A stretch of DNA of 64,000 nt from Eledone cirrhosa (lineage: Eukaryota), in assembly GCA_964016885.1 (NCBI GenBank), contig OZ024744.1, forward strand, positions 65,162,001-65,226,000. Reading direction: 5' to 3'. The position numbers and the translations under genes were made by a program. Below are positions 1 to 64,000 of this stretch, piece by piece. Below the pieces are notes generated by a model. It was not told the origin of the DNA, did not search any database, and saw only the letters and a list, made by a program, of their open reading frames with translations. Position 1 is the first letter of the stretch; each line of letters opens with the position of its first letter.

Positions 1-653
1 TGGCAGGTGTACCTAGCAGGTGTACCTAGCAGGTATACCTAGTAGGTTACCTAGTAGGTGTACTTAGTAGGTGTACCTAGCAGGTATACCTAGTAGGTTA
101 CCTAGTAGGTGTACTTAGTAGGTGTACCTAGTAGGTGTACCTAGTAGGTGTACCTAGTAGGTGTACCTAGTAGGTGTACCTAGCAGGTGTACCTAGTAGG
201 TGTACCTAGCAGGTGTACCTAGCAGGTATACCTAGCAGGTGTACCTGGCAGGTGTACCTAGCAGGTGTACCTAGTCGGTGTACCTAGTAGGTGTACTTAG
301 TAGGTGTACCTAGCAGGTGTACCTGGCAGGTGTACCTAGTAGGTGTACCTAATAGGTGTACCTAGCGGGTGTACCTAGTAGGTGTACCTAGTAGGTGTAC
401 CTGGCAGGTGTACCTAACAGGTGTACCTAACAGGTGTACCTAGCAGGTGTACCTAGTAGGTGTACCTAGCAGTTGTACCTAGTATGTGTACCTGGCAGGT
501 GTACCTGGCAGGTGTACCTAGCAGGTGTACCTAGCAGGTGTACCTAGCAGGTGTACCGAACAGGGGTACCTAGCAGGTGTACCTAGTAGGTGTACCTGGC
601 AGGTGTACCTAGTAGGTATACCTAGCAGGTGTACCTGCCAGGTGTACCTAGCA
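1..653. repeat. 13-bp minisatellite, unit AGGTGTACCTAG(C/T), about 50 copies, running off the window start
   Basis: Directly visible tandem unit. AGGTGTACCT is a near-palindrome and the variant AGGTATACCT is a perfect one. The array runs straight into decayed RTE coding sequence. Confidence 0.97.
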
Positions 654-820
654 AGACAAGTAGAAAAAAATTTTGTACATGTGCTGCATCATGAGTACTA
701 GAGAAGATCAAGATGTGGTTAGGGAAAAGTGTGTCCAAAATGATAGTGAATAACTTTCCCTCACTGATACTGAAAAGAAAGAAGCATAGGATGAAAGTCT
801 TACTATGAGAGGCTGCTGAA

Positions 821-1370
821 TCATCATTATCATCATCACCGTTTTACGTCCGTTCTTCCACGCTAGCATGGGTTAGACGGGTTGTCCTGTTGTGGGCAGT
901 GTCCGGTCGGCTGACCTTCTCTTGCTCATACAGGAACTGATTATGGCTTGATTTCTACAGCTAGATGCCCTTCCTAACATCAACCTCATTTACAGTGAGT
1001 GCTGGGTGCTTTTTTCCGTGGCGCCTACACGTTCACTTTACAGAGAGTGCTGGGTGCTTTTTTCCGTGGCACCTACACGACCACTTTGTAGTGGGAGGGT
1101 GTGGGGCATATTGTCTATATGCTTCAGCTTCGGCTTGTACCCATGGGGGGATTAGATGTTCTGTATTACTGCATGACGCCAGAGGTCACGGTCGTATTTC
1201 ATCACCTTTGAGAGATGTAACGTCGGCTTTTATCACCTCATCCCAGGTCTTCTTGAGTCGCCCCACTCCATGCTTCCATCGACTTCTAGTGCTCTGCACC
1301 TTTTTATGCAGCTGTCATCCTTCATACGCATCACATGTCCATACCAACATAACTGCCTCTCCTGCACACA
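821..1370 (-). mobile_element. 5'-truncated RTE LINE 3' end with (GAT)n tail, nested in an older RTE
   Basis: Reverse complement closely matches 35130-35670 (LHWYGHVMRMKDDSCIKRCR plus 3' UTR). It splits the host sequence ERLLN|AE.KWD. Confidence 0.9.
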
Positions 1371-1747
1371 ATGCAGAAACAAATGGGACAGTGAGGTCCT
1401 ACCCTATGTAGACCCAACTGTGGGACTAGTTTTAAAAACAACTATAGTTTATGAGATGCATCTAGGATTATAGCATAACTAATTTGAGATGGAATCAAGT
1501 TAGATGAGATGCAGTTTGGATTTAAGTGGAGATGGAGATATATAACATAGAGAAAAACTGGGGTTTCCTATATGACAACCTGCTGGAAGCCACAAACCAG
1601 GCCTGTGGCTGGAGCAAGGTCCCAGCAAGATGGAGGGAGAGGTTGTGGTGGAATTATAGGTAGATTGAACCATACAAATAAACAGACAAACCCAAAAAAG
1701 TTGGCAGAAAGGGAGAGACAAGGAGCAATAGAAGAGAGGTCAGGTGC

Positions 1748-1938
1748 CAGGTGTACTTGGTAGGTGTACCTAGCAGGTGTACCTAGCAGGTGTACCTAGT
1801 AGGTGTACCTAGTAGGTGTACCTAGTAGGTGTCCCTGGCAGGTGTACCTAGCAGGTGTACCTAGCAGGTGTACCTAGCAGGTGTACCTAGTAGGTGTACC
1901 TAGCAGGTGTACCTAGCAGGTGTACCTAGTAGGTGTAC
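1748..1938. repeat. Second array of the 13-bp minisatellite (about 14 copies)
   Basis: Same unit as 1-653, preceded by RTE codons RREVRCQVYL. Confidence 0.95.
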
Positions 1939-3261
1939 CCTATGTAGACCCAACTGTGGGACTAGTTATAAAAACAACTGTAGTTTCTGAGATGCTAAAA
2001 GCACCTAGGAGGGTAGGATATGAGCTAATAAGATGCATAGTTAATCAAGTAGTTCTAATGGTGTCATATCTAATGATTGATACAACAGTATCATTGTAAA
2101 TTGCTACAAGAGCAAAGAAGATGTACTAGAGAGAAGTAACTACTGAGGTATCAAATTGATGGATCAGGTCATGAAATTTGCTGAAAGGATTATAGCATAA
2201 CTAATTTGAGATGGAATCAAGTTAGATGAGATGCAGTTTCGATTTAAGCCAGGTAAGGGTACAACCAATGTTTTCTTTCTGGTGAGACAACTACAGGAAA
2301 GGTACTTAGCTAAGAGTAAGCCACTCTATCTGGCTTTTGTAAATTTGGAGAAGGTGTTTGATAGGGTCTCTTGTTCTGTAATCTGGTGGGCACTTAGGAA
2401 GCTAGGTGTAGATGAATGGCTTGTGAAATTTGTGCAAGCAATGTATAAAGGTGCAACTAGTAGAGTGAGTGTTGGTAATGGGTACATTGATGTTTTTGAA
2501 GTGCATGTGAGGGTCCACCAGAATAAGCCCTCAATCAACTCCTGTTTATCATTATCCGCAGGCCATCACATGTGTTTAAAACTGGCTCTGAATGGGAGTT
2601 TGTATATGTTGATGCCCTAGTCCTTATAGCTGAATCCATAGGAGAGTTAGAGGCAAAATTTCAAGCATGGAAGAACAAAGTATTGAAAGGCCTAAAAGTA
2701 AACTTAGCAATGCTGAAAGTTTTAATAAATAGGAAAGAAGACAGGAAGCAGATACCACCAGGAAAGTGACATTGTTGATATGTCAGAAAGGGGTGGGTAG
2801 AAATTCTATAAGGTGCATACAATGTAATCTATGGATGCATAAGAGATGTAGTTGGATTGCAGGCAGACAATGGAAAAGAGAGTCTTTTTATGTAGTAGAT
2901 GCACAGGAGAAGTAAGCACTAAAATAATATGTGAAATAGATTCCTTCAGTTACCAGAGAGGCTCCTTAGAAGTTGTTGAGAGCTTTTGTTACCTAAACAA
3001 TCAAATTAACAGTGGGATAGGTTTCATTCTATGTATGATAGCTAGGATCAGAACAGATTGGAAAAGGTTTAGAGAACTGTTACCTCAGCTGACAACAATG
3101 GGCCTCTCTCTCAGGGTGAAGGGTAGACTGTATGATACATAGAAACCAAGCCAGAAACAGTTCTGTATGAGCAAGACACAGTCACCTAACCCGACTTGTC
3201 TCAAACAGGACAGCCCAAATTAGTTCTCTGCTATACGGATCAGTCAAGGTTGGTTTATATC

Positions 3262-3477
3262 TTAACCCTTTAGCATTTAAAACAGCTGAATCTGGCCAGA
3301 ATTCTCTCGCAAGTTTTTGATCAAACTGGCCATAACTAGCCACTCGTACTGATGTTAAGGTATTGTTCTCAAAATAAATAACATCAAAGTCTCATAGATT
3401 TGATACTATGTGAGGTAAAGCCTTTACCGGGAAAATACAATAGTAAATATAGAGTAATGTAAATGCTAAAGGGTTAA
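3262..3477 (+). mobile_element. piggyBac-like MITE
   Basis: TTAA-CCCTTTAGCATTTA ... TAAATGCTAAAGGG-TTAA: terminal inverted repeat starting CCC, with a TTAA target duplication. Confidence 0.9.
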
Positions 3478-4030
3478 TGATCCCAAATTGAGCTACAATT
3501 ATAGGTCTAAACATTTTTATGTGATATTATTAACTATTAACAACCTGTAGCACATGAAACCAGATTAGCATGGAAATTTATTAAACACTACTATGCTTGC
3601 ACCACAATAAAATTAAAGCCTTTACTCGAATACTGCAGATTTTCACAATCTGTGTGCTAGTAAAAATACTATAAACATTTGAATTAATAAACCTGTTTGT
3701 AGATATTTTCTGCTAAATCATTTCAGGATGTTAAAAGAAAATAAGGTCAGGTCAGTATTATTTAATCAGTTTCATCATAGGAGTGTCGGAGACTAAAATG
3801 CAACAATTATTACAGTAATTTTTGGCAAATTACAACATTTTAACAACCATTTAAATTCTTCTAATTTAGTACTACCACATTACCACAGCCACAACGATTA
3901 TTACTACAATTTTCACAACCACCACTACTACCATGCTCATTTCCAATCAATCCATGTAGAGGAACGTTTCCAGATCTTTCTTTTTCAAAGAAACTTCATA
4001 CAATTATTCAAAGAGCATGAAACCAAGATA

Positions 4031-4259
4031 TTAAACCATTAGCATTAGAATTACTCTATATATATTATTGTATTTTTGTGGTAAAAACTTTAACCCATAT
4101 AATTATCTCATATAATATCAAATCTATGAGATTTTGATATTATTTATTTTGAGAACAAAACCTTAACATCGGTATGAGTGGCCGGTTACAGCCAGTTTGA
4201 AAAGAAAGAGGTGAGAGAATTCTGGCCAGATGCGGCCGGTTTAAATGTTAAAGGGTTAA
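4031..4259 (-). mobile_element. piggyBac-like MITE, same family
   Basis: Reverse complement of the 3262 element, with TTAA at both ends. Confidence 0.88.
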
Positions 4260-4384
4260 CTCAACCATTTAATTGGTGAAACATATTCTTAAGCAATAAT
4301 ACAATATGTATGAGAGGATATGAATAATTACAGAATATCTCAGGTATTTACAATTTAAATATGCCACCTTTTGAAATTATATAT

Positions 4385-4660
4385 AGTTGAAAAGAACAAA
4401 CAAATGCAGGAGGCAATTGTACACAGTTGTATTAGGTTCACGCTTAGTGGCAGTGGAAGAGGTTTCAATGTTTCAGACAGGAGTCCTTCATCAGGAAAGA
4501 TAAGATAGGGAGAACAGGAACTCTGCGAAGCTTGTAAGGAGGGAAGTTAACAAGTAAAGAACACAATATGAAGGGGAAAACAAAAATAAATATATCAATA
4601 TATATGGAATAATCGGTATGTATCTTCGTATATGTATGTATATGAAATAAACTGCATTAG
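4385..4660 (-). mobile_element. Penelope-like element terminal fragment with a degenerate hammerhead at 4463-4498
   Basis: Minus strand tttc-CTGATGA-aggac-tcct-gtct-GAAAC-ATT-gaaa. Paralogous to 34255-34375 and 8512-8547; flanked by TA repeats. Confidence 0.7.
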
Positions 4661-4708
4661 AGACAGTTTACTTTGTGGAGTTATATATTAATATATATAT
4701 ATATATAT

Positions 4709-4980
4709 ACAATAGAACCTCACAGTACAAATGCCCCATTGTACGAGTAATTTGCAGTACAAGCCGAGACTCATGCACATTTTTGTCTTGTAGTACAAGT
4801 GGAAATCTGCAGTACAAGCAAGTTACATACAAGTGACCTTTAGTTCGCGATGAGCACACACACACTCACCCAACAAGTGCAGCCTACGCTTGCTCAGTTC
4901 ACATGTTTATCTCGTGGCAGCATCCCTAATGTGTTTTTATTTTGTAGTTTTGTGCGTTTTTTTGCTATTATTTTATAATA
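4709..4980 (+). mobile_element. Possible pogo/Tigger-like DNA transposon end fragment
   Basis: TA-CAATAGAACCTC start followed by repeated GTACAAG subterminal motifs. No second terminus seen. Confidence 0.35.
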
Positions 4981-4984
4981 ATAA

Positions 4985-5145
4985 CGCCATGCTTTGCAGC
5001 ACAGTTACATCCATTTATGGACCGAGTTCAAATCCTGCCGAGGTTAACTTTGCCTTTCATCCTTACGGGGTCGGTAAAATAAAGTACCAGTAATGTACTG
5101 GGATAATTGCTGGCTTCGTGCCAAAAGTAGAAACAATTATTTTAT
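4985..5145 (+). mobile_element. tRNA-derived SINE family A, 5'-truncated
   Basis: B-box-like GAGTTCAAATCC, body GCCTTTCATCCTTACGGGGTCGGTAAAATAAAGTACCAG, tail GTAGAAACAATTATT. Confidence 0.85.
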
Positions 5146-5409
5146 AATTATTGTACCTTTTCTGTTTTAAAACCCACTATAAAAAAGGAATTTTGGCTGG
5201 TTTTGTGGGGCTGGAACAGATTATTTATATTTAAAATAATTTCAATTGAAAAAATTGTTTTGTAAAACGAATAAATCGTAAAACGAGCTCGGTCATGGAA
5301 TGAATTAAACTCGTACTGCGAGGTATCACTGTATATATACAAACATGTATACACACACATATATATATATATATATATACACGCACATACAATGATGGTG
5401 ATGGTGATA

Positions 5410-6418
5410 ATAGATATATATCATCATCATCATCATCATCATCATCATATTTACATCCATTTGTTTATGCTTGTATGTGTTGGACAGGTTCTTTCCAAAA
5501 CAGCATCTTGCCACTTGTTGCATTCCTTTGTTATCTTGTTTGTGAGGTTCAACATCCTGAGATCAGCTTTCACTACCACTTCTATGCATGTTTTTCTCTT
5601 CCACTTGAAACACCTGGCACTTCTTTACCTAATTGTCATCAGCTAAGCCTTTTGCTCTTATAGCAAGTGTTTTTCTTTCAACTTATCTGTACTTCATTAT
5701 TCATGCACCCTAGAATTACACATCCAACAAAGCATGCCCATTTCATTTCTTTTCCAGCTTTACACATATACTGGATAACATGTCCACATCTTGCTATCAT
5801 GCAACCTTGCATTACATACTTAACCCTTTAGCATTTAAACCGGCCATAACCGGCCAGAATTCTCTCACCTCTTTCTATTCAAACAGGCCATAACCAGCCA
5901 CTCGTACTTATGTTAAGGTATTTTTCTCAAAATATATAATATCGAAATCTCATAGATTCGATAATATGTGAGATAATTATATGAGATAAAGTGTTTACCA
6001 TGAAAATACAATAGTATATATAGAGTAATGTAAATGGTAAAAGGTTAAACATCATATAATCTACATTATGCTTGAAGAGTGAATTTCTTTGTTGGCAGCG
6101 CCTTGAAATTTTTCTCTTCTTTTCTTATTCTAATCACTATGGTATCAGAGCACCCTCTTTCATAGCTAATTAGTGCAACAAGGTAACAGAAGCTATCAAT
6201 CACTTCTTTGAAGCCATATGAGTATTGAAAATTTTTTATTTTTCTAGTACTTTGGCTGCTAACTACTCCTGTACATCTGTCTTATTGAAAATTGACTCTA
6301 CCTTCTCCGATATCCTTCCTGGGATTACTTTTCTTTTACATTGAGTACACTTTATATAATTCCTACCTCATTTTCTACATATCAAGCATGGCCATTTTCT
6401 TGTCTTCTTTCCTACAAG
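5410..6418 (-). mobile_element. Highly decayed RTE 3' part, interrupted by a MITE
   Basis: (CAT)n tail at 5421-5447 and remnants of SFCYL and CWMCN motifs on the minus strand. Confidence 0.7.
5820..6048 (+). mobile_element. piggyBac-like MITE
   Basis: TTAACCCTTTAGCATTTA start, AAGGTTAA end, same body as the 3262 element. Confidence 0.88.
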
Positions 6419-6419
6419 T

Positions 6420-6613
6420 TTAACTCTTTAGCATTTACATTACTCTATATTTACTATTGTATTTTCATGGTAAAGGCTTTACTTCACATAATTATCTCAC
6501 ATAATATCAAATCTGTCAGATTTTGATGCTATTTATTTTGAGAACAATACCTTAACATCAGTATGAGTGTCAGTTATGGCTGGTTTGAACAGAAAAAGGT
6601 GAAAGAATTCTGG
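6420..6613 (-). mobile_element. piggyBac-like MITE, one end deleted
   Basis: TTAACTCTTTAGCATTTAC start; body matches the family; truncated at GAATTCTGG. Confidence 0.8.
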
Positions 6614-6639
6614 TATCACTTGATCTAAGCGAGTATGTA

Positions 6640-7055
6640 TGTCAGGTCACTCTTCAGTGCTACTGGTAACATCTAACCCAATACTACCTGTCCATGGTTG
6701 GGTTGTCGGCAACTAAACTGGCACTCATCCAAGCTTGCTTGGGGAGGAGTGTGATTTTGAACAGCCTTAGTCAAGGTGCGGAGGAACTCAGGAGAGTCAA
6801 CGGCCATCCAATAAAGTTTAAAATTTTTTTTTTTTTTTTCATGGAGCAAGAGACTCCTAGCTTTCATTAAGACAGCTCCCTAGGAGAAGGTCACTCTGAT
6901 ATAAAACTTGCGACTTCATTTGCATCCAATGATGTAGACCATTTCTTCTTTTGGGGGTAAATGCATTTAATGTTCAGAGAGTGGGACTGGTCCCGTGCAA
7001 AGCCTTTCCTCACTTAAAAAAGCTTTAAGCACAGGCATCGCTTGATTTGTGACAT
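6640..7055 (+). mobile_element. Non-coding RTE-related element (5' UTR-like part)
   Basis: Near-collinear with 18300-18631 plus 19321-19415. Contains the CTAGGAGAAGG..ACTCTGATATAAAAC motif repeated across the window. Confidence 0.7.
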
Positions 7056-7466
7056 AAAGACCTTGCTAAGTTTACTCTGGGAAAAAAATATGTCTTGTGA
7101 AAACAAAACAAACAAAAATACTTGTTGGGTAAAATGCATTTTTTAAAAACTCAAAGGAAATACAAAATATATTTGATATTTGAAAATGGTTTCTACTTTA
7201 ATCTATTTAGCACAAACAGTAAAGTATATAGGACAGACATAAATACATATTTCTGCTAACCATGTGGGAGTGTGCGATAACCTACAGGCTGTTCACTTGT
7301 GTGTTTGAGCAAATTAAACAGGTATTGAATAAAGGACACAATACTGTTTGTGGAGTCATTTAAAAATAAGGCTGTGAAATCAGATTGATATATATATATA
7401 TATATAGTGACGAAACATAAGTCAATTGCATGAACTCATAATCCTTTATTTATATATATATATATA

Positions 7467-7710
7467 AAAAATTGAAAAAGTGAAGAATAACATGGTCAAC
7501 GGTACAAAAAAGGGGATTTATTTACAGTCTAACAATTTTTTATAACAGTTTCTGATGATCTGAATGAGCTAGCATCGTATTTGAAATTGAGTGGCACTGC
7601 TTCTAGTGTTCAGCAATTTTTAGACAACTTAATCAGAGAAACAATTGGTAGACTGTAAATAAATCCTCTTTTTTGTACTGTTGACCATGTTATTCTCCAC
7701 TTTTTCAATG
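7467..7710. repeat. Inverted repeat (arms about 70 bp), Penelope-like, enclosing a near-intact hammerhead at 7545-7656 (+)
   Basis: 7471-7537 is the reverse complement of 7643-7709. acagttt-CTGATGA-tctga...tcaga-GAAAC-AATT-GGT-agactgt. Confidence 0.75.
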
Positions 7711-7876
7711 TTATTACTCCAAGATAAACTTATATAGAAATACAAGTGAAATCATAAACTTGTCATTTACGTAAACCTCATGTTGAGTCAAGCAACGCCG
7801 TACACTAAAACTATCCATAATAAGAAGTATTCACAACCTCTAATTGGATTACCTATAATGATATTTTGTTATCCCT

Positions 7877-7911
<35 letters not shown>

Positions 7912-8511
7912 ATCCCCAATTTCTTTAATATTACACATATATGTTCATGCTTAATTCTCTACCCTTTGCCACGTCATGTTTACCCCATCCATTATCACAC
8001 ACGCGCTTGTATATTCACCCCTAGATTCCTATGGCTCTCTTATGGTCAGACACATATACTCTTACAGCTGATACAGACCAACAAAATACGCACACACACC
8101 TCTACTTTTCCCTTCACAGCTCTATATACACACACTCCCTTATATTAACATACTTTTGCTCACAGCTTCGTATTTACAAGCACACACACTCTTTTACCTA
8201 CATATACACATATTCTCTTAGCTTTGAATGGACATAAAATAACACATGCACACACACATACACACACAAACATACACATTCATATGTTCACACACACATA
8301 TATATATATGTATATACAAAACAATTTTTTCCATTTCAGGTAGATGCGCTCCATCATCCACTTTTCTAAAAAAGTATATTATACACAAAACATCAGCGTC
8401 AACAGTTTTCCAAGAGATGTCAATACGAATGGAAACTGTTATTTTTATCTAAAGACATTTTTTCCAATTCAGCCCTGCCCGTCCCATCAATCTTTCTAAT
8501 TTCTCATTCTT

Positions 8512-8547
8512 TCTTCTGATGAAAGACTAGCGTCCGAAACGTTAAGA
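8512..8547 (+). ncRNA. Minimal type I hammerhead motif (Penelope-type), one stem II mismatch
   Basis: tctt-CTGATGA-aagac-tagc-gtcc-GAAAC-GTT-aaga: core boxes intact, 4-bp stem I, loopless palindromic stem III AACGTT. Confidence 0.7.
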
Positions 8548-8624
8548 CCCTCTTCCTGCTATTTCAAGCGTTAAACTAATATATTCCTTCCATGTACTGT
8601 ACCGATTGTGTTGGAATTTCTGTT

Positions 8625-8667
<43 letters not shown>

Positions 8668-9134
8668 CACACTACCATTATAAAACTCTTATGTCTGACG
8701 AGCATTCGATTCCAGAGTCAGGCTTGATCATGATCAGTCGTACCTTGAGCAGACCAATTACAAAACATGTGTCATGCAAGAATAAAATATGTATAAGATG
8801 TTAAACTGATATTTCATTCCCACTTGCTTATTATATATAGAGAGTTTTTTCACTTAAATTTAATATCTAATATTGCTTCTCTGATTAATATTTTATCTAT
8901 ATATTTTATTCATTCATTGAGATGTTTAAGTATTAGAGACTAATTAATATTTAAGTATTATATATACATACATACATATATATATATAAAGTGACGAAAC
9001 ATAAGTCAATTGCATGAACTCATAATCCTTTATTTGCTGCTATATATATTTTGATGATAGCCATTGAATGGCTATGACCTCATCAGGAAGTTAGTCAGTT
9101 CTGTGTTTACAGTGTTGATGGTATCACAGCCTTG

Positions 9135-9197
<63 letters not shown>

Positions 9198-9373
9198 TTA
9201 ATAAGATATCGTTTAAGGTAATCCAAGTACAAATTATGAGTACTCTGTATCAAGGATAGTTTTAACGTTTGGCATCATTTGATTCAACAAGACGTTTCAT
9301 TAGTCGGGTGGCCGATTGAAGACAGTTCCTAGGTAAGTGGTTCTTCGAGTAATAATAGAAAATGAGTGAAGAG

Positions 9374-9419
<46 letters not shown>

Positions 9420-9420
<1 letters not shown>

Positions 9421-9630
9421 GAAGGAAATGTGGTAAGGAACCAGATGGACCATAACGCACCAAAGTACTCAATACTTAGGGTAAGTAGAGTGGGTAATAG
9501 GAACGAGTAGGACCCCGACGGCTGAGCTCAAGCCGTTTCGACGGCTAATTCTGGACTAAAATGGATTTTAGTCCAGAATTAGCCGTTGAAACGGCTTGAG
9601 CTCAGCCGTCGGGGTCCTACTCGTTCCTAT
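9420..9630. mobile_element. Penelope-like terminal fragment forming a 66-bp-arm fold-back (9497-9630)
   Basis: Arms 9497-9562 and 9565-9630 have one mismatch. Contains a hammerhead 3' half GAAAC-GGCT..AGCC-GTC. Bounded by (TA)n; paralog at 27577-27760. Confidence 0.8.
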
Positions 9631-9642
9631 ATATATATATAT

Positions 9643-10062
9643 TGTTATATTTGGTGATGGTCCTGTTGCCAGTATTGCCAAAAAAATGAAACACACATCA
9701 TATGATTTTCATTTTACACTTTATCTTTATTACTAGTTATCTGTCAGTTCGTCAAAGTTCTTTTGTCACACATTCTGTAATCCCTCAATGACTATATGTT
9801 CTCTTTTGTATCTCCTCTTCTTTCTGATCTTAATTTGTTGAAGACAAGATGGAGTAGCATATTAAGTCCAGAAAGAAGACAAAAACAAGATGGTGTAAGA
9901 TAGAACAAAGGAGAGACACTGAGGAGGTCACAGAATGTGTGACAAAAGAACTTTGATGACAATCAACAACTAACTGACTGAGAAATTATAATATTAAATT
10001 GAAGTGAAACCCAACAAGTGCATGTGTTTTTTATTGGCAGCATGACTCTCCCACCGTATAAC
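9643..10062. mobile_element. Two diverged Penelope-like terminal fragments in inverted orientation
   Basis: GTCACACATTCTGT at about 9766 versus ACAGAATGTGTGAC at about 9930. Degenerate hammerhead CTGAGGA-ggtcaca-gaatg-tgtgac-AAAA; same family as 45330-45840. Confidence 0.65.
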
Positions 10063-10156
10063 AATATCTGTTTCAACACACGTTTCCAGATAAAAAATCT
10101 TGCCAAATAAATACAAAAACGAAGTATATATGTGTGTGCGCGCACGTGTGTGTGTA

Positions 10157-10261
<105 letters not shown>

Positions 10262-10862
10262 AACTGGTCTATCTGGAATACAGGAGCAAAATTCATTTCC
10301 TCGAATGTAGTAACTACAGAGACATTAAACTACTGGAACAAATTATGAAAGTGACAGAAGGAGTTATTGCAAATTGATCTGAAGCATAATTAAGAAATGC
10401 AGTTTAGATTTCAGCTATACAGAGGTACTACTGACACTATTTTCTGGTAAGATAATTAATTACTGAAGTACTTGACAGGAACAAGCCCCTATTCTTAGCA
10501 TTTGTTGACCTGGAGAAGTCCTTTAACAGGGTCACACTCTCTGTGATCAGGGGCACTAAGGAAGTTAGTGGATGAATAGCTGGTAAGAGCTGTACAAGCC
10601 ATGCACAAAGGTGCAGCCAGCAAGATGAGAGTTAGGAATAAACTCAGTGACAAATTTTGAATAGAATTAGGGGTCCACCATAGCCCAGTCCTCAGTCTGT
10701 TATATATAAGCTGTAGCTGAGGAGATTGTGACTGACTCTCCTATGTGCAGATGACTTAGTGCTCATAGCAGAATCCTTAAAAGCGTTAGAGAAGTAATTT
10801 CAAACATGGAATTAAAGAGCTTCTGTAGAAACGAAGACATCTCTGATACCATCAGAGAAGTG

Positions 10863-11154
10863 TCCAAGTCTAAAGTTTGTCTTAAACCAGAAGGCCTGTT
10901 AGGCCGGTGCTTATCCCGGCTTCATGGCGTGAAGCGACTGAGAGTATAAGACTCTTCTCTAGACAGGTTGCCTGACCATCACAGGGTTAATACGCCAGCT
11001 ATTACTGGTACTCATTTTCAGCTGAGTATACTGGAGCAATGTGAAATGAAGTGTTTTGCTTAAGAACATAACAGATAACCCAGTCCAAGAATCGAACCCA
11101 CGACATTATGATTGTAAGACCAACACCCTTACCACTAGGCCATGCGCCTCCACT
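10863..11154 (-). mobile_element. tRNA-derived SINE family B with 12-bp TSD
   Basis: Minus strand GGCCTAGTGGTAAGG (A box) ... GGTTCGATTC (B box). TSD ATCAGAGAAGTG at 10851-10862 and 11155-11166. Confidence 0.9.
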
Positions 11155-11680
11155 ATCAGAGAAGTGGCCCTAATCAATATGCAGAAATTCCATACTGTTT
11201 ATCCAATGTAACCTATGGACACACATAGAGCAGCATTATAGGTAAGCTGAAAGAAAAAGTAGACTTCATATGTGGTAGATGTTCAGCAGTGGTTAAACAT
11301 AAGAACACACAACAAATTCTCTCAAATCTTCTTCAGAAGACAAACCAGAAGTAGTGAATAGCTTTTGCTATTTTGGTCTCACCAGCAGCAGAGTAAGGTG
11401 CATTGAAAACATAGTAACCAGAATAAGAACAGGGTAGAAAAAGTTCTGAGAGTTATTACCTGTGCTGGCAACAAAAACTTTTCCCTCCAAGTGGATGGCA
11501 AACTGTATGATGTTTACATATGAAATGTGATGCTTCATGTTAGTGAAACTTGTGCCTTGAATACAGACGATCTGCAGTGGCTGGAAAGAAATGGGGGTGT
11601 AATGATAATGTGCAAGTGTGACAGAATATAGACGTACTGCAAGAGGAACTGGATATAAAAGGAATCCAATGTAATATACA

Positions 11681-12011
11681 TGTCCATAGTATTGGAGTTG
11701 TGATCTCTCAATTCGGAGAAGTAGTGGCTCTACCTGGAGTGACTCTCTAATCTCTGAGCTATGCACTTTATCAAGTAACGTTACTCCAAAGACCCTTCCG
11801 ATACTTTAGACATGTAGTTAGAATATCTCAGGAAAGAATCTGTGGACAGATTTTACTGGCAAAACCAACTGGTAAGAGACCCAGCTTGGCTGGTCATGCT
11901 TGGGGATCCATCCGCATCAGTTGGAGAAAGTTGCTTCTGACAGGACCCACTGGAAGGAATGTTTGAGGACTCTGCCCCCACGACCCTCTCAGGAATAAGT
12001 GGGCGAAGAAG
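11681..12011. mobile_element. 5'-inverted, truncated RTE element of another family, with 12-bp TSD
   Basis: Minus part encodes VTLLDKVHSSEIRESLQVEPLLLRIERSQLQYYGHV; plus part encodes RYFRHVVRISQER...LRTLPPRPSQE*. TSD ATGTAATATACA at 11669-11680 and 12012-12023. Confidence 0.85.
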
Positions 12012-12481
12012 ATGTAATATACAAGAGGGAACACTGTGATTGTATGGAGTCATGATGCACAAGGAATATGTTAGTTGTATAAAAAAAGTGTCGAGCTGTT
12101 GAAGTTAATGAAACTCCTGGAAGGGGAGGGCCTAGGACATGGGGCGCAAAATGGTAAAGATAAGCCTCAAAAACACTAAACCTCATGATGGAGATGGCTA
12201 AAGAATGAGTCAAATGACAGCATGCATTGCTGGAGAAAACCCATCCACCATTACAAACAAAGGCCCTCCACATGCAGTTTGAAATGGGTCTGCATTTCAC
12301 ATCTGGTCTGTGCTTATTACCAGCTATTCACAGTCCTGAGTAGTAGTACATAGAGCAACATTTATGATGTAGATTAGAAGTGATGTTAATGCTTATGAAA
12401 CAATTACGTAAAATGCAGTTTCTTAGAAATACCTACAACCATAGTTCTGATGTAGTCTGTTGCTATAATCAGTACTTTTAG

Positions 12482-12875
12482 CAGGTTGGATTGGCAAATC
12501 GTTAGTGCGAGCGGTATTTACTTTATGTTCCGAGTTCAAATCCAGTCGAAGTTGAGTTAGCTATTTTTTCTTACCGAAGTGGATAAAATAAAGTTCTAAT
12601 CAAATACTTGGATCGATATAATCGACAGTTCCCATACCCTACAAATTTCTGGCCTTGAGCTTATGCTAAAACTAATATTATTTGTGGATTGGCAGTATCG
12701 GTAGAGGGTCGGACGCCATGCTTTGACGCATAGAGTTACGGCCCTTGCCTTTCTGAGTTCAAATCCCGCCGAGGTTAACTTTGCCTTTCATCCTTACGGG
12801 GTCGGTAAAATAAAGTACCAGTAATGTACTGAGTAATTGCTGGCCTTGTGCCAAAAGTAGAAACAATTATTTATT
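12482..12875 (+). mobile_element. Two tandem SINE family A copies (older 12482-12682, younger 12684-12875)
   Basis: GGATTGGCAG head, GAGTTCAAATCC B box and ATT tail in both. Confidence 0.88.
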
Positions 12876-12948
12876 AATACTTATAAGAAGATTCGTGATG
12901 TAAATGTATATAGATACCAGTGTTTACGTATGACTGTTTGTGATGATA

Positions 12949-13020
<72 letters not shown>

Positions 13021-13041
13021 TAGAAGTGGTGGTGGTGGTGG
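12949..13041. repeat. (TAG)n / (TGG)n microsatellite
   Basis: Directly visible. Confidence 0.97.
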
Positions 13042-13231
13042 CGGCTAATGCGAAATAGTTTGTTTTAAGCAGTCTGCAAGTGCAGAAAGTTAACTACAGA
13101 TTAGTAGTCTCGTTTATAATGGTGGCAGCTGTAGTATTTACCAATAACATTAGTGGCTTTATTGGTGGAATTTTTTCATTCATTCTTAGACTGTTCATTG
13201 CTGTCAGCGCCCGCGCGTACCACAGCACACT

Positions 13232-13246
13232 CACACACATACATAC

Positions 13247-13310
<64 letters not shown>

Positions 13311-13396
13311 GTATGTATATATATATATATATGTGTACGTATGTATATATATATATATATATGTACGTATGTATGTGTGTATATATATATACGTAT

Positions 13397-13460
<64 letters not shown>

Positions 13461-13545
13461 GTACATATATATATATACGTACATATATATATATATATGT
13501 ACGCATGTTTGTATATATATATATATATATATATGTACGTATGTT

Positions 13546-13586
<41 letters not shown>

Positions 13587-13636
13587 GTATGTTTGTATAT
13601 ATATATATACATATATATATATATGTACGTATTATG

Positions 13637-13687
<51 letters not shown>

Positions 13688-13692
13688 GTATG

Positions 13693-13735
<43 letters not shown>

Positions 13736-13740
13736 GTATG

Positions 13741-13775
<35 letters not shown>

Positions 13776-13776
13776 G

Positions 13777-13811
<35 letters not shown>

Positions 13812-13860
13812 GTATTATGTACGTATGTTTGTATATATATATATATATGTACGTATGTAT

Positions 13861-13920
<60 letters not shown>

Positions 13921-14057
13921 GTATGTGTGTATATATATATATATATCCGTACACACACACACACATTCCTATCGACACACTGCAAACGCAAGAACACAAT
14001 ATAAACATTAATAAAAAAGAAAGAAAAATCATACACATACACACATACACATACAAA

Positions 14058-14090
<33 letters not shown>
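13232..14090. repeat. Long interrupted (TA)n tract with recurrent GTACGTATG spacers, followed by (CA)n
   Basis: Directly visible. This is the source of the YIYIYI ORFs. Confidence 0.97.
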
Positions 14091-14225
14091 TGATTTCATT
14101 CAGCCATGAGCTACGTATAAGTTTCAAACCATTCAGGTGTTGGGCAGACTAGCTGGAAATAGGAGGCCAACAAGGAGTGGTGATGGTGGTGGGGGATAGT
14201 AGTAGTAGTAGTGATGGTGGTGGAG

Positions 14226-14267
<42 letters not shown>

Positions 14268-14694
14268 ATATAAGGTGGGTTTGAACTGTAAAGGTATGCG
14301 ATGTAAAATAGAAACAAAACAAAAAAGCAAAAAAAATAGGCGGAGGGGGTGAACTAGATGAATGAGAGGGAAGAAGAGATAGAGATAGAGATAGAGATAT
14401 GAGAAAAGAGGAGAAAAAAACAGAGTCAGATAAAGAGTGCGTGCGAATGAAAGAGAGACGGAAAAGTGATATCTGATGTGATAGCGTATGAAATTTCTTC
14501 TTTCCTGCTCTCCTCTCCTTCTCTCCCTCACCCTGTCTCTCCTTCTCCTTCTCTCTCTCTTTCTCCTTCCCCCTCTCTCTCTCTCTATCTTCCCTCTCTC
14601 TCTCTCACTGGACCTATCTCTTCACACATATTTGCATATATAGTTTTACTTGTATATGGTATATGCGTGTGTACATGTGCGTGTGCGTGTGTGA

Positions 14695-14910
14695 AGGTGC
14701 GTGGCTTAGTGGTTAAGGTGTTCAAGCCCATGATCTTTAGGTCGCGAGTTGGATTCCTGAACCGTTGCTAGCAAAATTGAATTCAACTGGCCAATCTTGT
14801 TATACTGTGTCACAATTGAATATCCCCGAAAACTACGTTAAGGATACACGTGTCTATGAAACGTCAATTCCGTTGGTTGAATGACGGACAGCGACGGAGG
14901 TCCAACACCA
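14695..14910 (+). mobile_element. tRNA-derived SINE (family B-like head), internally deleted
   Basis: GGCTTAGTGGTTAAGG head and degenerate B box. Confidence 0.6.
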
Positions 14911-14936
14911 TACGTATGTATGTGTGTATGTATAAG

Positions 14937-15350
14937 CGGGAGAGATGACCCCTTAGCCTTTGTCAAGGCAGAATTCTAGGAGAAGGAAAACTCTGATATA
15001 ACACCTGCAACCCTGATGGTATCCAATGATGTTGACTTGTTCTTCTTTTTGGTAAATATCATCTTGGTTAAGAGAGTGGGACTGGTTTTGTGCAGTGCCT
15101 TTGTTCACTATAAAAGCTTCACGGCACAGGCATTGCTTTATATCTGGAGATCTCTCTGCACTTGTCCTCACATGGTACCATGGGCCCAGCACTATGTGTC
15201 AATAATTGTCACAAGTGTAGTGTTTGTACCAGAGTTTTCAAGTCGCTGGCTGGACTAAAAAGTCACACTTGTTCGGCGCATCGGTAGGAGTTCTCCTACA
15301 TGGATATAAAGTAGTGGCCGTACTCGAAAATGAGTTGGCAGCCAACATGT
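14937..15350 (+). mobile_element. Bipartite non-autonomous RTE element (5' UTR-like part, C2H2 remnant, (ATGT)n tail)
   Basis: The 5' motif is joined to HKCSVCTRVFKSLAGLKSH and the tail GAGTTGGCAGCCAACATGTAT. Its 3' half recurs at 59200-59390 (-). Confidence 0.75.
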
Positions 15351-15396
15351 ATAAACGTACGTATGTATGCATGCATGCATTTATGTATGTACGTAT

Positions 15397-15970
15397 TTAT
15401 GGAGAGTTAGTTAAAGGAAAACGACCTCCACATAAACCAAAAAAAGAAGTATAAGGATTCGTTGAAAACCTCTTTGAAAGACGCTAACATCTCTGCTGAT
15501 ACTTGGGAAAATGTTGCTGCTGATCATAATAAATGGAGAAAGACTTATAGGGGGAAAAGTTGCCTTTGAGGCATCTCGAATCGCATACGAGAAAGTAAAG
15601 GGGTGTGAGGAAGGACATTGCTGTTGCATTTCCAGATAGCGATTGTCCCCCTATGGCGCTGCAATGCAGCGTCTGTGCGAGACTCTGCCTCAGGAAAGCT
15701 GGACTCGAAAGTCATCTTCGCAGTCATAAAGTAAGACCAGTGGTTGACTACCAGGCTGCTGTTGGAGATGCTACTCATCATGCCTGCCAAGCATGTGGTA
15801 GAGAATGTAGATCAGCAGGAGGGCTCAAGCGACATGCAAAAGTACACGAACTCCAACCACAGCCGACTATTCCCAGTGAATGTTTTGGTTGCCGACTCTG
15901 TGCAAGACATTTTAGATCATTGGCTGGGCTAAAAAGCCACATTCGATCGCAGCACTGTTAATTGTTATCG
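15397..15970 (+). mobile_element. BovB-like RTE C-terminal fragment with three C2H2 zinc fingers
   Basis: YGELVKGKRPPHKPKK.YKDSLK and TWENVAADHNKWR (typical RTE C-terminus), then CSVC..HLRSH, CQAC..HAKVH and CRLC..HIRSQH. Confidence 0.85.
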
Positions 15971-16030
15971 TGTGTGTGTGTATGTGTATATGTATATATA
16001 GATATGTATATGTGTATGTATATATATATT

Positions 16031-17327
16031 TCGACTAGTCGGGCAATACGATCTGTGGAAGCTCCACCTTGGCGTTCTATAGAGGGTTAGTGGAGGGAAA
16101 GAGCGACGACGTCCTTGGGGAGACTCTAGGCGTCGACGAAAACCAACTAGCCAATCTCTTTGGGAGAACTTTCAGGCCGGGGCCCATGGACAACTTCCAG
16201 AAATCCCTGACCTGGCAGTGTTACTGAGGAGCCTTGCCAGTTCGGGATAAACTCGACTGGCATGGAAGTGCCGTCAGCCGGGCCTGTCCGAGGTGCGCAT
16301 AGGGCGATGAAACCGTCTTGCATCCACTCGTCCAGTGTCCGAGCATTGCTGACTTGTGTGTTTATGCCGAACACCTGCTGTCACGTGTAGAACGGATCCG
16401 GCTATCAGCCGAGTCCATCGTGAGAATTGCCCCGTCGCCTTCCTTTAGCTGGGAAGGGCAGGAAGTTTTTATCTGCCTGGTGGCCATGGTAAGATAGATC
16501 GTATGGTGGACACGTCTGAAAGGGTTGAAGACGGGTACTTTCCTCTTCGGTGACACCCTATTTAACTTTTTCAAGTTTCACCTGAAAAGGAAAATCAGGG
16601 TGGAGAGGGAAGTTTGTTGAAAGGTGGGTGGGAGAGGCAAGAATGGCCCATGTGAATGGGTCTACCCTGAGCGTGTGCCTCTAGCATCGTAGGAGGAAAA
16701 CTGGAAAAAGGCATTTGCCCTAGCGGTCAAGGTAACCGTGGCTTTTCTTGTGGGCTTTCTCCACAAGCGACCCTCGGAGGTCTCCCTCTCTATTGAGGAA
16801 TTTTTTCATTGTTTCCTTTTTTGTCACATACTCTGTTTTGTCCTGTGTTCTCCTTAATGTTATACTTTGTGTCAACCCTTGTGGTTAATAAAGAAAGCAT
16901 TATTATTATTATTACTTCAAGTTTCACCTGGAAAGGAAGGTGAGTGTGGAGAGAGAAGTCCCCCCCCCCCAGTACATTTGCTAAAAGGTGGATGAATGTG
17001 GCGAGAATGGCCAGTGTGAATGGGCCTACTCTGACCATGCGCCTATAGGCTAGCTAACTTGAGGAGAGGGGTGCTCTCCCTGGGTGCCCTAGAAGCGCAG
17101 GGTGGTTCAGGATTGGTGGGGTACCCGAGTCACCCCTGGGTCGTCCACCCCTATAGGGGAATTTATTTTGTTATATTTATGCATAGTTTATTTTATATTT
17201 TTATATCTTCATTGTTAAATTAGTCTTGCCATTGTGCACTTTTACTCGACCTTATTGTAAACCTCCACTGTCCCTGTCTTTGTATTGTCCCCTACATGTT
17301 GGCCCTTGTGGCTAATAAATGAAATCA
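16031..17327 (+). mobile_element. Two tandem Tx1/L1-clade 3' fragments (16031-16898, 16914-17327) ending in (ATT)n
   Basis: Homologous to the 31684 ORF (CPRC..ETV.H...C; WWTRLKGL). Each ends CCCTTGTGG(C/T)TAATAAA followed by ATT repeats. Confidence 0.85.
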
Positions 17328-17543
17328 TTATTATTATTATTATTGTTATTATTATTATTGTTATTATTAGAAACCGTTATTATTATTACATACATACGTA
17401 CAAACACACACACACACACATACATACATGATGGCTGCCCCCTCGTTATCGAGTATGGCCATTGCACGAAAAAAGAAACATCATGTGTGGTCGGGATGAA
17501 ATACAAGACTCGGCCAAACAGTATTTTTTTTTTTATTTCACCT

Positions 17544-17860
17544 GGGAGTGAAAGGCCGCCAGTTGTTGTCACAACACCTTTCTAGGTGAGGAAACTCTGA
17601 AAAAAACCTGCAGCTTCGGAAGCATTCAATGATGTTGACCAGTTCTCCTTTTCAGGTAGTGTTTTCGATGCTCAGAGAGTGGGATTGGTTGAGTGCAAGG
17701 TCTTTCACCATTAAAAAAACCTTCAAAGCACAGGCATTGCTTGTTCAGGATATGTTACAGGTTTATGTGGCTGCACCAAACTCTATAATTAGACAAGCGA
17801 TTGCAGTACTCCTGGCAGAGTTTGCAGCCATCATGTATGCACAGGAACATGAAAATACTC
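17544..17860 (+). mobile_element. Bipartite non-autonomous RTE element
   Basis: 5' motif followed directly by the tail GAGTTTGCAGCCATCATGTATG. Further partial copies at 17895-18280, 19945-20090 and 20208-20410. Confidence 0.7.
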
Positions 17861-18050
17861 AGTTTGGTGCCCAAGCATGAGGTACAGCCCACTAAGAATA
17901 AGAGATCCCTAGTTCTTATTAGAAAATCATTTTAGGAAAAGGAAAATTCTGATGTAAAACTTGTGACTCAATGGCACCTTTTTGGATAGCAGTCACTGTT
18001 GTTGAGAGAGCGGGATTGGTCAAGTGCAAGGCCTTTCTTAAAAAAGCTTC

Positions 18051-18254
18051 TTAACCCTTTAGCTTTTTCATTACTCTATATTTACTACTGTATTTTCACA
18101 GTAAAGGCTCACATAATTATCCTACATAATATCAAATCTATGAGATTTTGATATTATTTATTCATTAGTATGAGTAGCGGTTACAGCTGGTTTGAACAGA
18201 AAGAGGTGAGAGAATTCTGGCCAGATATGGCTAGTTTAAATGCAAAAAGGTTAA
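18051..18254 (-). mobile_element. piggyBac-like MITE
   Basis: TTAACCCTTTAGC ... AAGGTTAA. Confidence 0.85.
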
Positions 18255-18631
18255 ACAGGCATCATTTGATCTAAGAGAGTATGTATATATGTATGTATGT
18301 CAGGTCACTCTCCAGTGCTACTGGTAACATGTAACCCAGTACAACCTGTCCATGGTCAGGTCGTCGGCAACTAAACTGGCAACCCCACCAAGCTAGCTTG
18401 GGGAGGAGTGTGATTTTGGACACCCTGCAGGATGAAAAACAAAACTAGTCATGGGGCGGAGGAACTCAGGAGAGTCAACAGACATCCAATAAAGTTTTTT
18501 GTTTTTTTTTCATGGAGCGAGAGACTCCTAGTCTTCATTAAGACATCTCTCTAGGAGAATGTCACTCTGATATAAAACCTGCAACTTTGTTTGCTTCCAA
18601 TGATGTAGGCCAGTTCTTCTTTTTGGGCAAA

Positions 18632-19320
18632 TCTAAACTATAATAAAAGAAGGTCTGCGGGACTGCGCAGGGTTTATTTTATTTTTATCCCGTTAGTAAA
18701 ATAAGTTGGATTAGTTTGAATAAATAATTGTTTCTACTTTTGGCACAAGGCCAGCAATTACTCAGTACATTACTGGTACTTTATTTTATCGACCCCGTAA
18801 GGATGAAAGGCAAAGTTAACCTCGGCGGGATTTGAACTCAGAATGGCAAGGGAAGTAACTCTATGCGTCAAAGCATGGCGTCCAACTCTCTACCGATACT
18901 GCCAATTCAAATAAATAATGAATGAATATTACATAATTTATCTACTAAATTTCGTAAACAAAAATAATTTCGTAAAAATAAATAATTTAAAATTGACTTC
19001 TTTTCAAAGTTACACTTCCAGTATATCGTAGCCACCACCACTACTTCAACTACCATATATATAGAAAGAGAGAGTGTGTGTTGTCAATCACTTAAATAAA
19101 CATACTAATTTTCTGTCACTAATTTTCTCCTAATGCATTTTATGCATAATATCGTCTTTTTTTAATGTATCATGGATTACGTTACTGATTACATAAGACA
19201 GTGTAACAACGTCTTCGTTCAATTTCTGTTTATATTGTCAATTACGATTTTATTTGAGGTATCATACCTACATGTATATATACCTGTGTATAATATCGAT
19301 ATACACACTACACATGCTAG
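18632..19320 (+). mobile_element. Non-autonomous Helitron
   Basis: Starts TCTAAACTATAATAAAAG and ends CTAG, with an 8-bp hairpin TGTGTATA/TATACACA just upstream. Inserted A|T without TSD, as shown by the empty paralogous site AAA|TGCATT at about 6960. Confidence 0.9.
18721..18906 (-). mobile_element. SINE family A, inside the Helitron
   Basis: Reverse complement of 12684-12875. Confidence 0.9.
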
Positions 19321-19559
19321 TGCATTTAATGTTCAGAGAGTGGGATTGGACTCGTGAAAAGCCTTTCCTCACTTAAAAAAGCTTCAAGCACAGGCATCAC
19401 TTGATATGTGGCATTTTTTTCGATGCATGGCATAAGCAAGTCCCTAGCAGGACTAAAAAGCCAAAGTCCATGATGCTCATGCTTAATTATCAAGTGATAG
19501 CATTACTTGAAATCGAGTTGCAACCATCATGTATGTATGTGTACGTGTATGTATGATGA

Positions 19560-19940
19560 AGTCATCAGTAGTTGGACATAAAATTTCTGTTAGCGTGTAC
19601 TCCTCTCAAAGGCTGGTTATGTTAATCACCTGAAGTCACATGAAAGGATAACTACCTGCATCACCACTCAAGAAAGACTTAGCGAAACAACATGTGTGAT
19701 ATGCAACAAAGTGTGTAGAACTAGTTCCGGACTGGTGGTACATAAAGATTGTGTACCACAGGGTGACGCCACCGGTCCTGTGGAAAGCAAAACTCTCTTC
19801 TGTCATCTGTGTTGTAAACCATGCAGATCTACAACTGGCCAACAAAGTCATGGATGGAGATGGGACGATAACGGAGAATCAATAAGAGACAGCAATCATC
19901 TGTGAAGACACAGCATTCCTCATTTATGTAAGTATGTATG
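19560..19940 (+). mobile_element. Decayed multi-C2H2 RTE C-terminal fragment
   Basis: C.ICNKVCRTSSGLVVH and CHLCCKPCRSTTGQQSH, followed by an (ATGT)n tail. Confidence 0.65.
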
Positions 19941-20420
19941 TAAGCTAGTACAACCTGTCACATGGTCGGGTCATCAGCAACTAAACCGGCAACCCAACCA
20001 ACTTTACTTTTGGACACCCTGCAAGACAAAAAAACAAAACCTGACAAAGGGCGGAAGAACTCATAAGAGTCAACGGCCATCCAAAAATGTGTAAATATGT
20101 ACATACATGTATGCATGTGTATATACGTATATACATGTATGCATGTGTATGTATATGCATAGGGACATAGAAATAAGTTGGATACCCGATCACGCAGTTA
20201 AACCACTAGGAGTGAAGGACCTCTAGCCTTTATCAGGGCATTCTTCTAGGCGAAGGCAACTCAGGAAACTGGGATAACTCCAACATAAAACCTGTGGCTA
20301 TGTTGATCTTTTATTCTTTTCGGGTTATAGCTACTGTTGCTCAGAGAGTGGGATTGCCTCTACGCACAGTCTTTCTCACTTTAAAAAAATGTTCACGCAC
20401 AAGCACTGCACGATAGAACA

Positions 20421-20615
20421 AATTAATTGTTTCTACTTTTGGCACAAGGCCAGCAATTACCCAGTACATTACTGGAACTTTATTTTATCGACCCCGTAAG
20501 GATGAAAGGCAAAGTTGACCTCGGCAGAATTTGAACTCGGAATGGAAAGGGCCGTAACTCTATGCGTCAAAGCATGATGTCCGACCCTTTACCGATACTG
20601 CCAATCCACCGCCCT
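20421..20615 (-). mobile_element. SINE family A, full length
   Basis: Reverse complement of 12684-12875, flanked by the direct repeat CACGATAGAAC (about 20410 and 20619), a probable TSD. Confidence 0.9.
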
Positions 20616-21104
20616 TACCACGATAGAACTAATTAATAATTGTTAATAATGTTATATCGTGCAATGGGCATACTCAATAACGAGGGGGCACCCATCATGT
20701 ATGTATGTAAGCCATTCTTAACACCAACCACTTGTGTACAGTGTGTACATGGTGTGTTTTATCATGACATGAACACTAGGGAGGATGTTGATCATCGATT
20801 CAACTGAAGAGTCCTCTTTACCCTAGAGAAGGAGGGGGGGGTGATGACTTGTCTCAAGTGAGCCCTGTTTAGTGGCGGATAAGATGGAGAGGTGGGGGGG
20901 GGGGGAGATGACAGACATGATGTCAGGGGTAACCGCTGATGAGTGGGAAGAAGTAAGGATGATGACAAGCATGATGTATAACAAGTGTGTTGAGATATGA
21001 CAGGGTCATGTGAGAGAGGAAAGGAGTGACAGGTAACCCTGTAGAGAAAAGCGATACAGTAGTGGTAAGAACAGTTACTAAACAGCTATTGACAGGCGTT
21101 TTGG

Positions 21105-21335
21105 GATCTAAACCAGCCATGTCTGGCCAGAATTCTCTCACCTCTTTCTGTTCAAACCAACCATAACTGGCCACTCATACTGATGTTAAGGTATTGTTCT
21201 CAAAATAAATAATATCAAAATCTCATAGATTCAATACTATGTGAGATAATAGTATATATAGTATATATAGAGTATATATAGTATATATAGAGTATATTTA
21301 GTATATAGAGAGTAATGTAAATGGTAAAGGGTTAA
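21105..21335 (+). mobile_element. piggyBac-like MITE, left end lost
   Basis: Family body and right end GGTAAAGGGTTAA. Confidence 0.8.
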
Positions 21336-21415
21336 GAAGAATGGAAATGATTCTGGATAGAGTGGGGGTGGCTACAGGGATATTGGGGAGGAAATATGTT
21401 ATGGGTGTATGACAA

Positions 21416-21493
<78 letters not shown>

Positions 21494-21719
21494 AGTGTGT
21501 AGGTGGGGGGGGGGTGACAGGGTGATAAGAGAGCTGAGAAGGGTGGGGAGTATATGATGAGAACACTTGCTATGACAGGTGTGATGGGATTTAAAGTGGC
21601 TGGAATAATTCTGGTTAAAGTCGGGTACAGTAACGGTAAAACTAGTTACTAATGAGCAATGGGGAAGGTGGGAACATGCATAGACAGAGTCATATATAGA
21701 CATGTTTTATACCAGTAGG

Positions 21720-22870
21720 TGAGTGTTCTCCAGTACCACATGTTGCCAATTCTTGCAGTCCTAAATCATCTCTGTTGTGAGATTCAGCTTCGTGAGGTTG
21801 GGATTCGCTACTTCATCCCAAGTCTTCCTTGATCTACCTTTTCCATGAATCCCATCCACTGAGATCTCTTTTATTTCTTTATACAGCTGTCAAATTCCAT
21901 ATGCATCACATGTCCATACCAACGCTATCTTCTCTCTTGTACACAAACATTAGATATCCATCAGAGCATATGTGATTCATTTCTTTCTAGCCTCCATTAC
22001 ATATATATCAGGAAATGAAGTTGACTGCTGCACTGACAAGTCATGTATGGGACCTGAAGGATAAAGGGATCTTATACATGATTAACTGGAACATTCTAGA
22101 TAAACCACACCCTTATAGTAAAGAAACAAAGATATGTTCAAGGGTCATGTTGGTGACACAACAAATAGCATGCAGTCCACACTGTAGAGTGGTTGTTTTG
22201 GAGCCACAACAAAAAGCTCCCAGTCCACACTGTAAAGTAGTCATTTTGGAGCCACAATAAAAAGCCCCAAGTCCATACTGCAAAATGGTCGTTTTATGCT
22301 TAATTTTTCTCTCTGCTTACTTATGCTACCATTCGTACACATTAATATTACAAATCCACTGGAGAATACTAACTTCATTTCTTTCTAGCCTTCACAGATC
22401 TTCCACCGTCAAAACCCGTATCACACTGCTATGTAGCTTTTCTGTAAACATGCAGGCATCATACAATCTACTCTTTACTCTGAAAGGAAAGTCCTTTGTT
22501 GTCAACAGAGGTGCCAACTCCCTACGTTTCTTCCATCCCATTATTACTCTAGCTATTATGCTTTCAGAGCATCCCCTGCTTCACTGCTAATTAAGTCAGT
22601 TAGGTACCAAAAGCTGCCAATAATTTCTAGAAAGTATCCCTGGCAGTTGAGAAAATCTATCATTTCAGATGTGTTCTTAGTAGTTATTTTTCATGCGCAT
22701 CTGCCACAATCAAAATTTATCTTCTCCTTGAACCTGCTTGTAATCCCACTACATCTCTTGTGCATCCATAGATTACACTGTGCGCAAATTATGCAATTTC
22801 TGCCAACTACTTTTTGACATATTAAACAGGGGTGTTCCACTTACTGTATTAGAGTCTTATCTTCTTTCCT
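21720..22870 (-). mobile_element. Decayed RTE 3' part
   Basis: Minus strand RWYGHVMH, RVIMGWKKRRELAPL and a PHD remnant WMHKRCSG. Confidence 0.75.
22015..22290 (+). mobile_element. Penelope GIY-YIG fragment fused to SINE/RTE-UTR-like repeats
   Basis: TAALTSHVWDLKDKGILYMINWNILDKPHPY...KIC resembles the PLE endonuclease C-terminal region. The same fusion occurs at 31040-31185. Confidence 0.65.
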
Positions 22871-22919
<49 letters not shown>

Positions 22920-22922
<3 letters not shown>

Positions 22923-23385
22923 CTTTGATAACTTTGATAGGTTTCGGCCAGTATTGGCCCAGGCCATGTCTAACTTAATAGCACCACCTGGCGAAGTCTT
23001 ACAAATCAGTGTTTGGGCACCATGGCCCACTCGAGCAGAGAGTTATTGTTTACGGAGGTATATCCGGGTGTAGGAGGCTTATCCGGGATTTCTTGAAGGA
23101 ATTTATCCAAAGACTTCTTGAACTTGATGGGGTCTGTCTCTGCTTTGATGTGTCTTGGTGTAATGTTAAAGAGTGCAGGGCCAATTGAGGTGAAATAATT
23201 GTGACGTATTGTTGTTATGTGATGCGAGTGGGATTTTTGTTCTGGGCGGATAGCACGGGGCCCAAGCCTTGCGTGTACACTAAAGATGATGCCAACATCA
23301 TTTGGGCTAAGCTGATGGAATATTTTCCACATCATACAGATAATGTAGCACTCACGGCGACGTTGACGAGAATAAAGTTTGAGGA
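22920..23385 (-). mobile_element. CR1/L2-group LINE 3' fragment
   Basis: RRRECYIICMMWKI...GPALFNITP...FKKSLDKFLQEIPDKP..PGY...NSL, with tail (TATCAAAGT)2. Confidence 0.75.
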
Positions 23386-23752
23386 AACAACACATCACCC
23401 GGTCTGAGAATTGAACTCACAACTTTTCGATTGCAAGGCCAATGGTCTAACCACTATATATAGTTAAAAGAATAGAGGTGTAACACACAAGTTATTATAT
23501 ATTGGTAAACGGAATAGAAAATGCTGACAAATTGTTCACAGTTGAAAAATGGTTTAATTAGGAATAAAAGAGTATTAGTGATTGTATGGGTTAGTATTCA
23601 GTTGTGGTTTTAAGTTTTTAAGTTTTTACCGGTTGCGCATTTCTAAATGCTTTTCAAAAATAATTTTGAGATAGAGTGTCCGTGCTGTTTGCAGCACGGA
23701 CATATTTAGAAACACACAGTAGACGCGTTCTTGAAGCTAGTAAAATGAGGTA

Positions 23753-23842
23753 TCCTCTTGATAAGTCGGCAGACCTCGCAAGGACTCTATATCTTTATGA
23801 TGTATTGTTTTTGTTTATGCCACGAAACTACGTAGTCGAGGA
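23753..23842 (+). ncRNA. Type I hammerhead ribozyme, U3-A8 core variant (copy 1)
   Basis: tcctc-TTGATAA-gt(c)ggca...tgccac-GAAA-CTACGTAG-TC-gagga, with a GUC cleavage triplet. Confidence 0.75.
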
Positions 23843-24345
23843 ATCTAGGAACAGTTTAGGTATGATACATTTTATTACTAATTATATCTAAATGTTTCTT
23901 CTCTCTTCATAATGTATTTTTAACTCTGATACTGGTTCAGTCTAATTCAACCGGATTGGTCTGTCCCAGTCATTCATTGAGCAACATCGGTGAGGTTGGC
24001 ACCATTGACTCACGGTTGGGTGTGGATGCATTCATGTATATGTGTGTGTCCGCATGTATCTGTGTGTTTCTAAATATATTGTTCATAACTCCCTCTGGTC
24101 GAGTAATCTTTGAAGTGTGGTGACTGCTGGAAAGCTGCCATTACTCATACTTCTCGCCTCCTTCACCACCTCTTCTGTGGCTTCGATATGAATACCCCCT
24201 CCGCCTCCGTGGTATTTTCTTCGGGGTTATAAGAGGCTTAGCTCTGTTTCTCGACCGTTATATCGCGTGACTATCTCCCCCTCCGCCTTTTGGGATTCTT
24301 TCTCACGTCATGTAGACGCGTTCTTGAAGCTAGTAAAATGAGGTA

Positions 24346-24435
24346 TCCTCTTGATAAGTCGGCAGACCTCGCAGGGACTCTATATCTTTATGATGTATTG
24401 TTTTTGTTTATGCCACGAAACTACGTAGTCGAGGA
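24346..24435 (+). ncRNA. Type I hammerhead ribozyme, U3-A8 core variant (copy 2)
   Basis: Same core and stems as 23753-23842. Confidence 0.75.
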
Positions 24436-24518
24436 ATCTAGGAACAGTTTAGGTATGATACATTTTATTACTAATTATATCTAAATGTTTCTTCTCTCTT
24501 CATAATGTATATATATAT

Positions 24519-27320
24519 AGCCAGGTAGATTATATCCTTACCAGAAGACGTGACAGAGTGTCTGTTGTAAACACTAAATCCCTCCCCCATGAAGAATGCA
24601 CCTCCCAACATAGACTGATAATTAGCGACCTCATAGTCAGGACGAGACGTACTCGACAGCAGAAGAGGACTATCCTCAGGAGAAAAATATGGAAGCTAAA
24701 GGACCCCACAGCCAGAAATAAATTTCAAAGCATATTACTTGATGCTTTCGACAGTAAGGAAGAACATTTAGAGTCGGACAATATAGAGGGACAGTGGGAA
24801 TTTCTGAAAGCAAACCTGCTGTTGGCGACAGACGAAGTCTGTGGCTGGAGCAGGCCTGTAGGCAGGAAGAGAGTAACATGGTGGTGGAACAGTAAGGTGG
24901 AGGGGTCAATCAAGGCCAAAAAGCAGGCTTGGAAAGTATGGCGGGATGGGGGAAGTAGAGTAGACTATCAAGTGGCCAGGAGGGAAGCTAGGAGAGAAGT
25001 GTACTTAGCAAGAAGGGAAGCTGAGGAAAGAAAGTTCAAGCATGTTCTACAACGCGATGACCAAAAACGTGAGGTGTTCAGGATTGCTAGGCAATGCGTC
25101 AAGGAAAACCGTGATATTGTCGGGGAGAAGTGTGTACTTAACGATGATGGCATACTTGCCATCACCGACACTGATAAGAAGGTAGCTTGGAAGTGTCACT
25201 ATGAAAGGCTACTAAACGAGGAGAATAAATGGGAGAAAGACAGTCTCCCCCATATCGACCTAATAGAGGGACCAGCAGTGTTAGTCGAGGGGAGTATAAT
25301 AAGTAAGGCAATCAAGGATATGAAGACGGGTAAGGCGGCTGGGCCTTCGGAAATAGTTGCTGAGATGCTGAAGGCATCTGGCACGGTGGGACACACCATG
25401 GTCACCCGCATAGTTAACCAAGTCGTACAGAATGGGGTTGTTCCGAAGGACTGGCATAGCAACATCATCGTTAACTGTTATAAGGGTAAAGGAGACGCCC
25501 TAGATAGGAGTAACTATAGAGGCATTAAATTAATCGACCAGGTCATGAAGGTCACGGAAAAAGTAATAGCGCAACTAATCAGAGAGAGAATTGACCTAGA
25601 TGAAATGCAGTTCGGGTTTGTGTCAGGCAAAAGTACCACAGATGCTCTTTTCATAGTACGACAACTACAGGAGAAGTACCTAGCTAAAGGTAAACCCCTC
25701 TACTTAGCTTTTGTCGACTTGGAGAAAGCCTTCGACAGAGTCCCTCGCTCCATTATCTGGTGGGCTCTTAGAAAACTAGGCGTTGACGAATGGCTTGTGA
25801 GGGCTATACAAGCCATGTATAAAGAAACAGTCAGCAAGGTTAGAATTAACAACGAATATAGTGAAGAGTTTAGCGTAAAAGTTGGCGTCCATCAGGGCTC
25901 TGTTCTCAGCCCCCTACTATTTATTATTGCCCTTCAGGCTATAACAGAGGAGTTCAAGACAGGCTGCCCATGGGAACTCCTATACGCAGACGACCTGACA
26001 CTCGTAGCGGAATCAATGGCCGAGCTAGAGAAGAAATTCCAAACATGGAAGCACGGCCTAGAGTCAAAAGGACTTAAAATTAACCTGGCTAAGACCAAAG
26101 TTCTAGTTTGTAGGAAAGAAAACAAGGCGGCGGTCCCTTCTGGGAAATGGTCGTGCTCGGTGTGTAGGAAAGGCGTAGGTAGAAACTCCATTTTATGTCC
26201 TAAATGCAAAGTATGGGTGCATAAAAGATGTAGTGGGATCACAGGTAAGCTAACTAAGAACATAGATTTTACATGTGGCCGGTGTTCTGGTGCAATAAGT
26301 AGCAGCAAGGGCCCACAAAATACTAGCTCTTTCAATTGCGCAGAGGGTTCTATAGAAATAGTGGACAGCTTCCGTTACCTGGGCGATAAAATCAGCAGTG
26401 GGGGAGGGTGCTCTGAAAGTACTGTAGCTAGAGTCAGAACTGGTTGGAAAAAGTTCAGAGAGCTTATACCACTATTAGCTGCTAAAGGGTTCTCCCTAAA
26501 AATGAAAGGCAGGTTGTACGATGCCTGCATACGAACAGCAATGTTGCATGGCAGTGAGACCTGGGCATTGTGTGCAGAGGATATACGCAGACTAGAGAGG
26601 AATGAAGTTTGCATGCTCCGCTGGATGTGTAACAGTAATATACGTGAACGGCAAAGCATAAACGAACTAAGGAAAAAATTAGAGATAAGAGGGATCAGAT
26701 GTTATTTACTCGAGAGAAGGCTACGTTAGTATGGACACGTGATGCTCATGAAAGTCGATAGCTGTATAACAAAGTGCAGGGCAATAAAGATAGACGGTAG
26801 TCACGGAATAGGCAGACGTAGAAAAACCTGGGACGAGCTGATAAACTCCGACATCACACACTTACACCTCTCCAAGACAATGTCACTGGACCGAGACCTT
26901 TGGCGGTACTCAGTAACAGAGAAGACCCGCCTTACCTAAATATATAGTAAAACCTACTCCAGCCAGTAGGCATCTCTAACAAAATACACCCCGTCCCACC
27001 ACCCCCACCCTCACCCCATCCACACCACCCCGTTCTATGTAAAGTTATGTTGGTGCCACGCCATCCAGGCCGAAACAAATGAGATCGTGTAGGTGTCACG
27101 ACAAAAAAACACACAGTCCACGCTGTAATGTGGCCGTGGCAGTCCACACTGTAAATATGGTTGGTGTTAGGAAGGGCATCCAACTGTAGAAAACCTGCCA
27201 GACAGTCCTATGCGAGCAAGACAATCACTCTTGCCTCAAGTGGGACTACCCCCGTCCAAACCCATGCAAGCGTGGAACACGGACGTTAAACGTTGATGAT
27301 GATGATGATGATGATGATGA
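24519..27320 (+). mobile_element. Young 5'-truncated RTE LINE with 3' UTR and (GAT)n tail, inserted in (TA)n
   Basis: Begins at SQVDYILT (end of the APE domain), carries the RT, and ends GGACGTTAAACGTT(GAT)n. TA repeats on both sides; closely related to 60023-64000. Confidence 0.97.
24558..26938 (+). CDS. RTE retrotransposon ORF (RT plus PHD finger), 5'-truncated, one premature stop at 26727-26729
   Basis: Motifs GKAAGP, NYRGIKL, QFGF, AFVDLEKAFDRV, GVHQGSVLSPLLF, LLYADD, FRYLG. TGG>TAG at RLRW compared with the 60420 paralog. Confidence 0.93.
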
Positions 27321-27482
27321 TATATATATATATATATATATATTAGAAAGTGAGGTGTTTTTTTTACAAAATGAAAAATAACCGAGGTGTCCTACACGAG
27401 TGAAAGTATAAAGAAAAAAAGATGAAATCTAAAATGCAACTGGAGTTTTATTTTTAAAAAAATATATATATTTATTTGGTTC

Positions 27483-27518
27483 CTTTACCGGTTTCGCAGT
27501 TCTTCTGCTTTTCAAAAG
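27483..27518 (-). ncRNA. Minimal hammerhead motif, U3-A8 variant
   Basis: Minus strand ctt-TTGAAAA-gcag-aagaa-ctgc-GAAA-CCGG-TA-aag. Stem I is only 3 bp. A mutated relative lies at 23623-23660. Confidence 0.6.
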
Positions 27519-27576
27519 TAGAGTTGAGATGGAGGGTCTGTGGTTTTTCTCACATCTCATGTATATATATATATAT

Positions 27577-27760
27577 ATAGGAACCAATAAGACCCCGACG
27601 GCTGAGCTCAAGCCGTTTCGACGGCTAATTCTGGACGTCATAACGGCTTGAGCTCAGCCGTCGGGGTCTTACTGGTTCCTATTACCCACTCTACTACCCC
27701 AAGTATTGAGTACTTTGGTGCGTTATGGTCCACCTGGTTCCTTACCACATTTCCTTCGTT
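27577..27760. mobile_element. Penelope-like fold-back fragment, paralog of 9420-9630
   Basis: Inverted arms 27577-27617 and 27642-27682, with (TA)n on both sides. Confidence 0.8.
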
Positions 27761-27852
27761 ATATATATATATATATATATTGCAAGGCAAAAATATACAT
27801 CTTACCTCAAACATACTAAACAAGGTTGAGCAGACACATTCTAAACATCAGA

Positions 27853-28220
27853 CTGGAATTGAAATAAACTATGTGATAAGATGGATGAGAAATGTTCTAA
27901 ATGTGGTCACATTCAGGTGGTTGAAGGAAAGATTCTTTAGAAGTTCTCAGAGAAATCCTCTGTTGTGGTAATGGACAGGTATTACTACCACCTATTCTCC
28001 ATTCATCTGCTGTGATTAAAGAACTGTTAATTTAAACTATTGATGATGGTGTCAAATTTATATCTAGTATGAGGGGCTTACAATTCATGATTTCATCTTT
28101 CATATCCTCAGACATAATGGGTACTAAATCTTAATCCATTAGGAATATATACACATAAATAGACAATGAGGGTCTTCCATCGATTACCCTTTTATTTAAT
28201 TGCTTCTACAAATCACGAAT
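27853..28220. repeat. About 370-bp segment duplicated in inverted orientation at 42464-42830
   Basis: Near-identical reverse complements with only a few differences by eye. Confidence 0.92.
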
Positions 28221-28640
28221 CTCCATCTTGCCAACAACAACCCTGAGCACCTTTTTGAATTCCATGTGTCTAACCACTGTGGACATAATTACAAAATCAG
28301 AAAACAGTACAGCTCCCATGAATTTCGTAAACATTTTTTCACGCTCAGGGTTTCTGAAGAATGGAACAAACTACCTGCATCAGTTGTTAGCTGTCGGGGC
28401 ACTGCATCCTTTAAAACCTCCATGCTTCCCAAAATTCGCCAACACTACACCTGATATCCCCCCCCCCCCCCCTTACACACACGCGCGCATGTATCTGTGA
28501 GTATCTGTGTGTATATCATGACATACTCTGCTCACTTTCCTGACATTTGTACATTATTCTATGTACTATATTTACACCTTTGCTGAGTTGCAGTGCATCT
28601 GAGCACTGTACACAATAATTTTAATGATTATTATTATTAT
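28220..28640 (+). mobile_element. CR1-clade LINE 3' fragment
   Basis: GHNYKIRKQ....FRKHFFTLRVSEEWNKLPASVV....TASFK, a typical CR1 C-terminus, with an (ATT)n tail. Confidence 0.85.
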
Positions 28641-28642
28641 TA

Positions 28643-29039
28643 AGGTGGTGGATTGGCAGTATCGGTAGAGGGTCGGACGCCATGCTTTGACGCATAGAGT
28701 TACAGCCCTTTCCATTCTGAGTTCAAATCCCGCTGAGGTTAACTTTGCCTTTCATCCTTACGGGGTCGATAAAATAAAGTACCAGTAATGTACTGGGTAA
28801 TTGCTGGCCTTGTGCCTAAAGTAGAAACAATTATTATTGATAAAGGGTGGTAGATTTGCAGTACGGGTAGAGGGTCTGAAACCATGCTTTGCAGCAAAGA
28901 GTTACGGCCCTTTATGGTCTGAGTTCAAATCCTGCTAAGTTTAACTTTGCCTTACGGGGTCGATAAAATAAAACACCAGTAATACACCAGGATAATTGCT
29001 GGCCTTGTGCCAAAAGTAGAAACAATTATTATTATTATT
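28643..29039 (+). mobile_element. Two tandem SINE family A copies (28643-28838, 28845-29039)
   Basis: Match 12684-12875. Each is inserted in the ATT tail of the preceding element. Confidence 0.9.
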
Positions 29040-29269
29040 GATAGGAGTGTAAGATTTAGATTTAATATTAGGGGCTTATAACTCATGATTTAGTTTTCCC
29101 ATCCTCAAACATAATGGGTACTAAATAGTGTGTGTATGCATGCAATTGATGGCGGGGTGGGGTGTCTCCCAGCAAATACTCTCATATTTAATTGCCTTCA
29201 GAATATCAGGAATCACTACCTTTTGCAGTTTATGTCAATCAGTCACGTTCCAGAAACTGGTGCAGCCAC

Positions 29270-29600
29270 TCGTTGGGTGCCACTCTAGATGTTTTTGTAG
29301 TCAGCTGTTGCCACTGGCCACTATTCTCCATCATTTTTAGAAGGGTACCAGTGTGGTGACCAGTCAAGTCTTTAATGTTGTTGGACCAAGATTTTCTTTG
29401 TCTGTCTCTCCTTCACCCTCCCTCAAATATGTCCTGAAAGATGGTTTTAGAGGAGTTGTGGTAGGATTCATGACCATACCAGGCACGCTTCCATTTTTTT
29501 TCCCCATTGCAAGGTATGGTCATGAATCCCACCACAACTTCTTGTCTAAAATCCTCCTTCCTGTCTGCCAACATATTTGTTAACTTCCTGCTTGGCAAAG
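29270..29600 (-). mobile_element. Decayed RTE C-terminal fragment (another family)
   Basis: AWYGH....SKTIFQDIFEGG.RRDRQRKSWSNNIKDLTG. Confidence 0.65.
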
Positions 29601-29845
29601 TTGTTTTGTTTTGTGCTCCGTGTATGGGATGTAAGGGATGTTTAGCAGTTTTCATAGTTATTTCCAGTTACATATATACTATAGGAATTTACAAAACAAT
29701 GATATTAATGCAAATCACACTATCTTGAAGATAGTGTGTTCACACTAAAATACATACACGCTCTCTCTTTCTCTCTCACACACACACATATATATATGTG
29801 TGTGTGTGTGTGCAGATGCATTTCACAGTATTGACATAGGAAGAT

Positions 29846-30026
29846 ATAATTGTTTCTACTTTTGGCACAAGGCCAGCAATTTTCCAGTACATTACTGGTA
29901 CTTTATTTTATCGACCCCGTAAGGATGAAAGGCAAAGTTAACCTCGGCGGGATTTGAACTCAGATCGTAAAGGGACGTAACTCTTTGCATCAAAGAATGG
30001 CGTCCGACCCTCTACTGAAACTGCCA
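29846..30026 (-). mobile_element. SINE family A
   Basis: Reverse complement of the family consensus seen elsewhere in the window. Confidence 0.9.
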
Positions 30027-31189
30027 AATAATGTTTTCTAGCAAGTTCTGCTTGCTACTCTACCAATTCTACTAACATATTTTTTTGACTTTTAGTAGTA
30101 TTAGTAAGTTCTGTTAAAGACAAGATGGGGATGAGGGTGTCATTTATAATACTTACTCTTGTTTCATGAATGTTGTTTCCAGTACTCTAATACACACACA
30201 CGCACACACACACACACATATATATACACACACACATATATACATACATGTATACTCACACATATATATACATAAATACACTCACACACACACACTTATA
30301 TATAAACACACACAAATATATATATATATCATCATCATTGTTTAGTGTCCATTTTACCATGCTTGCATGGGTTAGATGGGTCATCCATGCTGGGAGGTAA
30401 ATCTGGCCACAGTTGGCCATGTCACACCTTGCTCTGGTGAGAACTGTAAATTTGCCTGTGTATTTTACAATATTGTGGAATTTGATGGCTCCATTATGAA
30501 GAGGGACGGGCCAGTTGGCCACGCCAAACCCGTCTCACAACGGAACCCTAGTTTTGGAGCCCAGTACTGGATGGCACTGCTATGAGGAGAGGCAGGCCAG
30601 TCGGCCACGCTAAACCCATCTCACAACATTACTACAGTTTTGAGGCCCAGTACTGGATGACACATATATATATATCTTCATCATCGTCATTGTTAAATAT
30701 CCACTTTCCCTGCTAGAAAAGGTTTGTTTGGGTCTACATAAATCAAGTCAGTACTGAAGTAGGACTGCTGACTTCCCAGGCAGGCCGAGAGGTCTGCGTC
30801 TCTCTTACATATAGTCATACATTCTATCGAGTGTACAGGAGAGGTTGTGTCTTTTGATTTACATGAGAGTCAAAAGATTATACACTTTTTCTTCCCTTTA
30901 ATAAATTGCTCTTTTTATTATTGCTCTCTTTATCAAAGGGCACTTAAATAACACATATGTGCAACTACAAGTCTGCAGAAAATTGTCCTGAATGAAGCCT
31001 GTCCGTGATATAAAAAAGGCTGGAGACCACTGTTGTACACAATTAACTGGAATATTCTGGATAAATCATGCCCTTATAGGATGGAAACAAAGAGATGTTC
31101 AGGGGCCATGCTGGTGACACAAGAAATAGCATGCTGTCCACACCACACTGTAAAGTGGTTGTTTTGGAGTCACAACAAAAAAACCCATA

Positions 31190-31390
31190 CATAACCTACC
31201 TATCTACCTATCTACCTACCAACCTGCCTACCTACCTACCAACCTGCCTACCTACCTACCTATCTACCTACCTACCTACCTCCCAACCTACTTACCTATT
31301 TGTCTACCTGTCTACTCATCTACATGTCTATTTGTCTATCTGTGTATCTGTGAATCTATCTATCTGTCTATCTATCCACCTATCTATCTA
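31190..31390. repeat. (CTAC)n / (CTAT)n microsatellite
   Basis: Directly visible. Confidence 0.95.
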
Positions 31391-32957
31391 CTGGCACATC
31401 GAATGTGCTCAGGCGCTCACAGTCCTCTGGCAAATGGACCCGGCGATCAGTGGAGACTCCACTTCGACATTCTATAGAGGGTTGGTCCACAGCAAGTGCG
31501 ACGACACGCTCGGAGAAACTCTGGGCATAGAGGAGGACGAACTGGCCAGTCTGTTCGGTAGGACCTTCCGCCCGGGACCAATGGACAACTTCGAAAAGTC
31601 CCTGGCCTGGCAGTGCTACCGAGGAGCTCTACAGACACGGGCGCCCGGGTAGGGACCCTTCAAAAAAGATCTGTCCAAGATGCGTGTGCAACGAGGAAAC
31701 CGTCGCACACGCATTTGTACACTGCCCGGGTGTTACCGACCTGTGGGGCTATGTAGAACGACTATTGTCGCGGGTGGGACCAATCCAGTTGACCACCGAG
31801 TCCATTGTCATGATCAAATCGCCACCCTCCTTCAAAAACGAAGGAGAGGTGGTTTTCCTATGTGTTATGGCTATGGTGAAAGAGGTTATATGGTGGACGA
31901 GGTTAAAAGGGCTGAGGTCAGACACCTTTCTCTCCTGCGAACAACTGATTCGTTTTTTAAAATATCATTTTGGAAGAAGAATCAGGATGGAGAGAGAGGT
32001 GCTGTACCCCAGCAAATTTTATAAAAGGTGGGTGAATGTGGCAAAGATGGCCCAAGTGGTTGGGCCTTCTCTCTATATAAGCCTGTAGGTTGAGGAAAAA
32101 GAGGAAGAGAGGAAGGGAGTACTCACTCTTGGTGCTCCTGGAGATGAGGGTTGTACATTATTTCGGGGTGTGTACAACCCTGTGTAACACCTCCCCCTTA
32201 TTGGGGATTTCAATTGTTATTTGTTATTTTATTAATAGTTTTATTTTCATATACCTGTATGTAAACTCCCAATTTGTATTTGTCCCCTTCTTTTGTGCCC
32301 TTGTGGCTAATAAAGAAATTTATCTATCTGTCTATCTACGCATTCATACACTGCCCGGGCGTCACTGACCTGTGGGGCTATGTAGAACGACTATTGTCGC
32401 GGGTGGGACCAATCCAGTTGACCACCGAGTCCATTGTCATGATCAAACCGCCACCCTCCTTCAAAAACGAAGGAGAGGCGGTTTTCCTTTGTGTGATAGC
32501 TATGGCGAAAGAGGTTGTATGGTGAACAAGGTTGAAAGGGCTGAGGTCAGACACCTTTTTCTCCGGCCAACAACTGATTCTTTTTTTCAAATACCACTTT
32601 GGAAGAAGAATCAGGATGGAGAGAGAGGTGCTGTACCCCAGCAAGTTTTATGAAAGGTGGGTGAAAGTGGCGAGAATGGCCCGAGTGAATGGGCCTTCTC
32701 TCTATATCAGCCTGTAGGTTGAGGAAAAGGAGGAGGAGAGGAAAGGAGTACAAACTCTTCGTACTCCTGGAGATGAGGGTTGCACATTTTTTCGGGGGTA
32801 TGTGTTACCCATATGAACTGTCTCCCCTATTGGGGAAAATCGACTAACTTTTTAAATTACATTTGTGATAACATTTTACACGTTTTTTATTGTATGTAAA
32901 CTTCCCCCTTTGTATTTGTCCCCTTCTTTTGTGCCCCTGTGGCTAATAAAGAAACAT
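31391..32957 (+). mobile_element. Two tandem Tx1/L1-clade 3' fragments (31391-32318, 32339-32957) within (TATC)n
   Basis: C-terminal zinc motif CPRCVCNEETVAHAFVHC..LW. Both end CCC(T/C)TGTGGCTAATAAAGAAA followed by TATC repeats. Confidence 0.88.
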
Positions 32958-33077
32958 ATCTATCTATCTATCTCTCTATCTATCTCTCTATCTGTCTGTT
33001 TATCCCTCTATTTTCACTTGTAGGCTCTGTTACAATACATATGTTGAGATGAATGTGGATATTTTTATAAATACATA

Positions 33078-33118
<41 letters not shown>

Positions 33119-33227
33119 TGCCAGCACACACGTACACATATATGCATTGGATTGATAGAGTTATATAGATTACAGAGTATCTTGATAGATATATAGATCT
33201 GTAGATTGATAGGTAAGTAAATAGATA

Positions 33228-33815
33228 TCTTTCTTTATTTGCCACAGGGGCGTACAAAATGGGACATTACAAGACGTGACGGCGGGGGTTTTACATAAAA
33301 ATCATATAACTTTAACATTAATAAATAACAATAAACAATATATAATAAAATAATTGAAATCCCCAATAGGGAACGTTACTGCAGAGTTGTTTTACACCCC
33401 CGTGGATAGAACCACCCTCAACACCAGGAACACGTTTTGTAGGTGTTCCCGTCTTCCTTCTGTTTATCTTCCTCAACCTAGAGGTTTATATACAGAGAAG
33501 GCCCATTCACTCGGGCCATTTTCGCCACATTCACCCACCTTTCAGCGAATTTACTGGGGTGTAGCACCTCTCTCTCCACTCGCACCTTCCTTCTGAAGTG
33601 ATACTTAAAGAAGGGGATAAGTTGTTGTCCGGAGAGAAAAGTGTTTGCCCGCAGTCTTTTAACCTCATCCACCATATTACCTCTTTCGCCATAGCCACCA
33701 GACAGAGGAAAACCGCCTCTCCTTCGTTCTTAAATGAAGGCGGCGGGGTGATCCTCATGGTGAACTCAGCTGACAACTTGATGCATCCTACACATGACAG
33801 TAGGTGTTCGACATC
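33228..33815 (-). mobile_element. Tx1/L1-clade 3' fragment
   Basis: PPSFKNEGEAVFLCLVAMAKEVIWW...; ends GTGGCAAATAAAGAAAGATATCT. Confidence 0.88.
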
Positions 33816-34130
33816 CAAAAATTTTTTTTTCATGAACTATTTCGCCTAAAGGCGTAGAATATTTTGAGAGACTGACCAGATCAAAATTTGACCTGGCAGT
33901 CCCTCTACATATTGGTATAAAAATGAAGGTTCACAGTCAAGAATTTCTACAGAAATTTAAGCAGAACTTACCCAGCAAGTTTCACGCGGGTGTCCATCCC
34001 AGTTGACAGATACATAGGTAGGTAAATAGATAGATAAATAGTTACACACACACACTCACATGTATCTATAATATATATATATGTTTATATATATATACAT
34101 ACACACACACACACATATATATAAATGGTT

Positions 34131-34197
34131 TTTTATCTGACGAAAACGCAAATGTCATCGCATGATGATATTTGTTTTTGAAATGCGCATAATAAAA
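34131..34197 (+). ncRNA. Apparently intact type I hammerhead ribozyme (AUA triplet)
   Basis: ttttat-CTGACGA-[16-bp stem II with 1 mismatch, loop GCAT]-GAAA-T-GCGC-A-TA-ataaaa. Confidence 0.82.
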
Positions 34198-34504
34198 TAC
34201 ATGGAACTCTTTTAACCATCTTTTGATCTTATATTATATTATATATATATATATAGTTAATAATAGAAACAAACAAAACAAAGGAAGAAATTTATACAGA
34301 GTTGTATTAGGTTCACGTTTGGTGGAAGTGGAGGAGGTTTCAACGTTTCAGACAGGAGTCCTTCTTCATGAAATTGCAGCTACACGATATATATATATAA
34401 GCTTCTCTAAATTGTTTATTGAGATGTAAAGTATATTACTGACAAATTTTTAAATATATATATATGGTGCTACTAAGTTAGACATGGCGTGGGCCAATAC
34501 TGGC

Positions 34505-35670
34505 CGAAAAAGACTAAGGTCCTCGTAAGTTGACAAGAAAACAGAACCCAGATCCCCTCAGGGAAATGGATTTGCTCAGTAGGTAGGAAAGGTGTAGGTA
34601 GGAACTCCATCCTCTGCCCCAAATGCAAACAATGGGTACACAAGAGATATAGTGGGATCTTAGACAGCTTAGCTAAGAATGTAGGCTTCACATGTAGCAT
34701 CTGTGCTGAGACAGCAAACAGCAAACAGCCACAGGAAACAAGCACCACCAAACTCTGGGAGGGCTCTGTAGAAACAGTAGACAGCTTCTGCTACCTAGTT
34801 GACCGAATTAGCAGTGGAGGTGGTGTTCGGAAAGTACAGTAACTAGGGTAAGAACGGGGTGGAAGAAGTTCAGGGAACTACTGCCACTGTTAGCTGCAAA
34901 AGGCTTTTCCTTCAAAGTGAAAAGCAGACTGTATAATGCCTGTATACGAACAGCAATGTTACATGGTAGTGAGACCTAGGCACTGTCTGTAGAAGACTTG
35001 TGTAGATTAGAAAGAAACAAAGCTTGCATACTTTGCTGGATGTCTAATAGTAATATACGCGAACGGCAAAGCATAAACGAATTGAGAGAGAGACTGAGCA
35101 TAAGAGGAATCAAATGCTGTGTGCATAAGAGAAGGTTGCATTGGTATGGACATGAGATGCATATGAAGGATGACAGCTGCATAAAAAGGTGCAGAGCACT
35201 AGAAGTCGTGAAAGCCGTGGAGTGGGGAGGCCCAAGAAGACCTGGGATGAGGTGATAAAAGCCGACCATACCCATCTCAAAGGCATGACACAGGACTGAG
35301 ACCTCTGGCGTTACGCAGTAATACAGAAGACCCAAATTCCCACTGGTACAAGCCGAAGATGCAGCATATAGTCAATATGCCCCCACCCCCTCCCACTGCA
35401 AAGTGGTCATGGAGGTGCCATGGCAAAAAAGCACCCAGCCCACACTGTAAAGTGGACATGTAGGCACCACAGAAAAAAAGCACCCAGCACTCACTGTAAA
35501 TGAGGTTGGTGTTAGGAAGGGCATCTAGCTGTAGAAATCAAGCCAGAATCAGTTCCCGTATGAGCAAGACAAGGTCAGCCGACTGGACACTGCCCACAAC
35601 AGGACAACCCGTCTAACCCATGCTAGCGTGGAAGAACGGACGTAAAATGGTGATGATGATGATGATGATA
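34505..35670 (+). mobile_element. 5'-truncated, decayed RTE LINE with 3' UTR and (GAT)n tail
   Basis: KTKVLV..IPSGKWIC, RTGWKKFRELLPLL, RLHWYGH. Confidence 0.92.
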
Positions 35671-35741
35671 TGTATATAGTAATAATAGCAATAATAATAA
35701 ATGCGAAGACTAAAAATCCAAATAAATTTATATATATATAT

Positions 35742-38700
35742 ATCATCATCATCATCATCATCATTTTACGTCCGCTTTTCCCTGCTTGCAAGGGTGGGAC
35801 AGGTCTTATTCAGCACAGCATCTCTTCACTCGTCATGGTCCTTCGTCATCTCCACCGTGAGCTTCAGTGATCTGAGGTCTGTTCTCACCACCTCCGCCCA
35901 TGATTTTCGTGGTCTACCTCTACCACGTCTTCCTTCAACTGGCATTTCCTGGAACTTCTTCACCCATTGGCCATCCTCCATGCGCATCACATGTCCATAC
36001 CACCTCAGTCTCCTCTCTTGCACACTACATTCTCTCAGACACAGTTTCTCTCTCAACATTGACATTGCACATCCAACAGAGCATGCTTGCCTCATTTCTC
36101 TCCAGCCATCGCATATCCTCTGCAGTTGCTGCCCATGTCTCACTATCATGCAGCATCGAGCTCCTCACAATGGCATCATATAACTGGCCTTTCGTACGCA
36201 GGGAGAAACCCTTCTTCGTCAGCAGAGGAAGCAGCTCTCTAAACTTCTTCCAACCTGTCCTTATTCTAGATACTATGGCCTCGGAACACTCCCCTCCCAT
36301 GCTAATCTGATCTCCTAGGTACCGGAAGCTATCCACCACTTCTATAGCACCCGCCTGCATTTGAAAAATGTGTCTATCAATACGACTTCTACTGTCTAAT
36401 TTCCCTGTACATCTACTGCATACATATTTCTCCCTACCTGTTAGTTTGCCTGCTATCCCACTACATCTCTTGTGTACCCAGGATCTGCAGTGTGTGCATT
36501 TTATAGAATTTATGCCAGTTCCTTTTCTGCATATCGAACATGGCCATTTCGCTGATGGAATCAGAGTTTTGTCCTCTTTTCTACTCATCAACACTTTTGT
36601 CTTAGTTAGGTTCACTCTCAGTCCTCTTGTCTCCAACTGCTGTTTCCATAGCCAGAATTTATTCTCTAGCTCCTCTACTGATTCTGCTATAAGAACCAGA
36701 TTGTCAGCATAGAGAAGTTTCCATGGACAGCCAGTCTTAAACTCCTGTTATGGCTTGGAGGACTATAATGAACAAGAGCGGGCTGAGGACTGAACCTTGA
36801 TGTACTCCTACTTGTATCTGGAATTCCTCACTAAACTCCATTCCTACCCTGACTTTACTGACAGTACCTCAGTACAAATTTTTCACTGTCCTCACAAGCC
36901 ATTCCTCAACACCTAGTTTCCTTAGGGACCACCAGATAACAGATCGAGGTACCCTATCAAAGGCCTTCTCTAGGTCAACAAAGGCTAAGTATAGTGGCTT
37001 ATTTTTCTCTAAGAACCTCTCTTGTAATTGTCTCACTAAGAAGAGGGCATCTGTTGTACTCTTCCCAGGCACAAAACCAAACTGCATCTCATCTAGTTTG
37101 ACCCTTTCTCTAATTAGTTGTGCTAATATCCTTTCTGCCACTTTCATGACCTGATCCATCAGTTTTATACCCCTATAATTGCTCCTCTCCAGAGCATCGC
37201 CTTTACCTTTGTAGCAATTTATGAGAATACTGCTGCACCAGTCTTTGGGTATGACACCACCATATATAGCCTGATTGATGATGCATGCAACCAGTTTAGT
37301 GCCTACGTCCCCTGATGCCTTCAGCATCTCAACAACTATCCCCGATGGTCCAGCAGCCTTTCATTTCCTTAATCGCCTCTTGGACCCTATATTCGTCAAT
37401 CTCAATAGCTGGTCCCTCTGTCGGATCTACTGAGGGCAATTTCTCTCTCTCTCCCATTCGTTCTCCACATTCATCAGTCTCTCATAATGACATTTCCAGG
37501 CCTCCTTTTTCTGATCATTCGTGACACTAAGTACACCGGCATCATTCCGGACACATTTATCTCCAACAACATCCTGATTTGCATTGACACACTGCCTTGC
37601 AATGTGGAACACCGCAGACCTCTGATCTTCCCGTCGCAGAACATTGGCAAACCTCCTACTCTCAGCCTCCCTGCGTGCTAAGTACACCTGATGTCTAGCT
37701 TCTCTCTTAGCGGCTGTATATCCTTCTCTACTCCCACCCTTTTTCCAAGCCTTCCATGCTAGTCTTTTGTCTCTAATGGCCTTATTTACTGTGCTGTTCC
37801 ACCACCAGGTCACTCTCTGTCTGGTTGGAGCTCTGCTCCAGCCACAAGTTTCATCAGTAGCCTGCAGTAAGTTGTCACGTAAGAAATTCCAGTTATTATC
37901 TATGTCATACGTCTCTAAATTGTTTTCTTTTTCGTCATACACATCTTGAAGGGCTTTCATAAATTTGTATTTTAGTGAAAGGTCTTTTAGCTTCCAGACC
38001 TTTCTTCTCCACACCTTCCTGTATGTCTCATTCCATCTCTTGCTTACTGAGATATCACTAACGACTAACCTATGGTATGCCTTGCTATTAGACACCATCT
38101 GCCTGTCCCGCTGCCTAACTAGTAAGAAGTCAATCTGGCTTATGTGCTCACCTGATTTGTAGATTATTAGGTGGTTGGCAGGTGTCTGGAAGTTAGTGTT
38201 GCAAATAGTCAGTGAACTTGCATCACAAAATTCAAGAAGTCTCACTCCTTCTTCATTTCTTGAGCCGTAACCGTGCTCACCATCTACCCTAGTGTAACCA
38301 TCCTGGAGCTGTCCAACATGACCATTGAAGTCCCCTGCTAGCATAACGATGTCTCCGTCCTCTGTCATTGCGGTTGTTTGTAAAATTTGCACGTAAAAGC
38401 AGTCTTTCTCTTCTTTGCCTAGGCCTACTTGGGGAGCATAGGCAGAGATGATTGTCAGTAGTGTCCTGCCTACAACTAATCTAAGCTTAATTGATTGATT
38501 ACTAACTCGAACTGCCTCTATTGTCTTATTGATCCATCTCTCAGCCAGGAAAATGCCTACTCCCCCTAACCCATCATCCTTACCTACCCAGAAAAGCTTA
38601 TAGCTAAGATGTTTGCCTGCGACTAGTCTCGCAGAGGCACCTCTCCATCTCACCTCTTGCACGCAGCACACATCCACATGCCTTCTCTCCAGCATCTCCG

Positions 38701-38960
38701 CTATTTCAGCAGATCTACCTCTGAGAGTGCCAACATTAAGTGTTGCAACTCTGAGATGCGACGTCTTCATATTTTGTTGTTGTTCCTATTTGTTGCTGTG
38801 CTGATAAGCGTTAATTGATACACTGGTTGGATGCCCTTCCTAACACCAGTGCCACTTTACAGCATGGACTGGGTGCTTTTATTTGTGTCACCAGCACTAG
38901 AGAGGATGTCTTACTGGACTCATGGGCCCTCTCTACCCCTCCATTTTACAGCATGGTCAT
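35742..38960 (-). mobile_element. Near full-length RTE LINE (APE, RT, PHD), frameshifted; a distinct family with a short 3' UTR
   Basis: ATG at 38770 MKTSHLRVATLNVGTL, VCCVQEVRW, SAYAPQ, GDFNGHVG, SQIDFLL. RT ORFs at 36869-37327 and 36025-36636; (GAT)n tail at 35742-35763. Confidence 0.96.
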
Positions 38961-39394
38961 AAAAAAGAAAAAAAAAACACTTATTGACACTCACGGCTCA
39001 CACACTCACTCACACACCAACACTAATGCATACAAACACACACGCCACTCACACACCAACACTCATGCATACAAATACACACGCCACTCACACACCAACA
39101 CTCATGTATACAAACACACACACCACTCTCTCACACACACACATATATATATTACTGTCAGTACTGATACAAAATCAAAATCATGTCAACTGTTGACTTT
39201 TCCAGTTCAGTTTTATATAATAATAATTGTTTGCTTTACAGCATAGAGCAACGGCTCTCCACTCTCCGGACCCAAAAAACAAGGTACCAGCAATACGCTG
39301 GGACAGTCGCTGCTCCATGCCAAGAACAGAATAGTTATTTAGTATTCAGTAATGTACTGAATATATATATATATATATGTATATATGTATATAT

Positions 39395-39655
39395 ATTAAT
39401 TAAAAATATTAACAAAATAGATATTCTGTGATCAATTATATTTTATTATACATATTTCAGAGGTACTGAGTTAAGTTCAACAGTACATCCTCATCAGATA
39501 AAATAAAATGATAAATGACATACCCTGACATATTAGATGGTTAAGATTTAGTCATGGTAGTACCATGGTAGTACCATGGTACTACCTCTGAAATATGTAT
39601 AATAAAATATAATTGATCACAAGAATATCTATTTTGTTAATATTTTGAATTAATA
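39395..39655. repeat. Penelope-like fold-back (arms about 70 bp), with a diverged relative at 39770-40020
   Basis: 39397-39466 is the reverse complement of 39584-39653. Confidence 0.8.
39441..39503 (-). ncRNA. Type I hammerhead ribozyme (AUA triplet)
   Basis: Minus strand ttttat-CTGATGA-ggatgtactg..cagtacctct-GAAA-T-ATGT-A-TA-ataaaa. Degenerate sister at 39915-39975. Confidence 0.78.
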
Positions 39656-40021
39656 TTAATAACTCTTGAAAACCTTAACCGTTGAGTGCTTCCAATCTAT
39701 TGTAAAACTCATTCTTTGATGTATGCATTGAACCTTGTTTAACTTTTAAATATATATATATATATATAACCAAAGATTAATATGGTTCATTGATTACTCA
39801 ATGAATACAGTTTTACAATAGATTAAAAGCACTCAACTGTAAAAATATTCCTGGAGTTTTAATATTATTCAAAATATTAACAAATGAAGATATTCACATA
39901 ATCAAAATATATGCTTTATTATATATTTTTCAAAGGTACTGTGTTGTTTTTTCAGTACGTCCTCATCAGACAAAATATATGATTTGATATATGACATACC
40001 GCTACGGTCTTGATAGTTCAA

Positions 40022-40085
<64 letters not shown>

Positions 40086-40738
40086 TTTCTCTCTCCCTCA
40101 CTTTATGTGTGTGTGTGCGTAATTGTAATCATAGATGTATGTATATATATGTATATACGTATGCATGTATGTATATATGTATGTATATATGTATGCATGT
40201 ATGTATGTATGTATCTATGCATTTATGAATGTATGTATGTGTGTATGTGTGAGTGTGTGTGTGTGTGTGTCTGCGTAAAATTAGTAGCTAGGTCAAAGAA
40301 GGTGATATGGGCGAAGGATAAGCAAGTTTATAGAAAAACTATACCAGCATGATTCATGGAGCTATACCTCTTTGCTATTAACAGATAACGTAAACATTGC
40401 CAGGTAGCAGCGGCTTTGGTTGCTGTTTTTAGATGGCTTGTTCCCTTCAATGTATGTGTGTGTGTATGTCTGTGTGTGTGTGTGTATGTATGTATGTGTG
40501 TGTGTGTGTATACATTCATAGTTTTGTACATACATACATACATTCATACATATATACATTCATACATACATACACACACACGCACACATACATACACACA
40601 CATACATACATGCATGCATACATACTTACATGCATACATACACGCATATACATACATACAAACATCCATACATATATATATATATATATATGATGATTTA
40701 TACATACATATACATACATACACACAAACACACACACA

Positions 40739-40769
<31 letters not shown>

Positions 40770-40774
40770 ATATA

Positions 40775-41580
40775 TCATCATCATCTTTTCCATGCTTGCA
40801 AGGGTCGAAGGGGTCTTTTCCAGCATAGAATCCCTCCACCTTTTGCTGTTCTTTGTCATCTCTGTGAGCTTCAGTGCTTTGATATCATCTCTCATAACCT
40901 CTGCCCAGGTCTTCTTTAGTCTTCCTTAGTCATCCTTAGTCTTCCTTTATTGCAGTTTCTTCCCCCTATCTGGTCTTCTTCCCCCTATCATCACTGTTCA
41001 TGTCTCACTACTATGCAACAACGCACATTGCACACAGGCATCATACAGCTGGCCTTTCATTCTCAAAAACAGTTTTCAAGCAAGCTAGTAGCGCTCTAAA
41101 CTTCTTCCAACTTGTTTTTATTGTAACTACTATGCTCTCAAAGTCAGGGCCTCCAAGAGAAATTTTGGCAAAGTGGTACAAGACCCCTCTGGGGCCCAAA
41201 GCAGGCAAAGATTTTTCTCAAAATGAATGTTGCATGTGTGCTGTGAGGCCTTCTTAGCTCTTGGGCCTCGGAACAAAGTACTAGCTGGACTGCCCTCTCA
41301 TAGGCCCTGCTCGTAGTATCCTCCTCCACAACTAATTAGATTACCTAGGTAGCAGAAGCTATCAACCACTTCTACAGATCCGTCCTGATATCGGAAAAGT
41401 TTACTTCACTGATGCTCTTACCACAACCTATCCCTGTGAATCTATTGCATACAAAATCTACTATTCTGTTTGCTTGCCCACTACACCCAATGTGTACCCA
41501 ATATTTACATTGTGTACATCAAATAGAGCTTTTACCTACACTTTTTCTACATTTCAAGTACAGCCACTTTCCTGTACCTG
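40775..41580 (-). mobile_element. Decayed RTE 3' part with an unrelated insert at about 41143-41320
   Basis: (CAT)n tail, SWKKFRAL, VVDSFCYLG and a PHD remnant. Confidence 0.7.
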
Positions 41581-42203
41581 TTTTGTTAAGTCCCAATGAA
41601 TAGGATCAACCTAAATATACCAAAACTGCAGGGATTTCCAGAGTTTGACTGACCAGATGGGACCGTCCATCTTTCTGTTGCTTTCTTTCGATTGTCTTTG
41701 TCCTATACACTTCCTATTTTGAATTGATATCCTAAAGACTTAGTCATGCGGGCTCTTTTTTAAACTATCAAATAATAGACATCACACCACCTGGCCTGTT
41801 CTCCCCTATTCTCCTGTCTTACTTTTTCTACACCTCAGTGTCCTTCTTGGTATGCACATTGGACTTCAGTCCTTATTCTCTTCTGTTTTACTATTTCTCT
41901 CCTGTCTATATTGTTGTTTTCCTTTGGCTAAGCCCTCCTGCATCGGTCTCTCCTTTCTTTGTCAGTTGACACACTTGGGATACTTTTTCTTCTACATTTG
42001 TGTAATTTTCCTAAAGGTATAACTTGTCTCTACCTGTTTTGTTATGTCCCAATGTGTACTGGAATCAATGGTATCAACCTTAATGTACCAAAACTGTAGT
42101 GATTTCCAGAGGTTGACTGAGGAGATGGGACTGTCTGTCTTTCCGTTGTTCTTTTTCATTGTCTTTGCTCTGTGCACCCCCTATTTTGAATTTATATATG
42201 TGG

Positions 42204-42354
<151 letters not shown>

Positions 42355-43084
42355 AGTGCAAACATACTATCTTGAAGATAGTGTATTTTGTATTGATACC
42401 ATTGTATTATATTCTCCTATAGTATATGTATATTATAAATGTAAATACTAATCACTGGATGATGATTCGTGATTGTAGAAGCAATTAAATAAAAGGGTAA
42501 TCGATGGAAGACCCTCATTGTCTATTTATGTGTATATATTCCTAATGGATTAAGATTTAGTACCCATTATATCTGAGGATATGAAAGATGAAATCATGAA
42601 TTGTAAGCCCCTCATACTAGATATAAATTTGACACCATCATCAATAGTTTAAATTAACAGTTCTTTAATCACAGCAGATGAATGGAGAATAGGTGGTAGT
42701 AATACCTGTCCATTACCACAACAGAGGATTTCTCTGGGAACTTCTAAAGAATCTTTCCTTCAACCACCTGAATGTGACCACATTTAGAACATTTCTCATC
42801 CATCTTATCACATAGTTTATTTAAATTCCATCTTATTTTGTTTTAATCATCAATTGTCTGATGTTTGGACTGTGTTTGGGTAATCATGTTTAGTATGTTT
42901 GAGGCAGATATTGATCATTTCCACATGAAAAATAATTTTCTTCCATCTCTTTCTCATCAGTATGCTATTATATCACCATTTTCGTGTTTCCTTGCAGAAC
43001 ATGCCCTGTTCTTTCATTATGCTGTATTTGTAACTTTTACTCAGTATTGAGGAAAGAATGGAATATGAAAATATTTCAAGATAC

Positions 43085-43368
43085 AGCCCATCTGTAAAGT
43101 GATTGTAGGTGTCACAGCAGAAAGTACTCAGCACATACTGTAAAGTGGTCGTGTAGGTGTCATGACAAAAAACACCCAGTCCACACTGTGAATGAGGTTG
43201 GCACTTGGAAGGGCATCCAGCAGTAGAAACCAAGTCAAAATCAGTTTTGTGTGTGCAAGACATGATCACCTGACCTAGAATTTCCCATAACGAGACAACT
43301 TGTCTAACCCATGCTAGAGTGGAAACATGGACATTAAACGATGATGATGATGATGTTGATGATGATGT
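43085..43368 (+). mobile_element. Short RTE-tailed non-autonomous element; further copies at 45070-45296, 48175-48380, 48390-48598, 49245-49430 (-), 59665-59883
   Basis: CACTGTAAAGTGG repeats, GGAAGGGCATCCAGC, CCCATGCTAG and a (GAT)n tail. Confidence 0.8.
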
Positions 43369-44049
43369 TTGTATGTACTGGCTAACTGTAACAGTGTGAA
43401 TCAGTTAACAAATTATCTTTGATCAGAGTCACTCCGACCATGACCATCCTGGCTTTTACCCATTTTCTATCTACCTCCATGTGTGATAGTTATTGGGTCA
43501 CCATCTTTTTATACATCTGTAAGATGAGATTCAAATAACAGGTGTAACACTCTTATCTCATCAAAAATTCAGGTCACAATTATTTAAAACTGAATGACAG
43601 AAATGACATGAGTTTGCACCTGTGCATAAGCTGTTGTCAGGACTGAACCAGGTTTTGAGGAAATTTCATACATCATTACTGCACAGGTGTCAAGGAGTGT
43701 CACAACAGAGATGTATTGTTATACATACATAGCATGCTGTTTATTCATGGTTCTTTCTAAATCGAATGAGTTGCCATTCTGAAACTATGAGATCATTTTG
43801 TCTAACAATTAATGAGATTTAATGCCACCGCAGATAAATTAACTCATGTTGCCTTCATACAAGTGTGACTTTGCTATATTCTGTTAAGTATATGCATTCC
43901 TAATTATAGATTTGTTCCTGAAACTACATGAAGGCTTGAGCCTTGTTTATATATATTTTGTTACCTATTTGCAACACTATTTTGAAACTGCTACAACAAC
44001 CAACCTTTATCTGGTTTCATGACACTGAACAACCACTAAATCCCTTCAG

Positions 44050-44300
44050 TAGGGGCAGGGTATTCAAACTATTTCAATGAGCAATCGTGAGAAAAAATGT
44101 CTGCTGATGAATATGCAACCTGTTCAAATTGCTTATGCAATTGCTGTGGATATGCAGTTGTAATTGAAACTGCACATTCAGTTGAGGCATTAGAAACCAC
44201 TATGGTCCAGATAAATATGTTTTTTATTGGTAAAATTTGAAATGTGTGATTTCCAATGCAAATGACTGCAACAATAGTCGATCACTATAAATAATAGTTG
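44050..44300 (-). mobile_element. Possible ancient hAT transposase C-terminal remnant
   Basis: With one frameshift the minus strand reads IYL/TIVVSNASTECAVS, resembling the hAT dimerisation motif LTxPVSNASxERxFS. Confidence 0.3.
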
Positions 44301-44917
44301 AGAAAACTGAGTAAAGTACCCCTAGAAACAGAAAAACATGGAAAAGGTGTCTGCAAAGAATCAAGCTTCACATCTCTCAAATGCCATCAATTTCATCTTT
44401 TGAGAGGATTTTAAGCTTGTAGCCAGAAGTTTAAAAAATCAAGAGGTTGCACACATTGAGGCAATCTGTTATATTCATCAACAAGAAAACTGACCTAACA
44501 TTGTACTGTCACCAGAAAAAATTTCTTGTCAGTCAATTGCAAACCACTGATCCTGGACACCCAAGAAAAACCACATTAGATCCACCTAGTCTTGTACATG
44601 TCTTGTACATGTGCAGGGTTGACTGCCCTCACCCTCAAACTGGCATAGCAACTGAACTCTGAACCCCTCTGTCTAAACTCAAACCAACCTCACATCAGTA
44701 GGGGAGATACCAGAATCATATACACATTGATCCTGTAGCAAACTCAGAACACTGCTTACAGACAACTATCAATTCTGTTGGAGCTGATGATATGGTGCAA
44801 ACAGCTGTTATGTTAGCAATTCAGGTTACAAATATGAGAATTTAACATCTCATGCTCTACCAGTTCACCAGCTTTTCCATTTCAAATTTTACTAGTTTTT
44901 TATCCCATCTGAAAGGG

Positions 44918-45026
44918 CTGTTTGTATTTACAAACTGTTTGTATTTACAAACTGTTTGTATTTACAAACTGTTTGTATTTACAAACTGTTTGTATTTACA
45001 AACTGTTTGTATTTACAAACTGTTTG
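44918..45026. repeat. 17-bp minisatellite CTGTTTGTATTTACAAA, six perfect copies
   Basis: Directly visible. Each unit contains the inverted repeat GTTTGTA-TT-TACAAAC. Confidence 0.96.
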
Positions 45027-45295
45027 GTAATACAAAATTAAGTTGAACAGTTAATATAACGTACAAAGCTGACACTGTAAAGTGGTCATATAGATGTCAC
45101 AACAATAAGCACCCAGCACTCACTGTAAATGTGGTTGGCGATAAGAAGGACATTCAGCTGTAACAAACAAGCCAAAATCAGTTCCGTGTGTGTGAATCAA
45201 GATCCTCTGACCTGATCTCTCACAAAGGGACTGCTCATCCTACCCATGCTAGCATGGAAAATGGACGTTAAACGATGATGCTGATGATGATGATG

Positions 45296-45329
<34 letters not shown>

Positions 45330-45333
<4 letters not shown>

Positions 45334-45836
45334 ATATTTGAGGATGACCAAGTTGCCGATTTTGCCAATAAAAAACACATGCAATAATTGATTTTCATTT
45401 CAGCTTTGTTATTATTAATCATTGGTTATTTTGTCGAAGCTCTTTCGTCACACATTCTGTGACCTCCCCAATGACTATTTGTACTTCTTCTCTGAGTCTC
45501 ATCTTCTTTCTGGCCTTATTCTTTTTATTCTATCTTTCTTTTCCTTGCCTGTGCATTCATTTGCATTTGTGCCACAGCGTGTTCTTTTTTTTCTCATGTG
45601 ACCTATTTTGTCTTCTATCATTGCATTGTAGGGTGGAGGTGTTACTAGTCCATTCATGTTTTCTGTTGAAATTTGGTCTACTTTCTATTATGTGTGTGGC
45701 CTCCATAATTTGTCTGAGTGTTGTGTTGATTCTATCTGAAAATAGGTTCTTTACTTCTATGTTATCTATCGAGCCATATGTTCTAGTTTGGCATGTAGCT
45801 ATGTGAGAATGTCAGCCACTAGTTTTTCAGGATTTT

Positions 45837-45840
<4 letters not shown>
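45330..45840 (-). mobile_element. Penelope-like element 3' end (GIY-YIG tail and pseudo-LTR), bounded by (TA)n
   Basis: Minus strand LRQIMEATHIIESRPNFNRKHEW (ExxxIxxxxPxLN motif), with a degenerate hammerhead at about 45433-45475. Confidence 0.78.
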
Positions 45841-45897
<57 letters not shown>

Positions 45898-46229
45898 GAT
45901 GGTATCCCAAAGGGAATTGGGAAAAGATCATAGTAAAATAATGTGCTCAATAGTAAAATAATGTGCTCAGAATAAGCATATATATTATTTAGAAATTACT
46001 TCTATATTATTAGAACTGTTTCAGGACATTCCTGATGATTTCAAACAAATGAAATAGTTCTACTCCTGTAGAAGTCATTTCTATATATGCATATGTATTA
46101 TTATAAATAATTTCCTAGCAGAGTTGCATGCTACCTAATATTTCAAAGTGTACTCTAGCATAAGTTATAGAGATGCTATATCTGTTAATTTTGTCTATCG
46201 TTGATGGCTGAGAGAAAGGAGTACTCAAT

Positions 46230-46555
46230 ACCAAGGTAGAGTTTTGATATTCATTTCATTAAGGCTAAATAGGGAGTTTGTAACTCTGGAGTTTTGCCTG
46301 CTAAAACTCATTAGCATTTAAACCAGTTGTATCTGACCAGAATTCTCTCACGACTTTCTATTCAAACTGGTTGTAACCAGCCACTCATACTGATGTTAAG
46401 GTATTGTTCTTAACATAAATAATATCAGAAACTCATAGATTTGATATTATTTGAAAATACAATAGTAAATATAGAGTAATATAAATGTTAAAGGGTTAAA
46501 CAGGCGAAACTCCAGAGTAACAAGACTCCCTATTTAGCCTTAATAAAATGAATAT
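46230..46555. mobile_element. Penelope-like fold-back with a piggyBac-like MITE (46302-46499) at its apex
   Basis: ATTAAGGCTAAATAGGGAGT..CTCTGGAGTTTTGCCTG is inverted to CAGGCGAAACTCCAGAG..ACTCCCTATTTAGCCTTAAT, with the MITE body between. Confidence 0.82.
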
Positions 46556-46559
46556 ATAC

Positions 46560-46631
<72 letters not shown>

Positions 46632-46919
46632 ATTTGCATATGTGTATGTGTAATTCCTTCTTGTACCAATTCATAGAAATCAAGATACTTATGCCTCCTT
46701 CTCTGCTACTGCTGCTGCTGCTGCAGCCAAATGTTCCAGTTTCCTCAAAAATCCATTTTGTGGTACCTTGCTCCGACTAAGTTGTATGATCAGCTCAACT
46801 CACTTTACCATGTTGCTCCTTACTTGAATATATTTAGTAGAGTATGTGAGGAATTATAATGTTAACACACATATGAACATATACTTTTGTATTTGCATTT
46901 TGCTCATCTGTTTAACATC

Positions 46920-47002
46920 TTATATATCATCCCCATCATCATCATCACCACCACCATCATCATCACCACCACCACCACCATCATCATTATCATCTTCATC
47001 AT

Positions 47003-47063
<61 letters not shown>

Positions 47064-47157
47064 CCATCATCATCATCATCGTCATCACCATTTAATATCT
47101 ATTTTCCATGCTTTCATGGATTAGAGAGAGTATATATGTATGTATGTGTATATGTAT

Positions 47158-47197
<40 letters not shown>

Positions 47198-47423
47198 ATA
47201 TACATATATACACATATATATATATTTACATATATTTACATATATATACATATATATGTGTATATATGTATAAATATATATATATATATATATATACATA
47301 TAAATACATACATCTACACATACATATATATGTATATATATATACTCTAATCCATGAAAGCATGGAAAATAGATGTTAAATGGTGATGACGATGATGGTG
47401 ATGATGGTGATGATGATGATGAC

Positions 47424-47474
<51 letters not shown>

Positions 47475-47500
47475 GATGATGATGATGATGATGATGATAC
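46920..47500. repeat. Inverted duplication of an RTE tail plus (CAT)n around a TA-rich spacer
   Basis: CATTTAATATCTATTTTCCATGCTTTCATGGATTAGAG (47089-47126) is inverted at 47345-47382. Confidence 0.88.
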
Positions 47501-47559
47501 ATATAACTTATATATATATATATATATGTTTATATGTATATATATGCATATATATATAT

Positions 47560-47891
47560 GTTTATTTGTATATAGCAAATAGAAAATATTTGATGGGAAT
47601 GCTCATTTGCATATACTATGAACTTGGTAGGTTATAATTAATTGGCAGTAGCACTAAAATAGTGTTGAGCTTGGTAGGGCTGTATATGAAAGCATATATA
47701 TATGCATATATATATATATAGCAAGGTTCCCATATATTCATTGTATATAAACATATAGCATATGCTTTCATATACAGTCCTACCAAGCTCAACACTATTT
47801 TAGTGTTACTGCCAATTAATTATAACCTACCAAGTTCATAGTATATGCAAATGATCATCAGATATTTTCTATTTGCTATATACAAATAAAC
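47560..47891. repeat. Inverted repeat, arms about 135 bp
   Basis: 47560-47698 versus 47760-47891. CTGATGA and GAAAGCATATGCTA boxes on the minus strand suggest a PLE origin. Confidence 0.88.
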
Positions 47892-49639
47892 ATCTCCACC
47901 AAATGTTTATAATGCAAAATCTATATAGACTCTAACCTATTTCCATGTCAGTACCGGTTCAGTGAATGTCGCTGATGAGATCTTAAATCTTAAAACTGCA
48001 CTGTCTGGTATTCTCGATTGATACTGACATATCTGTAATAAAAGTGAGAAAAATAAATTTTTTTGTAGCAAAAGAATATTCTTTTGCTCCCACATGTTTA
48101 TTATATATAAACATAAAGTATATGCTTTTATATTCACCCCTGTTATACTTAACGCTGTATTAGTGCTATATATACAAGTGGTCATGTCGGCAACACAACA
48201 AAAAGTGCCCAGTTCACACTGTAATGTGGTTGGCATTAGGAAACGCATCCAGCTGTAGAAAACCAGCCAGAAACAGTCTTATATGAGCAAGATACGCTCA
48301 CCCCAACTTGCCTCTAAATGGGACAAACCCGTCTGACCCATGCTAGCATGGAAGAAAGACGTTAAACAATGATGATGATGAAGATATATACACACTGTAA
48401 GGTAGTCATGTAGGTATCATGACAAAAAGCACCCAGCTCACACCGTAAAGTGGTTGTGTAGGTGTCAAATCAAAAGCACCCAGTACACATTGTAAATATG
48501 GTTGGTGTTAGGAAGGGCATCCAGCTGTAGAAATCTAGCCAGAAACAGTTCTATACAACCCGTCTAATCCATGCTAGCATGAAAAACAATGATGATGATA
48601 TATATATATAAATATGAATGAATATATATATATATATATCATCATCATCATCATCATCATATATATATATATATATATTTATTAAAATAACAGATTAAAG
48701 TTTAAACAAAGAATCGCTGCTTTCACCCTTAACGGGATCTTCTGAAACTAACAAATAAATATTTGCTCTACGGTTCTTATATATTTGATATATATTTATC
48801 CTTATTGAGCCCTCTTTGGATTTTAGTCTTCAAATTTATTATTATTACTATATATATATTATTACTATATATATATATTACTATATCTATATTATTACTA
48901 TATATATATATTACTATATATATATTATTACTATATATATATATATATATAAATGTATGTATAGTATATTTGGCAATATACTGTATGTTTAATTAAAAAC
49001 ATTTTGAAGACCATTCGCTATGAGTTTTAAAGTAGTCACTATGTCACTTACTTATTCTCGGCAAAAGCAAAGAAGACTGATCGACAGTCCTGTTTCTTGC
49101 TTGCTGTCATTTATCAACACCACTCACTCCCTTGCTTCTGCCGAGATTTATAGAAGCTGGATTCTTAGGAAATTCCAGTAATATTTAAGAGCTGATTAAA
49201 CAGAGCAGTTGACTGTCCAGCAAAATTTATATATATATATATCGTCATCATCATCATCATCACCATCTAACGTTTATTTTTTTCCATGCTTGTATGGGTT
49301 AGACAGGTTGTCCATGTTATGAGACAAGTCTGGCCAGTTGGCCACACCGTACCTTGCTCAAACGGAACTGTATTTTGGCTGGGATTTTTACAGCTGGATG
49401 CCCTTCCTAACACCAAACACGAGTCACAAGAGTGAGTACTGAAAAACATTTTTATTACGGCCAGCCTTGAGTAATGTTACTCTTGAGTTCCTTCCATGTC
49501 CTCACAGTGTCATCAAAAAAGGATTTCTTCTCTGATGTTCCTCTGAGAACACATGAGAAAACCCAGAGTAACATGAATCAAACAAAGACACACATAAAAA
49601 AACACAAAATAATTCCAACCATACACTTGTAGATACACT

Positions 49640-50247
<608 letters not shown>

Positions 50248-50425
50248 CATACAAATGAGGACCTCTTACTGTCATGGTGGATACATTTACATATCTCTAC
50301 TCTTTTACCTGTTTCAGCCATCCGGCTGAGGCCATGCTTTTTAATGTATTCTTTTTTTCTTAAAATAACTTCTAAAATATTTCTGGGGTTGTAACAATCA
50401 AAATCAAAGACATTTCATTTAATTC

Positions 50426-50613
50426 AGTGAAAATTCTGTTATAACGAAATTCAAGGGTTTTAAAAAATAATTTGTTATAACAAAAAATACTTTATAACGA
50501 GATTGACCAAAACAAATCAAGTGTTTGTTTGTTATTACCTCGGGGATTGAAATAAATCCTGTTATACTGAAAAATTTGTTATAATGGTTTTTGTCATAAC
50601 TGAATTTTACCTG
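50426..50613. mobile_element. Tc1/pogo-like MITE
   Basis: Imperfect TIR CAGTGAAAATTCTGTTATAAC / GTCATAACTGAATTTTACCTG-TA, with repeated GTTATAAC motifs. Confidence 0.6.
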
Positions 50614-51379
50614 TATTCTTATTTTATATCAATAAGGAAAGTAATTTTGAGCCATCAATATAAAGGAAGTAATATGTACAAAAACATACTGACACCCTCA
50701 CCACCACCATCATCACCACATACACACAAACGCACACACACACAAACATACACACACATACAAACACACGACTTAGTGACATACATACTAAAACACATAC
50801 ATCTAAATCACAAATGCATGCAAACACACATTCAAACATACAAACACACATACACACACATACAAATACACATTCAAAACACATGTGTATACATACATAG
50901 AAATAACACAAACACTTTCACAAGATTCATACATAATATGAAATACACACACACATATACACACACACACACACATATACATAGACACCTAGACACATAC
51001 ATACTAAAACACATGCATCTAATCACAAATGCATGCAAACACACATTCAAACATACACATATACACATACAAATACACATTCAAGACACGTGTATGTATA
51101 CATACAAATAATGCATAAACTCTTTCACAAGATTCATACGGACTACACATAGACATAGACACATAGTAATGATAGTAATGAATGTGCTTGAAGAGAAAAA
51201 TATATGAAAGTAGACACACACATATATGCAAATATAAAACTTATATTCATACATAAATGAGAGAAGCTTTATTCATATTATAGTTAAATAGCAAAAGAAA
51301 AAAAAAAACCCTCATGAGGAACAAAAGCTTAAAATTGCTGAAACCAATGGGATTAAGAGAATTACAATGAAATCTCCAT

Positions 51380-51770
51380 GCAATCAGTCAACCAGATTTC
51401 CTCAAATCATACCGTAACATCTTCAACACAAGGGCGACGTATTGGGAAATATAATTGTATACAATATATACAGATAGATAAGATGTTCACGGCTTGAATG
51501 CCTTTGATAATAGGTTTGTTCAATTAGGGCTGACCTGGGGCTAAATAAATACAACAAAATGATCATTGAATCAATAAAGAAGCCAGTATATAGTTGTGTG
51601 AGCCATTATAAGTAACAGCCAAATCATTCCAAATTATACACACTGTTGCCTTTAAAAAAAAGGATACATTATATAGTGTAATCTTTAATCACACTATATC
51701 TGAAAAATAGATTAGTTAAACAAGGCTGAATTGCTTTTGATCTTAGGCTGATCAATCAAGATTGAAAGTT
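51380..51770 (+). mobile_element. Two decayed tandem copies of a retroposon 3' tail
   Basis: GGCTTGAATGCCTTTGATAATAGG..GGGCTGACCTGGGGCTAAA..CAACAA and a similar block at 51720-51760. Confidence 0.5.
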
Positions 51771-53228
51771 TTTATTGGAAGAAATGACCAGGAGTTAAAC
51801 TTCACCAACAAAATGATCTTTCAAGGGTTAGACAGGTCTTCTTCAACATATCTTTCCTCCACTTGTTGCGTTTTCTTTTTTCATAATCTCTTCTGTGAGG
51901 TTCAGAATGTTGAGATCTTGAGATCAGCTCTCACCACCTCCATCCAGATCTTTCTCAGTTTTACTCTTCTGCAGCTTCCTTCCACTGGGATCTTTTGGTA
52001 TTTCTTCACCCAACAGTTACCATCCATACACATCATGTCTCCATATTAGTGCAAATAATCTCTATTTATACACTGCTTCTTACACTCAGCTTTTCCCTCA
52101 GTTCATCTACGCTATATCATTCAATCATGTTAACATTACACATCCATCAGATCGTACTTACTTCATTTTTCTCTGGCATTTGCATAATCCATGCAATCAC
52201 TACTTATGTTTCACCACCATGCAGCATTGCACTTTGCACATAGGCAACATACCGTCTACTTTATACTTAGAGAGAAAATCCAGCAAGGGTACTAACTCAG
52301 TGAACTTTTTTTTTTATTCTGGTTATTATGCTTTCAGAGCAGCCCCCTCTACTGCTTATTAAGCTTTTAGAGCAGCCCCCTCTACTGCTTATTAAGCCAC
52401 CCAACAGAACCTCCATTGAACCTTCCTCAAATTGAAAATTGTTTATGTCACTTGTACACTTACCTTGTACATTTTCTACATACAAATCTACCCTTTCAGT
52501 TAGACTGCCTACAATCCCATTTTAAATCTTGTATATCCATATGTTACATTGATTACACCATATAGAATTCCTACCTAATCCTTTTCTGTATAACAAGCAC
52601 AACCATTTCACAATAACTTACTTTGGTCTTTACAAAGTTTTCTTTGAGGCTTCTTTATTCTAGGTTTTGTTTCCATGATGGAACTTTTTCTCAAGCTCTT
52701 TCAGATTTAACTATCAGATATTGATTATCAGTTGTTCTCATAGACCTTAATTCCTTAATTCCTCTGTTAAGACTTGGAGAAATATAATAAACAGAAGTGG
52801 GCTAAAGATTAAGCCTTGATGAACACATATCTGCACATTTCAATAAATTCATTATTTACTCCCACATTACTAACATCATATCATGCATTGCTTCTCCCAA
52901 ATGCACTGCTTCTCCCAAACCATTCATCTACACCTAGTTTTTTTAAAGATCACAATATGATGGATCATGGTACTCTGTCAAATGCTTTTTCCAGATCTAC
53001 AAAGGGGCTTACACTTGGCTAGAAATTTCTCTTGTTTCAGCAAGAAAAGGTGCTTCTTTTTGGCACAAAACCAAACAGCATCGCATCTAATTTAATCAGT
53101 TGTGCTACTTTCATAGCTTGATCCATCACTTTATTGTCTCTATAGTTATCACTTTCCTCTTATAATGATTAATGATTTTACTGCTTTGCTAACCACATAT
53201 TACCTAATTGACTATGCAAGTGAATAAC

Positions 53229-53436
53229 TTAACCCTTTAGCATTACATTACTCTATATTTACTATTGTATTTTCACTGTAAAGGCTTTACCTCACATGAT
53301 TATCTTACATAATATTGAATCTACAAGATTTTGATATTATTTATTAACAGTATGAACAGCTGGTTATAGCTGGTTTGAACAGAGAGGGGTGAGAAAATTC
53401 TGGCCGGGTATGGCCAGTTTAAATACTAAAGAGTTA
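53229..53436 (-). mobile_element. piggyBac-like MITE
   Basis: TTAACCCTTTAGCATT ... TAAAGAGTTAA. Confidence 0.87.
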
Positions 53437-53880
53437 AGTCCTACTTCAGATGATTTTAGCATCTCAACAACTATCTCTGGTGGTCAGGTAACTTTTGCAT
53501 TTTTATACACATGGTGGCTTTTTTGACATATATAACTGTCAATCCCAATAGCTGTTCCTCTGTTGGTTCTGTTGGAGATAGTTCCTCTTCCTTCCACTCA
53601 TTTTCCACATTCAGTAACCATTCACAGTAACATTTCCAAGCCTATTTCTTATGAACAAAAATGAGGTTAAATGCTCCAGTGTCATTCGAAACACACTTTT
53701 TCTCAACAGCATCTCAACTTTCACTGACACACTGCCTTGCAATGCTGAATACCTCATGCCTTTGATCCTCTCATTGTATGACATTGGCAAACCTCCTAAT
53801 TCTAGCTTCTCTTCAATTCTAAACCTGTTGTAAAACTTCTCTTTTAGCTATTTGAGATTGCTCTCTTCTGCCACCTTTCT

Positions 53881-54108
53881 TTAACGCTTTAGTATTTAAA
53901 CTGGCCATATCCAGTCAGAATTCTCTCACCTCTTTCTGTTCAAACTGGCTTTAATTGGCTACTCATACTGATGTTAAGGTATTGTTCTCAAAATAAACAA
54001 TATCAAAATCTCGTAGATTCTATATTATGTGAGATAATTATGTAAGATAAAGCCTTTACCACAAAAATACAATAGTAAATATAGAGTAATGTAGAGGCTA
54101 AAGGGTTA
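53881..54108 (+). mobile_element. piggyBac-like MITE; another partial copy at 57830-57934
   Basis: TTAACGCTTTAGTATTTA ... GCTAAAGGGTTA. Confidence 0.87.
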
Positions 54109-55148
54109 TGTCTTTTCATGTCTGTCTCTTATCACCCATTCCATTACTAAGTCTCTACTTCATCTGGTGGCTACCTAGCTCCAATCATCGATTTTGTCAC
54201 ATAGAAACTTACAGTTGTTCTCAATGTCATGTGGAAATTTTCTGAACATACATTTAACTTCTCTTTTAGCTATTAGAGATTGCTTTCTGCTTCCCCCTAG
54301 TTTCCAAACCCCTCTTCTCCTACATTTCTGATTCCATCGAGTTCTTATTCTAATGTTACTAATAACTAGTCTCTACAGGGTGTTACAACCTCTCAAGAGA
54401 AAAACAGTATTCACAATCATCTGCTTATCCTGTTTTCTAATGAGCATAAAATCGATCTGGCTTGTGTGTTCAACTGATCAGCAGATGATCAAGAGGCTGG
54501 CTGGTTTCCTGAGGGTAATGTTGCAAATAGTTAAGTCATTAGCATCATTGAATTTTAGGAGTCTTAATACCACTTCATTTTTCCAGCCATATCCATAGTC
54601 CTGATGCACTTCAAAGTAGCCATCCTGGTGTTAGCCAGCATGTCCATTGATGTCACCAGGCAGGATAAGGAAATTGCTGTCATCTGTTACTGAAATCGTC
54701 TGCATGAGGTCCTCATAGAAATGGTGCTTTTGTTCTTTACTTAGCCCGAATTGTGGTGTATAAAGGGAGATAACTGTTGTTGTTCTCTTGCCTATGATTA
54801 TTCTAATCTAAATCCTAGTACATACTCTAACTAGCTCAATTATCTTATCTATTTACTTTTCAGCTAGTATTCCATCATTGTTTCCTATTTAGAAGAGTTC
54901 TTATCTATGCCCTTTGCATCTGAGGAGTTTGGCTGAAACTCACCCCCATCTCATCCCCTATATACTGAACACATCTACGTGTCTTCATTCAAGCATTTCA
55001 ATTTCACCATATCTACTATTCATCATTCCAACAATGTGACAGCCCTGAAATACATTCCCTCAAAGTAAAGGAGAGTTTTCTTTTGTTTACAGTGTTTGGT
55101 ACCATGAAGGGAATGTGCAGTTACTTGATGACTGTCAATAGTTTTTGC

Positions 55149-55720
55149 CAGAGGTGTAACAAGGGAAAATAGCACCTATATTGAAAATATGCCCCTGCCC
55201 ATGCAGTAAGTTATATAGCAGTTGTTAGACAATGGGATTGGCAGTATATATATCCTAAACAGTATATATATATCCTAAACAAGGGTTTAGGATATTAAAC
55301 TGCATTTTCATTTGTTCTACAGGTATCCTTTACACTTAAGTATACGTAAAGTATTGACAAAAGTGTTAGTGTATTTAAAGGGAGTGATCTGTGTAATACT
55401 GATCTTTGACAAATATTAAAACCCTATTAAAATATTTGACAAGTCATACTATGAGGTATGCCTCTGTGACCATGTAGTTCCCAGCACTGTAGTTTTCCCT
55501 ATGGCCCTAATAATCTATATAAATGGTTTAATGATCCAGCCACCATAGTGTTTCTCAACCTTGATAATGAGAGATAGAGCATACATCTGAAGAAGTTTCT
55601 GTTTTCACTCTCTGATGATAACTTATTTGACTTAAATAGAAAGTGTAGTCCAAGTAGCGCCCCCTTTCAAGTGGCGCCCATGTCACGTGCCATGCTTGCC
55701 ATACCCTAGATATGCCTCTG
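55149..55720. mobile_element. Non-autonomous hAT element
   Basis: 8-bp TSD GTTTTTGC at 55141-55148 and 55721-55728; termini CAGAGGTGTA / TATGCCTCTG. Confidence 0.85.
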
Positions 55721-56330
55721 GTTTTTGCACACGGTTATGTGACACTGCCTAACCACCCCATTACAATACTCAGCACATTTATCAGTGATGAGCTGGTCAG
55801 GATATTTTGCATGTTTTTTCTGACTTGATGTCCTTCCAATCACCTACCATCTTCCAGCATCAACTGGGTGTGTTTTATCATGCCACCAATTTTAGGAAGG
55901 TTGTCTGTTTTTATTTGGAGACACTGTTCTTCTAGATAGGTTGCCTTCTCTATGTCTAAAGGAGTCCATGTCTCCCCTGTACAAGTATTCAGAGTTACTG
56001 CTTTTCTGTTACCTTTGCAACAGCTTATGGAGTCCACATCTTCCTCGGAAAGCGCCAGTGAAGGTAAAAGCCTTTGTGGGCTGTGGTATAGCTGCTGCTG
56101 CTGCTGATGATGATGATGATGATTACAAAGAAGGTATATTTTGTAGTGGAATATGACAGTAGGAACATTTTCACATGTGGTTTGTGTCTTATACTATGTA
56201 TGCGTGTATTTGCATGTGAACATATGTGTATGTATATGTGTGTGTGTGTGTGTGTGTGTGCATGTGTATCTGTCTGTCTCTTTAGATACATATAATAGTA
56301 TATTAAATATCAATTGATACATATTATATA

Positions 56331-57013
56331 CTAGCTGGCCCGTCCGGCTGGCGCCCGCCTAGGTATACCGGCATTTTATCTTTTCAGGATTCCCCCCCTC
56401 CACTCAAGTGCAAAGATACCACACGCCCTCTCAAGCCAGTGAGGGGGCAGGGGGTTAACGTGCTCTGATGTTGGGTTTGAATAGTTTTTAGGATTCCCCA
56501 GTTCAGCAGCCAGTACGTTAAAGAAAATTGATAGTTACAACAATAAAGGCTGAACAGAGAACACATTTTTTAACAAATTTTACAATAATTTGTACAACCA
56601 TAATGGAAATTCCAAGTAACAGAAAATACATAAATTACATTGTTAGAGCCTCAGAGTATACAATATTTTTTGTTCGGCCCTCGGGAGCAAAGATGAAGAG
56701 ATTGTTTGGCGAGCTCACCCTAGAGCATCCTACATACAATTGACCATGGGAGAAGCATGGTTTTCCCAGATGAAGGCCAGCCACTTTTAGGATTTGACCC
56801 TGAGCTTTGTTGATGGTAATTGCAAAGCTTAGTCTCTCTGTTGCTCTAGTAACATTTTTTCTTCTGGAAAATTTGATCTTGCGGCCAGGCTGGGACTTTT
56901 TGGGTGGCATATCAGCAGTAACAATGACGATAAGCCGTCTGAGCTTTCATGAAATAAATACGTTTGTTTATATTTTGTTTTTGTGTAAGCAAAAATATCT
57001 GTACACGAATATA

Positions 57014-57063
<50 letters not shown>

Positions 57064-57578
57064 TAACAGATTAAAGTTTAAGCAAAGAATCGCTGCTTTC
57101 ACCCTTAACGGGATCTTCTGAAACGGGATCTTCTAAAAAAAAATCAATCTGTGAATGCAGAAGTAAATATTTCGAAAAACGTTGCAACCGAAGGAAAACA
57201 GGAAGACGATACTTTGGTTCATGAAGGCAGACAGCGTGCCACGTTATAGCTATGTATCTAATGCAGACAGCCAGACATACAGAGACATATTATAAGGGTG
57301 TGACGTTATAGCTATGTATCTATCTCAAAAGACAGACTAAGAAAGAGAGAGGAATGTTGTATAACCAGAAGTGTTGACATTTGAAAATTTTAAAGAAGTG
57401 AATATTTAAATAAACGATAAAATATCTTTAATCTTTTAACGAAATTTAAAAGACAAAAATACCCTCAATTTCTTACTTGGAAAAAGTTACATCTATGGTG
57501 CAAATTTGGTGCTATTTGGTTGAGCCATTTGGCGAAAAGTTTGTTACATACTTATGGCCGCCGGCTTTATAATATAGA
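56331..57578 (-). mobile_element. Internally deleted Helitron with a Pif1-like helicase C-terminal remnant (56635-56835)
   Basis: Minus strand starts TCTATATTATAAAG and ends with a GC-rich subterminal segment plus CTAG, in A|T context. Peptide FAITINKAQGQ..CFSHGQLYVGCSRV..TKNIVYSEAL. Confidence 0.92.
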
Positions 57579-58496
57579 TAAATATAGTAAAATAGAAAAA
57601 TATATATTTATTTATTTATACATAGTATATATTACATTATTTATTATATATAAATTGCGGAGGTGGTGAGAGCTGACCTCAGATCGCTGAAGATGACAAA
57701 GGACCGTGACAAATGAAGAGATGCTGTGCTGAATAGGACTCGTCCCACCCTTGCAAGCAGGGAAAAGTGGATGTAAAATGATGATGATGATGAAATTGAC
57801 GATTTTATTTATTATATATTATAATAGCTTCAAAATCTCATAGATTCGATATTATGTGAGATATTATGTGAGATAAAGTGTTTACTACGAAAATACAATA
57901 GTAAATATAGAGTAATGTAAATGCTAAAGGGTTAAGGCAGGTTACATGAGGGTAGTAAGTATTAAGTTAGCTGGTATGGTATGGAGTACCATAGACTAGA
58001 ATATATATTAGTTAGGGATGCTATCGCTAATAAAATAGTTTTAAACTCCTAGAAACATCCAAGTATGTTGTATGAGTAGATAGCCTGGAATGTAATATTA
58101 TAAAGAAGTGTATATACATCTGAAAGACCAGTGCAAATATAATTTACAGGCAACCAAAAAATCTATCAGTAAGCATAGAGCATCATATAGACAAGAATTT
58201 CAAGGTTCATGAGTATCATAGGAAAGTATTTCCGAATGGGAGAAAAGTGAATGAGAAAAAGTGTTTTTTTGGCCAACATACAAAAACAGACATCTCCCTC
58301 CCAACACACACGCACAATCACACACACACTCAGATTTATATGGCTGTACACATTCATATATATTTGTGAAAATGATGTCTTAATTCTTTCATTACCATAT
58401 TTAAGAAATATACTGCATTTGAATTAATTAATGAAGAATTTAAAGAGATTTACTAAAGTTATTAATTATTTCATTATCAAGATTGTATTTGTAACA

Positions 58497-58939
58497 TATG
58501 AGGGTCAGCTGAAAAGTTCGTAGGTTGACTATGAAGGATTGATGCTAGAGCTGTGAAATTTTGCATGCATTAATTTCAACTATTTTTATTAATAACTGCA
58601 TTGATTCTTTCCAGGGACAATCATCATCAGGTTTAGCATCCGCGTTCCACGCTTGCATGGGTTTGGACGGGGGTTTTCCCACTTGAGGCAGAGTGGTTGT
58701 CTTGCTCGCATAGGACTATGTTGAAAAATAAACCTTGTTTGGTCATCCCATGAGAGTATCTTGGTCGGCCTATGAAGGAGTGATGCTAGAGCTATGAAAT
58801 CTTGCCTGCATTAATTTCAACTCTATTTATTAATAACTGCATTGTTTCTTTCCAGGGATTATGTTTAAAAATAAACCTCATTTGGTCATTTCATGAGAGT
58901 GTCTTTGTCAGCCTATGCATTTTTCAGCTGATCCTCGTT
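58497..58939. mobile_element. mariner-like MITE with an internal direct repeat and a nested RTE tail (58620-58716, -)
   Basis: TIR GAGGGTCAGCTGAAAAGTTCGTAGGTTGAC / GTCAGCCTATGCATTTTTCAGCTGATCCTC. Confidence 0.8.
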
Positions 58940-59499
58940 ACTTGAATAAAAGATTCTTAAATCAAATTATGTTAGAAGATTTTAATTTTAAAAGGATCTC
59001 TTTAAAATAGGTGACATTGTTTCATAAATCTAGAGGTGGTTAGGGGTAGGTTGGTGTCAAACAGGTTAACGTCTATTAGTCAAAGATTGTTCTTACTCAG
59101 GCATGGAAAGGGATGTGCTCCACCAGGTTTATGTGCCTAAGAAACGGTGTCTGTCAATACAGCACCCCTACAACTTTATCAGGCGTTACGGAACCATACA
59201 TACATACATACATGGTGGCTGCCAACTCGTTTTAGAGTACGGCCACCACTTTATATCCATGTAGGAGAACCCCTACCGATGCGTTGAACGAGTGACTTTT
59301 TAGTCCAGCCAGAAACTTGAAAACTCTGGTACAAACGCTACACTTGTGACAATTATTGATACATAGTGCTGGGCCCATGGTACCATGTGACATACATACA
59401 TACTTTACTATAGAAAGCAATTGGTTTTGTAATGAAGAAGGAAAAAGAGAGGAAGAATGTGTATGTATTCAAATGTTAGAGAGATGGAATAAAATATAT

Positions 59500-59645
59500 G
59501 AAGGCACATGGCTTAGTGGTTAGAGCATTGGACTTGCAATCGAAAGGTTGTGAGTTCAATTCTCAGACCGGGTGATGTGTTGTTTCCTTGAGCAAGACAC
59601 TTTATTTCACATTGCTCCAGTTTACTCAGCTGTAGAAATGAGATG
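59500..59645 (+). mobile_element. tRNA-derived SINE family B, 5' part; partial copy at 23380-23455 (-)
   Basis: GGCTTAGTGGTTAGAGC A box, GAGTTCAATTC B box, CCTTGAGCAAGACAC body. Confidence 0.85.
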
Positions 59646-59884
59646 ATAGGACTGGGGTCCCTATCATTCCACTGCAAAGTGGTCGTGGAGGTGTCACAGC
59701 AAAAAAGCACCCAGCACTCACTGTAAATGAGGTTGGTGTTAGGAAGGGCATCCAGCTGTAGAAATCAAGCCAGAATCAGTTCCCGTATGAGCGAGACAAG
59801 GTCAGCAACCAGACACTGCCCACAACAGGACAAGTCCAACCCTTGCAAGCAGGGAAAAGTGGATGTAAAATGATGATGATGATG

Positions 59885-60022
59885 TAGCTAAGAAGTTTGC
59901 TTCACAATTATTAGGTTCGATCCCACATCAAGGCATCTTGGGTATGTGTCATTTACCCCTACCTTGGGTTGACCTGTCCCTTGTGAGTGAAATTGAGTAG
60001 ATGGAAACTGTTTGGAAGCCCA
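59885..60022 (+). mobile_element. Decayed tRNA-derived SINE, third type
   Basis: GGTTCGATCCC B box, CTTGGGTATGTGTC, GATGGAAACTG..GAAGCCC end. Confidence 0.6.
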
Positions 60023-60419
60023 TTCATCATCATCATCATCATCATCATCGTTTAACGTCAGTATTCCACGCTTGCATTGGTTTGGACGGGAGTTTTCCCA
60101 CTTGAGGCAAGAGTGGTTGTCTTGCTCGCATAGGACTGTCTGGCGGGTTTTCTACGGCTGGATGCCCTTCCTAACACCAACCACATTTACAGTGTGGAAC
60201 TGGGAGGTTTTTACCGTGTTACTCACACGGCCACATTACAGCGTGGACTGTGTGTTTTTTTGTTGTGACACCTACACGACCTCATTTGTTTCGGCCTGGA
60301 TGTTGTGGTACCAACATAACTTTACATTGAAAGGGGCGGTGTGGATGTGGTGGGGGTAGTGGGACGGGGGTGTATTTTGTTAGAGGTGCCTACTGACTGT
60401 AGTAGGTTTTACTTTGTAT

Positions 60420-63400
60420 TTAGGTAAGGCGGGTCTTCTCTATTACTGAGTACCGCCAAAGATCTCGGTCCAGTGACATTGTCTTGGAGAGGTGTAAGTG
60501 TGTGAGGTCGGAATTTATCAAGTCGTCCCAGGTTTTTATGGGTCTGCCTACTCCGTGGCTACCGTCTATTTTTATTGCCCTGCACTTTTTTATACAGCTG
60601 TCGTCTTTCATGCGCATCACGTGACCATACCAACGTAGCCTTCTCTCGAGTAAACAACATCTGATCCCTCTTATTTCTAATTTTTCCCTTAGTTCGTTAA
60701 TGCTTTGCCGTTCACATATATTACTATTACACATCCAGTGGAGCATGCAAGCTTCGTTCTTCTCTAGTCTGCGTATATCCTCTGCACACAATGCCCAGGT
60801 CTCACTGCCATGCAACATTGATGTTCGTATGCAGGCATCATACAGCCTGCCTTTAATTTTTAGGGAGAACCCTTTAGCGGCTAATAGAGGTATAAGCTCT
60901 CTGAACTTTTTCCATCCAGTTCTGACTCTAGCTACTGTACTTTCAGAGCACCCTCCCCCACTGCTGATTTTGTCACCCAGGTAACGGAAGCTGTCCACTA
61001 TTTCTATAGAACCCTCTGTGCAATTGAAAGAGCTAGTATTTTGTGGGCACTTGCTGCTACTTATTGCACCAGAGCACCGGGCACATGTAAAATCTATGTT
61101 CTTAGTTAGCTTACCTGTGATCCCACTACATCTTTTATACACCCATACTTTGCATTTGGGACATAAAATGGAGTTTCTACCTACGCCTTTCCTACACACT
61201 GAGCATGGCCATTTCCCGGATGGGACCGGCGCCCTATTTTCCTTCCTACAAACTAGAACTTTAGTCTTAGCCAGGTTAATTTTAAGGCCTTTTGATTCTA
61301 GGCCGTGTTTCCATGTTTGGAATTTCTTCTCTAATTCGGCCATTGATTCAGCTATGAGCGTTAGATCATCTGCATATAGGAGTTCCCATGGGCAGCCGGT
61401 CTTGAACTCCACTGTTATAGCCTGAAGGGCAATAATAAATAGTAGGGGGCTAAGAACAGAGCCCTGATGAACACCAACTTTTACGCTAAACTCTTCACTA
61501 TATTCGTTGTTAATTCTAACCTTGCTGACTGTTTCTTTATACATGGCTTGTATAGCTCTCACAAGCCATTCATCAACACTTAGTTTTCTAAGAGCCCACC
61601 AGATAATGGAACGGGGGACTCTGTCGAAGGCTTTCTCCAGGTCTACAAAAGCTAAGTATAGGGGTTTACTTTTAGCTAAGTACTTCTCCTGTAGTTGTCG
61701 TACAATGAAAAGAGCGTCTGTGGTACTTTTGCCTGACACAAACCCGAACTGTATTTCATCTAGATCAATTCTCTCTCTGATTAGTTGCGCTATTACTTTT
61801 TCCGTGACCTTCATGACCTGGTCGATTAATTTAATGCCTCTATAGTTACTCCTATATAGGGCATCTCCTTTACCCTTGTAACAGTTAATGATGATGCTGC
61901 TACGCCAGTCCTTCGGAACAACCCCATTCTGTATGACTTGGTTTACTATCCGGGTCACCATGGTGTGTCCCACCGTTCCAGAGGCTTTCAGCATCTCAGC
62001 AACTATTTCCGAAGGCCCAGCCGCCTTACCCGTCTTCATATCTATGATTGCCTTACTTATTATACTACCTTCGACTTGCACTGCTGGTCCCTCTATTGGT
62101 CGATGTGGGGGAGACTGTCTTTCTCCCATTTATTCTCCTCATTTAGTAGCCTTTCGTAGTGACACTTCCAAGCTACCTTCTTATCAGCATCAGTGATGGC
62201 AAGTACACCATCATCATTAAGTACACACTTCTCCCCGACAATATCACGGTTTTCCTTGACACATTGCCTAGCAATCCTGAACACCTCACGTTTTTGGTCC
62301 TCGCGTTGTAGAACATGCTTGAACTTTCTTTCCTCTGCTTCCCTTCTTGCGAAGTACACTTGTCTCCTAGCTTCCCTCCTGGCTACTTGATAGTCTTCTC
62401 TACTTCCCCCATCCCGCCATACTTTCCAAGCCTGCATTTTGGCCTTAATTGACTCCTCCACCTTACTGTTCCACCACCATGTTACTCTCCTCCTGCCTAT
62501 AGGCCTGCTCCAGCCACAGACTTCGTCTGCCGCTATCAACAGGTTTGCTTTCAGGAATTCCCACTGTTCCTCTATATTGTACGACTCTAAATGCTCTTCC
62601 TTACTGTCGAAAGCATCAAGTAATATGCTTTTAAATTTATTTCTGGCTGTGGGGTCCTTTCTTTAGCTTCCATATTTTTCTCCTGAGGATAGACCTCTTC
62701 TGCTGTCGAGTATGTCTCGTCCTGACTATGAGGTCGCTAATTATGAGTCTATGTTGGGAGGTGCATTCTTCATGGGGGAGGGATTTAGTGTTTACAACAG
62801 ACACTCTGTCACGTCTTCTGGTAAGGATATAATCTACCTGGCTGGTATGTTCCCCTGATCTGTAGGTGATCAAGTGATTGTCTCGTTTTTTGAAGTTAGT
62901 GTTACAGATATATTTCTTTATTAGCCACAGGGGCACAAAAGAAGGGGACAAATACAAAGGGGGAAGTTTACATACAATAAAAACGTGTAAAATGTTATCA
63001 CAGATGGAATTAGTGTTACAGATAGTTAGGTTATTTGCGTCACAGAATTCCAGGATTCTGGAGCCTTCCTCATTTCTAGTACCAAACCCATAGCCTCCGT
63101 GGATTCCATCATAGCCGTCACAATGTTGTCCAACGTGACCATTTAGGTCGCCAGCAATAATTATATAGTCACTGTCGGTTATTTGGGAGGTAGTGAGCAT
63201 CAGTGTCTCATAGAAACTGTCTTTTATAGCGCCAGGCAGTCCGGATTGGGGCGCGTATGCAGATATTACCGTCACAGTAGTTCTATTTAGAACAGGTCTT
63301 ATTTTAATTATTCTGTCATTCACTCTATTTACGTCTATTATCTTATCCACCCATTTTTCTGCTACCATGAATCCTACCCCACCCAGCCCATTGTCATTTC

Positions 63401-63723
63401 CCACCCAGAAAAGCTTATAGCATCATTTTTTTACCCACAATGAATCTAGCAGACCCGCCCCTCCACCTGGTCTCTTGGATACAGCAAACATCACCCTCCT
63501 TACGTTCAAGCATTTCTACAACTTCGTTAGAGCGGCCTTTTAAGGTGCCTACATTCATAGTACCAACTCTGAAGTTTTGGATTGCGTTTGGTGGGTGGGG
63601 CGCAGGGAGGGGTGAGGTGGATGGGGTTGGGGTTATGTTGGCCATCCGCGGCCGCAACAAAGAGGAGGGGGCCTTGCCCTTTCGTCCGGGAGCATGAGGT
63701 GAATTTGTCGTTATCTTTGGCAT
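60420..63723 (-). pseudogene. RTE polyprotein ORF disrupted by three frameshifts (about 63430, 62660, 62096) and a Tx1 insertion
   Basis: Comparison with the 24558 ORF: an AAAG duplication at KLK and one base lost at HIDL. An extra base in the A-run after FIVG. Confidence 0.9.
62911..63009 (-). mobile_element. 99-bp Tx1/L1-clade 3' end with a 15-bp TSD
   Basis: Nearly identical to 32860-32957. TSD TTAGTGTTACAGATA at 62896-62910 and 63010-63024. Confidence 0.93.
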
Positions 63724-64000
63724 TGTCTTCGGGTGTCCAGATTCTTCAGACTCTCCAGAAATTCCTTAGTCCATCCATCATATCGAAAAGCAACCAGAAG
63801 TGATAGCATAGGCCGTTGACTTGTGATTAGTCCAAATAATAAAGGTGGAGAGTGGGTGGCGGGAGGAAGGGGTATGGGGTAGTTAGCGAGGAGCAGGCTT
63901 ATTTATATTTGGTGCGTAGGGAGTGAGAGGGAGTGAGAGAGCGACATATATGATAGAGAGAGAGTGAGGGTGAAGCGATTTTAGAGGACCTTTTTAGAAC

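Follow-up and report, generated by a model that had tools for sequence, protein, structure and literature searches.

Results

A PHD finger inside the reverse transcriptase of an RTE element

The window, i.e. the whole 64-kb stretch of Eledone cirrhosa DNA that was analysed, contains a 5'-truncated copy of an RTE LINE together with several relatives (Table 1). The motif CSVC-x10-CPKC-x4-H-x2-C-x14-CGRC occupies exactly positions 26154-26285, in frame with the open frame 24459-26729, and is flanked by KTKVL (26091-26105) and FRYLG (26370-26384). This bears out the exact C4HC3 motif that a preliminary description of the DNA had placed within the reverse transcriptase (RT). The numbering of RT motifs 6 and 7 is the one that we take to apply to this element.

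Table 1. Positions of the RTE copy, its PHD finger and related copies in the window
Feature	Position	Strand	Basis or remark
RTE ORF of the window copy, 5'-truncated inside the endonuclease end	24519..26939	+	one premature stop, 26727-26729
RT catalytic motif YADD	25983..25994	+	
RT motif 6, GLKINLAKTK	26070..26099	+	aligns to R2 motif GLKVQAKK
Whole insert with two variable linkers	26106..26345 (edges approximate)	+	spacing of motifs 6-7
PHD finger core (C4HC3), Pygopus/TAF3-like, basic	26154..26285	+	Pfam PF00628, AF2, fold matches
RT motif 7, FRYLG	26370..26384	+	weak alignment to R2 YLG
3' UTR and (GAT)n tail	26940..27321 (tail 27295-27321)	+	
(AT)n run directly after the (GAT)n tail	27320..27344	.	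second (AT)n run at ~24506-24519, 5' end
Decayed copy with PHD remnant	2578..3139	+	remnant ~2778-2888 (tblastn)
Decayed copy with PHD remnant, eight ligands readable	22476..22876	-	remnant ~22700-22820 (tblastn)
Decayed copy with PHD remnant	34510..34919	+	remnant ~34570-34705 (tblastn)
PHD finger of diverged family B copy	36409..36540	-	~62% aa identity, eight ligands intact
PHD finger of related subfamily copy	61074..61205	-	His>Tyr

The isolated finger was recognised by the Pfam PHD profile PF00628 with 31.1 bits (E 2.4e-7; cut-off 24), so that the PHD assignment passed this check; at the same cut-off the 736-aa frame of the window copy scored 24.1 bits and an intact genomic ORF 26.2 bits. 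A chance motif and a C1 or RING finger were ruled out, as the PHD profile scored above its cut-off and the C1 and RING profiles below. Judged from its sequence, the finger would bind two zinc ions.

The diverged copy of family B has all eight ligands, as had been described, and its finger scored 26.5 bits with PF00628. The replacement of the histidine in the copy at 61074-61205 was likewise found, with 20.4 bits, below the cut-off. All five remnants named in the preliminary description were recovered by tblastn, i.e. those in the decayed copies of Table 1 and those at ~11156-11290 and ~41432-41575, and two more, at ~52480-52608 and ~6296-6403, were added. Elsewhere in the window a fragment of another LINE (31531-32088) showed a weak zf-RVT match below the cut-off (E 4e-4), and long microsatellite tracts at 13059-14095 and 49578-50246 yield spurious open frames.

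The element and its copies in the genome

The window copy has inserted into an (AT)n microsatellite, (AT)n being present at both of its ends. The two units of a 204-nt direct repeat lie 593 nt apart (23719-23922 and 24312-24515; 99% identity), the second one reaching exactly to the element's 5' junction. Downstream, between (TA)n runs, lies a 47-nt inverted repeat of the small-MITE-like type (27577-27682; 94%, 12-nt spacer), and a sequence akin to it follows the tail in locus L032.

Among ten long copies taken from the genome at least some are intact, with endonuclease, RT and PHD finger in a single frame of more than 1,000 aa; a 1,037-aa stretch of an intact copy matched both PF03372 and PF00078. 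A separate ORF1 was not seen in the intact finger-bearing copies, which have one long frame. All 150 scored matches of the 106-aa finger region (the best 150 of 61,614 first-look candidates in the 3.0-Gb assembly) were 97-100% identical, and for the family B query 150/150 scored matches in the same genome were 94-100% identical. The median pairwise identity was 97.7% in family A, the family of the window copy, and 95.2% in family B. Family A is abundant and, by this high copy identity, a young RTE LINE family. A host exon or an assembly chimera was ruled out by the presence of at least 150 copies at 97-100% identity and of 323 clusters (50% identity) at E 1e-10 or better.

Tails and local insertion sites

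Of the family A loci 35 of 38 have a (GAT)n tail, and of the family B loci 28 of 30; one family A copy, at L029, ends in a poly(A) run and not in (GAT)n. The tail runs straight into (AT)n in 19/35 family A and 14/28 family B loci (33/63 finger-bearing loci together), and (AT)n accounts for 2.6% of the window positions. In the controls (AT)n followed the tail in 0/28 CR1 copies and in 2/8 finger-less RTE-like copies (12 of the 20 were not scorable). At four loci (L015, L035, L109 and L113) two finger-bearing RTE copies, often one per family, share an (AT)n run in which their tails meet, which suggests repeated use of the same microsatellite by these elements.

The finger as cause of the (AT)n targeting is unsupported, since the finger-less RTE-like copies in (AT)n, 2/8, do not set it apart (p=0.26). 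Finger-less RTEs have a TA target preference too, described as a Tn-TA signature in the accessible text of PMC13295347, and for this reason the choice of (AT)n is not credited to the finger.

Copies of family A lie mostly in CpG-poor DNA

Flanks of 7 kb were collected for 20 copies each of family A, family B, CR1, finger-less RTE-like and gypsy elements, together with 40 random regions, and rows with fewer than 800 unique bases were dropped. The CpG o/e of the random regions (L280-L299, L352-L371) was bimodal, with 12/39 at or below 0.35 and 27/39 at or above 0.52. With a threshold of 0.5, which was chosen after these bimodal values had been seen and applied to small samples from top-scoring matches, the unique sequence was CpG-poor around 15/19 family A copies (median 0.27), 9/18 family B copies (0.45) and 16/20 CR1 copies (0.27). 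The corresponding numbers were 7/20 (0.62) for the finger-less RTE-like elements, which are older (91.9% vs 97.7% identity) and distant (~25% aa), 7/19 (0.72) for gypsy, which inserts by another mechanism, and 12/39 (0.66) for the random regions; selection after insertion can also shape location. In rank tests family A differed from random (p=0.013), gypsy (0.012) and RTE-like flanks (0.026). Family B flanks were not significantly CpG-poor (9/18, p=0.28; rank test vs random 0.30).

Further family fragments were present nearby in 11/20 family A, 15/20 family B and 10/20 CR1 regions, and in 4/20 RTE-like, 3/20 gypsy and 3/40 random regions. When the controls other than CR1 were divided by CpG content, such fragments occurred in 9/26 low-CpG vs 1/52 high-CpG regions (p=1.3e-4), and in the random regions alone in 3/12 vs 0/27 (p=0.024). 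The window's own unique DNA is CpG-poor as well (o/e 0.37), and of the 148 unique frames that were searched for a host exon or gene in the 64 kb none matched Pfam.

Loss of CpG is a mark of germline methylation, and CpG-rich promoters carry H3K4me3. In O. bimaculoides methylation is described as lying on the bodies of genes with broad expression rather than on transposons (PMC9476566, accessible text). The CpG-poor regions are likely to be methylated bodies of broadly expressed genes, the term gene body being read here from CpG alone. Some LINEs may show this bias in general, as a CR1 family without a proven PHD finger occupies the same compartment. This young CR1 family (L301, L302, L305-L309; e.g. 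L302:2877-4202) has an ORF1 with a cysteine-rich N-terminus (C2-C2-CxxC-long loop-C2), which looks PHD-like by eye and gave no match with the Pfam PHD profile.

Range and origin of the lineage

In a protein search with the finger region the strict pattern was present in 113 of the 120 relatives listed (the best 120 of 135 matches). When relatives were ranked on the RT core alone, a finger match was found in 109/120 and the strict pattern in 100/120 (the best 120 of 3,977). Ten of the other 11 end, shift frame or are rearranged at the finger and so have no in-frame finger; the eleventh has a deletion there that takes parts of both motif 6 and motif 7 with it. Most matches carry no species name; those named are from O. 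bimaculoides (a 62% identical protein), Hydractinia, Mercenaria, Branchiostoma and Neoarius. An octopus-only novelty was ruled out by these carriers in Hydractinia, clam, amphioxus and catfish. The pairing of RVT_1 with PHD is already present in the automated Pfam annotation of many matches, the ESM Atlas yielded clusters of PHD or of PHD plus RT, all of them unnamed, and a pattern scan of viral contigs for the finger found none. Eukaryotic RTE elements, some of them whole frames, were met in bacterial genome records (L204-L219, of which L219 is titled a complete plasmid); these are probably contamination.

Among the matches listed for a search seeded with six finger-less RTEs the finger pattern was found in 0/120. 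The distance between motifs 6 and 7 was 33-46 aa in 113 measurable finger-less sisters, a sample dominated by plant-like and catfish elements, and 33-37 aa in 111 of these. In the carriers it is ~97 aa, the insert being ~60 aa longer than the finger-less loop. The RT of the finger lineage is 38-43% identical to that of the nearest finger-less RTEs compared, which are plant-like, catfish and Rex3-like. In a tree calculated without the insert columns 43 carriers separated from 14 non-carriers with support 100/99, two long outgroups being left out along with eight rows that were redundant or partial; with those rows kept the carriers still formed a single branch (SH-aLRT 92). The plant-like and fish elements that group with the window RT are presumably RTEs. 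A single gain of the finger in one RTE lineage is the simplest reading of these sequences, in which the finger marks a whole, widespread animal RTE lineage.

Predicted fold, pocket and charge

An AF2 model of an intact natural copy, calculated with 128 relatives, had a pLDDT of 91 and a pTM of 0.83; the finger scored 89-94 and its two linkers 74 and 55. In this model the finger hangs from the strand after motif 6 and the chain rejoins the strands before motif 7. It is predicted to fold as a separate domain on the palm hairpin that leaves the RT undisturbed, and the rest of the model matches L1 ORF2p (E 2e-36; Z 26.2, rmsd 4.5, 607 aligned). The model of the isolated finger (pLDDT 75.5) has its best fold matches in the TAF3 and Pygopus fingers. 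With Foldseek all rows among the matches listed were PHD-containing chains (best E 6.6e-3, prob 1.0), and TAF3 5xmy was matched with prob 1.0 and an rmsd of 1.9 A over 47 columns. In a VIA comparison the finger matched Pygo 3zpv best (Z 5.5, rmsd 3.1, 53 aligned), a Z score that is low, as for a 50-residue domain. The predicted structure thus recovers the PHD fold suggested earlier, with Pygopus and TAF3 as its nearest relatives.

The pocket residues were mapped by sequence alignment to Pygo2. At the positions of Pygo Y341, V350, A356, I357 and W366, an aromatic residue was found in 110, Val in 113, Ser/Ala/Cys in 129, Ile in 117 and Trp in 127 of 129 proteins. At those of D352 and E360 neither D nor E is among the five commonest residues, the residue after Cys3 is S/T/G/N/Q and not acidic, and the net charge of the finger is +1 to +11 (mean +6.6) in the same 129 rows. 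Since the five pocket residues are kept and equivalents of D352 and E360 are absent, the pocket appears to be retained and the acidic grip on the H3 tail lost.

H3K4me3 readers of the ING2/BPTF type have a cage of Trp or another aromatic residue and Met, and an acidic residue after Cys3. Such a reader, with which the tryptophan had been compared, is unsupported here. The Trp and the aromatic residue are present, but the Met is replaced by Ser/Ala/Cys and Cys3 is followed by S/T/G/N/Q; the nearest folds are Pygopus and TAF3, of which Pygopus has two acidic histone-contact residues that this strongly basic finger lacks. The absence of the cage Met, which had been noted, was confirmed, but it is compatible with a pocket, Pygopus having Ala at this position (PMC2726290, accessible text) and this family Ser/Ala/Cys. 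A complex predicted from the finger, two zinc ions and residues 1-41 of the host H3 tail scored 0.00 and is uninformative.

Selection and conservation

Fragments were grouped by identity into three bands (of 7, 7 and 17), for which the dN/dS of the finger was 0.052, 0.106 and 0.129, respectively. In the same bands it was 0.069, 0.049 and saturated for the RT/thumb, and 0.10-0.23 for the linkers. The sample consisted of 31 fragments from the window and flanks, 29 of which were not chosen on the finger, and includes the window copy and L097. By this measure the finger is under purifying selection (0.05-0.13), the outcome on which the preliminary description had made its case depend.

Conservation over 129 proteins, which were chosen for intact ligands, was higher in the finger core (0.67) than in the endonuclease (0.61) and the thumb region (0.57). 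Outside the ligands the surface residues W, G, L and N were kept in 127, 124, 123 and 126 of 129 rows, and loop 2 has the conserved non-ligand residues SGI.G.L. Invariance of the ligands themselves is circular in this alignment, whose rows were selected for an intact pattern; the unbiased figures are the RT-ranked counts, 109/120 and 100/120. A tally of shared versus single substitutions within the family was set aside because its loci had been picked on similarity to the finger.

Discussion

The PHD finger within the RT of this RTE lineage is real, selected and lineage-defining, and it is apparently undescribed. A PHD domain inside an RTE reverse transcriptase was not met in the searchable literature, which excludes Repbase, Dfam and subscription journals, and PMC2887409, PMC3849965 and PMC10830420 hold no relevant PHD passage.

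The finger insert occupies the same position between motifs 6 and 7 as insertion 6a of R2; the R2 sequence aligns to the window RTE at motif 6, and at motif 7 only weakly. According to the accessible text of PMC10499050, 6a of R2Bm reads an upstream target motif, its deletion blocks nicking and it is called unique to R2. By analogy the finger would face upstream target DNA, as 6a does.

We put at about even the chance that the finger is a contact with target chromatin that biases insertion to CpG-poor, active gene-body chromatin, the evidence from location being correlational. As a separate domain on the palm hairpin it would be turned toward the target DNA upstream while target-primed reverse transcription takes place. 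Nucleosomal or linker DNA would be held by its basic face, and a Pygopus-type pocket (aromatic, Val, Ser/Ala, Ile, Trp) could add a weak methyl-lysine read-out. This grip on chromatin would bias new insertions toward CpG-poor regions, and the preference for (AT)n at the local scale would be due to the endonuclease and to pairing of the tail, not to the finger. From the earlier proposal of a chromatin- or RNA-reading module that steers integration, a selected PHD fold in the RT stands, and the steering is supported by correlation only, through the 6a position and the CpG-poor copies; the ING2/BPTF-type reader is unsupported. In a wider version, which we advance only tentatively, the old and widespread lineage would aim at active, methylated gene bodies with a reader built into its polymerase, 6a would be a reusable docking site for targeting modules of non-LTR reverse transcriptases that R2 and RTE filled independently of each other, and the finger would read a mark or nucleosome surface new for PHD fingers.

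APE-type LINEs are thought to choose their sites mainly via the endonuclease. The finger might serve the enzyme itself by gripping the template RNA, its hybrid with DNA or an adjoining domain, for processivity or for ribonucleoprotein assembly without ORF1, and the genomic bias would then reflect endonuclease preference, accessibility or selection. The strongly positive charge without a conserved acidic residue, the one long frame of intact copies in which no separate ORF1 was seen, the CR1 family without a proven PHD in the same CpG-poor compartment and the TA-site preference of finger-less RTEs (PMC13295347, accessible text) all agree with such a role. We nevertheless consider it doubtful, given that finger-less sister RTEs are abundant and intact, that the pocket residues with which Pygopus takes up the histone tail belong to the best conserved ones, and that two finger-less families (RTE-like and gypsy) lack the CpG bias.

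That the finger is a true Pygopus-type methyl-histone reader, of H3K4me1/2 or another methyl-lysine of transcribed chromatin, which alone steers insertion, seems unlikely. The five Pygo pocket residues are kept, the best predicted fold matches are Pygopus and TAF3, and Pygopus structures are likewise the best matches of CR1/L2 PHDs (PMC4120745). However, equivalents of D352 and E360 are missing, and in the accessible text of PMC2726290 the E360 mutant of Pygo lost binding and the binding face is negative, against +6.6 here. The copies, moreover, lie in CpG-poor DNA, and H3K4me3 at CpG-rich promoters. Binding of a host protein that would tether the element to transcribed chromatin, or help it into the nucleus, is very improbable: PHD fingers can be adaptors, as in Pygopus, which binds BCL9 opposite the pocket (PMC2726290, accessible text), and loop 2 has conserved non-ligand residues, but as the finger is conserved from cnidarians to fish, any such partner would itself have to be highly conserved.

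For two decades one could only guess at the role of PHD fingers carried by transposons. Here the finger is part of the enzyme that carries out the insertion, the element has a single frame and young intact copies, and its sister lineages lack the finger, so that the guess becomes directly testable by deletion. If the preferred reading, a contact with target chromatin, is true, it explains how a family among the most abundant of the genome is packed into one compartment, and the site between motifs 6 and 7 of non-LTR reverse transcriptases would tolerate a whole folded domain.

The finger lineage resembles the rest of the RTE clade in its single APE and RT frame, short-repeat tail, 5' truncation and TA-rich targets, and differs from it in the ~60 extra residues and the PHD finger between motifs 6 and 7. 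A study of octopus RTEs (RTE-2_OV and an O. bimaculoides RTE) names a C2H2 finger and, in its accessible text, no PHD domain (PMC9115989); those elements may or may not belong to the present family. R2 shares the position between motifs 6 and 7, with no shared ancestry implied: 6a is a short, sequence-specific loop, whereas the RTE, an APE-type element, has a folded zinc domain at that site. With Pygopus and TAF3 the finger has the fold and five pocket residues in common, but its loops are shorter, it lacks equivalents of D352 and E360 and it is net positive.

PHD fingers of CR1/L2 elements were reportedly recognised by Kapitonov and Jurka in 2003. They are part of ORF1 or, in elements with a single ORF, lie at its N-terminus, with Pygopus 3zpv and 2vpb as best structural matches, and the structure of ORF2 is called highly constrained (PMC4120745, accessible text); the finger described here, in contrast, is inside the RT. 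A targeting role for the CR1/L2 PHDs is suggested in the accessible parts of PMC4120745 and PMC6673714. Chromodomain-carrying gypsy and MBD-carrying Copia elements have likewise captured a chromatin-reader domain that is proposed to guide insertion; these are LTR elements, and the bias proposed for them is to heterochromatin or methylated repeats (PMC6673714, accessible text).
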